Below, in pieces: positions 1-64,000 of a DNA stretch of 64,000 bases. Under the pieces are notes generated by a model. That model was not told where the DNA came from, searched no databases, and was given only the letters and a program-made list of their open reading frames with translations. Source of the stretch: Sporopachydermia quercuum (lineage: Eukaryota); contig BCGN01000003.1 of assembly GCA_001599295.1 (NCBI GenBank), positions 1,054,001 through 1,118,000 on the forward strand, in the 5' to 3' direction. Numbering within the stretch: the stretch's first letter is position 1; each line of letters starts with the position of its first letter. Position numbers and translations under genes: made by a program.

Positions 1-82
1 GCAATGTTAATACATCTAGGCCTCTTGCTTAAAGTATCAATACAACATGAATATGCTACTTCCCATAATCAATTCTACTTAC

Positions 83-172
83 AAGTCTAGCAGGAGTCAA
101 GGTTCCGTCAACATCGAATAAAACCAATACCTTCTTTTCTCCCCTTTGATCAAATGGTAAAACTACACTCAT
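83..172 (-). CDS. SEC53: Phosphomannomutase, exon 1 only (gene runs off the left edge)
   Basis: ATG at 172 reads MSVVLPFDQRGEKKVLVLFDVDGTLTPARL (HAD DxDGT motif, PMM N-terminus). GTAAGT donor at 82-77; branch-like TATTAAC at 12-6; acceptor lies just outside the window. Confidence 0.92.
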
Positions 173-1319
173 TTTCCCTATTCTTTAGCTAATTGAACAA
201 TATATTATACCTCGTGGTAAATGTACTACTTCTTGACACGACTATTGTTTCCAACGCTTTAGCTAATATTACTAGCTTAATACAACCTGTAACAATCAAT
301 CTCTTTGTAAAGAATATAGCAGCCTGATACGACTAATAAACAGATTATACTATACTCTATTTACTACTTCAATTGGAGATATGTATAAACAAGCTGTACG
401 TGCTTTCATTCCCTCATACTTGTCATTTTGTTATTCTTGACCACGCGCGCAAAGTTCAGGACGGAAAACGCTTAAGTGTCAAACGCGTTTTTTTGTCCTT
501 GATTTTCCGGACAAACAGGAAAAAGCTTAGCGGACAGTTTACGGTATGCATGCGATCGAATATGGTCGTTTGTGTAGCATACATGATGTGTGTAAAGATA
601 TATTCGTTAAAGGAAAACACGNTTTATATATTAAATCCTGGTCTACTTTGTGTGAATAAAAGTTGTTTTGGAGCGATTAGGTGTTGTTCTGGTTATGCGT
701 TAGTGCTATGTCAGGTACGTTTTTCTATCAACGGTTGCGTTTCATGCATTCTTCTGCATTAATTGAAATCGTCCGAGACTTAAAAGTGAAAAATCAATGC
801 AGAGCAAGGCATTATTATAACGAACGAGAAATTTATGGGACGGCAGGAAAGGAAATTTAACAGTATATGTTCTTATGGTTATATATGTAGATATGGATGT
901 TACTTCGAATCTAATTGATAATAATGCAAATTGAAAAGTTGAAGACAATTCTCAATATGCATCAAATACCACTTGCAATTTGAAAAAGTANGGGGTAAGG
1001 GAGAAATGAGACATTCATTATTGCATAATACAACTCCAGGCAAAGAATCAGCAGGTCCACATTGTGAACTCGGCGATTGATACTTACGGAAAAGATATTA
1101 ACAGCTAAAGCCAGAGTATAAAAGATATTATTCAGCACNAGTAAGCTTTATTATACGTAGGCATCTCTCAATACTAGCCTTTATTATATATAAGTCCTAC
1201 ACTACAATCTTGAAATGCTTTGAAATTATTACATTAAAGAGCTTCCTTATCATATTAATACCTAGTAAACTATATAGTAATATAATTTATAATCCTGATA
1301 CAACCACCTGATTAACCGC

Positions 1320-1982
1320 TTAAGCAGAGAATTCGTAATCAGGGAAAGCCTTCAAGTTTTCTTCAAGAGGACCCTTCTTGGTCAAGAACTTAACGAAAGC
1401 ACCGTCATCCTTGACTTCACCAGCGTTTCTCTTTTCAATGTATTGCTCACGGTCGAGATTGGTGAAACCCCATTTCTTGGAGATAATAATCTTTTGTTGA
1501 CCAGGGAACTTATATCTGGATCTTCTTAAAGCTTCAATACAAACATCTTTGTTGGCATCCTTGGTACGGACAGACATGATGATTTGGCCAATGTTGACAC
1601 GAGCAGCAAGACCTTGAGGCTTACCGAAGGCACCTCTCATACCTTGTTGCAATCTATCAGCACCGGCACATGACAACATCTTGTTGATACGCAAAACGTG
1701 GAAAGGATGAACTCTGATTCTTAAATGGAAAGAATCTCTTCCGGAAATCTTGGTGATGTACTTGTTAGCACAGATACGAGCAGCTTCAAGAGCTTCAGAA
1801 GAAAGTTGTTCCAACTCGTTAGAAACCAAGTGGATACATAAGGGGAAATCGTCGACAGAGGCCTTCTTTCTACCTAAATCATAGATTCTAATCTTGGGGT
1901 CTGGGACACCACGATTGTATCTAGACTTGGGGTAGGGCTTGTTCTTACAGTATCTGTAGCATCTAGCGGGACGTCTGGCCAT
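1320..1982 (-). CDS. RPL10: 60S ribosomal protein L10 (uL16), 220 aa
   Basis: [28 protein letters not shown]... is the Rpl10 N-terminus. The real ATG is at 1982, not the TTG at 2006 used by the track. Confidence 0.98.
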
Positions 1983-1993
1983 TTTTGATAAAC

Positions 1994-2381
1994 CTGCAGT
2001 AGACAAAGGTTAGAATATGAAAACCAATCTGATAAAATTAAACAGCTCTGTAGCGATGTTGTTAAGTTACNATGTTATTTAGATTGTCACCAGAGATTGT
2101 CAAATGGCGAAGTACAATTTATCTATCAACAGGTTACATCCACCAAATTATAATCAAAAAGAACAATAAGAATACTGAGGTCGTAATCTTTAATTCAATA
2201 AATATCAGCGCCACTAAAAAAACTGAAGCTTCTTCCTGTCTTTTGTGACCATATCCCCCTGCTTACTAACAAACTATCACCTCGCACTCAATATCGTCTG
2301 GTCACTTGCTTCTACAACCTATTTCTAAACCATTGCAACTGTAACGACATACTGACCACCGCTCAAATAATTCACACATAC
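1994..2381 (-). other. 5'-UTR spliceosomal intron of RPL10
   Basis: GTATGT donors at 2381 and 2352, branch TTCTAAC at 2015-2009, CAG acceptor at 1996-1994, 11 nt before the ATG. Confidence 0.75.
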
Positions 2382-2956
2382 TTTTCTTAAATAACTATCT
2401 AGTTGGACGAAATCGTAACTAAATTAAACAACCTCNACCTTCCCTCACGTTAGCATTGCTATAGTATATTGTTCAAGTATATCTCAAAGTATGTGCGCAT
2501 CTATAGTGTAAACCTGTCTGAGGAGGCGCTCAGTCTGACAAAAGACTGCTTGGGTTTCGAATCAAGTTCTGATTGCTTTCAATTTTACACCTTGTGCAAT
2601 TCGTGACTGCGTTTTCATCATTCTAAATAAGAATAATCCAGCACTTAGCGTATATCACATCATATATTAGTCATCACCCTTTCGAGGGAGAGTCTGAAGA
2701 GAATTTCAGAGGGCTTTAAAAGATGAGGTAATCAGAAACATTTACTTCAGTATTTTATCACCACGTGATGGACCTTATAATAGAAAATTTTTTTATTAGG
2801 AAATAATAGAAAGCAAATAAATGTATCAATAGGTAAAAGAACCAACAATTTATAGATAGATAATTGAAACGTTTTAGAGATTGAGGTTTGTTTATTAGTT
2901 TCAGAGAGGGCGTGGTTAAACTGAAAAGTAATCTTACATTTTATCAATTAGGCAAG

Positions 2957-3376
2957 ATGGTTCAAAAGAAGATATACAAGACAAGAAGGTTCAAGAAGGA
3001 GGTAGATCAAATCTTCTATGAGGATTTGGCTAGCAAAGAAACCATAGATAAGCTAGAGCACCAAGCGACTGATGAAACCAAACCAGGATTAGGACAACAC
3101 TATTGTGTTCCATGTGCTAAATACTATGAGACAGCAACAGCTAAAGCCACCCATCTGAGAAGTAAAGTTCATAAGCGAAGACTCAAGAATCTACGCGAAG
3201 GCCCATATACAACTGAAGAAGCCAATGCTGCTGCTGGGTTGAATGTTTTGAAGTTCCTCCAAAAAAAAGAAGCTCAGAAACAAAAAATCGAGTCAGATAA
3301 AGATTTTACCGGAGAACCAGACAATACCGGTGTACCAAAGGAAGACCTTATGGAAGCCGAGCATATCACTCTCTAA
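2957..3376 (+). CDS. BUD20: C2H2 zinc-finger pre-60S export factor Bud20 (ZNF593)
   Basis: DETKPGLGQHYCVPCAKY...HLRSKVHKRR...PYT signature; first in-frame ATG is at 2957. Confidence 0.93.
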   Translation: MVQKKIYKTRRFKKEVDQIFYEDLASKETIDKLEHQATDETKPGLGQHYCVPCAKYYETATAKATHLRSKVHKRRLKNLREGPYTTEEANAAAGLNVLKFLQKKEAQKQKIESDKDFTGEPDNTGVPKEDLMEAEHITL

Positions 3377-3465
3377 TCAGAAATTCATTTCATACAATTT
3401 TGCATTCAATCAGGATCATTTTATATCCTTAACTAAGCCAATTCACTGAATTACAGAATATAACA

Positions 3466-4599
3466 TCAATTCTCAACGAACTCAGCGTGACCAGTCTTTC
3501 TTGCATGTGCTACAGCATTCTTTTCCCCTTTAAATAATGATCCACAGACACCACATTTGATACTGAAAGTTGACGTATCAGTGTAATATTTCTCTTCTTT
3601 CAGAGATTTAGACAATAATTTTCCAGCTTCTAATATCGATTCACCAAGTTGATCTTGGTCGAACACAGTTCTGAACGAACCATCCTTGGTTTCCAAAACA
3701 ATCGGATCATAATGAATACCTGAATAAGCTACCATGATAAACGTTGATTTTCCAGGGTTATAAATATCAACTCTACTGTTTGCTATATCAAAGCTGACAA
3801 TGGAAACATCAAAATTTTCTGACAGAATGTTTAGTTCAATTGCTCCACCCCAACTGGTATCTTTACGAATCCACGTTACATACTCGGATGGCTTTTTATC
3901 CAATGTAGCTTCATCATATTCATCAGGATGATTTAATATATAATCAGCAACAATTGATCTGAGTTCAACTGAACAGTCAAAGGGACCTAGGATATTGTTT
4001 CCTACTGCTCTGAATAGACACGAATTGTCATCTGGTACAATTTTCAAACGAATAGTTCCATAATTAGAACATATCACGCATGAGTGTCCATCTAGAGCTT
4101 TGGTTACCTTTAATTTCTGAGCAGGAGGTTTCGAATGTTGAGCCGAATCTTTGGAGGGAACTACGGAAGGCGTGACTGTAGTAGCTACTGATGTTGCTTT
4201 GGCAGTTTCTATGTGTTTTGATTCTTCTAAAGTCTCCGCATCAGTTTTCGATCCTCCTCCAGATTTTCCTGNTGTCTCGTTTGAAATTTCCTCCACTGCT
4301 TCAATCGATGGTTCTATTTCAGGCATCTCAGCGGTGAAGTCAACCTGCCGCAAATCAATACCTGTAGTATCTTTACTTTTTTCGATCGTCAGTTGCTCAC
4401 CTGATTTTACACCTATTGCTTGCAAAGCAGAAGTCTGATTATCGCTGGATATTATTTTTGGAGGAAAGCCAGCTTTAATTTTAATCAGCTCTAAGCTTGT
4501 GTCTGCATCATGAATNGCCTTCAATAAGTCTTTTATTGTGGCATCGTCCGATAGTGTGATTATATCAGCTTTTGAGGGTAAACGTAGTTTAAGTCTCAT
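3466..4599 (-). CDS. OTU1: Deubiquitinase Otu1 (UBX-like + OTU + C2H2)
   Basis: N-terminal GFPPK Ubl domain, OTU motifs PDDNSCLF / WGGAIEL / YSGIHYD, C-terminal CxxC...HARKTGH. Confidence 0.95.
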   Translation of the reverse strand: MRLKLRLPSKADIITLSDDATIKDLLKXIHDADTSLELIKIKAGFPPKIISSDNQTSALQAIGVKSGEQLTIEKSKDTTGIDLRQVDFTAEMPEIEPSIEAVEEISNETXGKSGGGSKTDAETLEESKHIETAKATSVATTVTPSVVPSKDSAQHSKPPAQKLKVTKALDGHSCVICSNYGTIRLKIVPDDNSCLFRAVGNNILGPFDCSVELRSIVADYILNHPDEYDEATLDKKPSEYVTWIRKDTSWGGAIELNILSENFDVSIVSFDIANSRVDIYNPGKSTFIMVAYSGIHYDPIVLETKDGSFRTVFDQDQLGESILEAGKLLSKSLKEEKYYTDTSTFSIKCGVCGSLFKGEKNAVAHARKTGHAEFVEN

Positions 4600-5684
4600 A
4601 ATGAATTTCTAAACCAAATGACGAAATCAACGAAAAGTTTCAAAAGTTTGTCAAGTGCAATTCCTAATGTAAACTGACCTCTCTCTTTTGTAGTTCGAGT
4701 ATTTATTTATGTCTTTGTATTTGCCTGACTGTGGTTCTTTTGTATCGTATCAACCCTTCCTTGTACCCAATGTCTCTCCTTCTGTTGTGATCTCATTCAG
4801 GGAAATAACCGGAATATTAAGTGAATCAAATTATTATGGATGTACAACCTCCATCTCATCTACCTTGTAAATAACAGATTAATAATCATTAATGCAACGC
4901 AGCAAGTGAAAATAGCTTGTATCCGTTCTCAAATCCTATTATCTAGCCATCTCTGCCTGTTTCTTGCCTTTGGTGAGGGACAAAGAGAAAAACATTAGTC
5001 ACATGATTCCAATATTCATCCTTGGATGAAATAACTGAATAATATGCATGAACATGCGGGTTAGTTTTAATTTTTAATCAGCATGCTGCGAACACACATC
5101 ATTATACATGTCAATACAGAAAATCTTTCCTCAGTTTCCTAATCGAGCCTTTTTTATTTACTTTTTTCTTCATTTAAAAATTTCGATATAACGCTTGGAC
5201 AAATTGTATTCTGGATCCATTACCGGACATACACTCTGATATCAACCAGAACTACCATTCCAGTATTACCTGTGATAGCGCATGAAAAATTGCTCAAAAA
5301 TAAAGGAAATCATCTCTGTTATTTTAAAATACTACTCATGTAACATAAACTATAGTTAGACTCATTTCAATTATTTATAAACCCTCAAAAAATCATAACC
5401 ATTCTCATCTCCCATATAACGGACATTTTCAGGAACACGCCTATCAAACCATGCCTCGCTCTTGTCCGATAGGCGATGACCTAGATACCACTCATACAAC
5501 ACCATAATTATAATACTCTTTCTGTCGTTCTACTTCTACATACTACACAGTGAATGAATAACTAGATGAGTAAATGAAGGTTTCAAGAAAAACTGTTCCA
5601 TAAACCAAATAAGCTCAGGAAGCTTTNCAAGTTTGAAATTCTGCTTGGATTCTTCTTCGTATCGGAAACTGTTTTGAACAACCT

Positions 5685-5708
5685 TTTCTTTCTTTCTTTC
5701 TTTCTTTC
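5685..5708 (+). repeat. (TTTC)6 microsatellite upstream of CYK3
   Basis: Read directly from the sequence. Confidence 0.85.
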
Positions 5709-5979
5709 TGTCGATATGAGTAGAGAAATGTTTTGAGTCTTTATATAGTTATGAGAATGACTATACGGTCAATCAGGTAAAAGATTATATAANGAGTTTA
5801 CTGAATTGAAAAATTGGACTTGTTGATTGGAATTGGTTTCAGAAATGAAGATTAGGTGGAACTGCAAGTAAAAGAATAAAAGAATACTCCGTAATCCATT
5901 AATAGAAAGGAGAGTCNACTAGCCCATACATTTAATACGTCAACCGACATAGCATCATTTACGGCCAACCTCTTTAATT

Positions 5980-8900
5980 ATGTCAGGGTTGACATCATCT
6001 AAACCAAGAAGAAGAAGAGAGATTCTTGTTAGAGCGAAATATTCATGGTCAGGAGAAAAGAAAGATGATCTTGGGTTTGTCGAAGGTGAATTGATTGAAG
6101 TACTGAGTCATGAGGGTGACTGGTGGTATGGCAGGCTTAAGAGAAACAAGATGACTGGAATATTTCCCTCTACTTATGTTACTGTCGTGAACAAGGAAAT
6201 AAAGCAGAAAGAAAGGAGTCTCAATAATAGCAATAATAGCTCTAGAATTGACCTGTTGAACCCCCAATCGTCTGCATCAATTTTAGCAGCAAATATTACT
6301 AGCGGGCATAGAAATGAGCCATCTTTTGAAATCCCAAGTAGAAGACCATCTTCTGATTTGAGATCTGGAAGAGGTTCTCCAATGAGATACGATACTGGTG
6401 TCACTTCTTTCAATGGTGATAGGTCATTTGACAGATCATTCGATAGATCGTTTGATAGGTCATTCGATAAATCATTTAGTATGTCATTAGAAGCAGAATC
6501 GTTTGTTCCAGAAGATAGGTCATTAGACGAAGACAGATCTTTCAATGGAGATTGGTCATTCAATACTAATAACAACCGATCTTTCAATGCAGAAAGATCA
6601 TATAATACAAGCTATAATCGAAGCTTTCATGAATTATTGAGTTCTTCTCCCCCACCTCCNCCACCCCCTAAACATAAAAGTTTATCCCAGTCTATGAGAA
6701 CTGATTTGTTTAGCGATGAGTTTTCTCATTCTGAAGACAACGTTCTAGTTAAAAAATTTCAGCAAATAAAACTATCTCCATCAACAGCAACACCATTGAA
6801 GCCTCATTCTCATTCCTACTCCTATTCATCTACAACATCTCCTCTTCCACATCCACATCCACATCCACATCCACATCCACCAGCATTAGCATCAGCATCG
6901 GCGTCAGCATTAGCATCAACTTCATCATTTGCATCATCATCAGCAGCATCGCCGGAATTTGCATCGTCTTCATNATCGTCGTCATCACCGGTGAGAAATA
7001 ATCCTTATAATGATACAATTGTTCCAGAAAATACCCCATCACCACATACATTGAAGAGTGATTACTTCACCAGACAATCAAATTCTCGCTCTCAGTCTCA
7101 TATCGACAACTTCTATGATGACCCAATCACTAGCANTACTAATAGAAGCTTTGCTTCTACTCGTAATTGTAACTTCTACAATCAGCTAGACGAGGGGTCA
7201 GCAAATAGACCTTATGAGACCGTCAAACAAGGATCCAGTACTTTATTCAGTAGCTCTAGGACGCTCGAGACAAACAGTAATCCTGTTTTGAAGCAGCAGA
7301 CATCTTCTTCCTATTTCAACAACTGGGACAATTTAAGNCAATCGACAAGCTCTACTACTAGTACTAGTGAGGGCAACAGTGAGTTTGGTTCTTCTGTAGA
7401 AAGTTTTGGCTACGAAGACGATAGTTTGAAAACCAGTCTTGACAGTCACGATGAACGTCANGGCACTAGAAAATCATTGACAGCTAAACAAACAGCAGAT
7501 TTGGTTGACCTGGCGTTTAGTGATGGCAAACAAAAGAAAAAGGGGCTCAGAAAATTCATTCCTGTGTTTAGTAGTAGTACCAGTAGTATTGAGCAAGCAA
7601 AAAAGCTAGATCAAATACTTGGCACAGATACTACTATTGACGATAACTATTACCCTGAGGGCCAATCTACCATCAAAGCAAAAGATATTTCTGATTCATG
7701 GATGGAATCAAGAGTCGATCTCTATAGGACCAACTCTCTAACCAAACGAGAGATACAACTACGCAGCCAGAAATTAATTGAGGAAACTGGAATTGAATAT
7801 CAAGAGCCCATGAGAATATGGGAAAACATTAAAGGTGATGATTCGATCAGGGGGCCCATTGGTGGTGATAATTTGTATCGAATAGACTATCATGATAATT
7901 ATTTCCAAGGCGTCGATGCCACGGTTAGAGACATGTGTGTTATAACTCCATTGACTACTCTAAGATCATTTGCAATAAGTNCTATTGGTGGAAGATTTGC
8001 TACCGACGTTGAGAGACTTAGAGCAATTTATGTCTTTCTATCCGAGAAACTAACAATTGATTGGCATAGTAGTTATTCTGAAAAATTAGGGAATATCCAC
8101 TACGAAAGGTATTTAGAACGTTCTTTTAAAAACCGGAAAGCAACATCCATTGAAATAGCTGGTTTGGTGAAATTCATGTGCGATTTATTGGACATTACTT
8201 GTGAAGTTATCACTGGCTGCTTGAAGAAAGTGGGAGAAGCTCACTGGGATGAAAGAGACCAAGGAAATTTGAAAGCCAACCACAGTTGGAATGCTGTGTT
8301 GTTAGATGGTGAATGGCGAATGTTAGATGCAGCATTGGCAAATAACTCGCATCCATTAAAAGATCCTCAGATGATGTGCGACGAAAATAAAGGTTTCTAT
8401 TTCCTTACNAGACCTTGCCATTTGATATTTTCACACTATCCTCAAAGGTCACCTCAACAACACATTGTCCCACCTTTGGATCCACTCAGAGTGCTATCTC
8501 TTCCTATTGTATACCTTGCATTTTTCAATCACGGACTGAGAATCAATGATTTCAACTTGTGTGTTACTACATTACACGACTACGAGATGTGTGAAGTCAA
8601 TATCAAAGTACCAAAGAATGTCGAACTTAACGCAGTAGTATTTACCAACGAAGGGGAAACCGTTTCTAATGCAAACGAACAAGCAAAAAGAAAGGCTCTC
8701 GCCCAAATTCTCCATGAAGGAAATGAAAGGATTTGTAGAGTGAAAGCTGTCCTACCATGTATGAAAGCATCTGGATACTTGGTGATATGTGCAGGGGAGA
8801 AAGATGAAACTAGTGGTAATGGTAATAAAATCAATTATCCACCAGTGTTGTCAATACCTTTACAACATACAGGAAAAGAACGGGATTTGACTTTCGTTGT

Positions 8901-9222
8901 TCGATATCCTTCAAACAGTTACCTTTCTCAAGATCTGTATATTCACCAACCTCAGTGTCAATTCCTTAACTATGGTCATCAGTATAACTTTACAGTGTCT
9001 CAAGTGCCAACAGACGGGACAGGATTAACATCAGCTAACCTTGAAATAAGATCACCATCAGATAAAAGGCATACGATGAAAGTAGTGAAATCCAAAAATT
9101 CGTACCGTCTATGGGAATATAAAGGAAAACTCAACGAAGTTGGCCGCTGGAGAGCGTTAGTATTGGCTGATAGAAGTTCTGGTTGGTGCATATTTGCCGA
9201 ATGGGTTTGTCAAAAGGCATGA
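5980..9222 (+). CDS. CYK3: Cytokinesis protein Cyk3 (SH3 + transglutaminase-like)
   Basis: N-terminal SH3 (AKYSWSGEKKDDLGF...WW...GIFPSTYV), long low-complexity linker, TGase-like NHSWNAV...WRMLD, Cyk3-type C-terminus WCIFAEW. Confidence 0.93.
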   Translation: MSGLTSSKPRRRREILVRAKYSWSGEKKDDLGFVEGELIEVLSHEGDWWYGRLKRNKMTGIFPSTYVTVVNKEIKQKERSLNNSNNSSRIDLLNPQSSASILAANITSGHRNEPSFEIPSRRPSSDLRSGRGSPMRYDTGVTSFNGDRSFDRSFDRSFDRSFDKSFSMSLEAESFVPEDRSLDEDRSFNGDWSFNTNNNRSFNAERSYNTSYNRSFHELLSSSPPPXPPPKHKSLSQSMRTDLFSDEFSHSEDNVLVKKFQQIKLSPSTATPLKPHSHSYSYSSTTSPLPHPHPHPHPHPPALASASASALASTSSFASSSAASPEFASSSXSSSSPVRNNPYNDTIVPENTPSPHTLKSDYFTRQSNSRSQSHIDNFYDDPITSXTNRSFASTRNCNFYNQLDEGSANRPYETVKQGSSTLFSSSRTLETNSNPVLKQQTSSSYFNNWDNLXQSTSSTTSTSEGNSEFGSSVESFGYEDDSLKTSLDSHDERXGTRKSLTAKQTADLVDLAFSDGKQKKKGLRKFIPVFSSSTSSIEQAKKLDQILGTDTTIDDNYYPEGQSTIKAKDISDSWMESRVDLYRTNSLTKREIQLRSQKLIEETGIEYQEPMRIWENIKGDDSIRGPIGGDNLYRIDYHDNYFQGVDATVRDMCVITPLTTLRSFAISXIGGRFATDVERLRAIYVFLSEKLTIDWHSSYSEKLGNIHYERYLERSFKNRKATSIEIAGLVKFMCDLLDITCEVITGCLKKVGEAHWDERDQGNLKANHSWNAVLLDGEWRMLDAALANNSHPLKDPQMMCDENKGFYFLXRPCHLIFSHYPQRSPQQHIVPPLDPLRVLSLPIVYLAFFNHGLRINDFNLCVTTLHDYEMCEVNIKVPKNVELNAVVFTNEGETVSNANEQAKRKALAQILHEGNERICRVKAVLPCMKASGYLVICAGEKDETSGNGNKINYPPVLSIPLQHTGKERDLTFVVRYPSNSYLSQDLYIHQPQCQFLNYGHQYNFTVSQVPTDGTGLTSANLEIRSPSDKRHTMKVVKSKNSYRLWEYKGKLNEVGRWRALVLADRSSGWCIFAEWVCQKA

Positions 9223-9772
9223 GTTGTGATGTTTTCTCAGTACTTACTACAGAGAAATTTAATTTTAATCAGTACTTAATTCCATTTTTATTGTATAAAC
9301 TTGATACTTAAATTACTGTTGAAACCTTCCATTATGGTGCGCGCTACTATATATGCATACATATGCATATACACGCGCTACAATCCAAATCAGGAAAACA
9401 ACATCTAATATCTCCCAAACACCCCCTTTTATGTTATTTCCCATTTAGGTAAANTGTTGTTCAACTCCAGGAAAGTTTTCTTCCTCTCTGTGCCTTTCGG
9501 TTTTCGCCTCAACACATCTATCAGGTTTGCCTTCTTTTCGCTCCTATTCCTATTTCTTACTGAAGGTTATACAGTATATTTAAGAAGGGATCNGGACTAT
9601 CGATAGAACTGTAATAGAGAAGGTAAGCCATTAGAGTGTATATGTATGTGTGAAAGATCAGTTTTGGACTATCTACTTACCATCCATTTTACATACCTAG
9701 AGCAAGCTTTCTTAGTTGATCGTTCTTCGATAGATAATTATTTCGACTTCATTATATACTAATACTATCATT

Positions 9773-11770
9773 ATGAGTGATTCTTCAAGAATAGGATTTT
9801 TGCCAAAATTTGGTAAATTTTTTGGCTCGAAATCAGAAAACGTTTTGCAGAAAGCTGGTTTGGTGGAAAAACCACCGGTTGCTGATCTTCAGAAAGCAGT
9901 GAATCCCCAACTAATTAAACTATGGCTAAAGGTTGATAAACTAATAGAGAAGTATGAACTTGATTTAAGATATAACAAAATATCAAGCATAATTACAACT
10001 AAATATAANCAGCTTGACGATAAATTCAAAATCCAAGACACTGGAAAAGAATATTACAATTATAGTGCTGATAAGTATCATTGGCTTAGACAGAACTATG
10101 ACTGTGAGACTGTGAGAGTATGGCTTAACAATAAGCTAGATCACTTAGGAGAAGTATATGATGAGAAAACAACAAAGTTGTATGAATATATATATTCGCT
10201 GGGACCTAATTCTGTTTTGATAACTTACGGATTGATCCTTATTGTTGCTGTATTCACATTATATTTAGGATGTGTTTCAACAATTAGAAAGCCAAAGAGT
10301 GCATTAGAACCTGATAGAAAATCTGAGATGTTTCATCCGTGCGATTTAGAGATCAGTTCTGAAGGTGAACAAATCTCAGAAAAAGGAGCTGCCATGATGC
10401 CAGTCACTGGCGGTGTAACACTCCTTGGCTTTTATGTACTTGTCAAGAAATATTCTATTGAAAAGCTCTTGGAGTATTTGAAATACTATACAATGATTGT
10501 TGGAGTATTTGNTATTATCCAAACAATTTCTACATTTTTCAAAGCAACAGCGCGAGTATTATTTAATAGTTATCCAGAATATTATCAGATCGTTTTTGCA
10601 AGGGATCCTAACTTCCGGCCATTTGGAGTATTGGAGAAAGAGGACGAAAAGGAGAAGAGTGAGAAAGAGAAGAAGGAAAAGCAAAAGAAGAAGTCTACTA
10701 GTAACTCCGAATTGAAATATGATGTGAAAGCCGAGGATCAATTCTTGGGTATCTTCTATTCCACGACTGATCTTTATGCCTGCGTCATTGGTGTGGTTAT
10801 CATGTATTTATACTACCATTGCGAAAGCAGCTGGATTCTTACTAATATCGTTGGAATCAGCTTTGCATTCTTTGGTATCAAGAACGTTACTCTGAGTACA
10901 TTTAANGCGGGTTTTATTATGCTAGGAGGTTTATTCGCTTATGATATATTCTTTGTTTTCGGTACTGATGTCATGGTTACCGTTGCGACAAAGGTTGACA
11001 TTCCTGCTAAGGTATTAATACCAAGGTTTGGTGGTGAAACTCCAGATATNAAGACTGCCATACCTACAGCCATGCTTGGATTAGGTGATATTGTTGTCCC
11101 TGCTATTTTCCTGTCTCTCTGTTTGAGGTTCGATGTTTTCAACTATTATGAATCATTACCTAAGAAAGAACCATTCCATTTGGCTCGTAAATTCTCCAAA
11201 CCATATTTTACAACTGGATTAGCTTTCTACGCTCTTTCTTTGGCCGTCACAATGGGTGTAATGCATTTCTATCAACATGCTCAGCCAGCACTGCTTTACA
11301 TTTGCCCTGCCTTGACTTTATCTACCGTTTTAGTAGCTATCATCAGAGGAGAAGTGAGAAAACTTTGGGGTTTTACAGAAGAGGAGGACGAAGAAGAGGA
11401 AGAGGAAGAAGAAGAAAATTCTAAAGATGAAAAGATTGAAGCTGCAAAGAAGGATGATAAGGGTAAAGAAAGTGATAAAACCCTGGTGAAAAGCAACCGT
11501 AAAAGTGAAGAAAGTGATAAAAACCTTGTGAAAAGCAACAGCAAGGGTAAAGAAAATGATAAGACGTCAGTGAAAAGCAATAGTGAGTCCAAAAAATCTA
11601 CGCCTGTAAGGAAAAATGTACTGATTAAGGAATCAAGAGACAACAAGCCAGCAAATGGTTCAAGTTCTTCTGCCAATACTCCTAAGAAACCGGCTAATGG
11701 TAATATCTCTCGTTCATCAACACCTTCAAGCCTAAAGAAGAAGTCTAGTAAGACCACCAAAAAACAGTAA
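9773..11770 (+). CDS. YPF1: Signal peptide peptidase family intramembrane aspartyl protease (Ypf1-like)
   Basis: YD (GGLFAYDIFFVFGT), GLGD and QPALLY motifs; multiple TM segments; acidic then Lys/Ser-rich tail. Confidence 0.9.
   Translation: MSDSSRIGFLPKFGKFFGSKSENVLQKAGLVEKPPVADLQKAVNPQLIKLWLKVDKLIEKYELDLRYNKISSIITTKYXQLDDKFKIQDTGKEYYNYSADKYHWLRQNYDCETVRVWLNNKLDHLGEVYDEKTTKLYEYIYSLGPNSVLITYGLILIVAVFTLYLGCVSTIRKPKSALEPDRKSEMFHPCDLEISSEGEQISEKGAAMMPVTGGVTLLGFYVLVKKYSIEKLLEYLKYYTMIVGVFXIIQTISTFFKATARVLFNSYPEYYQIVFARDPNFRPFGVLEKEDEKEKSEKEKKEKQKKKSTSNSELKYDVKAEDQFLGIFYSTTDLYACVIGVVIMYLYYHCESSWILTNIVGISFAFFGIKNVTLSTFXAGFIMLGGLFAYDIFFVFGTDVMVTVATKVDIPAKVLIPRFGGETPDXKTAIPTAMLGLGDIVVPAIFLSLCLRFDVFNYYESLPKKEPFHLARKFSKPYFTTGLAFYALSLAVTMGVMHFYQHAQPALLYICPALTLSTVLVAIIRGEVRKLWGFTEEEDEEEEEEEEENSKDEKIEAAKKDDKGKESDKTLVKSNRKSEESDKNLVKSNSKGKENDKTSVKSNSESKKSTPVRKNVLIKESRDNKPANGSSSSANTPKKPANGNISRSSTPSSLKKKSSKTTKKQ
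11459..11581 (+). repeat. Three imperfect 42-nt coding tandem repeats (KGKESDKTLVKSN-like) in the Ypf1 tail
   Basis: KGKESDKTLVKSN / RKSEESDKNLVKSN / SKGKENDKTSVKSN, also visible at nucleotide level. Confidence 0.8.
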
Positions 11771-11890
11771 TAATCTTGTAATTGTAATCATGAAGTACTA
11801 AGAATAACATCGTGTATAGATTTTTTAATAGAACTTGATTTGATATATATATGCAACACATATTATTTGTATATTGCATGCTATGAATGG

Positions 11891-12379
11891 TCATATTTCT
11901 TTTATAAGAATTATAGCATTTGGTGGTGATATCTGGGGGTAATTATTGTAGTATCCTTCTATAATTGGTCCAACCTGCCTGAATCCTCTTGCTTTATACC
12001 ATTCAATTGCTTCCTCGTTACCTGTCCAAACATGTAATCCCACATTTTTAGCAAACATTTCTTTAGCCTTTTCTATTATATATTCGAGAAGCATAGTACC
12101 AATTCCATACCTTCTATAAGGTGCCAATACAGCCAGCGACATTATATACAACCCATTCGGTATAGGTAATTTTCCATCGCTATTAACGAAACATCTAATA
12201 GCACCTACTGGCACTTCGTTGAAATAGGCTATTCTAGCAAGTTCAGCATGAGCTAATGCATCTTTATACCAGTTATCATTATATCTTGCTGGAAGAACAA
12301 CGGTATTGATCTGTTTGAATTGTCCGACATTATTTGGGGTCAAATCGTCAATTCTAATCACTGGTTTTTTTCTTGCCAT
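11891..12379 (-). CDS. NAT5: N-terminal acetyltransferase Naa50 (NatE subunit), GNAT fold
   Basis: IDDLTPNNVGQFKQIN...LPARY, VGAIRC, LYIMSLAVLAPYRRYGIG, LHVW...WY...GF...YY. Confidence 0.9.
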   Translation of the reverse strand: MARKKPVIRIDDLTPNNVGQFKQINTVVLPARYNDNWYKDALAHAELARIAYFNEVPVGAIRCFVNSDGKLPIPNGLYIMSLAVLAPYRRYGIGTMLLEYIIEKAKEMFAKNVGLHVWTGNEEAIEWYKARGFRQVGPIIEGYYNNYPQISPPNAIILIKEI

Positions 12380-13203
12380 TATAGAAGAGATAGACTCTTT
12401 GGCGGCTAATGATTATCTGATAGTTTTTATCCTAGATTATCACTTGAATTGACAAACCAGGAAGGCCTGCTCCGATGCCGAGTTTCTACAAGTTGTTACA
12501 GGTTTTTATGATTGTTGTGCGNTCTATTACTTTATAGCATTATTATTACTATAATCAATGGTATTGTATTATATCAGTATTCAATAGTAACCTATTACAA
12601 GAAGCTTAGCACCACTTTACGCATATTGAAGGGAACATCTAAGAAATGTAATAGGTAAATCGGAGACTGAAAATTCGGAGATGATAGCAATTGTTCGGTA
12701 GAGGAGGAGTTTACAATGAACAATGTAATACATTATTATGGAACTTTGAGTTCAGTTCAATTTGCCTAGGAATATAGCTAGAAAGCGGGTAATACCGAAA
12801 AATGAAGAATCGTAATATATATAATCACACAGCTTGGCTATTCAAAACATTGTAATCACTTAAGAAAATAAGAACCATTCAGTGGGCACAAGGAATATTT
12901 AATTCGTATTATAGATTACCTTTAAAAGCTTTACGGTGTAACAACCAGCTATACATTACTTATAACTAAACCCACGTGACACATTGGCATTTTACATTTA
13001 TCTATATTTCTATTTGTACCTTTTATATATATACTATTTATTTCGCTGATTATTTACTCTCATTCTTCTCTTTCTAATTAATAATAAGAAGAAGGAGAAG
13101 AAGGGAAAAGAGTAAGAATTCTAATATAATTCTTCATTATTTCTTAAAATTCATTTTATTTTACTGAATGATATATGATCAGACAGGAACATACGGCCAA
13201 GTG

Positions 13204-13291
13204 TCGGCAATAGTTTAGTGGCTAGAATTTCCGCCTGTCAGAACACTTGTTCAGCGCGCGGGGGACCGGGGTTCAATTCCCCGTTGCCGAG
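13204..13291 (+). tRNA. tRNA-Asp(GTC) with a 16-nt intron (13241-13256)
   Basis: Acceptor stem TCGGCAA/TTGCCGA plus discriminator G; D arm GTTT..GAAT; anticodon stem TCCGC/GCGGG with GTC at 13237-13239; T arm CGGGG-TTCAATT-CCCCG; intron after position 37. Confidence 0.93.
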
Positions 13292-13294
13292 TCC

Positions 13295-13300
13295 TTTTTT
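13295..13300 (+). terminator. RNA Pol III terminator (T6), followed by further T-tracts
   Basis: TTTTTT starts 3 nt after the tRNA 3' end. Confidence 0.8.
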
Positions 13301-14952
13301 CCTCTTTTTATCCCTCTTTTTATTCCGCTTTTCATTCCTCTTTTTGTAGTTTTATTGTCCTGAATTATTGATGATAAAACGAGTCATCATCATTCAATTA
13401 GATTTACTATTACTATCATTACAAATGTATCTATTCTCTCCTTATATCACTGAACTTCAGTTGAAATTTAGGGTAACAAGCAGCATGTGTCTAAACCGAG
13501 GTATCAATGTTCAACCACCAAGACATCTTACAGATTACACACAAGACTTCCCTATTAGTAGTACCGTCGAACCATGAGAACCCTTTTATTTACTATTTAC
13601 TGGTTTAACTGTTTATTTCTACCTAAACTTGAATTTGGTAACCAAATGAAAGTGAGGTTGATCCTCGTTCTTACTAGTAGCATTATGCTACCTAACTCCC
13701 GTACATAACTTCGGTTCCATACAAAATTTTAGTTTTTGTCATGCAATTTTGATCCATTAAACTTTACTGATTTCTTTCATCAGCAATATTTCCATTCGCG
13801 CGGTTAACAACACTATTGTCCTGACTCATTCTTGATTAGCACTTCTTCGATGCGCATCTGGTGGTGCGGAGTTCTATTGTTTCTGTTTATGGTTTATAAA
13901 ATTTCAGTGAGGATTGGCAAAACTTAAGGTTAAGCTTACTTCTAACTAACAACTTCAATAATGTGTTTTAAACTTTAACTCCATTCAGCTGATTCGTGTA
14001 ATAAACTTATATTGATATATTGAATGAATTTGAGAGTGATCAGATTAATTTGTTGAATATTATTTTTTTAGATCTTATATTAGATAGAAAGAAAATTTTA
14101 TTTAGTAGTTTGTTTTCAAAGTTGTTTTCTTACTGAAAATGCTTATTAAAATACTCACAATTCTCCGAAGAAGAAATAGACTTTCAGCTAGTCAAATATA
14201 GTTAGATCACTAGTCTTCCTATTATAGTATAACCTTACCTGTTTGGCAAACGAATCTAATAACCTTAACTTTATTTCCTTGGTTTCATTCTTCCTCTAAC
14301 TGGCCGCCAGCCTATTACTTCCTTATTTCTTCTCTTCTTTACATACTAACTTGCAATAAGTGAAGGCTTTCGAGAGGAAGACAAGAAGCTGGGAAGCTGA
14401 GAAATCAAAAAGTCAATAGAGGTTATTATTACTTTATTAACGGATATTTTACTGACTCAAGGACCACATATTTCTCGAATGCTACCCTAGGTCGATTGAA
14501 CTTTTTATTTTAGGTGGTATCAGGTCAGCCTTGCGGAATTACAAGATGATATATTTGCGTGGTGGGAGGAGAGAATATAATAAGAAAAAGGAATTAAACT
14601 ATTGGAACAAATAGATAGTAAGTAAGTGATCTTGTCTAGAAGTGAGAAGTTGGATTTTGTTATTTGTTTATTCGGTTGCCTGGTGTAATAGTGTATTAAC
14701 TGGAGGAAGTAAAATAACACCGAAGACACGACAGAAGAGAAGAGCTTGTAGATTTTGGTGTAGTAGAGTGAGTCATAAATAATACTATAAGAAAAAGAAA
14801 CTAAATCATTATCACTGTTTAGGCTGGTGTATCCTGGTGGAAGAGCAATATCCAAACAGCTTCCCAGTATTACTGATCTCATCAACCTCGTTATAAAGCA
14901 TATATAATTAGCAGAAACAGAGGAAAGTTGAGGATCTCGAACATAACATAAA

Positions 14953-16830
14953 ATGGCTTCTCAATCAAATTCGATAACTCCTGAAAGCAGCCGCTCATCC
15001 TACCAAAATGAGAATGCTTCTGCTGAATATGAACCTAGAGAACTAGTTCAAGGTGATCTAGGCAATGCTGCTACTCCGTTACCCAATGATTCAAGCAACA
15101 GAAGCACTAGAGTGAGAAGCAAATCAAACGTTTCTATCTTCTCTATACAATCTGTTCCAAGAATGCATAGAAGGGGCATATTCGGCTCGTTGGCTATACT
15201 ACCAGAATTTAATGAACCAAGAGATTACCCTCCGAATATCAAATGGATAATAGTTATGATTGTTGCGGCAGGAGCCATGATTGCTCCTATGGGCACATCT
15301 ATTATTTTTCCAGCTATATCAGAATTATCGGAAGATTTTGAAGTTGGATCTTCCACTGTGAATATATCAGTGGGTGTTTACTTATTAGCAATGGGCATTT
15401 TCCCGCTGTGGTGGTCATCGTTTTCAGAAACATTTGGCAGGAGATCAATTTATCTTTTATCCTTCTCAATGTACGTTGCATTTACTATTGGTTGTGCATT
15501 GAGTAAATCAATCGGAATGTTTATTGGTTTCAGATTACTAGCTGGAGGATCTGCCGCTTCAGTTCAAGCTGTTGGGGCAGGAACTATTGGCGATATTTAT
15601 ATTCCTACTGAACGTGGGTCGGCCATGGGTTGGTACTATTTGGGGCCTTTGATGGGACCTTTGCTAGCGCCAATAATTGGTGGGCTGCTTACTACCAGAT
15701 GGGACTGGAGAGCAACACAATGGTTTTTAGTGATTTTGGGTGCCGTTATATTAGCTTTAATTTTTTCTGCTTTGCCAGAAACATTGAGACGTGCTGATAT
15801 GGATGCCTCAGCGAATAATACTACTGACCGCTCAAGAGGAACAAGACCAGGCCCAGAGACATTGAGAAACAGCGAACCTCAGGATAAATCTAGGGATGAC
15901 TTAGCTGAAATTGAAACCGGTGGTGAACTTGATGGAGATTTATTAACACCTTATGAAGTTGAGAAACCTCTGGCTGATCCTAGTATTCCTATTCTAACTA
16001 AAGTGCCTTCGATTCGCCGAGTTCCAACTATCCACTCTATTAATCGAAATAGAGGAGACTCTAATGTTCATGAAAGCCAGTTTAGCAAAAAAATAAATCG
16101 AATTAAAAAAGTGCAACTTCCTTCTAGAGCCACAGCTTGGGAACAGTTTTACTTTTATTTCATTAGACCCACTGAAAGCTTGAAGTTTCTAAGGTATCCT
16201 CCTGTGATGTTGTCTATTTGGTACTCGGCTGTTGTGTTCTTTATCTTATATTTCAACAATATCTCTGTGGAACACGCTTTTTCAAAAGAGCCGTATGACT
16301 TTAACTCAACTATCATTGGTCTGATGTATATTCCTAATTCTGTTGGTTACATACTATCATCAATTATTGGTGGTAGATGGTCCGATTATATAGTAGTTCG
16401 TCAGAAAAAGAAAAATAATGGTGTTTTGATTCCTGAAGAAAGAATAGCAGAAAATGTTTTCCTTGCTGCTATTTTGATTCCAATCTCTCTTCTAATTTTT
16501 GGTTGGACTCTTAATTATAAAGTGCATTGGGTCTTCCCATTGATAGGAACATTCTTATTTGGTATTGGTTCTATGATAGTGTTCGGTGCTACTATGACTT
16601 ATCTTGTTGATACATTACCAGGAAGAGGAGCAAGTGGAGTTGCTGTGAATAATTTTTGGAGAATGATATTTGCAGCTATAGCTACTTTTGTTACTGATCC
16701 TGCTATTAAGGGATTCCATGGTATTGGCTGGGTGTATACATTTTTGACTGGTCTTAGCATATTGTCTATATTAGCCTTGTGGGCTATCAAGAGATGGGGT
16801 CCTTATTGGAGAGATACAGTTTCTATATAA
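14953..16830 (+). CDS. QDR3: DHA1-family MFS multidrug/H+ antiporter, Qdr3-like
   Basis: PRDYPP...PMGTSIIFPAI...VNISVGVYLL..GIFPLWWSS..GRR, WRATQWFL and LPETLR, as recalled for Qdr3; about 12 TM segments. Confidence 0.85.
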   Translation: MASQSNSITPESSRSSYQNENASAEYEPRELVQGDLGNAATPLPNDSSNRSTRVRSKSNVSIFSIQSVPRMHRRGIFGSLAILPEFNEPRDYPPNIKWIIVMIVAAGAMIAPMGTSIIFPAISELSEDFEVGSSTVNISVGVYLLAMGIFPLWWSSFSETFGRRSIYLLSFSMYVAFTIGCALSKSIGMFIGFRLLAGGSAASVQAVGAGTIGDIYIPTERGSAMGWYYLGPLMGPLLAPIIGGLLTTRWDWRATQWFLVILGAVILALIFSALPETLRRADMDASANNTTDRSRGTRPGPETLRNSEPQDKSRDDLAEIETGGELDGDLLTPYEVEKPLADPSIPILTKVPSIRRVPTIHSINRNRGDSNVHESQFSKKINRIKKVQLPSRATAWEQFYFYFIRPTESLKFLRYPPVMLSIWYSAVVFFILYFNNISVEHAFSKEPYDFNSTIIGLMYIPNSVGYILSSIIGGRWSDYIVVRQKKKNNGVLIPEERIAENVFLAAILIPISLLIFGWTLNYKVHWVFPLIGTFLFGIGSMIVFGATMTYLVDTLPGRGASGVAVNNFWRMIFAAIATFVTDPAIKGFHGIGWVYTFLTGLSILSILALWAIKRWGPYWRDTVSI

Positions 16831-17003
16831 TAGAGAAGAAATATTTTGGAGGTATAGTGGGCATTTTTGTATTTATAATAAATAGTATAGTTTTGGTATG
16901 GTGATATCACGCTGTACATCGAGTCCCGCGATATTGCATGGTGGTTTCTGGGTCAGAGCTAGAAGAAACCAAATAGGTAAAANAATTGANCTTACGATGG
17001 ATT

Positions 17004-17099
17004 TGAAACATTCATTAGGGGGGTTTGTTTGATTCTTGTTGTAATTATGAAACTGGATAGAACAGTGTATGAAACAATCTTGGCGGGGAGCTTGAAACT
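17004..17099 (+). promoter_or_regulatory. Cluster of Ste12-type pheromone response elements
   Basis: TGAAACA at 17004 and 17070, TGAAACT at 17048 and 17093 (another at 17575), upstream of a FIG1-like gene. Confidence 0.55.
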
Positions 17100-17811
17100 G
17101 CTTCCTCTCGAGACTTCATTTAAAATTTTGTACCTGCATTGACTCTGCATTATTATAAACTATATTTCAAAGAAAACAAAACTGTATCATTATAAAAGGC
17201 ACTATCTTCCTTTCTATGCTCCAGAGACTTTTAAGATTGATTTTGACCAATAATACAATATAATCATGTGCTATTAGTGTCAGTATTTACTTCCTTGAAT
17301 ACAGATTATTCTCATAGGGTGAGCTGCATTCACTTTCTTGCTAAGCTCAAGTTGAACTTTATTTTCTAACTAGGATGAACCTAATGCATAAAGTTTCGGG
17401 TTAGGATGTGATAGAAAAGTTTCAGAGTGGATTAGCAATGATCAAACAGAGAAGAAATAACTGCTAAGTAAATGAGTTATACTCGTATTTCTTTTTCCAT
17501 TTCTATTTATATTTAATATACTGTTTTCATATAACATAAATATGATCAATCTAAATACTAGTACTAAACTTAGTTGAAACTAGATCGCTGGTAGCAACTT
17601 TCATCATGGAATGATATAAAGGGACAATCATCTTCCCTTCTAATTCCTACTGATTCCTAATCACAATTCTTTTGATGTATTTATGATTTCAACCCTTTGC
17701 AATTAAAATAAGCAACAAAAATCCACTTAAAAAATCAGAGCAACAATAGTTCAATGCCAGATTTTGATCGTCAAGATTTAGTTAAACAAAGTATTTCAAT
17801 AGAAGAAAAGA

Positions 17812-18585
17812 ATGTTTGGAAAATTCGTCCTAACCCGCCTTTTAACATCATTCACATTCCCATGTCTTATTGTTACGCTTTTTCTCCTGATATTTCTTCT
17901 TCTGGGAAGTACAGCACCAGGAGGAGCATACTCAGATATTTTCTTTGTCAGTTTTAAGTTCAACCAAAACTCAACTCTTTATCCTTCAATAGAAAAGTCA
18001 TATGAGGCATACAATATTACAGACCTAGAAGACTTAGAAGTCAGAGCTGGGTACTTAGGCCTTTGCCTTGTAACCAACGATATGGTCCAATGTTCATCAA
18101 CAAACAATGCTCACAGAAATCTNAAAAACCTACCAGCGGTAAGCATATTTTCCAAGTCGAATGATCTTGCTTCCGTAGATTTGGTGTCAATGGGAGTCTT
18201 GTTCTCAAAGGAAGCAGTGACACCTAATCTGTTGATTGCCGTTTTGGTGGGAGTATCATTGACTTTTATGTCTTCCATTTATTGTTCCTGCTCCCTTTTA
18301 CCTGGTAACACTAAGATGTTGAAAGTGAGGGTGATTCTAGCTTTACTGACAGCATTTCTATGGGGTCTCGGTTCACTCTGGAACAAGATCGCTAGTGATC
18401 TTACTGAAGATGTTGTTCCGCCTGCAAGTTTGCAAATCGTTCAGACCTCCACAGGAAACAGAGCTGAAGTTTTGGCATGGCTCAGTTTTGCTTTCCTTTG
18501 TTATGTATTTATTTCTTCTGTGTTTGCTTTGATCAAGCATCTCAAGATGAAAACTGAACTTCAGGATCCGGAGTTAAAGGTATGA
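17812..18585 (+). CDS. FIG1: Fig1-like claudin-family mating/Ca2+ influx membrane protein
   Basis: Four TM segments, extracellular VRAGYLGLC...C motif, GNRAEVLAWLSF before TM4. Confidence 0.75.
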   Translation: MFGKFVLTRLLTSFTFPCLIVTLFLLIFLLLGSTAPGGAYSDIFFVSFKFNQNSTLYPSIEKSYEAYNITDLEDLEVRAGYLGLCLVTNDMVQCSSTNNAHRNXKNLPAVSIFSKSNDLASVDLVSMGVLFSKEAVTPNLLIAVLVGVSLTFMSSIYCSCSLLPGNTKMLKVRVILALLTAFLWGLGSLWNKIASDLTEDVVPPASLQIVQTSTGNRAEVLAWLSFAFLCYVFISSVFALIKHLKMKTELQDPELKV

Positions 18586-19102
18586 GAGGATGGTATGATC
18601 TGTGGTTTTTCCGGCCCTGCAAATCGACTTAGTATATTTTTACGTGCTTAAGTGAAAGACACCATAGTATTATCCTATTAGTTACTTAAATAAATTGCAT
18701 TATTAATATTAAACTCATTTGCCTTGTCATTGTTAATAGGATTGGAGCCCCACAAATGCTGCTAACCTTTATACAATTGCATGCACCAATATGCAGATAT
18801 TACTCTATTGCATAATCAGGCATCTAGCCAGGAAATCTCGGAAATGATGACTACCTGTTAACTAATTCAACCAATACTCTCCCACATACTTTGAAACTGA
18901 TTAGTAAGTTCATTAAAGCACTATTTAGAAGAAAACTCATTGTTTGACCAAAAAGCACTCATTATGCTTTCGTCCAGGTTAGTCTTCTCTCTCCCCTCCA
19001 ATATATCTTTCCATCCCTACGGTATGATTCTGCTCATCATCTCGCAATTCCACCTCTAATTGAAATCACGTAATCATTAAATCATGACCCCAACTTAGGA
19101 AG

Positions 19103-19149
19103 TTACCCGGGTCCGGCTCATCCACTATCGAATTACACTTTTTCTAGAA
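19103..19149. promoter_or_regulatory. Reb1-like site plus partial heat-shock element upstream of MDJ1
   Basis: TTACCCGG at 19103-19110; TTCTAGAA (nTTCnnGAAn) at 19142-19149. Confidence 0.4.
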
Positions 19150-19804
19150 AAATTTCACACCGAAAGCGGCGTTGGATTATCACAGATATTCACACACACT
19201 TCAAGTCTCTTATTCATTATTACGCCCTATGTGCGTTATTAGCTATCTCTTCATACCAAATACTTGTATTCTTACCTAATGTGTTGTTATATAAGTCTCC
19301 ATAGTATTCCTTCAGGCTGATTTGGTATTCTTATTTCTTATTAAGAGTAAATCTTCTTTGAGTAAATCTTGAGCAAATACTTACTACCTATCTGCCCTCC
19401 TCTCGTGTTATTATGGGATTTGAAAGGCAAACTGTACTGATTGATACTGAGTGAGAATAGTTGAATACAATTACAGGAAGCTACAATACTGTTTAAACGT
19501 CAGGGAAATAGTAGTAGTGTTTATGCGAAGGTGCTTACTTGTTCTGTAACTGAATATAAGAAAGACTATTACAGGTTAGTCATTTTAAAGAAATATATAG
19601 ANAGTGATAGGTGTTTCTGATAGGTATTGTTGCAACTACAGTGACTTCAGTTATTTGCTATTCTTGATCACACACTTTGAATATTAAGGATTTGTTATTA
19701 CCTTCCGCTGTTGTTATTCGTACATATTCAACAAGCAATCGTTCAGCATCTGCATTTATTCTGTTTGGTCTGTTTGTACTGTTTATACTGTTAATTTACC
19801 GACG

Positions 19805-21244
19805 ATGGCTTCTTTCAGACTGATAGCTCTGCCCAGCCGTTGTTTGAGTCGATATGGCAAACCAACAGCATTTGGATCGACAAACAACTACTTCCAACAA
19901 ATAACTTGCCGGTCATTCCATACATCAGGTATAAATAATGCAGTCTCAGACCCTTATGGAGAATTAGGAGTTAAGAAAGACGCATCAGCTGCAGAAATCA
20001 AAAAAGCATACTACAAACTTGCAAAACAGTATCATCCAGATATCAATAAAGAAAAAGATGCTGAGAAGAAGTTTCACGACATTCAAGAAGCATATGAAAT
20101 CTTATCAGACCCTAAAAAGAAAGAACAGTTTGATCAGTTTGGATCTTATAGTGAACAAGGGGCTGGTGGTTTCAACCCTCAAGGAGGGTTTAGTGGTTTC
20201 CATGGTTTTGGCGGCGGTAGTGGCAGCCCTTTTGGATTTGATATCAATTTGGAAGATCTGTTTAGTGAAATGTCAGGAGGAGGTGGACGTAGAAGAAGCG
20301 ATCGAAATTATGTCACTGAATACGTTGGTGATGATGTCGAAGTGGTGAAAACCATCTCTCTCAAAGAAGCAGTATTCGGAACAAGCACTAAAGTTGAATA
20401 TGAAGTGAATGACACTTGTCCTACTTGTGACGGTACTGGATTGAAAGAAGGAAGGAAGAGATCTACTTGTCGCGTCTGTAAAGGTTCTGGTATGGCTGTT
20501 CATGCTATGCAAGGTGGATTCCGCATGACATCAACTTGTTCGAATTGTGGTGGTTCCGGTGTAGAAATCAGTCCTGGAGATCAATGTGGAAGCTGCCATG
20601 CTCACGGTGTGGTTCACAAGAGAAAATCCACAGAAATTGACATCCCCTGTGGTGTCAGTGATGGAACCAGGCTCAAGGTTTCAGGAGAAGGTGATGCACC
20701 TTTTGACGCTTTGAAAGCTTCTAATGTCAGATTGAGGAAAGGTGATTTGATTGTTCGTATTAGAATCAAAGGTGACCAAGATTTCACTAGAAAAGGTAAC
20801 GATTTGATATTCAAATGCAAGATTCCGATGACTACTGCTGCTCTAGGAGGAAGAGTAGAAGTTCCTACAATCGATGGAGAGAATTTGCGTATAAATGTCA
20901 ATTCTGGAACTCAAAACGGCACCCATGTCACTGTACCCGGTAAAGGTTATCCTCAATTGAATAGGAAGTCATCCAGAGGTGATTTGATGATTAATTTTGA
21001 GGTGGAAACACCTAGACCTACTAATGCTACTCAGATTGCTTTATTAGAAGCATTGGCTGATGCTTTTAATGATTCAAAGGCTAAGAGAGCTGATCCATCG
21101 TGGAGTGCTGCTCATGCAGAATCTGAAAACAACGCCGAAACTTCTGGTGATTCTAATCATGTTTCCAAGTTGAAGAGAATCGAGAAGTTCTTAGGTGAAG
21201 CATTCAAGAAGATCACTCATCAAGAAGAAGATAAGAACAAATAA
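19805..21244 (+). CDS. MDJ1: Mitochondrial class A DnaJ co-chaperone
   Basis: Presequence ending RSFHTS, J domain with HPD, G/F region, four CxxCxGxG-type repeats, DnaJ C-terminal domain. Confidence 0.95.
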   Translation: MASFRLIALPSRCLSRYGKPTAFGSTNNYFQQITCRSFHTSGINNAVSDPYGELGVKKDASAAEIKKAYYKLAKQYHPDINKEKDAEKKFHDIQEAYEILSDPKKKEQFDQFGSYSEQGAGGFNPQGGFSGFHGFGGGSGSPFGFDINLEDLFSEMSGGGGRRRSDRNYVTEYVGDDVEVVKTISLKEAVFGTSTKVEYEVNDTCPTCDGTGLKEGRKRSTCRVCKGSGMAVHAMQGGFRMTSTCSNCGGSGVEISPGDQCGSCHAHGVVHKRKSTEIDIPCGVSDGTRLKVSGEGDAPFDALKASNVRLRKGDLIVRIRIKGDQDFTRKGNDLIFKCKIPMTTAALGGRVEVPTIDGENLRINVNSGTQNGTHVTVPGKGYPQLNRKSSRGDLMINFEVETPRPTNATQIALLEALADAFNDSKAKRADPSWSAAHAESENNAETSGDSNHVSKLKRIEKFLGEAFKKITHQEEDKNK

Positions 21245-21988
21245 ATGAGTATAACAAATAAATGAGTATTCATAGCTTATTGCAAGAGTCAAAATAAGCA
21301 TAGAAATATTTTCTATTATGAGTCATTGAGCTTTCCATTAGCTGGCCTTCTAGATAAATGATTTCGAAGAGTAAAACTCTGAGATATAAGAAGTATATTG
21401 GTTGTATCCGGAAACAAGAATACTTGTATTAGATTATAGGAGTTCGTGTGTTTTATATCATTAATATGGTATTTCATGCTCAGTCATATTATATTCTATT
21501 CACGTCAGTGTTCATGTTAATACTGTCATACAAGCATCTTACCATGGTCAGATTTTTCTCTCAATGGATATTTCATTGTAATTCCAGCTAATGGTAATGC
21601 TATGCTATAAATGACTCATTGAAACTGGGTGTGTTGAGCGTTGAATAGAAATTCATTCAACCATCATTCGGTTTCTCCTTGTATATAGTATAAAAAATAA
21701 ACTGAACAAATATTTAGTACAATGTGTTACCGAGATATAGAATATTTCTATCAGATTTGATTAACAAAACATGAATATATTTATCCTTATAGTCATTCCC
21801 TGTACCTACGTGTTACAAACGTACCCATAATATGATACTATTAATAAGTATTATCAGTATTATCAGTATTATCATTGAAATACTATTCATTTACTATGAA
21901 CACAATTGACATGAGATTCTATAATCCAAGAAAACCACTGTCATTCCTCTTCCTTTACTTGTATATTATTATCAGCGCGAAATATGGC

Positions 21989-24232
21989 CTACGACTTATT
22001 CTTCTCCAATGCTTCTAATAGCTCATCAGCAGCTGTGGCATCTTTAACTCTACAGGCATAAGTTTCAATACCCTCGTCATTAAAACTGGGCACCCTAACG
22101 ATCTTGTCACCCATCTTGCTATACGTAATTTCACTCTTCAGAAATGTATTAAGTAATACTCTACCAGAGCCTTCTGCACGAAGTAAAGCTCGGGCCTTTT
22201 TGGTATCTTTGTGGACAAGAATTCTCAACATTCCAACCCCCTTTGCTTCAAATGGCTGAGGCTTAGATGCATCTACTAAATAAAGCTTTACTTTATGTTC
22301 GTATGCCACTTCTTCGTCTTCTTCCCCTGGTCCTTTCTCAGCAAATCCCAGCTGGGGTTCGGTTGGGATCACAATGTTTTCCTCTGCTTCATTTCCATCT
22401 CCTTCCGCGGCAGCTTCGCTTGCTACTGGTTGAGATTTAGGTGCAGAAAAGGCGAAGGAGGGTCCTGTAGAGCCGGAGGTGGCTCCGAATGAAAACGGTT
22501 TGACAGAGTTCGATCCGTTGCTTCCGCTGGCGTTGAGGGCAGCGGAAGATGGTGTAGTGGAAGCACCAAATCCAAATTTCGGAGCTGCAGCACCACTGGA
22601 AAACGAGAATCCAGTGGTAGCACCAAAGAGATTCTTGGGTTTCTCTGAGGTAGCCTCAGATGCTTCGGCACTTTTGGTGGTAGATGGTGTAAATGAAAAC
22701 AATGGCTTTGCTGATGTAGCAGAAGAAGTTGCGTTTTCGTTGCTCTCATTACTATCACTTGTAGTAGCACTGGGCGTGCCAAAAGATATCTTACTTTCTG
22801 GCTTCCAAGTGAAATCTTGAGTAACAGCTGGTTTACTGAACCCTGACAAATTGACTTGGGGGCTATTGTTGCCAGGAGCAGTAAAAGAGAAGGCAGGTTT
22901 TGGTTTATCTTCATTACTGGATTTTTCACTTTCCGGAGAACCAGAACCAGAAAGAGGCACTGGTGCAGAAACAAAAGCGTCTTGTTTTGATTTGCCGTCA
23001 TTCTTCTCATCTTTCTCAGCAGGTTTGTCGAATTTGAAAACATTTGAAGCGGGTCCAGCTGGATTAAATACAAATGGGCTAGGGTTGGGTGGCGCATCAG
23101 TTTTGCCATTAGAAGCTGAGAAAGTGAAAGGACTATTCTTATCAACAGTGACTTTAGGAACAAAAGTCGGTTTTCCATTGGATGATTCAGCATTCTTATT
23201 AGATTTTATGGATGCCTCTTCTTTTTCCTCTTCATTCTTCTTTTCAGNTGCTGATTCCGATTTATGTTCTTCAGCTACTGGCCTAGAAGGTACAGTGAAA
23301 GAGAAAGGATTAGTTGACGTTACACCAAAGCCAAAACCAGTGGATGCAGGCTTTGATACAGGTTCTATAATCTTAGGAGCTGAAAAAGAAAATGCGGGTC
23401 TTGTATTCGATTCATCTGGTTTTGCTGACCCAGAGTTAGCAGTAGAAAATGAAAATGGCTTAGGGGTATCTTGCTGTTGATTGCTACTGGGAGCTCCAAA
23501 CTGAGGTTGAGCAGAAGGTTTTGATGCATCGTTTGATTGCTTTTCAGAAAATGTACTACTACTAAAAAAAACCCCACTTTTGTTAGAGGTGTTTGTCGAT
23601 GTAGTGGAATCATTAGGAATAGTATTACTAGTGGTACTGGTAGTAGAAGGTAAGGAAAACAAACCATTATTGATATCTTTAGCATATTTGATATACTTCT
23701 CGCATAGATCTGTGAAGTCGGCCACTTCATTTTTATTGATTACCTCATTGATTTTGTTTTTGAATGCCTCATTAAGACTGAACAATTGAACTAACTTCTT
23801 GTTGCTAGAATCTGAATTGGAAGTAGGGTTAGAACTAAAGGGGCTATTTGAAACGATATTGGAATTATTGGTAAATGACGTAACTTGTTTCGGTGAAAAT
23901 GAAGGAATAGCACCAAATCCTGTTGAGGTTCCAAATGAAGGTTTTGCTACGCCATTCTTACCATCTAATCGTGATCGAGGCTTTGCTATCCTATAGTTTG
24001 ACGTTAGATGATAGTCCTGAGGAACAATAGAATGATAGAATTTACAAGCAAAAGATCAACGGAATAGAAAAACGAATGTACAATGTTCAAATAACAAATG
24101 TATAACTTACTTTCTTCTGGATAAAGTAGCTGAGTCGGCCGTTGTTCTCATTTCAGCATCCTCATCATGGATATCTTCGTGTCCTTCATCATCTTTGGTG
24201 ATTTGAAAGTGTGATGATCGTTTACCAGACAT
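21989..24232 (-). CDS. NUP2: Nucleoporin Nup2/Nup50, 2 exons, about 707 aa
   Basis: Exon 1 24232-24111 (MSGKRSSHFQITKDD...LSRR). Intron 24110-23991 (GTAAGT / ATCTAAC / TAG). Exon 2 23990-21989 gives RRKIAKPR, FxF repeats and a C-terminal Ran-binding domain. Confidence 0.9.
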
Positions 24233-25042
24233 TGTGCCGAATATAATACAGTTTTATTCTTATCTTTGGGTGACTCAAAAACGTTTTTTCGGTTAAGTGG
24301 TGGTATCTCTTTCTAGCTGACTGGATTTATAATTTTTGCACTATAAATTGAACATATACTTCTTCTTCTGCTTCTTTGAGTATGGATGTACAGCGTATAG
24401 GTTTGTAGCATAGATACTGGTATCAAACAATGCTAACTGAAAAGCTAGTTGGATGTACAGTAGGGGAACGTTCAATCTATTGAGAATCAATCAGTTATGC
24501 ATCAAAATAGTGACTGAGTATCTATCTATTCAATAAATAAACTAGCTTTATGTATGTAAATGTATTGTATATTCATTATTAGTACAATCAATTGTGCCAA
24601 AGTATTGTAGTTCATTCAAATCCTGATTAGTTGCTTTAGTAACAAAACATGTTGGAAAGTTATTCATAAACCGGGTAATGAGTAAAGCTTGAGGGTTATA
24701 ATGGATATGCTCTTCACGTGCTTTTATATAGGTTATATAAGTGTCACATTTCTGTTATAAGTCAGGTTCAATGGTTTCCCAAACGGGTATATTCATTATT
24801 ATTTTCTCTTTTTATCTTTTTTTTTATCATCTTCTGCAGTTCTGGAGTTGAATCAGATTGACGCACTAGGTCCTCAATGCTTGGAAGAGCCCAATGTGAT
24901 TCGTGCTTGTATTGGTTTCTCTACTACTGTATAGAATAATATCTTGAACTAGTTACTTGTTGTTTAAGATATCACTGAGATTCGATTGGAATTGTGGAAT
25001 TGTTTTACTGCATCACAGAACCAAGGAATAAAGTATAGTCAA

Positions 25043-25294
25043 GTATGTATAATTGAGTTTCTATTGGGTTTGGTATTTGAAGACATTTGCACAAATTCAG
25101 CGGGGTTCGTGAGATTCAAGGAAGTATTCAACAGTCAAAAGGTGGATTTAATTGTATCATAGTGAACTAGCTGATAGCAACGCATTACAACATACAGACG
25201 TGGAGATAACACACAAAGTGGTACATGTTTGCTTCATATATTAAAACAACTCAATAGTGTTGTCTTTAGCAGTTTTGTTAACATGTTAATTTAG
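25043..25294 (+). other. 5'-UTR intron of RPS25 ending 1 nt before the ATG
   Basis: GTATGT at 25043, TGTTAAC at 25276-25282, TAG at 25292-25294, then A-ATG. Confidence 0.75.
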
Positions 25295-25295
25295 A

Positions 25296-25679
25296 ATGCC
25301 ACCTAAGATTCAACAAACAAAAGCCGCTAAGGCTGCCGCTGCCATGGCCGGTGGTAAGAAGTCCAAGAAGAAGTGGTCCAAGGGTAAGGTTAAGGACAAG
25401 GCCCAACACGTTGTCATCCTTGACCAAGAAAAATACGACAGAATCTTGAAGGAAGTTCCTACCTACAGATACGTTTCTGTCTCAACTTTAGTTGACAGAT
25501 TGAAGATCGGAGGTTCTATCGCTAGAATTGCCATTAGACAATTAGAAAATGAAGGTATCATCAAGCCTATTGTTAAACACAGCAAGCAATACGTCTATGG
25601 TATGTTACAGATTTGAATTTTGGCTTTCAATACTTAGGAATCGTTACTAACCAAACTAGTTCGTGCTATTTCTGAGTAA
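25296..25679 (+). CDS. RPS25: 40S ribosomal protein S25 (eS25), 2 coding exons
   Basis: Exons 25296-25599 and 25660-25679. Intron 25600-25659 (GTATGT / TACTAAC / TAG). The spliced end YVYVRAISE* matches the Rps25 C-terminus. Confidence 0.95.
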
Positions 25680-26062
25680 ATCTCAGGTTAATGCTATCAT
25701 TAGCAATGTTTCAAAAATGTTTCTGATGATGATATTATCTTTTCTAAACACATCTAATGTACAAATAAAAATATAATACTCGATCCAAACACTTTGTAGG
25801 CCGCAGATTGATATCATGTAGCATTGCTTGTAGACCAAGGCTTGATTTTTGTATTTCGTTCAACATCGACAATAGCCCTCTATTTCTATATAACTCCAAA
25901 TTTATCCTAACAGCGATGAGCAATTATAATTCTTGTTAATTGTTATTATTCCTTAAGTTCAGTGTGTCAACAGTCCTATTTGAACGAACCTCTTGTGATC
26001 TCAATCATATCCTATTTTAAGTTTAAACTTATACGATATAAACGAAGAAACAGTCTTGGGAT

Positions 26063-26131
26063 CACGTGCTTCACGTGACCGCTTTTCAATCAAAACAATT
26101 TTTCATTGTATTTTAACTTTTATATATAAAA
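26063..26131 (+). promoter_or_regulatory. Promoter of the snoRNA host gene: two CACGTG boxes and a TATA box
   Basis: CACGTG at 26063 and 26072; TATATATAAAA at 26121-26131. Confidence 0.6.
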
Positions 26132-26370
26132 GGAGTCCAATGGAAACCTCCTCTTCTTCTTCCTAAGTGCAAATCTTTTTCTTGGTTCTTACTTGGAGCG
26201 GCTTTTAGATTATCAACATAATTTTATATGTATCAATGGAAACAAACATGGTATTAACATTGAATTACTTAATACACTATTGTAGTATGGTAGAGTAAGT
26301 AAAGATTATGAAGAAGCTGTCACTGGTTTTAAGCGTTGATTGATTTATCTCATGTATTGCTTTGGATTAG

Positions 26371-26452
26371 CTAGAATGATTATGACTTTTAAGATAGCTG
26401 AGGATGTAAATGCAGGACACANATAAAATGGAATTCTTCGTTGATGACTTGC
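26371..26452 (+). ncRNA. snR57: C/D box snoRNA snR57 (18S Gm1572 guide)
   Basis: Box C ATGATTA at 26376. Guide GGAATTCTTCGTTG (26430-26443) pairs with 18S CAACGAGGAATTCC. Variant box D ATGA at 26444. Internal GAGGATGTAAATGCAGGAC resembles yeast snR57. Confidence 0.85.
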
Positions 26453-26591
26453 ATTCCAAAGCATGATATTTTTCAATCAATGATATTGATTTCGTTTCAT
26501 ATAGTGTAGCTGGGTTAAAATAGGGTGATAAACTAACATTAATATAGTGATTGTATGTTTAACTATTGAAAATCAATACTAAACAGTTCTG

Positions 26592-26670
26592 TTGTTATGA
26601 GGAAACTTTACACAATCGTATCTCGGTGAATCCTGAGCCTTAGATATACATGCACTACCATCTGAACAAA
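26592..26670 (+). ncRNA. snR55: C/D box snoRNA snR55 (18S Um1269 guide)
   Basis: Box C ATGAGGA at 26597; conserved CACAATCGT. Guide CATGCACTACCA (26649-26660) pairs with 18S TGGTGGTGCATG. Box D CTGA at 26662. Flanking 10-bp inverted repeat 26583-26592 / 26673-26682. Confidence 0.85.
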
Positions 26671-26855
26671 TGACAGAACTGTGCGTTATTTTGTCAGTTG
26701 AAGCAATATCTAACAAATGATAGTGAACATATCCAGTGTAGGTTTAACTCCAATCACGTAAACCTGGTGTCTTTGAATTATACTTAATGGTAAGTTTTCA
26801 TACGCGCTTTTATGCAGGGTTTAACTGTCACTCAACTTGGAACTATATATTGATA

Positions 26856-26948
26856 TTTAAATGATGAAAAGTAAATGATATCAGTTCTGCTTCTGACCAA
26901 GTCATGAAGATACTCCTTTACCAAAGCTCTAGAATTACTCTGAATTAA
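26856..26948 (+). ncRNA. snR61: C/D box snoRNA snR61 (25S Am1133 D' guide, plus an 18S D-box guide)
   Basis: Box C ATGATGA at 26861; guide TCAGTTCTGCTT plus D' CTGA at 26893; C' ATGAAGA at 26904; guide AGCTCTAGAATTAC at 26925-26938; D CTGA at 26940. Flanking inverted repeat 26848-26857 / 26947-26956. Confidence 0.9.
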
Positions 26949-27368
26949 TATCAATATCAAGATTGAGTGATACTTATTGCAACATGCATCAATTTGATCA
27001 ATTGGAGGTATACTAACAGTCTCTACAGTGCTGTATAGTTCTCAGGCATATATTATCCTTAAATATCCAATTATTTANTCCAAATTAAGTTTAGTTCATG
27101 TTTCACCATATAATCTTCAATAATACACATAATTGTATAGTATACTATAGTTTGTTTATAGATAAGTAATGACACAGTAGTTGAATAACCATTCATCAAA
27201 ATTTATACCAAATTGAAAACTTGTTGCTATACGATGCAGCAGAAATATGTCCACTATGTATCATACCATAAATTGATAACGAATGTAACAGTGGAACAGT
27301 GGAACAGCTAACAACTTGTTTCAACTTAAAGCCAGATGACTAACATATTATAAGTACCTCTTTCCCAA

Positions 27369-28856
27369 TCAATGAATATTATCAAGACGAGCTCTATTGA
27401 GATGCACTTTGATATCAGCCTTATCAGTATCTCTTTCGATTTGATCTAATCTGTTATTCTGGCTGTCGATTTCCTCACCAGTTGCAATTGCAAGTCCTTT
27501 AAGTCTAACTGCTGCATCATACATAGTAGACAAGTTACCATGAATCTCCTCTTCTATTTGATCATCTTCCTCATCAGCTTCAAATTGGTACTTGCTAGCT
27601 TGCTGTTTGATCCGTTGTCTATCATATCGTTGACGAGTATCAGATTTCTCCTTCACCGGATTTCTGTTCTCCAAAACATTTTTGATTCTCTGTTCTGATT
27701 CATAAGCTGCTTGCCGTTGTCTCTCCATTTCGTACTTCTGTTCTTCACGGGCAATTTTGATTTGAGCTTCTTTTTCTCTCAGCTTACTTTTAGAATTGAA
27801 GGGATTTCCCACATGAACGGCAAAAATGCTTCTGTTAAGTTTGGCAATTTCTTTGGCTTGATCGTTAGCAATTTGATTTTGAGTGTCAGCCAAGGAAAGA
27901 TTCTTCTCCACTGAATATAAACTAGCACCTTGTGATCCTAGCATTCCAAGAGTATTTTGGCCATGGATTTCTGCTTGGTTAGCCATTTGAAGAAAATTTC
28001 GCGTTTCTGCTAGTGTATCAAGCTTAGTATCCTTAATGTCTCGTTTGATGCCTTCTACTTCTTCATCACTATTTTGTTCTTGAACTTGCTGCTGATCTTT
28101 TGGGAGGAAGTTAAAATCCGATTCATCATCTTCTGCTGGTGTTGCATCAGCTGCAGCTCTACTTTTGCTATTGTAGCCTCCGCTGTTATAGTCATCTGAT
28201 GAGATACCTCTCGTATTCGCAAAACGAGAAGATGCAAATCTGTTCTTGTTTGCTCCTTCAAACAATTCATTCTTAGCAGCTAATAACGTACTGGTCGTTT
28301 CACTTGAGTTAGTTCTCTTCAATGGTGCTCCGTTGTTGAACTGAGAGTAAGGCGAGCTAGTGCTATTAAAATCGGTGTGAGTGGAGCTTTGGTCGTAGCT
28401 TGAATAGCCTGAATGCACATTGTTGTCGGATATAGTTGGCTTTATACTACTGTAAGGATTTCCATTAGAAGCGGAAGATATTCCACCTAAAGAATTGCTA
28501 CTGTGATTATTGTTGAATTGCGAGGACCCATAGGCATAACCAGCCGATGATGACGTAGTTGTTGATGGTTTCATATGGCTATAAGGATTGACAGTTGTTG
28601 TTGCTTTCATTGAAGCATAAGGATTGCTTCTATTGGTATTACCACCTCCAGCCTCAGCATTCATTTGACTGATAACCCCTCCTGTGTTTGGTTGAAGCGG
28701 TTGTTTATTTTTGTTCAGTTCGCTGGCATAATTTCCGAAAGCTGCAAACTTGTTTTCTCGTTTGCTCCCAGTATTTACCGGGATTCCCTTCCGTTGCATA
28801 TCATCCCGAATTTCATCTGGCGAATATTCCTTCTTTTTATTGAATAGTTTCTTCAT
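27369..28856 (-). CDS. SEC9: Plasma-membrane Qbc SNARE Sec9 (SNAP-25-like)
   Basis: NPY-rich N-terminus; two SNARE motifs (TLGMLGSQG...LNRSIFAVHVGNPFNS; LKGLA...EEIDSQN). Confidence 0.93.
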   Translation of the reverse strand: MKKLFNKKKEYSPDEIRDDMQRKGIPVNTGSKRENKFAAFGNYASELNKNKQPLQPNTGGVISQMNAEAGGGNTNRSNPYASMKATTTVNPYSHMKPSTTTSSSAGYAYGSSQFNNNHSSNSLGGISSASNGNPYSSIKPTISDNNVHSGYSSYDQSSTHTDFNSTSSPYSQFNNGAPLKRTNSSETTSTLLAAKNELFEGANKNRFASSRFANTRGISSDDYNSGGYNSKSRAAADATPAEDDESDFNFLPKDQQQVQEQNSDEEVEGIKRDIKDTKLDTLAETRNFLQMANQAEIHGQNTLGMLGSQGASLYSVEKNLSLADTQNQIANDQAKEIAKLNRSIFAVHVGNPFNSKSKLREKEAQIKIAREEQKYEMERQRQAAYESEQRIKNVLENRNPVKEKSDTRQRYDRQRIKQQASKYQFEADEEDDQIEEEIHGNLSTMYDAAVRLKGLAIATGEEIDSQNNRLDQIERDTDKADIKVHLNRARLDNIH

Positions 28857-29872
28857 AGTTGTATTGTATTTAAATGACTAATTAGATGTAGTACAACAAG
28901 GAGCCTCTTTGAGGTAGAGCTGATGTCCTAAGATTGGTGTGAAGCAAACGAACAACTAGAGCTTGGGGATTCCATTCTCTGAACCGATGAGTTCTTGATC
29001 TAATAATTAAGTATTGTTTAGCTTTACCTTTTGTTTCATAATTGTTCTCCAGTGATTTACAAATAACATCGGCGTGGTATAATTGATATAGTAAAGTGAT
29101 GATAAAACATTGTGGTTTGAGGAAATGTCCTGGGTGATGGTGTCCAGTAAAGAGATCCAAAATAGGAAGTACGAGGGCGATACGAGCTATTGAGGAAATG
29201 GGGACAAAAATTCTGTGGGAAATGAAATGTTTGGTAAGATTAATAAGTAATAAACGATAGGTATGAGTGTTTTATATCATTATACGCTTATAATCTTATA
29301 ATATAATTCTTGAATGCTTAATGCAAGAGTGTGTGGTATCTGTATGGTAGTANTCAGCGGACAGTAATTTATATTATATGTTTGAGGCGCTGGGAGAAAT
29401 AAGGGTCCGAAAGTGTGTATTGATGATTATGTGATACTTTTTACGGTTGTTATCATTTCCGGAATGTTATAGTGATGGAAGGTAGGCGAAAGACAAGATA
29501 TTAATACATGATTTAGGAAAGAAATATTGTTATTATCCCAGAACTTAAGATTGGAGCTTCCTTCCCCTTACAAATTGCTGTGAAATTTGTTCAAAAGGTT
29601 TCTAGTAAATAATTATGTTTTGTTGATTACTCCTCCATTCTACTCCGTAAACTAAAGGATTTATGTGCATATGCCGCAGAAAATCAATTTAAACTTTACA
29701 GCTTGATTCGTTCATGCATAACTATGCATGAATATGAGAAGACTTATTATGTTAATGAAAAGTTCGCTCACTGAGTAGTTTGATTACTTTTCTTTAATCT
29801 GGAAAATCATTAACAAAACGGTTTATTAATAAACAGAAGGGTTATAGATAGTTATATGCATATTACAGCTAG

Positions 29873-31792
29873 ATGGGAATGAAGGTAGTTGGGTTGTTTT
29901 CTGGTGGAAAAGATTCCACATTCAACATTGGCTACTGCCTGCTGAATGGCCATGAACTGATAGCATTAGCTAATCTTCATCCAGTAGAACTGGAAACTGA
30001 CGAAATTGATAGTTATATGTTTCAAACTGTGGGGCATTCGTTGATTTCTAAGTACGCCGAATGCCTCGATGTTCCAATATATAGAACTGCAATAAAAGGT
30101 AAATCAATTTGTACAGGATTAGAGTACTCTGAAACAGAATCGGATGAGACCGAAGATCTATATAGATTGTTGTCTGAGGCGAAAAGCAACCATAGAGACC
30201 TGGAAGGTGTTTCTGTTGGGGCGATTCTTTCATCTTATCAAAGAACACGAGTGGAAGACGTGTGCAAAAGACTAGGCCTTACGTGTCTTTCTTACTTATG
30301 GCAACGAGATCAAAAGGAGCTTCTAAATGAGATAATCACAAGTGGGTTAGATGTAAGGTTAGTGAAAGTGGCCGCAATTGGCTTAGGTAAAGATGATCTG
30401 GGAAAGAGTTTATCACAATTACAAACAAAGTTGCTGAAACTCAATGAAATGTATGATGTACATCCATGTGGTGAAGGTGGAGAGTTTGAGACTGTTGTAT
30501 TGGATGCCCCATTTTTCAAGAAACGACTGGAGATCATCAAATCAGACACCATAGAACATTCGACAGGTGATGTATTCTATCTCCACATTGAAGCTGAAGT
30601 GGTTGACAAACTTGGCTACTTTTTCGATGTAGAAGAGTTTAGAAACAGATTCTCTCAGCCGTCTCTTTTAGAGGAAGAATTTGAGGAAATGAAAGTTCAC
30701 TTAAAAGAATTGCAATCGGTGCCAGAAATCAGTAGTTTACAAATAGAAGAGAAAGATGATTCAAAGGTAGTTGAAATCAGAAAATCAATCACCTCGTACG
30801 GAAACAGAACGTATATCAGTAACTTGACGTCTGATAAGGGATCTATAGAGGAACAAGTCATTGATGTATTTTCTGACTTGAAAGAAGCATTGGGCACAAA
30901 AGATTTAACATTTAATAGCATATTTTCTCTCTGCTTGCTGATTGCCTCAATGGATAAGTTTCAATCCATCAATGAGATATATGCGAAATATTTCAAAGAA
31001 CCACTACCACCATCCAGAGTTTGCGTTGAAACAACGCTACCACCCAAATGTCAACTGCTATTATCGGCAGTTGCCCCAAGCAACAGTTATCGAGGACTCT
31101 TGAAACAAGGTCTCCATGTTCAGGGTCATAGCTATTGGGCTCCAGCAAATATTGGTCCTTATTCGCAAGCTATAATGGAACCTGAAGGTCTCGTTACAAT
31201 ATCTGGACAAATCGCTTTGATACCCAATAAAATGACGCTGGTTGATAGTGCAGATCTTGCATTACAAGTAGTTTTGAGTCTACAACATATGAAAAGAATC
31301 AAAGATGTTTTGTCGGTTAATGAGACTATTTATGCTGTTGCTTATACAACTACAACACAAGCGGTTGCTCTGATAGTAAAAGCCTGGAAAACCTACAGTA
31401 AAGAAGAGGAACGAACAAGGCTTATTGTAGTTGAAGTTACGGCTCTTCCAAAGAATGCAATAGTGGAATGGTCGTGTCTAGCCTTCAAACAGTCAGGTAT
31501 AATCAGTTATGATAGCGATGAAGAAGAAGAGACAGTCGAGCGACCATTAGACAGTGACAACGTCAAATACAGCGCACCATTTTCCCAGCCAAACAATTTT
31601 TCATTTATTGAAGTGAATAAACAGATCGTTTCACCGGAAAGTAAGATTTCAAAAGCTCACTGTATCCTGTTTACTAGATTGAAACATTTGAGTGATATAG
31701 TAGAATATGAAGAGGTCATTCCTGTGCAGAGAGTATGGGACTGGAATGGGAATGAGTGTACGCAAGCATCAGTATATATTGGTGAAAGCTAG
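29873..31792 (+). CDS. DPH6: Diphthine-ammonia ligase with C-terminal YjgF/RidA-like domains
   Basis: SGGKDS PP-loop, DSYMFQTVGH, GAILSSYQRTRVE, CGEGGEFET, LHVQ..SYWAPANIGPYSQ. Confidence 0.95.
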   Translation: MGMKVVGLFSGGKDSTFNIGYCLLNGHELIALANLHPVELETDEIDSYMFQTVGHSLISKYAECLDVPIYRTAIKGKSICTGLEYSETESDETEDLYRLLSEAKSNHRDLEGVSVGAILSSYQRTRVEDVCKRLGLTCLSYLWQRDQKELLNEIITSGLDVRLVKVAAIGLGKDDLGKSLSQLQTKLLKLNEMYDVHPCGEGGEFETVVLDAPFFKKRLEIIKSDTIEHSTGDVFYLHIEAEVVDKLGYFFDVEEFRNRFSQPSLLEEEFEEMKVHLKELQSVPEISSLQIEEKDDSKVVEIRKSITSYGNRTYISNLTSDKGSIEEQVIDVFSDLKEALGTKDLTFNSIFSLCLLIASMDKFQSINEIYAKYFKEPLPPSRVCVETTLPPKCQLLLSAVAPSNSYRGLLKQGLHVQGHSYWAPANIGPYSQAIMEPEGLVTISGQIALIPNKMTLVDSADLALQVVLSLQHMKRIKDVLSVNETIYAVAYTTTTQAVALIVKAWKTYSKEEERTRLIVVEVTALPKNAIVEWSCLAFKQSGIISYDSDEEEETVERPLDSDNVKYSAPFSQPNNFSFIEVNKQIVSPESKISKAHCILFTRLKHLSDIVEYEEVIPVQRVWDWNGNECTQASVYIGES

Positions 31793-32311
31793 AAATAGGG
31801 TATTAGATGATAAAAAATATAACTTGCCTGTGTATAAGTAAAACGTGAAATTAATATAGAAAAGAAGATAAATGAATTGAGATTTTTGGGAAGAGTATCG
31901 CTAAAAATTATACTATTATTTCTAACATTATATGATGTAAATACCTATTTGTATGCACGTGATGTGCACATATTAGTACTTTAGACTGTCACAACTTTGT
32001 CTTAGTAAACTTTGTACCTGTATTGCCAGAATAGGAAATAATCTTGAACTTTGAATGTTCTTCCAGGTAATGTCAAATTCAAATATGCAAGAGTGTGAAC
32101 AGACAACTCAAACATTGGGGTGGAACTCACGCACACTCAGGCAATGGACTCACATACTCTAGTCTGAAGCAAACCACAAACATCTAGCTGTATCTTTCAT
32201 ATATTGATATAATCCTTATATGAAGATAGTGTGGTTGTGAATCAAAAAGACGTTTATTGTTCATCAACGAATCAATATCGGAACACATATATATAACGCA
32301 TAATATCAGAA

Positions 32312-33296
32312 ATGAGTGTAAGTGAAAAATTAGAAAGAATGAGAATGGAAATGAAGCCAAAATAGACAGAATGAACATGTTATCCAAATAGTAGGTAGCA
32401 AGATCAACAATGAGATACACAACAGAAGCAACAGTAAACAAGTCAAAACTTTATAGACTAGTTGAGGTAATAGGAAGTTATTCGATGTTAGTGTTTTCCA
32501 ATTATCCATTATCCAGTTTCTTGTTCATCAGCAAGCAGAATGAAAGCAAATGATAGTGTGCGACAAAGCAACGAATGATTAACAATGCAACCAACCAGCA
32601 GAACGATTATTATCCATTTCAGAAGTGGTATTTGATATTTAATCTTTTAACGCAACTACAAAGTAAAATTTTAAGAGTTCGGTCTATTTTCAGGTTTCGT
32701 TTGAAATATTCTTATCAGGATTGCCTGTTCCTAAGCCATGAGCTATTGATACTAACATTATATTGCAGGCCGTTACAGCCCCCAAGTGGTACACTGCCGA
32801 AGACGCTCCAGTCCCCAAGGTCTCAAGAAAGACCAACAAGCCCCAAAAGCTTAGAGCCTCTATCCAACCTGGTGCCGTTCTCATCTTGCTTGCCGGTCGA
32901 TTCCGAGGAAAGAGAGTTGTCTACCTTAAGTCTTTGGAAGACAACACTCTTTTGGTTTCCGGACCTTTCAAGGTTAACGGAGTTCCTTTGAGAAGAGTCA
33001 ATGCTAGATACGTCATTGCCACTTCTACCAAGGTTGATGTTTCCAGTGTTGATGTTTCCAAGTTCGACGTTGCTTATTTCGCCAGAGAGAAGACCAGTAA
33101 GGCCGCTGCTGGTGAAGCTGAATTCTTTGGTGATGCTCCTGCTAAGAAGACCATCAAGGAAGAACGTGTTGCTGATCAAAAGTCAGTCGACAAAGCTCTT
33201 ATTGGTGAAATCAAGAAGACTCCTCTTTTAAAACAATACCTTGCCAGCAGCTTCAGCTTGAAGAAGGGCGACAGACCTCATTTGATGAAGTTCTAA
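32312..33296 (+). CDS. RPL6: 60S ribosomal protein L6 (eL6), 2 exons
   Basis: Exon 1 ATGAGT at 32312-32317. Intron 32318-32768 (GTAAGT / TACTAAC / CAG). Spliced product [10 protein letters not shown]...GDRPHLMKF. Confidence 0.96.
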
Positions 33297-34253
33297 GCAA
33301 TCCATGACTTAGAGCTGATATTTGTTGGTTATAGCGATTATTATATAACTTTAAGATAAGGTTGTTGGATGTATTTATATGAATCAATACTTCAAGCCCT
33401 AATTTCTATAATCAATGATACTATTAATGGAAATAATTGGAAAAAATCATTTTATTTACTTATGATCAGTTCAGTAATGTAAATTAGATTCGCACTTCCC
33501 AAAATATATTAGGTGCCTCACTGACTGTTGATGGTATGTTGGCTCTTCCGTAGGGATAATATGTTGATGAGTTTCAGACATAACAGGACGTAGTAACTAA
33601 TGCAAGGTAAATTACTGAATTCTGGTAGTTATTGAATCATCAATAGTTAATCTCCTTTTATTTTTCCTTAATTGCTTTTTTCCCACATTATCTTCAATTT
33701 ATAATCTCATTCTGATCGTAAAGAGATGAAAATTTTGGAGACTATTCGCATTAATCGTTTCCGAAGTTTCTACCGTAAACCATCTCCAGAACATCCCCTC
33801 TATTGATAGCTTCCATCTAATTATCAAAACATTCGAGCAAGTTTCAACCAAAGACAAATTCCCACCTAAGAAATCAATATGTTCTTCTTGAATATTATAG
33901 AACAACTCAATATAATCATTGCAGTTGGATTGTTTATTCCCACCTTCTTTTCTTCCCACTGTATTAGCCTATTCTTTGCTCTGTTATTTGTTTCCTTATT
34001 AATGATCACACTATCATTAATTTATCTGCATCGATGGGCATTCTCAAGCTCATATTAATAACGGAAACTATTATTACCTCATCATATCCGAAGTTCTGTC
34101 CCATCAACTAACTGTTCCTCAAACGAGCTCTCTTAGTATTTACTCCGCTCCTTGTACACAATATGCTTTCAACTCTAACAGCTGCTATTACTCTTCCCCA
34201 CCATCAAATCAACCCATTGATATCCTCACACTACTATAATACATTGCTACATA

Positions 34254-36113
34254 ATGGAAAACGAACCCGGGTTTGCTACCGAAGCCCGCAAAGTAATCGA
34301 GTTCCGTAATCAGCTTCTAGATCTCCTCGCTAGCACAAACCTACCGGAGGAATACAATCAGCTGAAAAAGAACTATGAACGTTTGGTGGTTGAAAAAAAG
34401 CTTCGTAGAGAGCTTGAGAAGGCTCAGGAGGTTAACTCTTATCGCCAGGATGGCAGGCTTGACCTAATTCGGGCTGCAGAGCGCGATAATGATAACGGAA
34501 ATAGGGAGAGATTGGAAATGGCTCTAACAGAGGAATCAGATGATTTTTCCCAGTTAAATAAACAAGAAACAGATAACAGTGACAGGAAAACGAATACTTC
34601 ACTTGTAAATAGTGAAAACAGTACATATCCAGTAATAGGGACGAATTCCTACCTAGATGTTTCTTTGGACCAGTCTGTAACCAACCAGTCTCAAATTCCA
34701 GGTGGACCTGGCAGGCCCGAGCGTAACATTAACTACGCTGAGGCTCCTAATGGAGTCCCAATTGAACTGTACCAAGCGGCAATGAATATGAATATGAATA
34801 CGAATGTAGATACGATTAACAAGGATAACCAATTAACAAGCATGGGAAGTTATGGCTTCCAGATACCAGGCTTGATACAGCAGGTGCCACAAGGAATATT
34901 TCAGCCACAAGAAATGACTGTGCCGCAGCCGTCTTTCCCAATAGGGATACAATCATCTCAGCCACAGTTTTCAAGCCAGCCTTTAGTCTCATATCCTTTT
35001 AATCTCTCGCAACAAATCCCATCGCAATCTACTAACTCATCATCAAATACAAGAAATATGCAACCGGTTCCAATTCAGGGCCAATTCCCATTACAATCAA
35101 TTGATTATCAGCAACTTCAGCAGTTTCAACAATTCCAGCAGTTCCAGCAATTACAACGACAGTTCCAACAAATGCAGCAACTACAGCAGCTACAATCATC
35201 ATCGCCGATTTCATCGCCTATGTCTACGTCAATACCAATACAGTCGCTATCATCAGTGCCTATGCCCATTGGTTCCAATATGATGCCTAGTAACAATCCT
35301 AGCTTCCCAAGCATTCCAATAAATTCAATTACATCTCTTCCTCTTCCTATATCCTCTTCAGCCAACATCCCATCAACAATGACTCATATATCTCAACCAG
35401 GACTTGACTTCGGGTCACCAGCGGATAAAAATAACTCTTCCGAACAATCTGAGAAGTATGTTCCTACTGCTATGAATAGTATCCTGAATTCGAATAGTAC
35501 GAATAATTCTAGCAGTGATTTTGAAAAGTATCTTTCAAAGAACGGCGGCTTCTATAAAGAAGTTCCATCTGAACCGAAAGGATACAAATCACAATATGAC
35601 AACAGCCATAATAACATTCGTAATCATAATCAAAATACTCACAATAACTATCATAAGGACAGAAGGAGGAACCAACGTTATGAGTCATTGAGCAAAAGAG
35701 GAGATTCACAGCAAGACCGTGAAAGAGATCGTTTCGTATATGAGAGATATGCTATGTATGGAGATGATGATGGTGCTAATAATCAGCAGAAGGAAAGTAA
35801 TAATGACAAGAGAAAAGAGAAAGAAAAGGAAAAGGAAAATGAGAAGGAAAACAACAATGAGAATGAGAAGAATAATGAGGATGCTAATGAACCACAACCT
35901 CCAAACCAATTGAATACCGCATCTGGTTCTGATACAATATTACCCCTTAGTAATATTGAAGCTATGAAGGCCAAAGTGAAGAACAGTAAGAAGAACAAGA
36001 AGCAAGGTACCATTAATGGTAATTATAGAAACTATAGTGGTAATGGAAATAACAGCAAGATCACTTATGGATTAGAGCATCAATTATATGGGGATGAAGA
36101 ACTATCATACTAG
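34254..36113 (+). CDS. Hypothetical 619-aa low-complexity protein (N-terminal coiled coil; Q/S/P-rich and N-rich disordered regions)
   Basis: Uninterrupted 1.86-kb ATG ORF in AT-rich DNA; no family recognised. Confidence 0.7.
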   Translation: MENEPGFATEARKVIEFRNQLLDLLASTNLPEEYNQLKKNYERLVVEKKLRRELEKAQEVNSYRQDGRLDLIRAAERDNDNGNRERLEMALTEESDDFSQLNKQETDNSDRKTNTSLVNSENSTYPVIGTNSYLDVSLDQSVTNQSQIPGGPGRPERNINYAEAPNGVPIELYQAAMNMNMNTNVDTINKDNQLTSMGSYGFQIPGLIQQVPQGIFQPQEMTVPQPSFPIGIQSSQPQFSSQPLVSYPFNLSQQIPSQSTNSSSNTRNMQPVPIQGQFPLQSIDYQQLQQFQQFQQFQQLQRQFQQMQQLQQLQSSSPISSPMSTSIPIQSLSSVPMPIGSNMMPSNNPSFPSIPINSITSLPLPISSSANIPSTMTHISQPGLDFGSPADKNNSSEQSEKYVPTAMNSILNSNSTNNSSSDFEKYLSKNGGFYKEVPSEPKGYKSQYDNSHNNIRNHNQNTHNNYHKDRRRNQRYESLSKRGDSQQDRERDRFVYERYAMYGDDDGANNQQKESNNDKRKEKEKEKENEKENNNENEKNNEDANEPQPPNQLNTASGSDTILPLSNIEAMKAKVKNSKKNKKQGTINGNYRNYSGNGNNSKITYGLEHQLYGDEELSY

Positions 36114-38603
36114 AGTAAAAGAGCTATAATGGTTACACTAAGAAGACGTAGAAAGATGAGAAGAACAGAAAGGAAATGAAAGAAAGGAGCCAAAGAAGAG
36201 TTTGTTGAGTTACTGATAATTTTGGCATTTGCATTTGAGCCTGGATTGAAATTTGATCATCATGACTTCTTGAATTCAACCAAGCAGCGATAGGAATTGT
36301 GCCTGAGTCAGTAGGCTGTTCGTACGAAGGAACAATGATCTCAATAATCAACAGCCAATTCTGTCGAAGATTCCGAGAAGAACGCGCAATAGAAGCATTG
36401 CTCTATGCCTGTGATGTTCTGCTGATGATAAATCTGACAACAGGGTGAGACCATTCGGTCAGAAGAAAAGTAGCATAAGAGATCCAGAGCTGTTGATGGC
36501 AAAGATGATGTGTAAATGCCTCAGAAGGACAGTTCATGCTCATATAAAATGGGCGAACCGTGATTTTATCATTTTATGCATATTAAATAATCTTACTTAC
36601 TCATAATCATCAAAAGAGAAGAGCAACTATGATAATGTATCATACTGAATAATGTGTGTTTAATTGATGAAATCAACATAATAAAAGTACTAGTAAAAAA
36701 ATTGAAAAATATACCAGCATATATTTCTGAGATTATCAATAATATAAATCCCCTTGATTGTCCATTTTAAACCAAATGAATAAATGTCTTTGCCATTCAC
36801 CTCTAAGATGAAAACTTTTACTATGAACCTAGAAAACTTGGATATGAGCTAAAAATTTATAGCAAAACTAAAGCATAAAAGAATTCGACTTATTGAGAGA
36901 TGTACAGTAATTCTTCCACGAACTGCCATGACTATTTGTTAGATTTACATTTTGAATAATAGATGAATTGTATCAAATAGTTTGAAACACGAACGATCTA
37001 TTAAATAATGAGATATGCATTAATGGCAAGAAGATACGAATATCATAAGAACATATGATTGGTAGTATAAGCTAGCATTATATCTGTTGACTGTTTCGTG
37101 CTACTTGTACCACCAAGATAAAGGAAGAGATTACATTTATATATTTACATTAGTATTTATTAGTTCTATCTATATTTCCATCATTCTAGTCAGATATTTG
37201 TTGGCAAATATTTACAATGCAATGCTATTTATTACAGACTCAGGATCTCCCATGCCATTCAACACCACAAGGAAAAGCCAAGAAAAGAATAGACAGCCAC
37301 ATCAATGTCAATCGAGCTTGCTCATCAGGATGATTGTATCAGAGAAAATTCTAGTGATAGACTGCCGCTGTCAAGGCAAAAATTGAGCTAATGCCTAGGA
37401 TAGATAGATGCAGTAGATAATACATTGTTCTAGTACTTTTTGGTGATATTTCATAGCAGACAATAGCAGCTGGTAACAGTTGGTAACAGCTAATAACAAT
37501 TGTCAAATCCGATGCTATTTTATACTATTCTATGCTATTTTTTCATCTAAAATCATTATTGTTGTTGATGACCAGCATTGCCATATTGTAAGAACCATTG
37601 CAATTATATCAGCCAATTATCGACATCAATTTTAACTATTTTTTTAGCTGATAAATGACTGGAGAGTGACTGTTTACATGCTTGGTTGAAAGACAACAAT
37701 TAATCAGACAGTAATNTCCTCGATCCATAATATATACTAGCAAACAATGCATACAATTCACATAAACATAGTAATGAGTTGATTTCATCAAATGTTTGCC
37801 TGTCAACTTGACTCCTTCTCAAGCATTAATAGTTTACCAGTAAACTAGTCATTTGAGCATCAGAACCAGCGTCGAGTTGCCTGAAGTATGCTAGTTCGAA
37901 GGCATAATATATGATTGAATGGCATGGAATTTAAATTTTAGATGTAAGTCAATTGATGGAGAAGCATTTCTTCTTTTCTCGTTCTCCATTTTACCAGAGG
38001 ATCAACACGAGATATTGATTTACTTCAAATCAACACCCTGTTATACGATCAATAGGCTTATACATCATCATCAACCAACTTAGCATCAATCGGGATACCC
38101 AACTGACATCTCCATTGAAAAAAAAAAGGAAACGCAGGTCTAGAAAATTAGCCGATGATATTGCAGTTCTTTCTTCCGATGGACACCTTCCTAGATCTTT
38201 CATTAGCCGTTCCGTATTGAAAACCGATTCAGAAGCTGAACCAGAAGCTTACTGTTTGGCATTGAATTTATTACTTGAATTCAGTGTTTCTGACCAAAAG
38301 CGATATGGTGTACAACAGTAAAGGCATTGGAAATCAAGGCCGATGGATATGAGATTACTGCCACGGAAACTGGTTTATCACTTTTAGTGATAGAAATTCA
38401 TCACTGATTTGAAAGTAATGAGATTGAAGTATCAACGATAGGTATTACAGCGGAAGCAGGCCAAAAAGCAAGCAAATTTGTCGCTGGTTCAAGACTAAGC
38501 AGCATGAATAGCCGCAATACTTTGGATTCTTCCTTTCCAGGAGATTGCGTCAACGCAAATCAGCGCAAATGGGAAGAAAAAGAGAAAAGNAGCGCCGATT
38601 GAA

Positions 38604-38628
38604 CCTAATTCGGATATTCCTAATAAGG
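38604..38628. promoter_or_regulatory. Two adjacent Mcm1/CArG-like boxes
   Basis: CCTAATTCGG at 38604-38613 and CCTAATAAGG at 38619-38628 (in TTCCTAATAAGGAAA). Confidence 0.35.
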
Positions 38629-38912
38629 AAAGTCTCCGCAAGCTTCCGCAAGCCTCAATTCGCTATACTTCGCCGTAATTCCCATCAACAACGTGATCAC
38701 AATTGATTGGCCCGAAATGCTCAACACGTAAACAGCTTTTTCAGTAATTCAAAAGATAACTCAATCTAATGGTCTAAAGGCCTCTCAAACTGAACACTAA
38801 CATAATACTGCTGTTGGTGATTGTTGATCAATAAATGCCATGGTAGGAATAATGGCCCTTTGCTGAATTTGAACCAGCTCAACAAACTGCTTACCCCAAT
38901 TACTATAATCTC

Positions 38913-41900
38913 CTAATGTAAAAACTTCTTAAACATGTTTCTTTTCTTCTCTTTTTTAACTGACTTGTTCAGATTCCCACTAGTTTGAACTGGCATTGTT
39001 GTTGATCTACTGATAGGCTTCAGATCACTACCACTAGCATTGGTCTCCTTTATTGGTGTTATGCTTGATGGCGATACTGAAAGACTGCTATCAACTACAC
39101 CAGGTCTCTGAGTAAGAGAATGAGTGACAAAAAGCTCCTTTGGAGCTTCTGAGGGCAAATTAGCATTCTTGAAATCAAATTGACTCCGAAAGGGTAATGT
39201 ATCGTAAGGATGAGTTAAAAATCCAACGTCATTGACGAATTTGGACCCATTGGTGATAATAGCAGTACTGCCAATGCAAATATCCTTTTCAAATTCTTCA
39301 CTGAGCTCATAAACACTGCGAATCTCTGAGTAGGTCATCCCACCAGCAATAAATATAAATATTCTTTGTTGCTGGTTAACTCTCACTGCANTTTTACCCC
39401 AAGCTGCTCTTTGCCGTTGGGTTTTCAATGATTTGTTCCCAGAATTCATGGCTGAGTTGCCTCCAGCGCTATCACCATTGTCTTCGTTTTCTTCAATCAA
39501 AGGTCGGTCACGAATGTATGGGAACAAGGATTCTTTCAGTTTATTGGTCAATAAACTGGTTAAGCTTGTTTTGATAGCTGGTGAGAATCTAGCTACGGTA
39601 TAAGAATCGTTTAATACACCATGAAGGAAATTCCCATATGTATTACTTGTTTTCACGTTCTGCTTAGTGATTTCCTTACCGAGAAGATTGAAGTTATACA
39701 CAGCCTCCATTATCGAGTTAAAGTTATTGATACTAGCTGTTATTCTATTAGAATCACCACCAGATGTATCAATGCAGTGTTTTAACAGCTTCTCGAAATC
39801 CTCACGAATGAGCCCTTTCCTATAAAGAGCATAAATAATCATCAGTCTTGATTTATCGTCTAAATTGCTGTTGTTATTAGCCAAGACTTGAATCAATTCA
39901 TCAGCCAGATTCTTGACTCGTGATCCATTAGAATCGACTCCCTGAGCTATGCATAACTGTTCAACTTCTGCTAGATCCAGTAGTTTATTCATGCTTAGCT
40001 GTTTATTGCAGAAATCAATAAGATTGACATGCAAAGCAGCATTTCCCAAGCTTTGTTCGAACGATTTAATGTGAATAGCAGCATGAGACACGTCTTCTAC
40101 TTTATTTGACTGAATTCGTTTATCCATTTTCTCTTTCTCCTGAGAAACTTGCTTGATAAATTTACCGGCTTCTTCTCCCGCTTCTCCAATGTTCAAATGA
40201 CGAATTTCTTTCCAATACTTGTCGCTGTCTTGTAAAGAACCCGATCTTGCTACTACGGTACCACTTTCATTCTCGGCTCTGTAATGGAAGGTATTTGGTG
40301 TTTTGGCATTAGGATTGCTTAGTTCTTCACACACATCGTAAGCTAATGCTTGATAGGTGAATTCATGAAGTAAAGGAGCAAATAAATCAATAGATCTATC
40401 AGCTATGATAAAAACCGACCTTGGACGATTGGATTCTGGGGGGAAGTTTGAATTTTCTCTTGCGTAGTTGTCAAGACGTTCTTGGAACGTTTCAGCAATA
40501 ACTTTTGATAGAACTGCTGCTTGGAAATTTGGGATTTCTGGCGAAAAGTATCGAATAATGGGATACTCACCTGTCGTTGCACATATTGATACCATACTAT
40601 CAGCAATTTGGTTGATATACGACCGTAGAAATGATCCGCATGTTTTGTTGTAGAACACTTGGAAAGCAGTAGGCAGATCAAGGGTGAAAACTTTTGATTC
40701 CAAGGATTTGAAGGCAAGATAGAGTGTTTTATANGATTGGAGTTTCCCTGATGGTTTTAACGCAAGGATTAATTTGGATTCCAGATCCGATGTGATTCCA
40801 GGTAAAAGGAAGACAATAGCTGAGCGATAGCGGGAAGGATTTATGGAGAAATCTGCTATTAGACAAGCGATAGAAAATCTGCTTGGGTTGAGGATATAAA
40901 TGCCAATGAAACCCCGCGATTTCCGAGGTTCTTTGATTTTTTCAACAGCTAATTGTGGGTTAGTATGGTGTAATATACTATTAAAGAGTGAATTGTAGGG
41001 GTCCAATGTTTATACGACAAAGTAGACAAAGTAGTATAAATGACAGGAAAGTGATAGTTAATGTGAATGGAAATGCTAGTGAAGTTGTAGATATGAGGGA
41101 GTTTGATGTGTTCATTGCTTGAGGAGAACCAAAAGTACTTGAGGTACCTGAAATGTGTGTAGGAATTTATGATTATGTTTGACCATACGTATTGCTTTTT
41201 GAACCAAGCATTCTCCATAACGACACATTTGCTTGAACCAGAAGATGTTTTACTTTGTTGTTGTTGATGTTGTTGATGTTGTAGCCGACTGTAAGAATAG
41301 TAGCATTGTACCGCTGGATATAACACACTGTATAGCAGTTACTATAAAGTACCAGAACATTCAATGAAGATTCTTACTGGATACTGCAAACTATGGTCAA
41401 TCATGGCCAATCAACCACCGTACAACACATAGAATACCATAAATAAATACCATAACATAAGCAACAACACCAATACTGATAAGCAACAAATGCAACTCTC
41501 TGCTGGTCAATTTGTTGAAATCATCATTACTTCTAACATCAAAAGATGATACTGCCAATCTCCCTAATACATTAAATAATTATAATCCACCATTAATTGG
41601 GTGAGAGATTCAATAGCTTGTCCAACTGACCCTGTTATAATATGATTCAATTCAATAGATATTATATAACCACCAAGTAACGGTTTATTGTATTACCATA
41701 TACAGAATTTATTANTATCCCATATACCAAACTTCAATCAACACACTTCACACTTGTTGTCCTCATTCAATTCAATTCAATCGCTCTTCACTTACCAACA
41801 AAATGTCTCAGTAGTTCTTTTGATTCAAAACAACTATAAAGAAATTCTTCAGTTGAATCGTCCAATATTAAACACTGTTATTATAATGTTAGTACGTATG

Positions 41901-42963
41901 AAAGCAATGAAGCATCAATGATAAATAAAGGATGGTAAGAGGAAAAAATGTTGAGCATAGAGTGCTGAATATTATTATGATTCATTGAACAATTATGAGT
42001 ATCGATTTATAACTGTTCATAGTCAATACGATACAATTGTGATTACAATTGATAATAGCAGCTTGTAAATGAAAGCCATCAGTAATACTCTAGTATGCTA
42101 ATAGAATAGCATACCGTTTGTTCATATTGATTCATTGTCATAATACACAGCATAATAAGTGAATACCCGGAAACTGTTTTCTCATTCAACAGAATTATAC
42201 TATGATAATTGAACTAAAGTGGATCAATAAAGTGTAATCAAAAGATTAAATCACCCAGGTTTCTGAGTTCATGAATTTGTAGCTTTCTTGATTTCCATTC
42301 CGGTTTATTCCTCACTACTGTTGTTGCTCATATCACCAATAGTAGCACTGATGTTATCAGCAGAGGCAATGGCATCAAGACTAATAGTATTTCTATCAAT
42401 ACTATCAACCAGGCCAGAAATACTAGAACTACTAATACTTGATCATCTATTTTATCTCATCCTCTGGTAAATCATTATCTTAAACATGGCCATAAAACGT
42501 TCCATTCAATGCATTTCTTTCTCTCTTGTTCGCTAACTCCTCATTCCAAACATTAAAACACTTACTTGATCGGGTGGTAAACTGGTTATGAGGTCTTGAA
42601 GATCTAATGTAAACTGTTAATACAATGTGCATTCAGGTAATGACCACATCATGGTATCAATCACATCAGACAGCGCCGGATAAAATATGTCACACAGAGG
42701 ATAGAGCTGACGGCTATCAACAAGCAAACTAAACAATTAATCGACAAACATATTAACAGCAGTCAAATACTCCCGTAATTGCTACAACTTGTTGTACAGC
42801 TTCCAATTGATTCCATCAGCGCATTTGATGAATTCAGAAGTCATTTATTCTCATTCCACGCCCTACCATGCCAAGCCATCTAATACCACTACTTCATTCA
42901 CCGCAACCGTGATAGCAATCTGCACTTACATTTCTTCTGACAACCTAGTAAATCGAAAGACAT
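38913..42963 (-). CDS. SEC1: SM-family exocytosis protein Sec1, 4 exons, about 728 aa
   Basis: Exons 42963-42930, 42603-42566, 41874-41796, 40948-38913. All donors are GTAAGT; branches TATTAAC/TACTAAC; phases 1, 0, 1. Spliced N-terminus MSFDLLGCQKKYLQDLITSLPPDQCLILDD...FVAVEKI. SM motifs DRSIDLFAPLLHEFTYQA and GGMTYSEIR. Confidence 0.9.
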
Positions 42964-44711
42964 CTTGAAATCTTGAAACAATCTAACGAAATCCTAGCCA
43001 TTTAATTGGTAGATTCGCTGTGCTTCTGATGTAATCTGTTATAGATGCCCAAACTACACCCGCAACTGCCGGGACTTGTACTGTGATGAGCGGAGATCTG
43101 AGAGTAGAGCAAGAAGGAAAAGTGAGATTACGGTCAAGCAATTCATCAAACACCTTTGAATAACTGTCAGTAGTGGAATCAGAAAAGAAACAAATTGTTG
43201 TGCCCTTTGGAGGTTTTTGATTGTTCATGTGTCGTTGATTCACTTTGTTGTGAAGAACAACAGAGAATTACGAAATGGTTGTGTTTTGGGCAATACGGAG
43301 AGAGAGGAGATGCATGTGAGACGCATATTCGAAATTTAATTAGTTAGTAGCTGAATGATAAGGGGCATTCTAGAGAGAGACTATAAAATTGGAGGAATGG
43401 TAAAGGTGTTCTTGGAGTGGAAAATCAATGTGTTTAGTAAGAAATATGGGCGATTACGTTTTGATGTATTCTGATTAAGAATAGCGCTAGAAATAGCCTA
43501 ATAAAACATAAAAAAGAGAGGAAATTATTGGTAGTTATGATGCGATGATGATTAAAATAATTAGTAGTAAAGTTGGATGGAACGAAGTGTGGACTTATGC
43601 ACTAAGGTACATAAGAATGCGAACTTAAAATTGAAGGAAAGCACTTGAATCAATTTGAGTTATTGTTGACTTACTGGAGGTTTGTATATAAAGCTTGGTA
43701 GTTATTAATATTATCAACCATATTATATGTGGGTATATTTGGGTTATATTATAGGAAGAGGATTGCCTTCTCATATAGCACAATATTGTAACTAGGTTGT
43801 ATGAATGTAATATTGTTGGGTTCGAGCGTACATAAATGCGAGCACCAAAACAAAGGTAACAAAGGTCTTCAACTAAGCCTTTGTCTTATCAAAAGCTGTG
43901 AAACTTGAAAGATTTTACATTCAAAACGTTAAGGATGTCAATGCAGTTCATCCCCATACATATATATCCTGGTTAGGGACTGTAGTCGGGAATTCTTTGA
44001 TGAAACATTGTTCCGTTTTATGTTGGAGGTTAAAGTTAAGATTCTTTCTCTTATGGTGATAGTCTAGAGACAAGAAGTAGAGGTCTAGAGTCTTGACTAA
44101 TAACATGGTGCAGAAACACACATTAAACTTGCAGTCTGAAATGCATTTTTGTGAACAACTTGCATTTGAAAGAGGCTGAATCAATCCATTATATATGGTT
44201 AGCAATTAAACTGGGGGGGGTATCAAAGGGGATAAGGTTGAACCTTAAGAATATTTCTAAGCTAACCCATACTGAAAATTAAACCTTAATATATAAGAAG
44301 ATTAATCCGGATTCTGGGGTAATTACTCTGAACACAATGGGATGGATTAAATTGATAGTAACTCAGGCCACAATGATGTTTAAAGTTGATTTATTGATAA
44401 TTCTCAAGCCAGTGCGTTGTCACTCCAACTTTTATCTTCCAATATTTGGGGAAGCTCAACGTGATGGCTAATGTTATCGGCTACTGATATTACAGTAAAC
44501 TCATCTTTAACAATTAGGTGGCTCCTACAAATTAATGATCGATTGTTTTTTACTATGGCGAAGGTGAGAGCCGCAAGGCCTAGAGTGTAGTATATTTCAT
44601 ATTTCACATTAGAAAATTACTGATATGTCTGGAATTTGCTTAATTTGTAGGTGATGCTTGGCAATCATATTTCTCGAGACAACAAGCAGTAGGTTTCCTG
44701 AACCTACGGTG

Positions 44712-45140
44712 TTCGGGGAGCTAGAGCACTATGAATAACAGGTAATGCATTAGCAGTTGATGGAGATTGTTATGGCTCTACAGCAACATATAATAGAAAT
44801 AGATCAAAATCTGTTTCAGGATTTGCNATTGCTTTTATTTTCTTGTTTTCGATGATTTGATCCCTAGGTTTAAATGCAATCTCCCGGATTTATACTACAG
44901 AGATTTTCCCTTCGATTATTAGATCAAGAGTAGCGTCAATTGCAACCTTTACTGACTTCGTTTCCAATATTATCTTCAATCAGGTGTCTCCACATTATTT
45001 CAGTAGCATTCGATACAAATACATGGAGTATTTCTTTCTATCAATCCAGCATTAGCGGCGATTATATATTTCACTTTCGCTGAGATCATGGCAGAAAGAA
45101 GCAATTAGAAGAGATAAGTGAATTGTTTGGTGATTTTTAA
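44712..45140 (+). pseudogene. Decayed sugar-porter (MFS) transporter, C-terminal half
   Basis: FAIAFIFLFSMI*SLGLNAISRIYTTEIFPSIIRSRVASIATF...QVSP...IRYKY with in-frame TGA at 44858. After a frameshift: IIYFTFAEI (FPET-like). After a second shift: LEEISELFGD (45105-45134). Confidence 0.8.
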
Positions 45141-46401
45141 TTATTGCTAGATTTGATGAAATTATTCATGAGATGAAAGATAAAGAGCAATATCGAGAAG
45201 GTACTGGCGAAGCGCAAGAAACTTCGATGATACCCTAAAATGGATTCGAAGGTTGAAATAGCAACGGAGAGTCAAGTGAGAGTGAAATGTCGAGGACAAC
45301 AACAGTCCTTTGTAAAAGAAGAAATTTATCGACTGTCGGAAATGAGTTGACTTTGTTATTTTCTTTTTTAATCAGACCTTGAAAGTGCTGTTTTTTGATA
45401 AAAAACTTGCTTTTATTTATTTGAACATTGTAGAGAGAAAAAGAAATGATTTTGTTAGTTAGTTAAAGTTTATCCAAGGAAGTAGAGTTTAAAGATTAAG
45501 CGAAAATATTAATATTTTAAGCTTATTTGAGATTTAGTTCCCTTCGTGTTGTACTTATAAATACATTCTTCTTGAAGACAATAAGAGAACTGCATAGATG
45601 CAAAGAAGTTCATTAAGTGAAAGCGCGCTGAGAGTCAACAAGCTGCTTATCTTAATTGATGTAAAATCTAACAAAAACCGTGTCAAGCTCAAATCAAAAA
45701 AAAGGTAGATGAACGAACGAGACCAATTTGAGCCGCACCTCGATATTGTATCTCTTTTGATTCATATGTCCTTGTGGAACAACTGTTAGAAGAAAACATG
45801 GAAGATCAAATTTAGTAACACACAAAGATGAAAGCAGTTTACAATTAATTACTGAATCCAATAGTTTGGTTGACCAGTTATTATCAGCCATAGATTACTT
45901 TGAAAGGCCAAGTGGTTTTTCAGATCTTCTAAATAGTTTATACATAAACTCCGCATATTCTTAAACTCTAAATGAAACATTAAATCTCTATTGTTCAACA
46001 GCCTGGCCTACCTAATATGCAATTTTGGATTAAACCGCTGGAATTCATTTGGGAAACTGAGTAACAAGATGCAAATTAAAGCAGCAATCAGAACTCCAAG
46101 TTTTTCACATTTGCTTGTATATTATTAATCAGAAAACCTACTATACAATTGTTCAGTTAGACTTCACAAGAATCCCCTATACATGAAACATGCATGATTT
46201 AACAAAAGTTTAATCTTCTCTCTCATTTCCAAATCGGCTTTTCACTGTTTCTGAGTGTACTTTACTATCTATGGAAGATTCCTTCTCCTTCTTCTTCTTT
46301 TTCTCTTGGGAACTATCAAAAGCAGAATAAACAAATAACAGCTTTCTCTGCCAATAGATCACCCTTAGTGCACTATATCATCAATTTGCGCATCACATTG
46401 C

Positions 46402-48000
46402 ATGTCAGCTCTCAGAATGCTTCAGATTCTTCATTCTAGGCCTAAACTAGCGAAACAATGTTGTTCAACACATCATCTTTCANCCACCATCAAATCCATC
46501 TCTCGCTTATCGAAAGCTACCAAATTTTCTACTNTGTTCTCACGACTGAACTCTANTCAACCACGAGAAATTCCACTGATTATCAACAAGGAACTCATTT
46601 ATTCAACTACAAATGATATGTTTCCTAACTACTCCGCAATTAACCCCACAAAGCAGATAGAATCAATCACCAATGCATCAACAGGGCAAATCAACAGCGC
46701 TTTACTTTCAACCAAGAAAGCATTTCGAGAATGGCAGGAAGTTCCAAATAACGATAAAAAACTGATGTTTGAATCAATGGCTGCCAACTTGAATGAAGAC
46801 CGTGGAGNATTGATAGCTAAGCAGATTGAAATCGGTATATCTGAATGGTTTGCTGATTTCAACGTCAATGTCTCAATTGAAAGTATCCAACAGTATAGTA
46901 ACTTATTAACAACACAATCAAATGGCGAGATTCCCCAATCAAGCTCAACTCTTTCATTGGTTTTGTCTCAACCAATTGGTCCTGTGCTAAGCATTGCTCC
47001 ATGGAATGCACCATTGATACTTGCTACTAGGTCAATCTTAGCACCATTAACAGCTGGTTGCACTGTTCTCTTCAAATCCAGCGAACTGGCCGCTGGAATT
47101 CATTTCGACCTAATAAATGCTTTCAACAATACTGACTTACCTTCTGGATGTATCAACTTAATCCACACGTCCCCAGAAACTACTAATGACAAAGTGAAAC
47201 GGATTATTGAAAGTCCTGTGATTAGGATGATTAATTTCACAGGATCAACAGAAGTCGGCAGAAAAATAGCAAGAACTGCTGGTGAAAACCTGAAACCTAC
47301 TTTACTAGAACTGGGAGGGAAGGGAACTGTTATTATTGATAAATCAGCCGATCTGAATACAGCTGCTGAAGCTGTGATAGTAGGCATGAGTGCTAACTCA
47401 GGTGAGATTTGTATGTCAACCGAAAGAGTTCTCATTCACGATAAAGTATATGAGGATTTTACGGAGATCCTTATTTCAACAGCTGGCAAAATTCTTGGTG
47501 ATGACGTTAATTATCAGAGAAACAGTACCTTCGGTAAGAAGATAAAATTGCTTATAGAAGACGCAGTTAGTAAAGGAGCAAAAATAGTGTATCCTAATGA
47601 AAAAAGAATAACTGATAGCAATGAAACTGCAAATACAGCAGATANTGTAATTCCACCTACAATTCTCACTGGCATTGATAAATCAATGTTAATTCATGAT
47701 ACCGAATCATTTGGACCTTTGGTTTATCTAGCAAAAGTCAAGGATATCGATGAAGCGGTCGAACAGTGCAATGACAGTGGCTATGGGTTATCGTCTAGCA
47801 TTTGGACTAGTAATTTACTACAAGGAATATCAATTGCCAAAAGAATAGAAGCAGGAATGGTTCATATTAACGGCATGACAGTTCATGATGAGTCGACTAT
47901 TCCTCACGGCGGTGTGAAGAACAGTGGTCACGGCAGGTTCAACTCGAAATGGGGTTTGAATGAGTTTTTGATTAATAAGACAATTACAATTGCGGGATAA
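46402..48000 (+). CDS. Aldehyde dehydrogenase of the vanillin/salicylaldehyde-DH type, with a probable mitochondrial presequence
   Basis: IAPWNAPLIL, FTGSTEVG, ELGGK, catalytic GEICMSTER, ESFGP, VHINGMTVHDE, PHGGVKNSG. Confidence 0.88.
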   Translation: MSALRMLQILHSRPKLAKQCCSTHHLSXTIKSISRLSKATKFSTXFSRLNSXQPREIPLIINKELIYSTTNDMFPNYSAINPTKQIESITNASTGQINSALLSTKKAFREWQEVPNNDKKLMFESMAANLNEDRGXLIAKQIEIGISEWFADFNVNVSIESIQQYSNLLTTQSNGEIPQSSSTLSLVLSQPIGPVLSIAPWNAPLILATRSILAPLTAGCTVLFKSSELAAGIHFDLINAFNNTDLPSGCINLIHTSPETTNDKVKRIIESPVIRMINFTGSTEVGRKIARTAGENLKPTLLELGGKGTVIIDKSADLNTAAEAVIVGMSANSGEICMSTERVLIHDKVYEDFTEILISTAGKILGDDVNYQRNSTFGKKIKLLIEDAVSKGAKIVYPNEKRITDSNETANTADXVIPPTILTGIDKSMLIHDTESFGPLVYLAKVKDIDEAVEQCNDSGYGLSSSIWTSNLLQGISIAKRIEAGMVHINGMTVHDESTIPHGGVKNSGHGRFNSKWGLNEFLINKTITIAG

Positions 48001-48937
48001 CTGTAGATTTCTGATAGTAATGCTAGCTGATAATGGTCGTGAGAATCATGAAAATAACGTCTCTATTGATGATAACATCAAGTGAAGCGAAAATATCATA
48101 GAGCAATTTAATCAATTACAAATAGATATACTATTTAGAGCACTATTATCAGAGAAAGGGCTTTTCAGTACATTTAAATGTGTGGATGAAGAAAATGAAA
48201 GAAAGTATTAGACTGTCAACTAGCAAAGAGAGGTTTACTTATCTTTTCTTTTGTCAAATGAATCATTTGACGAAGTACTACCAAAATATGGAAGGCCAAT
48301 TTGTTATGATTGGCAATCAGCAATCCGAATGATTTCCAAGATTGAAGCACGCAAGAGAATAGCCAAATCCAGCAGTTTACAATGAAAAATATCCTTGATA
48401 TCTTTAATTACTATATAATCAAACTATTCATTCTCTAATACTCTTTCTTATTTTCCTTATGTTTCGTCTTTTTTTGCTTGCTTGTAGCTAGGAGATCTTT
48501 GTTCTGTCAAGAATGGTTATTTTTTATTTTATTTTTACTTTTTACTTTTTATCGATTAACTGTGAAGTGTCGTCTTGTATTTTTGGTGCATTTTGTTAGA
48601 GTGTCATGATATTATTGGAATACTCTTTTCAGCGTTATAAATGGAATGTAAAAGTAAAGAATTAGATTGATTTGAGATGGAGACAATTTTCAGTGGAATG
48701 CAGAGAAAATGGTTTCTGAATAACTATAAAAAAACTTGCAGATCAGTCACAACAGTCTTTATTTATAATGCTATACCTTATTATGACTCTTTATCTGTTA
48801 ATAACATAAGAATTGGTATCTTATCTTTACCAAGTCTTATCTAATGGTTACTTCTCTTACTGCCTATACATCCGATTTCTATTTCTCTTTCCTCTCCTGT
48901 CCTCTATTTCTTTCCTCCTTCCTATCCTTTTCCCTTT

Positions 48938-50379
48938 TTAAAACCCATCATTGGCTAACCTATCAGCTATATCCAAATACAACGCTGGAGCATTGAACTT
49001 CTTTTTGTCTCCAGTTACTTTGTAAAGAGCCTCCTTAACACTGTTTGTCCAATTGATCAAATCCAAATGGTCTACATTTTCCAGNGTTCCTAAGTACTCT
49101 CCCCATTTACTACTATTTACACTAACCATGCCATCATTATCTCCTTCTTTCTCGTATATAATCTTCCAACTTGGCCTATAAATATGATACCAATCAGGTT
49201 TGAATCTTGCTCCAAATGAATAATACTTGACATTAGGATCATCTGGTGTCGTTGAGTTGAACCCTTTCATTGATTCAAGGGTCAATTGCTTGATAGCATC
49301 TGGCAAAGGTATACTCAGGCTGTTTGAAAAAGTATCAATGACATAATCAGCAAGATATGAGCCTCTATGAGGAGTTGAAATAGTAGTTAACGAAATCACT
49401 TGGAAATTTGCCTGGTCGATAGAAGAGATCAGTTTCCTAGCATCTAAACCTCCCATTGAGTGAGCAATTAGATTGACTTTTGGTTTAGAAGGCAGAGATG
49501 AGCTGTCAGTTGAAGATTGAACTGGGGTTTCTGATTCATTGTCATTTTCCAATGGTGCTGTGTCTTTATTTAGCTCATTTGCTATATCTGTGGAATGTGA
49601 CGAGCTCCTTGAATCCTTAGGTAGACTTGATGTTGGTTTAACTACCATTCGCTCCTTTTCATCCGAATTGCTACTACTGTCCTTATTGTTCTTGTTATCG
49701 TCGTTTTCCTTATCCTCTTTAACAAAAACCTTACCACTAGCAATCTTCTCACTAATACTAGCATTGAGCATCTCAGCTCTGGTTTCAATAGTACCCAAAG
49801 GTGGGACTCTAGCAATTATTACTTTACAGCCAATTGTTAACAAAGCTTTCTCAATTCCCCGCCAATATTCAAATTTATACCCAGGGAAGAAAGAATTTAT
49901 TGTAGCAGCAGCAGCAGCAGTTTTCTTTGCCTGCTGGTGTTTGCTTAAGCTTGCAAATGATTTACTGTGGGAATCAAATGCTGTTAGATACTCCCAGTCA
50001 CTTTTACTAGGAATGAAACCCATTTGATCGAACCCAAGCAATCCATGACATAAAACAATTGGCTATTAATGTTAATAAATACTTTTTCATGTAGGAAAGC
50101 TTCAGTATAAATGTGAGGTGCTATCAACAGATAAGAGATAGACAGTAAGACAATAAAAGTACTTACATACTTAGGAACTTTATAATCCTGTCGCATATCG
50201 CAGTATTTATCAATAATGATTGAATCATCTGCTTGGTTGTTAAATAAACGGTAAAACACTTTCCCACTTCCGCGTAATCTAGAGCTATAATTGTAGTTAC
50301 TACAGCGGAAGACTGGTTTACTAAGGATCATGCGATGATATGACATGGCGTATTTCTGATGANGTCTCGAAGAAAGCAT
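48938..50379 (-). CDS. TGL2: Triacylglycerol lipase Tgl2-like, 2 exons (start ATG may be 50379, 50346 or 50331)
   Basis: Intron 50166-50063 (GTAAGT / TATTAAC / TAG) joins VPKY|PIVLCHGLLGFD. Motifs AHSMGG, STPHRGS, NDGMVSV, VDHLDLINW. Confidence 0.88.
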
Positions 50380-52179
50380 AGGGAATTGAAAGTAAATGTT
50401 GATGTATGAATTCACCGGGAAATGAGAAATGCAAAGTTGTAGTAATAAATATGCAAGTAGAAGAAAACAATTGAAAGTAAGCAATCAGTCAGAAAGCAAC
50501 TAGATCGATCGTCANGCGAAGATACAATTGATGGGTTGATCAGTCTTATTGAGCTGATGGATTGATTGATCCATATATAGCAGTGGACAATAGGAAGGAG
50601 CTCAGATGGTAATACTCATTAGACTAGAATAATGGAATAGCAAAAGACTGCAGGCTAGAAGATCATAGAATACCAAAAAACCAAAACAGTTAATAGTAAA
50701 TGTTTTATTGACCTTTTATTTGTATGGAAACAATTGACTTTTTCCAACGATTTTCTAAGTAATCAGTGACGAAGTAGAGAAATGATGAGAAGGTTCGATG
50801 GGAGACGGAAAAAAAGTGAGGACATCGAAAAATAAGATTAAGATTTAAATAGAGTTTGGAGTTTATAGCCAAGTTAACGTGAATCGGAGAAAGTGTATAA
50901 TGAAAGGGAAAGGAAAAGAAAGAGCCGTTTGATAATAGAAAGAATCTGGCTGAACAGACGAGTTGTGGCTAGCTCCAGATGATAAACTGCCAAGAAAGTT
51001 AAGTGGTTGAAAGAATATTGATGTTTGGTTTTAAAGTGTGCACCTACCGTAAGAGACGAATAACTAACTTAAGTTTGGGATAGGTGGATATAAAATTTAA
51101 GTTAAATGGAGCTCCAACTTCAAAAATGTGGTATATTTACTTACTTCATTCCAAGAAGCTAGTAACTTATTCATGAAAAACAAGAGGAATCACTAGTTTA
51201 TTGACTCAATGGAGCCAGCTGCTAGCTTCAAGAAGATATTTGAAAGCTTGGGAATAAAAAGTAGTTCCTGTGTTTGCCCAATGATTATAGAACATAATCT
51301 GTCAATCACCTACTTTGATATTTTGACTACAACTTCTCCAATATATTCTAGAAAAGTAATGCTTGATCCAATGGCTCTGATATCCACGCAATAAGCTGAT
51401 AAAATTGGCANAATTCATTGTCAATTAAAGATAATCTCCTTTCTTACTATTACACTGCTCTAATATTACACTGCTATAATAGATAGAAAGATACTAACGG
51501 AGCCCTTGAAGGTTAAAGTTCTAGTTTAAACTGCCCAATTGGGGCAAAGTTTATGTCTCTATTAACTTTAAATATTACTACTGTATCTTAAGACAAACTG
51601 TCTTAAATACCAGAGATACAACCATGCAATTGTCTCTTTGATAGAAAGCAATATACAATATTTAGCTTTAAAGGATGCTATCGATTTGTTTATATATCCA
51701 TTACAAACTGTTAGCTTCACTGAGCGCTCACTGCAAGACTCAAGGATCCTAGTTTCCTACTGGTTCATAAAACCCATTACCACATTGAAGACATTTCAAT
51801 TTACAGACATGTCTATACTCTCATCCAATTTCGGAACTCTTTCTCAATTGCAGTGGCAATGGCAGGCGTGATAGTTTCTATATTATCTATTTAATCCTTG
51901 AAAATTCCACTTCTCAGAAGGAAGATATTTCCTTTCTGAGTCCGCAAAAAGTTAGAAAGAGTTTTGCAATCACCGTAGGCATTTTGTTATAGATTATGTT
52001 ACAATAAAACGCAGCAAAGAATATATAGCTTAGCCGTCTAGCCTTCTAATGAATGTTGCAATTGAAAATTCTTATACAGATAGCTAATATCTTTAAATAC
52101 TTATAACAAGCTAAAAGAAATTAGGATATAAACATATAAACACTCCAAAATACTAAGTCTATAAAAGCTATTTCTTCGC

Positions 52180-53710
52180 TCAGTATCTTCCATTATTTCT
52201 ACCATCGCCCCTATAAGAACCACAAAATCTCTCTCTGCTTCTCTCCCTATCATTTCTTTCATCCTTCGAACCCCTGTAATTTCTACTATGTTCATGGTTC
52301 AACCTTCTATCAGTAGGTCTATAATGTTTCCTTTCAAGTTCTCTCCAGCTTTGACCTGAGTCTCTCTCACGATACCTTCCTTTATAACTACCAGAGTCTT
52401 TTCCTTTTATTCTGTCATTCTCGCTACTCCCTTCTTTAGNTTTATGTTTCAAGTTCCTATTAGCCCTAAATCTCTTTTCATTGGTGTCATTTCTCCATTT
52501 ATTACTTAACCCACTGACACTTTGAGAGAAATCAACATGAATCCTTCTATCATCGATAATCACACCTTGCATTTTGAAGTACGCCTTTTCGCAATCCTCT
52601 TTTTTTTCATATTCAATAAATGCATATCTTAGCGAATCTCCAGTTTCTCTATCCTTTATAACCTCGCAAGAAACTATGGGCCCAAATCGACTGAAAATAA
52701 GCTCCAGATCTTCTGCTTGAGTTACAGAGTTCAGTTTACATACAAATAGTACATTCTCCGGAGGTTTCACTTCAGCGTCAGGTAGATCTCCTAATGCTTC
52801 CAATGCTAATGCATTCACTTCTGCCTCATGTTCTCTTCTTCTTTTCAGAGCTTCTTCTGTAAGTTCACCGTTTTCATCAATCTCATTTTCTATCTCATAT
52901 GTGGCTTCATCTTCACTACCTAATCTTACTGTTGCTAATTGTTCTTTTGCTGGTGGCAGCTCCCATTCATCTAAATCTTCAATATCGTTTGGCAGCAGTA
53001 GTTCTAGCCCTGGTGGATCGTCAAACGGATCTTCTAGTATGAAACTGTTGATTATACGTATATCCTTTAATAACCTTTTTTCATCATCTACCAATGAATT
53101 GTTTATTTTATGTAGAACAGCTAAACTGTCTTCTTCAACAACTTTACCAAACGGAAGCTCAGCAACATTTCCAGTGTTTTCATCATTATTTTCCTCGGAC
53201 AAACATATGCTGAATTGTGACCCAATGAAAACGGCACCTTCTTGTGCTGTTGATTCAGATATTTTTCTACCTATCATGTTTAATGTTCCAAAAGATTGCT
53301 TGCGCTGTTTTTCTTCGCCCTCTGCGAATTTAATTGAGATAACTTGCCGCGGCGTTTTCCTATAATCCAAGATTCTACAATCTTGTTTGATGCCATCTTG
53401 AAATGTTTTGGCAAGTTCGATCAACCCATAAATGCTGCTTCCTCCAAAGCCATAAGGATACAATGGATCACCTGCTTGTATCGAAAATCCTTGTATTAAA
53501 TTGAAAAAAGGAGCGTAATTGAAGTACTTTACTTTACATAGTTTGATGAAGTTTTTGGCTATTTCTGGATGTGTACTGATGGTTAAATCAACGGCCAGAT
53601 CTCCTGTTATAAATGTTAGTGATCAAACAGGTTCACTGGACAATGATAGATAGAATAGAAAAGACAAAACTCCTGTTCTTACCTTCTGAGGTTTCAAATA
53701 GTACACTCAT
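52180..53710 (-). CDS. Cyclophilin-RRM protein (PPIL4/Rct1/CYP59 family), 2 exons, about 483 aa
   Basis: Exon 1 53710-53683. Intron 53682-53604 (GTAAGA / CACTAAC / CAG). Spliced MSVLFETSEGDLAVDL...NFIKLCKVKYFN...QAGDP. RRM PPENVLFVCKLN...IHVDFSQSV; RS/RE-rich tail. Confidence 0.92.
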
Positions 53711-55123
53711 TATGAGAAAACGACTTTATCTGTTGATGGTGATTTATGTTTGATACTCATAAGGTAGACATATTGCAAGAGAAGCAAGAAGATTGGAGGA
53801 GAAAGAAAGAAAGATTACAGACATGAAGAAACATAGTGGGGTTGACAAATTTCGGAGAAGATGTTAAGCTATTTTGTCCTTTATTATGGATTGATCATGT
53901 GACTGGAAATTAATACATTCAAGGTTTGGTGCAAGCTGACACGAATGAAGCTTAAATATATAGGATTACATAATCAGATTTGAATCCAAATCACTCGGAA
54001 CAGAAATGACATTAATAGTAAAGGAGGAGGACAATACTAAAATGTTTTGAGTTATGTTCAATGATTTTCTTAAAGATTTAGCGACAGAGCTCACTATATT
54101 AGCACTAGCTATTGCATAGTTAGAGATTTGAGATATTCTTATGAAGCCTCTCCCATTATTAAAGTTGTAGTCACCGGACCGTTCTTAAACTTTATTTATA
54201 TTGATTATTAACTTTTTTTTCACGTTCTAACCAATTCTTTGCGAGCCCCGCTAAAATCCTTTCAGTACACGAAAACTTTAAAACTCATTTCGTTCTTTTT
54301 TAATATTTTCTCTTCACAATTAGTCATAGGCAGCAGAGTAAGTTCTCAGTTTCTCTATGACAAACTCAATTGAATACTTTGGAAAACAATGGAAGGTTAT
54401 TATGAGTTATTCATAAACTGTGTATCCCGTTTTCAGAGCAATCAAATCAATTTTTCATTGTTAACATGCATAGTATATTCTCCAGGTTTCCCTCGATATC
54501 TTCCTTCAATAACTTCACATCTCATCACATGCGGATGTACTGCGTCAGGCTTGCAGCGAAATACCGATAAGACAAAGATCTTTCACATACTTACTTTACT
54601 ACAATTAGATCACCAAATCAAANCTCTCTCTTTTAGTAATTCTAATTCAAGGCCCAGTTCCCACTGACAGCCACTGAAAATTCATGCAAATCAAAATACC
54701 ACTCTCAAAACTGCTATAGGCTTTTCATGCTTTCCAATCTCCACCTTCCATATAAGATCTCATCTTGCTGTAATACGTATTAGGTGCAAAACCAGAACTG
54801 GCCGAAATCAGTCATAATCCAGAAAAATCTTCTTCTGTACAGATGAAACTTTACAATATATATGAATTGATTTTTCATTTCCTCCAACTCATCTATCGAT
54901 CTATGCATATCTCAGGCAGAAAACATACTACAACTACAATTTTTTCAGTACTGTAAAGGTTTTTTATAATATTCGATTCTGCTCCTTAAATCATAGTAGG
55001 ATATTGATCGGTATCGTGTATTAGGATTTTATTGGTGTTTCAAACAGCAGGAGTCTGTTCAAGGCAACGTTCAAGAGTGACATAGTCGTCAAGTAATTAT
55101 CAGTCAATAATAATTTTTTCGAG

Positions 55124-56896
55124 ATGCCTATGCTAGAAAACCCATCAATAAAGTACAAGAGGTTTGAACCTCTAAATATACCCAACAGACAGTGGCCTAA
55201 TAAAACCATCGACAAGGCACCTCGTTGGCTATCAACCGATTTGAGAGATGGAAACCAATCACTTCCTGATCCTATGTCAGTATCTGAAAAGAAGGAATAT
55301 TTCAAGAAGTTGGTTGAGATCGGGTACAAGGAGATCGAAGTAGCATTCCCATCTGCATCACAAATTGATTTTGATTTCACCCGGTTTGCTGTTGAAACTG
55401 CTCCTGACGATGTCTGGATTCAGGTCTTATCTCCATGTCGTGAAGAATTAATCAAAAGAACAGTTGAATCTCTGAAAGGTGCTAAGAAAGCTATTGTTCA
55501 TATCTATTTAGCTACTTCTGATTGTTTTAGAAATGTGATTTTTGGAATGTCTCAAGAAGAAACCTTGGCTTTAGCTGAGAAATGTACTAAGTTGGTGCGC
55601 TCTTTAACTAAAGACGATCCATCTACTAAAGGTACTGAATGGGCGTTTGAGTTCTCACCAGAAACTTTTAGTGATACTCAGCCTGATTTTGCATTGAAGG
55701 TTTGCGAAGCTGTCAAAGCTGCTTGGCAACCTACTGAGGAAAATCCTATTATTTTCAACTTACCTGCCACAGTTGAGATGTCAACTCCTAATGTTTATGC
55801 TGATCAAATCGAGTACTTCTCAACTCATATTAGCGAAAGAAAAAAAGTTTGCATCTCTTTACACCCTCATAACGATCGTGGTTGTGCCGTTGCTGCAGCT
55901 GAACTGGCCCAAATGGCTGGCGCCAACAGAGTCGAAGGATGTTTATTTGGCAACGGTGAGAGAACCGGTAATGTTGATTTGGTCACTTTGGCTCTCAACT
56001 TGTATACCCAAGGTATTTCACCAAAGATTGATTTCTCAGACATTTTATCTGTCATTGATGTGGTTGAGAAATGCAACAAGATTCCTGTTCATCCAAGAGC
56101 TCCATATGGTGGTCAACTGGTTGTATCAGCTTTCTCTGGCTCCCATCAAGATGCCATCAAGAAAGGTTTTGCTATTCACGAAAAGAAGAAGGCAGCCGAA
56201 AAGAATACAATCTGGCAATTACCTTACTTACCTCTTGATCCTCAAGATATTGGAAGAACATATGAAGCTATCATAAGGGTCAACTCTCAATCTGGCAAAG
56301 GTGGTTCTTCATGGGTTATTCTACGGGGATTGGAATTGGATTTACCAAGAGGTTTACAAGTTGCATTCTCAAAGGTTGTCCAAGATTCCGCTGAAGTTTT
56401 AGGAAGAGAATTAAGATCAGAAGAATTGATCAACCTGTTTAAGAAGGAGTATTTATTGAATGAACAAGAACAATTATACAAGTTTGTGGAATACGATTTG
56501 ATCAGAGATCCTGTTACTAATGCTAGAAAGCTTTCCGCTATTTTAAGATTCAAGGGTGAAGAGTTTATTATTGAAGGTCTTGGTAATGGTCCTATCTCTG
56601 CTTTCACTGATGCTTTGAAGAAGAAGTTTGGCTTTGATATGACTGTCAAGAGTTATCATGAACATTCTCTTGGTGTTGAATCAGATGCTCAAGCTGCCAC
56701 TTATATTGAAGTGAAGTATGACGATGATGGAAAGGATGCTTTCAGATGGGGTGTTGGTATTCACGAAGATGTTTCCCAAGCTTCTCTCTTGGCTCTTCTT
56801 TCTATCATCAATGCTATTGAAAAGAAGAAGAAGGGTGTTAATGGTTATATTGTGAATCACAATAAGTCAAGAAGTGCTACCCCAGAACCAAAATAA
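55124..56896 (+). CDS. LEU4: 2-isopropylmalate synthase
   Basis: PRWLSTDLRDGNQ, HPHNDRG, GNGERTGNVDL, VNSQSGKGG, GNGPIS regulatory domain. Confidence 0.96.
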   Translation: MPMLENPSIKYKRFEPLNIPNRQWPNKTIDKAPRWLSTDLRDGNQSLPDPMSVSEKKEYFKKLVEIGYKEIEVAFPSASQIDFDFTRFAVETAPDDVWIQVLSPCREELIKRTVESLKGAKKAIVHIYLATSDCFRNVIFGMSQEETLALAEKCTKLVRSLTKDDPSTKGTEWAFEFSPETFSDTQPDFALKVCEAVKAAWQPTEENPIIFNLPATVEMSTPNVYADQIEYFSTHISERKKVCISLHPHNDRGCAVAAAELAQMAGANRVEGCLFGNGERTGNVDLVTLALNLYTQGISPKIDFSDILSVIDVVEKCNKIPVHPRAPYGGQLVVSAFSGSHQDAIKKGFAIHEKKKAAEKNTIWQLPYLPLDPQDIGRTYEAIIRVNSQSGKGGSSWVILRGLELDLPRGLQVAFSKVVQDSAEVLGRELRSEELINLFKKEYLLNEQEQLYKFVEYDLIRDPVTNARKLSAILRFKGEEFIIEGLGNGPISAFTDALKKKFGFDMTVKSYHEHSLGVESDAQAATYIEVKYDDDGKDAFRWGVGIHEDVSQASLLALLSIINAIEKKKKGVNGYIVNHNKSRSATPEPK

Positions 56897-57244
56897 GATG
56901 GCTCATTTGAAGAAAATGGAAAATTAAATTCATTCTTCATTTTAGGGTTGGAAGTAAATAGTTAGGTATAAATAAATGTATACGATGTGTGAAATTCAAT
57001 CTACAATTGGAGAGTTAGTTGTACATCGTAGAAGATTTCAGAGTAATTAGTGACCAACTATCCAGACATATTTCCGCTACATAAATTGTACAATCATTTG
57101 ATACGAATTGAATAGGATTATTGATATTACAATTGTTTATTGACTTATTCTTTTGCTGTCTTCTTCCTCTTCTTCCGCCTCCGCTGTTTGATTGAACACA
57201 GCTAAACAGAAAACCGATTCTTCTTTCAAATAAGATCTTGCTTT

Positions 57245-58160
57245 TTAATTGGCTTTCTTCGTCTTCTTGACAGCTCTCTTGTGTTGTTCAGGAATCCAAT
57301 CATCTAGATTCTTAGTACCTGTACTAACGGCCTTAGCTTTTTGAGTTTCAACCTTTGCGGTTTTCCCCTTGGGTTTGGATGAAAAGTATTTACCAATATA
57401 ATCAACACCAATAATAGTGTAGATAAACCATCCGATAGNACCTAGNGTACCTAGTAAGACGAGTTGAAGGAACAAACTAGATTGTTAGTACAAGAAAAAT
57501 CTTACAACTGCTATCAAGCATACATATGTATCCAAAACATAAAACATCATCTTCTACTTACAATCTGGGGTCAAATAGTGAAACTCTCTTATCATCAGCT
57601 TCAATCAACAAAGGCTGAGTAGTGATTGGTAAAATCTTCTCATCCTACACCAAACAGTTAGTACGTATATTCATAATGTTTCGACCAAGAGTTTATAGTG
57701 ACCGGATCACTTCTCAATGATAGTAAATGCTGTAACATACACCTTGGGCAATAAATAAAGGATTGAAATTGTATCTCTTAGGAGGCAAGTTGATGTTAAG
57801 AACTTGATCATAAGAAAAGCTTTCACTAGGACCAATTAGGAATGGTCCAACTTGAATCATAGATAAATTAGCAACAATAACATCGCTCTTTTCAACATCA
57901 TTGAAATTTCCGGTAAATCCCAAAATTGAAACAGGAAATTCCTCGTTGTTCGAGAAATAGAAAGTTACCAGTGAATCCTCATTATTGAAAATATAAGCAG
58001 CTCCATCAACATCTTGGGCATCCTTGAACGTAGCTGTTAATTCAACTGCTGCAAGTTCAATAGGTGGGGCATTGAAATTTTCCGCTTCTTCCTCTTGAGC
58101 AGAAACTGCCAAAGGTGCCAATGCCAAGGCTGCAAATCTCAATAAGCTGCTAAATCTCAT
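57245..58160 (-). CDS. IRC22: Irc22 / TRAP-alpha-like type I ER membrane protein, 3 exons, about 244 aa
   Basis: Exons 58160-57741, 57644-57562, 57476-57245; both introns have TACTAAC and TAG. Signal peptide, lumenal domain, SLFDPRFLFLQLVL TM segment, DDWIPEQH tail. Confidence 0.85.
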
Positions 58161-58742
58161 TCTTTATATTCTGTATTTTTTATATGAATGATATCAATCT
58201 TATGTTATCGTTATCCTGATCTCTTCAATCTACTGCTTTATAATCCAAGACAGTTGGCTTATATTTTTCTACTACTGTATCAATGTAAATCAGATTACAA
58301 CCGTTATGAAAACAGTAAACCTCATTCACCAATTGTATCCACTGCATCTTTCAAAACATAGATAAGAACCGAACTCTGCAATACACAATGAGCAATTGAT
58401 TTTTCAATGCTGATGATTCTCAAATGATTGAGTTTATGTGGCAGGTAGAGTTGATCATAATTTGTTACCCGGATGATGTCATAAACTCCAGCATAAGGTC
58501 TCACTTCAGAAGATTTGCCGAGTTCCACTGCCTGTTTATAGACACTCTTCTTGCAGGAAAATTTATGATGATTTTTTGCTAACGATGGTATATACTATTA
58601 GTACGGTAAAGTAAATTAATTATTTGTGGACTGCTGATGAATTGTGTGCAGAATCATTTATCAGCCAAAAGTGTCAGTGATTTTGCTCAACTCAGATTTT
58701 CTTTGCGGGAAAATTGTATAAATCTCAGAGAAGTCGATCGTC

Positions 58743-59152
58743 ATGGTTTCAGTGAATGTTTTGGTAGAGTTCTTGTAAGTATCATGATACGATCAGAGTA
58801 TCAATTGAAGTTTGCCTAGTATTCTGATATTTCATAAGGTAACTTCATTAGGTCACTAACATTGACAATGTATAGAGGTGGACTTGAAACCATCTTTGAT
58901 AATCAGAAAACATTGGATATAACATTATCTTCAGGTGAACCTGAAATCACAGTGTCCAAACTACTTCGTCATTTATCGGACGATTATATCAAAAATGAGA
59001 ATGATAAAGAAGTGTTTTTACAGGATGGCACTATCCGCCCCGGCATTCTTGTTTTGATTAANGATACAGATTGGGAATTAGAAGGTGAAGATTCATATGT
59101 GTTACAGAATAGAGACGTCATCATGTTCACATCAACACTTCATGGAGGTTAG
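58743..59152 (+). CDS. URM1: Ubiquitin-related modifier / sulfur carrier Urm1, 2 exons, 102 aa
   Basis: Exon 1 58743-58774. Intron 58775-58875 (GTAAGT / CACTAAC / TAG). Product VEFLGGLE...RPGILVLI.DTDWELEG...STLHGG*. Confidence 0.96.
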
Positions 59153-59226
59153 ATGATGCATAGTAAATATAAAGAGAAAATTGCGAATATCTTACATTTA
59201 GCAGCCATAAACCTTTGTTGCAAGAT

Positions 59227-60268
59227 TTATAGTTTATGAACTTGGAATCCCAAAATTCCCTGTCCGTTCCAATTCCTATGAGGGGTGACATGAAACTTCT
59301 TTCGAATCGTTGAATCGTCTTGCTTCCGTTGAACNAATACTTCAATTGGGTTCTATCACAGATGATGTTAGTAATGGCACATAAAAAATATCATTATGTT
59401 GAATGCGATTAACAGGATTTTTGTTGAGTGATGTTGGAAAACTTACCCCTTCATTTGATTTTGCAGTAGATGCCAGTAAGGACAAGTTTTCGTGATTAGC
59501 AGCATTAACACTACCGAATTTGAGTAACAAATCTTCAGCCTGCAATCCCTACTACTCAGTTAGCTTATGTTTCAAGAAAACTATCAAAGCTCAAAGAAAG
59601 TATCAATAATACTTACTGCTTCATATGCTGGACCACCTTCAACGACCAAGGATATTCTTGCAAATGGTATATACTGATCAATCTGAAACGTTGTAATTTC
59701 GTCCGTTATTCGTTGTACACTATCATTAGACTCTAATCTTCCAAAATGCTGCTGCAGTTGAGTTGTCAAAGCTCCCATCACATCTTTCAGATCGTTNCTC
59801 TTTCTTATTATGCTTGTTCTAACAGTAGTAACTTGACAATTCGACATTAGAATTCATGCTACACTACGTAAACCAATTTCTTCAAATAGTGAATCAAATA
59901 ACACGTACTCTGAGCAACATCGATATCCGATCTTGGAAATCCATCTGGTGTTATCAGTTTAGTTTCCATTGTGCATTTATGCTATATCGTGTTAGTAACG
60001 ATCTCTTTAAATTTTTGGTTTTTTTGACAGACAGTTCCAATATCTGTTCATTTATTTCCCCAAAACAATATAATTCACAGTTCTAACTTTTCCTCTAAAT
60101 AAGAATCTTCAATCTCTAACTTACACTTTCCAACACTGTGATCAGCGACTCTAGTTCTTGCTCTAGGTCATCTTTTCTATTCATCAAAACTCTTAAATCG
60201 CCATTCACATCAACTGGCTTACTATCTTTGATCTCATGGCCCAATGAGATGAAATCATGAGTGGTCAT
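59227..60268 (-). CDS. NAS2: Proteasome base assembly chaperone Nas2/p27 (PDZ), 5 exons, 219 aa
   Basis: Exons 60268-60125, 59981-59909, 59831-59617, 59548-59447, 59352-59227 total 660 nt. Motifs DGFPRSDIDV, PFA...GGPAYEAGLQ..D..LKFG, WNGQGILG. Confidence 0.92.
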
Positions 60269-60839
60269 TTTGAATATCAAATACCAGGTCGCACTTAACA
60301 CAAAGCTATCCTAAGGAACTTCAAAATAAGCTACTCTTTAATACCTTCTTCTCTTCTGAAAACGAATCTCATAAGAAGACAGGCTCATAAACAAACATCA
60401 TCTGGGGCAAATTAGTACATATATATCATATAAAGAGTACTTTTCTACTAAGGTACAATTGCCGTACTAAAACTCAATAGCTCACATCAAATCTCAGTTC
60501 ATAAAACTCAATTTGGATTACGTCATTGTTTAATTGATTTTTTTCTCTTCTCATACCTGGAAGATTATGTCATCTTAAAACCGTAAAGTAAAATATTTTG
60601 ATTGCTAAATGATGTCTTTTACCTTTTACTGAGTGGAAAAAAAGATAACAAACAGTATTCAAAAGGTATTCATTATTGATTTTTGAGCAGGATGCCCTTT
60701 TTCTTTTACTGGATAACGTATCGTTAAAAGTATTTTGATAGTTGTTTCCATTNAATATAACGCAATTAGCGAACAAGAATATTCGTCTTTTGACGGCAAC
60801 CGTGTCTGGATTTAGTACTATCAGTACTCATTAATCAAG

Positions 60840-62331
60840 ATGGCTGATTTTGATAGAGAGGCTGATGGTAAGTAACGAAGAACTTTATGGAATGCTGTGA
60901 AACTGATGCTTTATATAGCAGATAAATGTCTATTGATAATTCTATTTACTAACATATATATCAGCTGAATTGGAGTTCACTACCTCTAAAAGTGTTGAAG
61001 TGTATGTTAATTTTGGTCAAACCGTTTCATAGGTTGTAGCACACCTATTCTCAAATATGGACGGACATAATTTCAATTCTGGACAAATTACTAACATTAT
61101 TGTAGAATTCCTAGCTGTAAGTACAAATGATTACAATGAAACAGAAATAACAAGTATCTATTTCTCAAACTAGATTCTACAAACTCTCAGACATTAACAA
61201 CTCATTCATGTAGTTGAGGCTATGAACCTTAAAGATGATCTACTCAAAGGCATATACGCTTATGGATTTGAAGCTCCTTCAGCTATTCAATCCAGAGCAA
61301 TTACTCAGATCATTTCAGGAAGAGATACAATTGCACAGGCCCAATCAGGTACAGGTAAAACAGCTACTTTTTCAATTGGGATGTTAGAAGTCATTGATAC
61401 CAAGCTAAGAGATACCCAAGCTTTAATTCTTAGTCCAACTCGTGAATTAGCCGTTCAAATTCAAAACGTTGTTATGGCTTTAGGTGATTATATGAACGTG
61501 CAATGTCATGCATGTATAGGTGGCACAAGTGTTGGTGACGATATCAGAAAACTAGAGCATGGACAGCACGTTGTCAGTGGCACACCAGGAAGAGTAGCCG
61601 ATATGATTAGGAGGCGACATTTGAAGACTCGTCACATATCAATGTTGATTCTTGACGAGGCTGATGAACTACTATCAAAAGGTTTCCAAGAACAAATTTA
61701 TGAGGTTTATAGATTTCTTCCTCCAGGTACACAGGTAGTTGTTGTATCCGCCACTTTGCCAAGAGATGTATTGGATCTAACAACGAAATTCATGACCGAC
61801 CCGGTGAGGATTTTAGTGAAACGTGATGAATTATCACTAGAAAGACTGCTTCAATATTTTATTGCTGTGGAAGAAGAAGATTGGAAGTTTGATACTTTGT
61901 GCGATTTATACGATTCATTAACTGTTACTCAAGCAGTGATATTCTGTAATACCAAAAAGAAAGTTGAATGGCTAGCAGAAAAGATGAAAGAAGCTAACTT
62001 TACTGTTGTATATATGCACGGTGATATGTCTCAAGGAGAAAGAGATAAGATCATGAAGGATTTCCGTCAAGGGAATTCCAGAGTGCTTATATCAACTGAT
62101 GTTTGGGCTAGAGGTATTGATGTTCAACAAGTTTCGTTAGTTATTAACTATGATCTACCATCGAATCGTGAAAATTATATTCATCGCATTGGAAGAAGTG
62201 GTCGTTTTGGTAGAAAAGGTGTGGCCATTAATTTTGTTACTAATGAAGAGGTACCTCTACTGCATGATATCGAGCAGTATTATAGTATTCAGATCAGTGA
62301 AATGCCAATGAATATCAATGAACTAACATAA
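60840..62331 (+). CDS. FAL1: DEAD-box helicase Fal1/eIF4AIII, 4 exons, 397 aa
   Basis: Exons 60840-60867, 60965-61001, 61106-61116, 61214-62331 give [32 protein letters not shown]... Motifs [22 protein letters not shown] (eIF4AIII-type), HRIGRSGR. Confidence 0.95.
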
Positions 62332-62517
62332 GACTGTTATAATTACCATGCTCCTTCATGTATATGTGTGCATGGCTGTATGATTATGTTTAATTTGTTA
62401 TATACTGTCACACACTTACAGTGATAACTGTGTTGTATAATATCAATTATGATTGACAGAGACTTTCAAGCACTCCTCTGTTGCAAACAAATATGAATCG
62501 TATGTCTAATACGTAGT

Positions 62518-63306
62518 TCACTCAATCTTCTCAGAATCCTCAATTTTGGGCTCCAATGTTTGTTTCAATTGGTTGGACCTTAGTTTGAATATTTCCCCTA
62601 GTTTAGATACATACAATAAATCATCTTTGATACTACTAGCTCCTAAAATTGCATCTGGATTAAGTGTATCACTATGTAATGATGACCTAGTACCTTCTAT
62701 TGTAATAAATGTTGTATCAGAATCTGGTGAGATAGAAAATCTATCAAAAGTATCACTGCTCTCTTTATCAACAGGTTGTGTTTTGGTTACTTTTGTCACT
62801 TGCCAGATATCAGACAAACACTGTACTTGTTTGATTGAATGTCCATCTTCCTTAAAATCTATGACAATCACGTCTTTACTTGTAGACTCTTCCGTTATTC
62901 GTTCTTCTGTATCTTCTATGTCATCAGAGAAAACATACTTGATGGATGGATAGAATACAGTAGGATGTTTCAAGATGTTGTCATATGATTGGTTTGCAGT
63001 TCCACTACTATCCTTTGGATTTCTCAAAGTTGAATGGATATTCTCTGTACTATTGAAATAAGTATAACCATTGTTGCTAGAATTACTGGCAATTCCAGTG
63101 CTATTGTTTAACAGGTTAGCCATCTCAACATCAACTGATCTCAAATCCAGAGTGAGAACTTCTTTCTGTAGAAGCAGCTCATTTTCTAGTTCTAACCTTT
63201 TCAGTACTGATCGTCCTCNGTCTACAACAGATTTATCATGAATTGTAACAAAGAAAGGTAAGCTTGATGTTGCCCATGATGGGGAAGTTCTGGATTTTCT
63301 TGACAT
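62518..63306 (-). CDS. ATG31: Autophagy scaffold subunit Atg31-like
   Basis: VTIHDK...FYPSIKYVFSDD...DVIVIDF...VQCLSD...RSNQLK follows the motif order recalled for Atg31. Confidence 0.65.
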   Translation of the reverse strand: MSRKSRTSPSWATSSLPFFVTIHDKSVVDXGRSVLKRLELENELLLQKEVLTLDLRSVDVEMANLLNNSTGIASNSSNNGYTYFNSTENIHSTLRNPKDSSGTANQSYDNILKHPTVFYPSIKYVFSDDIEDTEERITEESTSKDVIVIDFKEDGHSIKQVQCLSDIWQVTKVTKTQPVDKESSDTFDRFSISPDSDTTFITIEGTRSSLHSDTLNPDAILGASSIKDDLLYVSKLGEIFKLRSNQLKQTLEPKIEDSEKIE

Positions 63307-63898
63307 TGTTACTTTGGTTTTGAAATATTATCACATCAGCTGCCTACTAGTTTCAATACTAACTGATATCAAGCAACCACAAGAGAAACCGTTCATATCA
63401 TTTTGTCCATCTCCCGCACTATTCCATTTATTATAGTACATTTGAACAGACAAACAAGCAGTTTTCTTTCCTTTTCTCTTCCCTATAATATCATCATTCT
63501 TTGTTCAATACATCACGTAACCCTTTACGCTGGAAGAGTAAAGAGGACAATTATCAATTTATTCGCTTTATCTAACTCACGTTACTCTTAACTTCTCACT
63601 GATAACATCATCATTAAAGCTCACATCAGCTCTCACTTCACAAGTATCTTCAGATCTTCCTAAATAGATTCACCACCAATTATCAATCAATGATAACTTA
63701 CCCGGACATTTTAAACAGTGAGGGTGATTCACAAGAGCGAAATACAGGTTTTCCAGTGACAGCAAAATTGACTATACGTGAGGATTTTTTTCAGCCTTGA
63801 GAAAGTACAAGGTAGAGTAAATGGTGGAGTATAAAGTTATTGGACGCAATAGCTGTAGATTCAGTTATTATATTTCTTGAATGAGCAGCTAGTACGAA

Positions 63899-64000
63899 AT
63901 GTTGGATATCTATCAATTTATTGAAGAGAAGGGAGGAAACCCTGAAGCAATCAAGGCTTCTCAACGAGCCAGAGGTGCACGAGTCGAATTAGTCGATGAA
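63899..64000 (+). CDS. SES1: Cytosolic seryl-tRNA synthetase, 5' end (runs off the right edge)
   Basis: MLDIYQFIEEKGGNPEAIKASQRARGARVELVDE matches the Ses1 N-terminus; absent from the ORF track. Confidence 0.92.
   Translation, partial: MLDIYQFIEEKGGNPEAIKASQRARGARVELVDE

Follow-up and report, generated by a model that had tools for sequence, protein, structure and literature searches.

The gap between RPS25 and SEC9 in Sporopachydermia quercuum appears to contain a host gene of fungal snoRNA cluster II, from which snR57, snR55 and snR61 would be released by way of three predicted introns. We put this reading at a probability of about 0.88, because the gap holds three sets of splicing signals, the snoRNAs stand in their conserved order with guides that pair where expected on rRNA, and this genome's clusters I and III are likewise nested in introns. 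A sequence-only reading of this DNA had proposed such a host gene and had noted that the general system is known, as it is from cluster II in Luo 2013 (PMC3596301) and Donovan 2016 (PMC5033589). That reading overlooked one feature of snR61, which carries a second guide directed to 18S rRNA. The D' guide for 25S A1133 and a U45-type D guide for 18S are thus found on one RNA here. Positions below refer to the window, the 64-kb stretch of DNA that was analysed, unless they carry the name of another locus.

The gap is flanked by RPS25 (25296 onward, Pfam S25) and by SEC9 on the minus strand (27369-28856, with its stop at 27369), which is named from homologues and has no Pfam match. It had been called free of open reading frames, and no ATG frame of at least 60 aa lies between the two genes. 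The three complete introns proposed earlier, and the exons of 5 and 66 nt between them, were recovered at exactly the same coordinates (Table 1). Among 1000 dinucleotide shuffles of the gap, 886 gave no intron, 110 gave one, four gave two and none gave three. Each donor/branch/acceptor set (3 of 3) encloses one snoRNA, and each snoRNA does lie well upstream of its branch point, with 89 nt (snR57), 48 nt (snR55) and 73 nt (snR61) from box D to the branch adenosine. The longest ATG frames in three predicted spliced forms have 33, 40 and 31 codons; with the signal sets, these lengths agree with the proposal of a non-coding host that has one snoRNA per predicted intron. The splice sites around the 5- and 66-nt exons neither overlap nor abut, unlike those of nested or recursive introns. 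Since the signals are complete and non-overlapping, splice-site regeneration of the nested or recursive kind would be unnecessary here. The locus is single-copy in this genome and lies on a long contig.

Table 1. Coordinates of the features of the predicted cluster II host gene.
Feature	Position	Strand	Remarks
Two E-boxes (ATCACGTG, CACGTGAC)	26061-26079	+	CACGTG at 26063 and 26072
TATA-like element	26121-26131	+	consensus match only
Exon 1	26132-26294	+	inferred from donor 26295; start placed right after the TATA element
Predicted intron 1	26295-26547	+	253 nt; GTAAGT...AACTAAC...TAG; branch 26531-26537
snR57 (Rfam span)	26357-26454	+	55 bits, cut-off 50
snR57 flanking stem	26358-26366 / 26455-26463	+	perfect 9-bp arms, extended by a 24-nt 75% stem
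snR57 boxes	C 26376-26382; D' 26398-26401; D 26444-26447	+	probable C ATGATTA; D ATGA
snR57 guide for 18S G1572	26430-26443	+	S. cerevisiae numbering
Exon 2	26548-26552	+	TGATT, 5 nt
Predicted intron 2	26553-26723	+	171 nt; GTATGT...ATCTAAC...TAG; branch 26708-26714
snR55 (SNORD33 clan)	26590-26671	+	under Rfam cut-offs
snR55 flanking stem	26583-26592 / 26673-26682	+	perfect 10-bp arms
snR55 boxes	C 26597-26603; D' 26633-26636; D 26662-26665	+	non-consensus C ATGAGGA
snR55 guide for 18S U1269	26648-26661	+	
Exon 3	26724-26789	+	66 nt
Predicted intron 3	26790-27028	+	239 nt; GTAAGT...TACTAAC...CAG; branch 27011-27017
snR61/U45 double guide	26856-26946	+	snR61 60.9 bits, cut-off 45
snR61 flanking stem	26847-26857 / 26947-26957	+	perfect 11-bp arms
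snR61 boxes	C 26861-26867; D' 26893-26896; C' 26904-26910; D 26940-26943	+	
snR61 D' guide for 25S A1133	26881-26892	+	
snR61 extra 25S-pairing element	26917-26925	+	
snR61 second guide (U45-type)	26925-26939	+	18S around A155 (stand-in rRNA)
Last exon	27029-27100	+	inferred from acceptor 27028; 3' limit nominal

Protein genes of the window also yield intron-like units in the identical scan, TCTAAC branch sites included; one example, 24110-23991, directly precedes the large NUP2 exon. RPS25 is predicted to have an intron of 60 nt immediately ahead of its final codons (25600-25659, GTATGT...ACTAAC...TAG) and, by eye, a 5'-UTR intron at about 25044-25294 that ends just before the ATG. An extra intron upstream in the cluster II gap (GTATGG 26285, TATTAAC 26252) was rejected for want of a canonical donor upstream.

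All three family names given earlier hold, snR57 and snR61 through Rfam, and snR55 through its guide, an alignment and its being the best match in the genome. The Rfam scan that had been put forward as a check gave a divided answer: snR57 and snR61 pass their cut-offs, and the middle RNA falls below them, with 35.1 bits as SNORD33 (cut-off 44) and 21.1 bits as snosnR55 (cut-off 50). Despite this score the middle RNA is probably snR55, having the right guide in the right position. It is the better of two snosnR55 family matches genome-wide, and it aligns with two Candida-type RNAs that score 58.9 and 48.9 bits as snR55, with guide and boxes in common. The order snR57, snR55, snR61 on one strand is the conserved order of cluster II. 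Perfect 10-bp flanking stems had been described for snR55 and snR61; that of snR55 stands, that of snR61 measures 11 bp, and snR57 has a stem of 9 bp as well. In a protein-free fold of the snR61 region the terminal stem does not form (z +0.69). The sequence of snR57 has a single N at 26422. Within its stretch 26364-26382, the position that Rfam aligns as box C reads GGATTA and lies partly inside the flanking stem, with ATGATTA 12 nt downstream; box C may be shifted inward, and TGATTA at box C is a trait of the family.

Host rDNA was not found in this assembly by family search, paired pattern or single motif, and pairing was therefore tested on contaminant eukaryotic rRNA. This stand-in rRNA was fetched from prokaryote assemblies as loci in which sequences complementary to the guides of snR55 and snR57 lie 280-310 nt from each other, which we take to be their spacing in 18S. 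Thirty-three contigs (L004-L036) match this eukaryotic 18S pattern, and all 10 that were checked against Rfam are eukaryotic 18S, that is, contamination; the copies are presumably plant-like, to judge from their look. All three RNAs carry the C, D', C' and D boxes, and 10 nt or more before D or D' are complementary to the stand-in rRNA. The D guides of snR57 (14-15 bp, one G-U) and snR55 (13 bp, two G-U) pair with stand-in 18S, pairings that are partly built into the fetching pattern. Both snR61 pairings are independent of that pattern; its D' guide forms a 12-nt pairing with 25S in the single stand-in locus that covers the region. For the D' guides of snR57 and snR55, the stand-in loci gave no consistent rRNA target. 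The supplement of PMC3116282 names S1572, S1269 and L1133 as the targets of snR57, snR55 and snR61.

The second guide of snR61 forms Watson-Crick pairs at 15 of 15 positions with 18S in 5 of the 33 stand-in loci, namely the ones extending into the 5' part of 18S. The duplex has an energy of -22.5 kcal/mol, and a length of 15 was reached by none of 2000 shuffles of the guide. The same stretch gives a partial and weak SNORD45 match (14.7 bits, model positions 48-66). A genome-wide search for a separate U45 gene, by a pattern of guide plus box D, had its sole occurrence at the cluster II locus. Two genome matches to the SNORD45 family were rejected as U45 genes: the better one (L058, 26.3 bits, cut-off 42) lacks the guide, and the other (L059) gave no match on an Rfam rescan. 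A second exact 13-mer (L071) was likewise set aside, as it lies inside a protein ORF and has no box D. Pairing between 18S and the element that follows box C in snR61 is weak, differs among RNAs and has no control.

How would these RNAs be produced? Intronic snoRNAs are released by debranching and exonucleolytic trimming, and flanking stems assist box C/D assembly. At this locus, RNA polymerase II would transcribe from the E-box/TATA promoter, probably one akin to ribosomal protein gene promoters, and the spliceosome would excise the three introns, as the signals suggest and as has been shown in other yeasts. Debranching and trimming would then free the snoRNAs, with the flanking stems aiding box C/D assembly. 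The products would be snR57 (18S Gm1572), snR55 (18S Um1269) and snR61/U45 (25S Am1133 plus the 18S adenosine near 155), and the exons would be passive spacers, free to shrink. The 5-nt exon would probably force ordered splicing, intron 1 and then intron 2, or occasional skipping.

Could the transcript instead be an unspliced polycistron, as in S. cerevisiae, with an RNase III type endonuclease cutting the flanking stems and the splice signals left as relics? Perfect stems of 9-11 bp surround all three RNAs and count in favor of this; the Rnt1 signal is a hairpin whose loop reads AGNN, and no linker hairpin of that kind was noticed. Relics in decay would not be expected to stay intact, yet all the donor/branch/acceptor sets are: the three donors read GTAAGT or GTATGT and the branch sites are whole, so that splice-signal decay is not apparent. 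The degenerate or absent splice signals of the Saccharomyces-type polycistron are not seen here, and we hold this explanation to be highly improbable. The S. cerevisiae snR57-55-61 polycistron does share the snoRNAs, their order and their main targets (S1572, S1269 and L1133), but it is without introns and its snR61 has only AGCTC at the place of the second guide. The sequence-only reading had also suggested that the 5-nt exon could be an intermediate in the loss of introns. Exon 2 is very short, and these clusters commonly lose exons, with 61 cases counted over three clusters in Luo 2013 (PMC3596301). In that paper, however, exon loss leads to juxtaposed introns with splicing kept, and the intronless state of Saccharomyces is ascribed, citing Mitrovich 2010, to degenerated splice signals. 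Moreover, lineages with cluster II exons of -1, 0 and 1 nt still splice all three introns (Donovan 2016, PMC5033589). Two metagenome loci retain such short exons as well, one (L037) with a shared G and a second intron that has no AG of its own, the other (L038) with a shared G and a 1-nt exon. In the present genome, clusters I and III combine a predicted 0-nt first internal exon with intact signals. Since short exons accompany retained splicing and the Saccharomyces state is ascribed to signal decay, the idea of an intermediate is not supported and seems improbable, and with published exons of -1, 0 and 1 nt and predicted 0-nt exons in this very genome, an exon of 5 nt is unremarkable.

Splicing from three intact introns, the reading we favor, fits with the other snoRNA clusters of this genome. 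Cluster I (L041:1254-2368) holds snR77, snR76, snR75, snR74 (SNORD27) and snR73 in five predicted introns, and a search of it for snR78 and snR72 gave no match at E 0.05. Cluster III (L042:867-1650, minus strand) holds snR41, a probable snR70 without an Rfam match, and snR51 in three predicted introns. By sequence, the 0-nt first internal exon falls at TAG/GTATGG in cluster I and at AAG/GTATGG, with an AAG acceptor, in cluster III; later internal exons in both are about 33-49 nt.

Published relatives show how far the layout is shared. Cluster II is intronic in most fungi, which RT-PCR has confirmed for D. hansenii and Y. lipolytica (Luo 2013, PMC3596301), and with C. parapsilosis (PMC5033589) this makes three yeasts with splicing documented by RT-PCR or RNA-seq. 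The clusters of Candida, L. elongisporus and D. hansenii have the same families in the same order, one per intron (PMC3596301, PMC5033589). Those of C. albicans, C. parapsilosis, C. orthopsilosis, L. elongisporus and D. hansenii share non-coding exons and a double-guide snR61 with the present locus. Candida cluster II differs in its exons, of -1, 0 and 1 nt against 5 and 66 nt here, and the present host lies outside the CTG clade. Euascomycetes have lost snR57 from cluster II (PMC3596301). N. crassa has UHG-like non-coding hosts with intronic C/D snoRNAs and exon skipping in cluster I, and its CD17, the U45A/C homologue, is a D-box guide for 18S-Am154, the same adenosine as in snR61 here; there, however, the guide is on a separate RNA in another cluster (PMC2780460). 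In vertebrate UHG and GAS5, too, the introns serve as the product, with exons as spacers (PMC2780460, PMC3596301), an analogy in principle only.

The promoter motifs reported earlier, two CACGTG words and a TATA-like run, are present. We take the two E-boxes, by consensus, to be Cbf1-type sites. CACGTG occurs six times in the window: twice at cluster II, once each upstream of RPL10, RPS25 and RPL6, and once in a dispersed repeat. It is found upstream of all three snoRNA clusters (I, II and III) and of all three ribosomal protein genes identified in the window, and it is plausible that cluster II is co-regulated with ribosomal protein genes through this word. Paired CACGTG sites number 56 genome-wide, compared with 1 for a control word; among the 50 listed, 15 are one repeated word, and the dispersed repeat was present in 3 of 3 such loci examined. 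This repeat (about 300 bp; L045, L054 and L057, 93-95% identical) carries the paired CACGTG word and is possibly a solo LTR. A stretch related to it by eye (window 12950-13010) lies just upstream of a tRNA gene (13204-13291) that was missed by ARAGORN in bacterial mode; the gene scores 49.6 bits in Rfam and has the anticodon GTC (Asp) and an intron-like insertion of about 15 nt. Beside CACGTG, a word of the form (C/T)GTCACA or CAGTCACA stands at RPS25 and RPL6 (window 24715-24750 and 31956-31995) and at clusters I and III (L041 about 820-950; L042 about 1930-1952), and it is absent at cluster II. We take this word to resemble the Homol-D box consensus.

The snR61/U45 recombinant was described in Candida species by Luo 2013 (PMC3596301), and the hybrid has been published as arising in the Candida clade's ancestor and restricted to the CTG clade. 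The present host does not fall within that restriction. To judge from DPH6, it reads CUG as leucine: over 13 CTG columns in 120 homologues, Leu averages 0.48 and Ser 0.06, with 0.43-0.78 for other Leu codons, and three of the columns have Leu in 120, 116 and 114 of the 120. Exceptions are position 24, mostly Ser or Ala, and the variable position 40. The best protein matches are only 37-50% identical, and an exact look-up found none of three proteins. In a quick tree of SEC9, built from 121 rows and the last 260 residues, the host falls, on a long branch, outside a 50-row CTG-clade group (100 SH-aLRT). In quick DPH6 trees (49 and 21 rows from the 120 homologues, named taxa first) it falls below a group that also includes Pachysolen and Saccharomycopsis and whose other members belong to what we take to be the orders Pichiales, Serinales and Phaffomycetales. 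An AU test on DPH6 rejected membership of the Candida subclade (p 0.005) and did not reject a sister position to the core CTG clade (p 0.13). These placements come from single-gene quick trees in which the query branch is long.

Because this yeast decodes CUG as Leu and its branch lies outside the Candida clade, the hybrid is either much older than published and repeatedly decayed, or it arose twice. snR61 here has 90% mean column identity with three Candida-type hybrids and the same guide junction, and all four also carry the element A(A/T)ATG(A/T)TAT behind box C. By eye, the published snR61 alignment of 45 rows (PMC3116282) has the full guide in two, Ctro and Calb, and the post-C element in the same two rows. 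GCTC occurs there in 13 of the 17 Saccharomycotina rows, among them that of S. cerevisiae, and in none of the 28 others; the P. pastoris, Y. lipolytica and S. castellii rows are without it. The L. elongisporus row lacks the full guide, contrary to PMC5033589. Our metagenome scan required the hybrid, returned three loci, all Candida-type, and is uninformative on non-hybrid snR61. Viral contigs gave no snR61 homologue, and none of 10 pattern matches in prokaryote genomes had an Rfam match. A literature search found no report of the hybrid outside Candida; the main text of PMC5824354 uses neither the name snR61 nor U45, and the supplements or figures of that paper and of PMC3596301 could contain one.

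We lean, at just short of even odds, towards one ancient snR61/U45 fusion that took place before this lineage parted from Candida and Saccharomyces and that later decayed in most yeasts, leaving GCTC as a relic. The guide, junction and post-C element shared with Candida-type RNAs agree with this, as do the distribution of full guide (2 of 45 rows) and GCTC in PMC3116282 and the rejection of a CUG-Leu host from the Candida subclade. On the other hand, a single fusion implies that the guide was lost independently several times (Ppas, Wano, Clus, Psti, Lelo and Saccharomycetaceae), GCTC may persist for another reason, and one gene leaves room for this host being sister to the core CTG clade. Two independent gains are a real possibility too, though short of an even chance. 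GCTC equals the 5' end of the U45 guide, and while already extending the 25S pairing it could therefore have acted on two occasions as a seed, or microhomology, by which that guide was captured. GCTC can pair with GGGC, which stands upstream of the 25S site, and the pairing then has -11.3 kcal/mol, versus -8.0 for the shorter stretch without GCTC. The patchy distribution of the full guide is consistent with separate gains, and guide shuffling among snoRNAs is common in fungi (PMC5824354). Such gains would require convergence of the post-C element as well, which is confined to RNAs with the full guide. Transfer or assembly contamination from a Candida-clade yeast would explain why snR61 here is nearer the C. 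albicans and C. tropicalis type than other published rows, but we think it very improbable. Mean column identity with the Candida type is 74% for the neighboring snR55 and 79% for snR57, a divergence that, like the exon layout, which differs from that of Candida, makes transfer unlikely. The locus is also single-copy on a long contig, and the gene downstream is SEC9, with the ORF ends in L037-L039 not alike by eye.

The architecture of this locus is ordinary, already published for other fungi and relevant to annotation only. The sole addition is a double-guide snR61 outside the CTG clade, which contradicts the published restriction to Candida and is of modest interest, for snoRNA specialists. 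Our tentative view, held at somewhat under even odds, is that the double guide predates the Candida-Saccharomyces split, that most budding yeasts, S. cerevisiae among them, then lost its 18S half with the GCTC stub kept, and that cluster II here is near-ancestral. If the ancient origin is true, this early-branching yeast would keep three self-contained introns and a double-guide snR61, and yeasts would have given up 18S methylation near A155 more than once. The second guide also offers a clean test case for repeated loss versus repeated gain of one rRNA methylation across yeasts.
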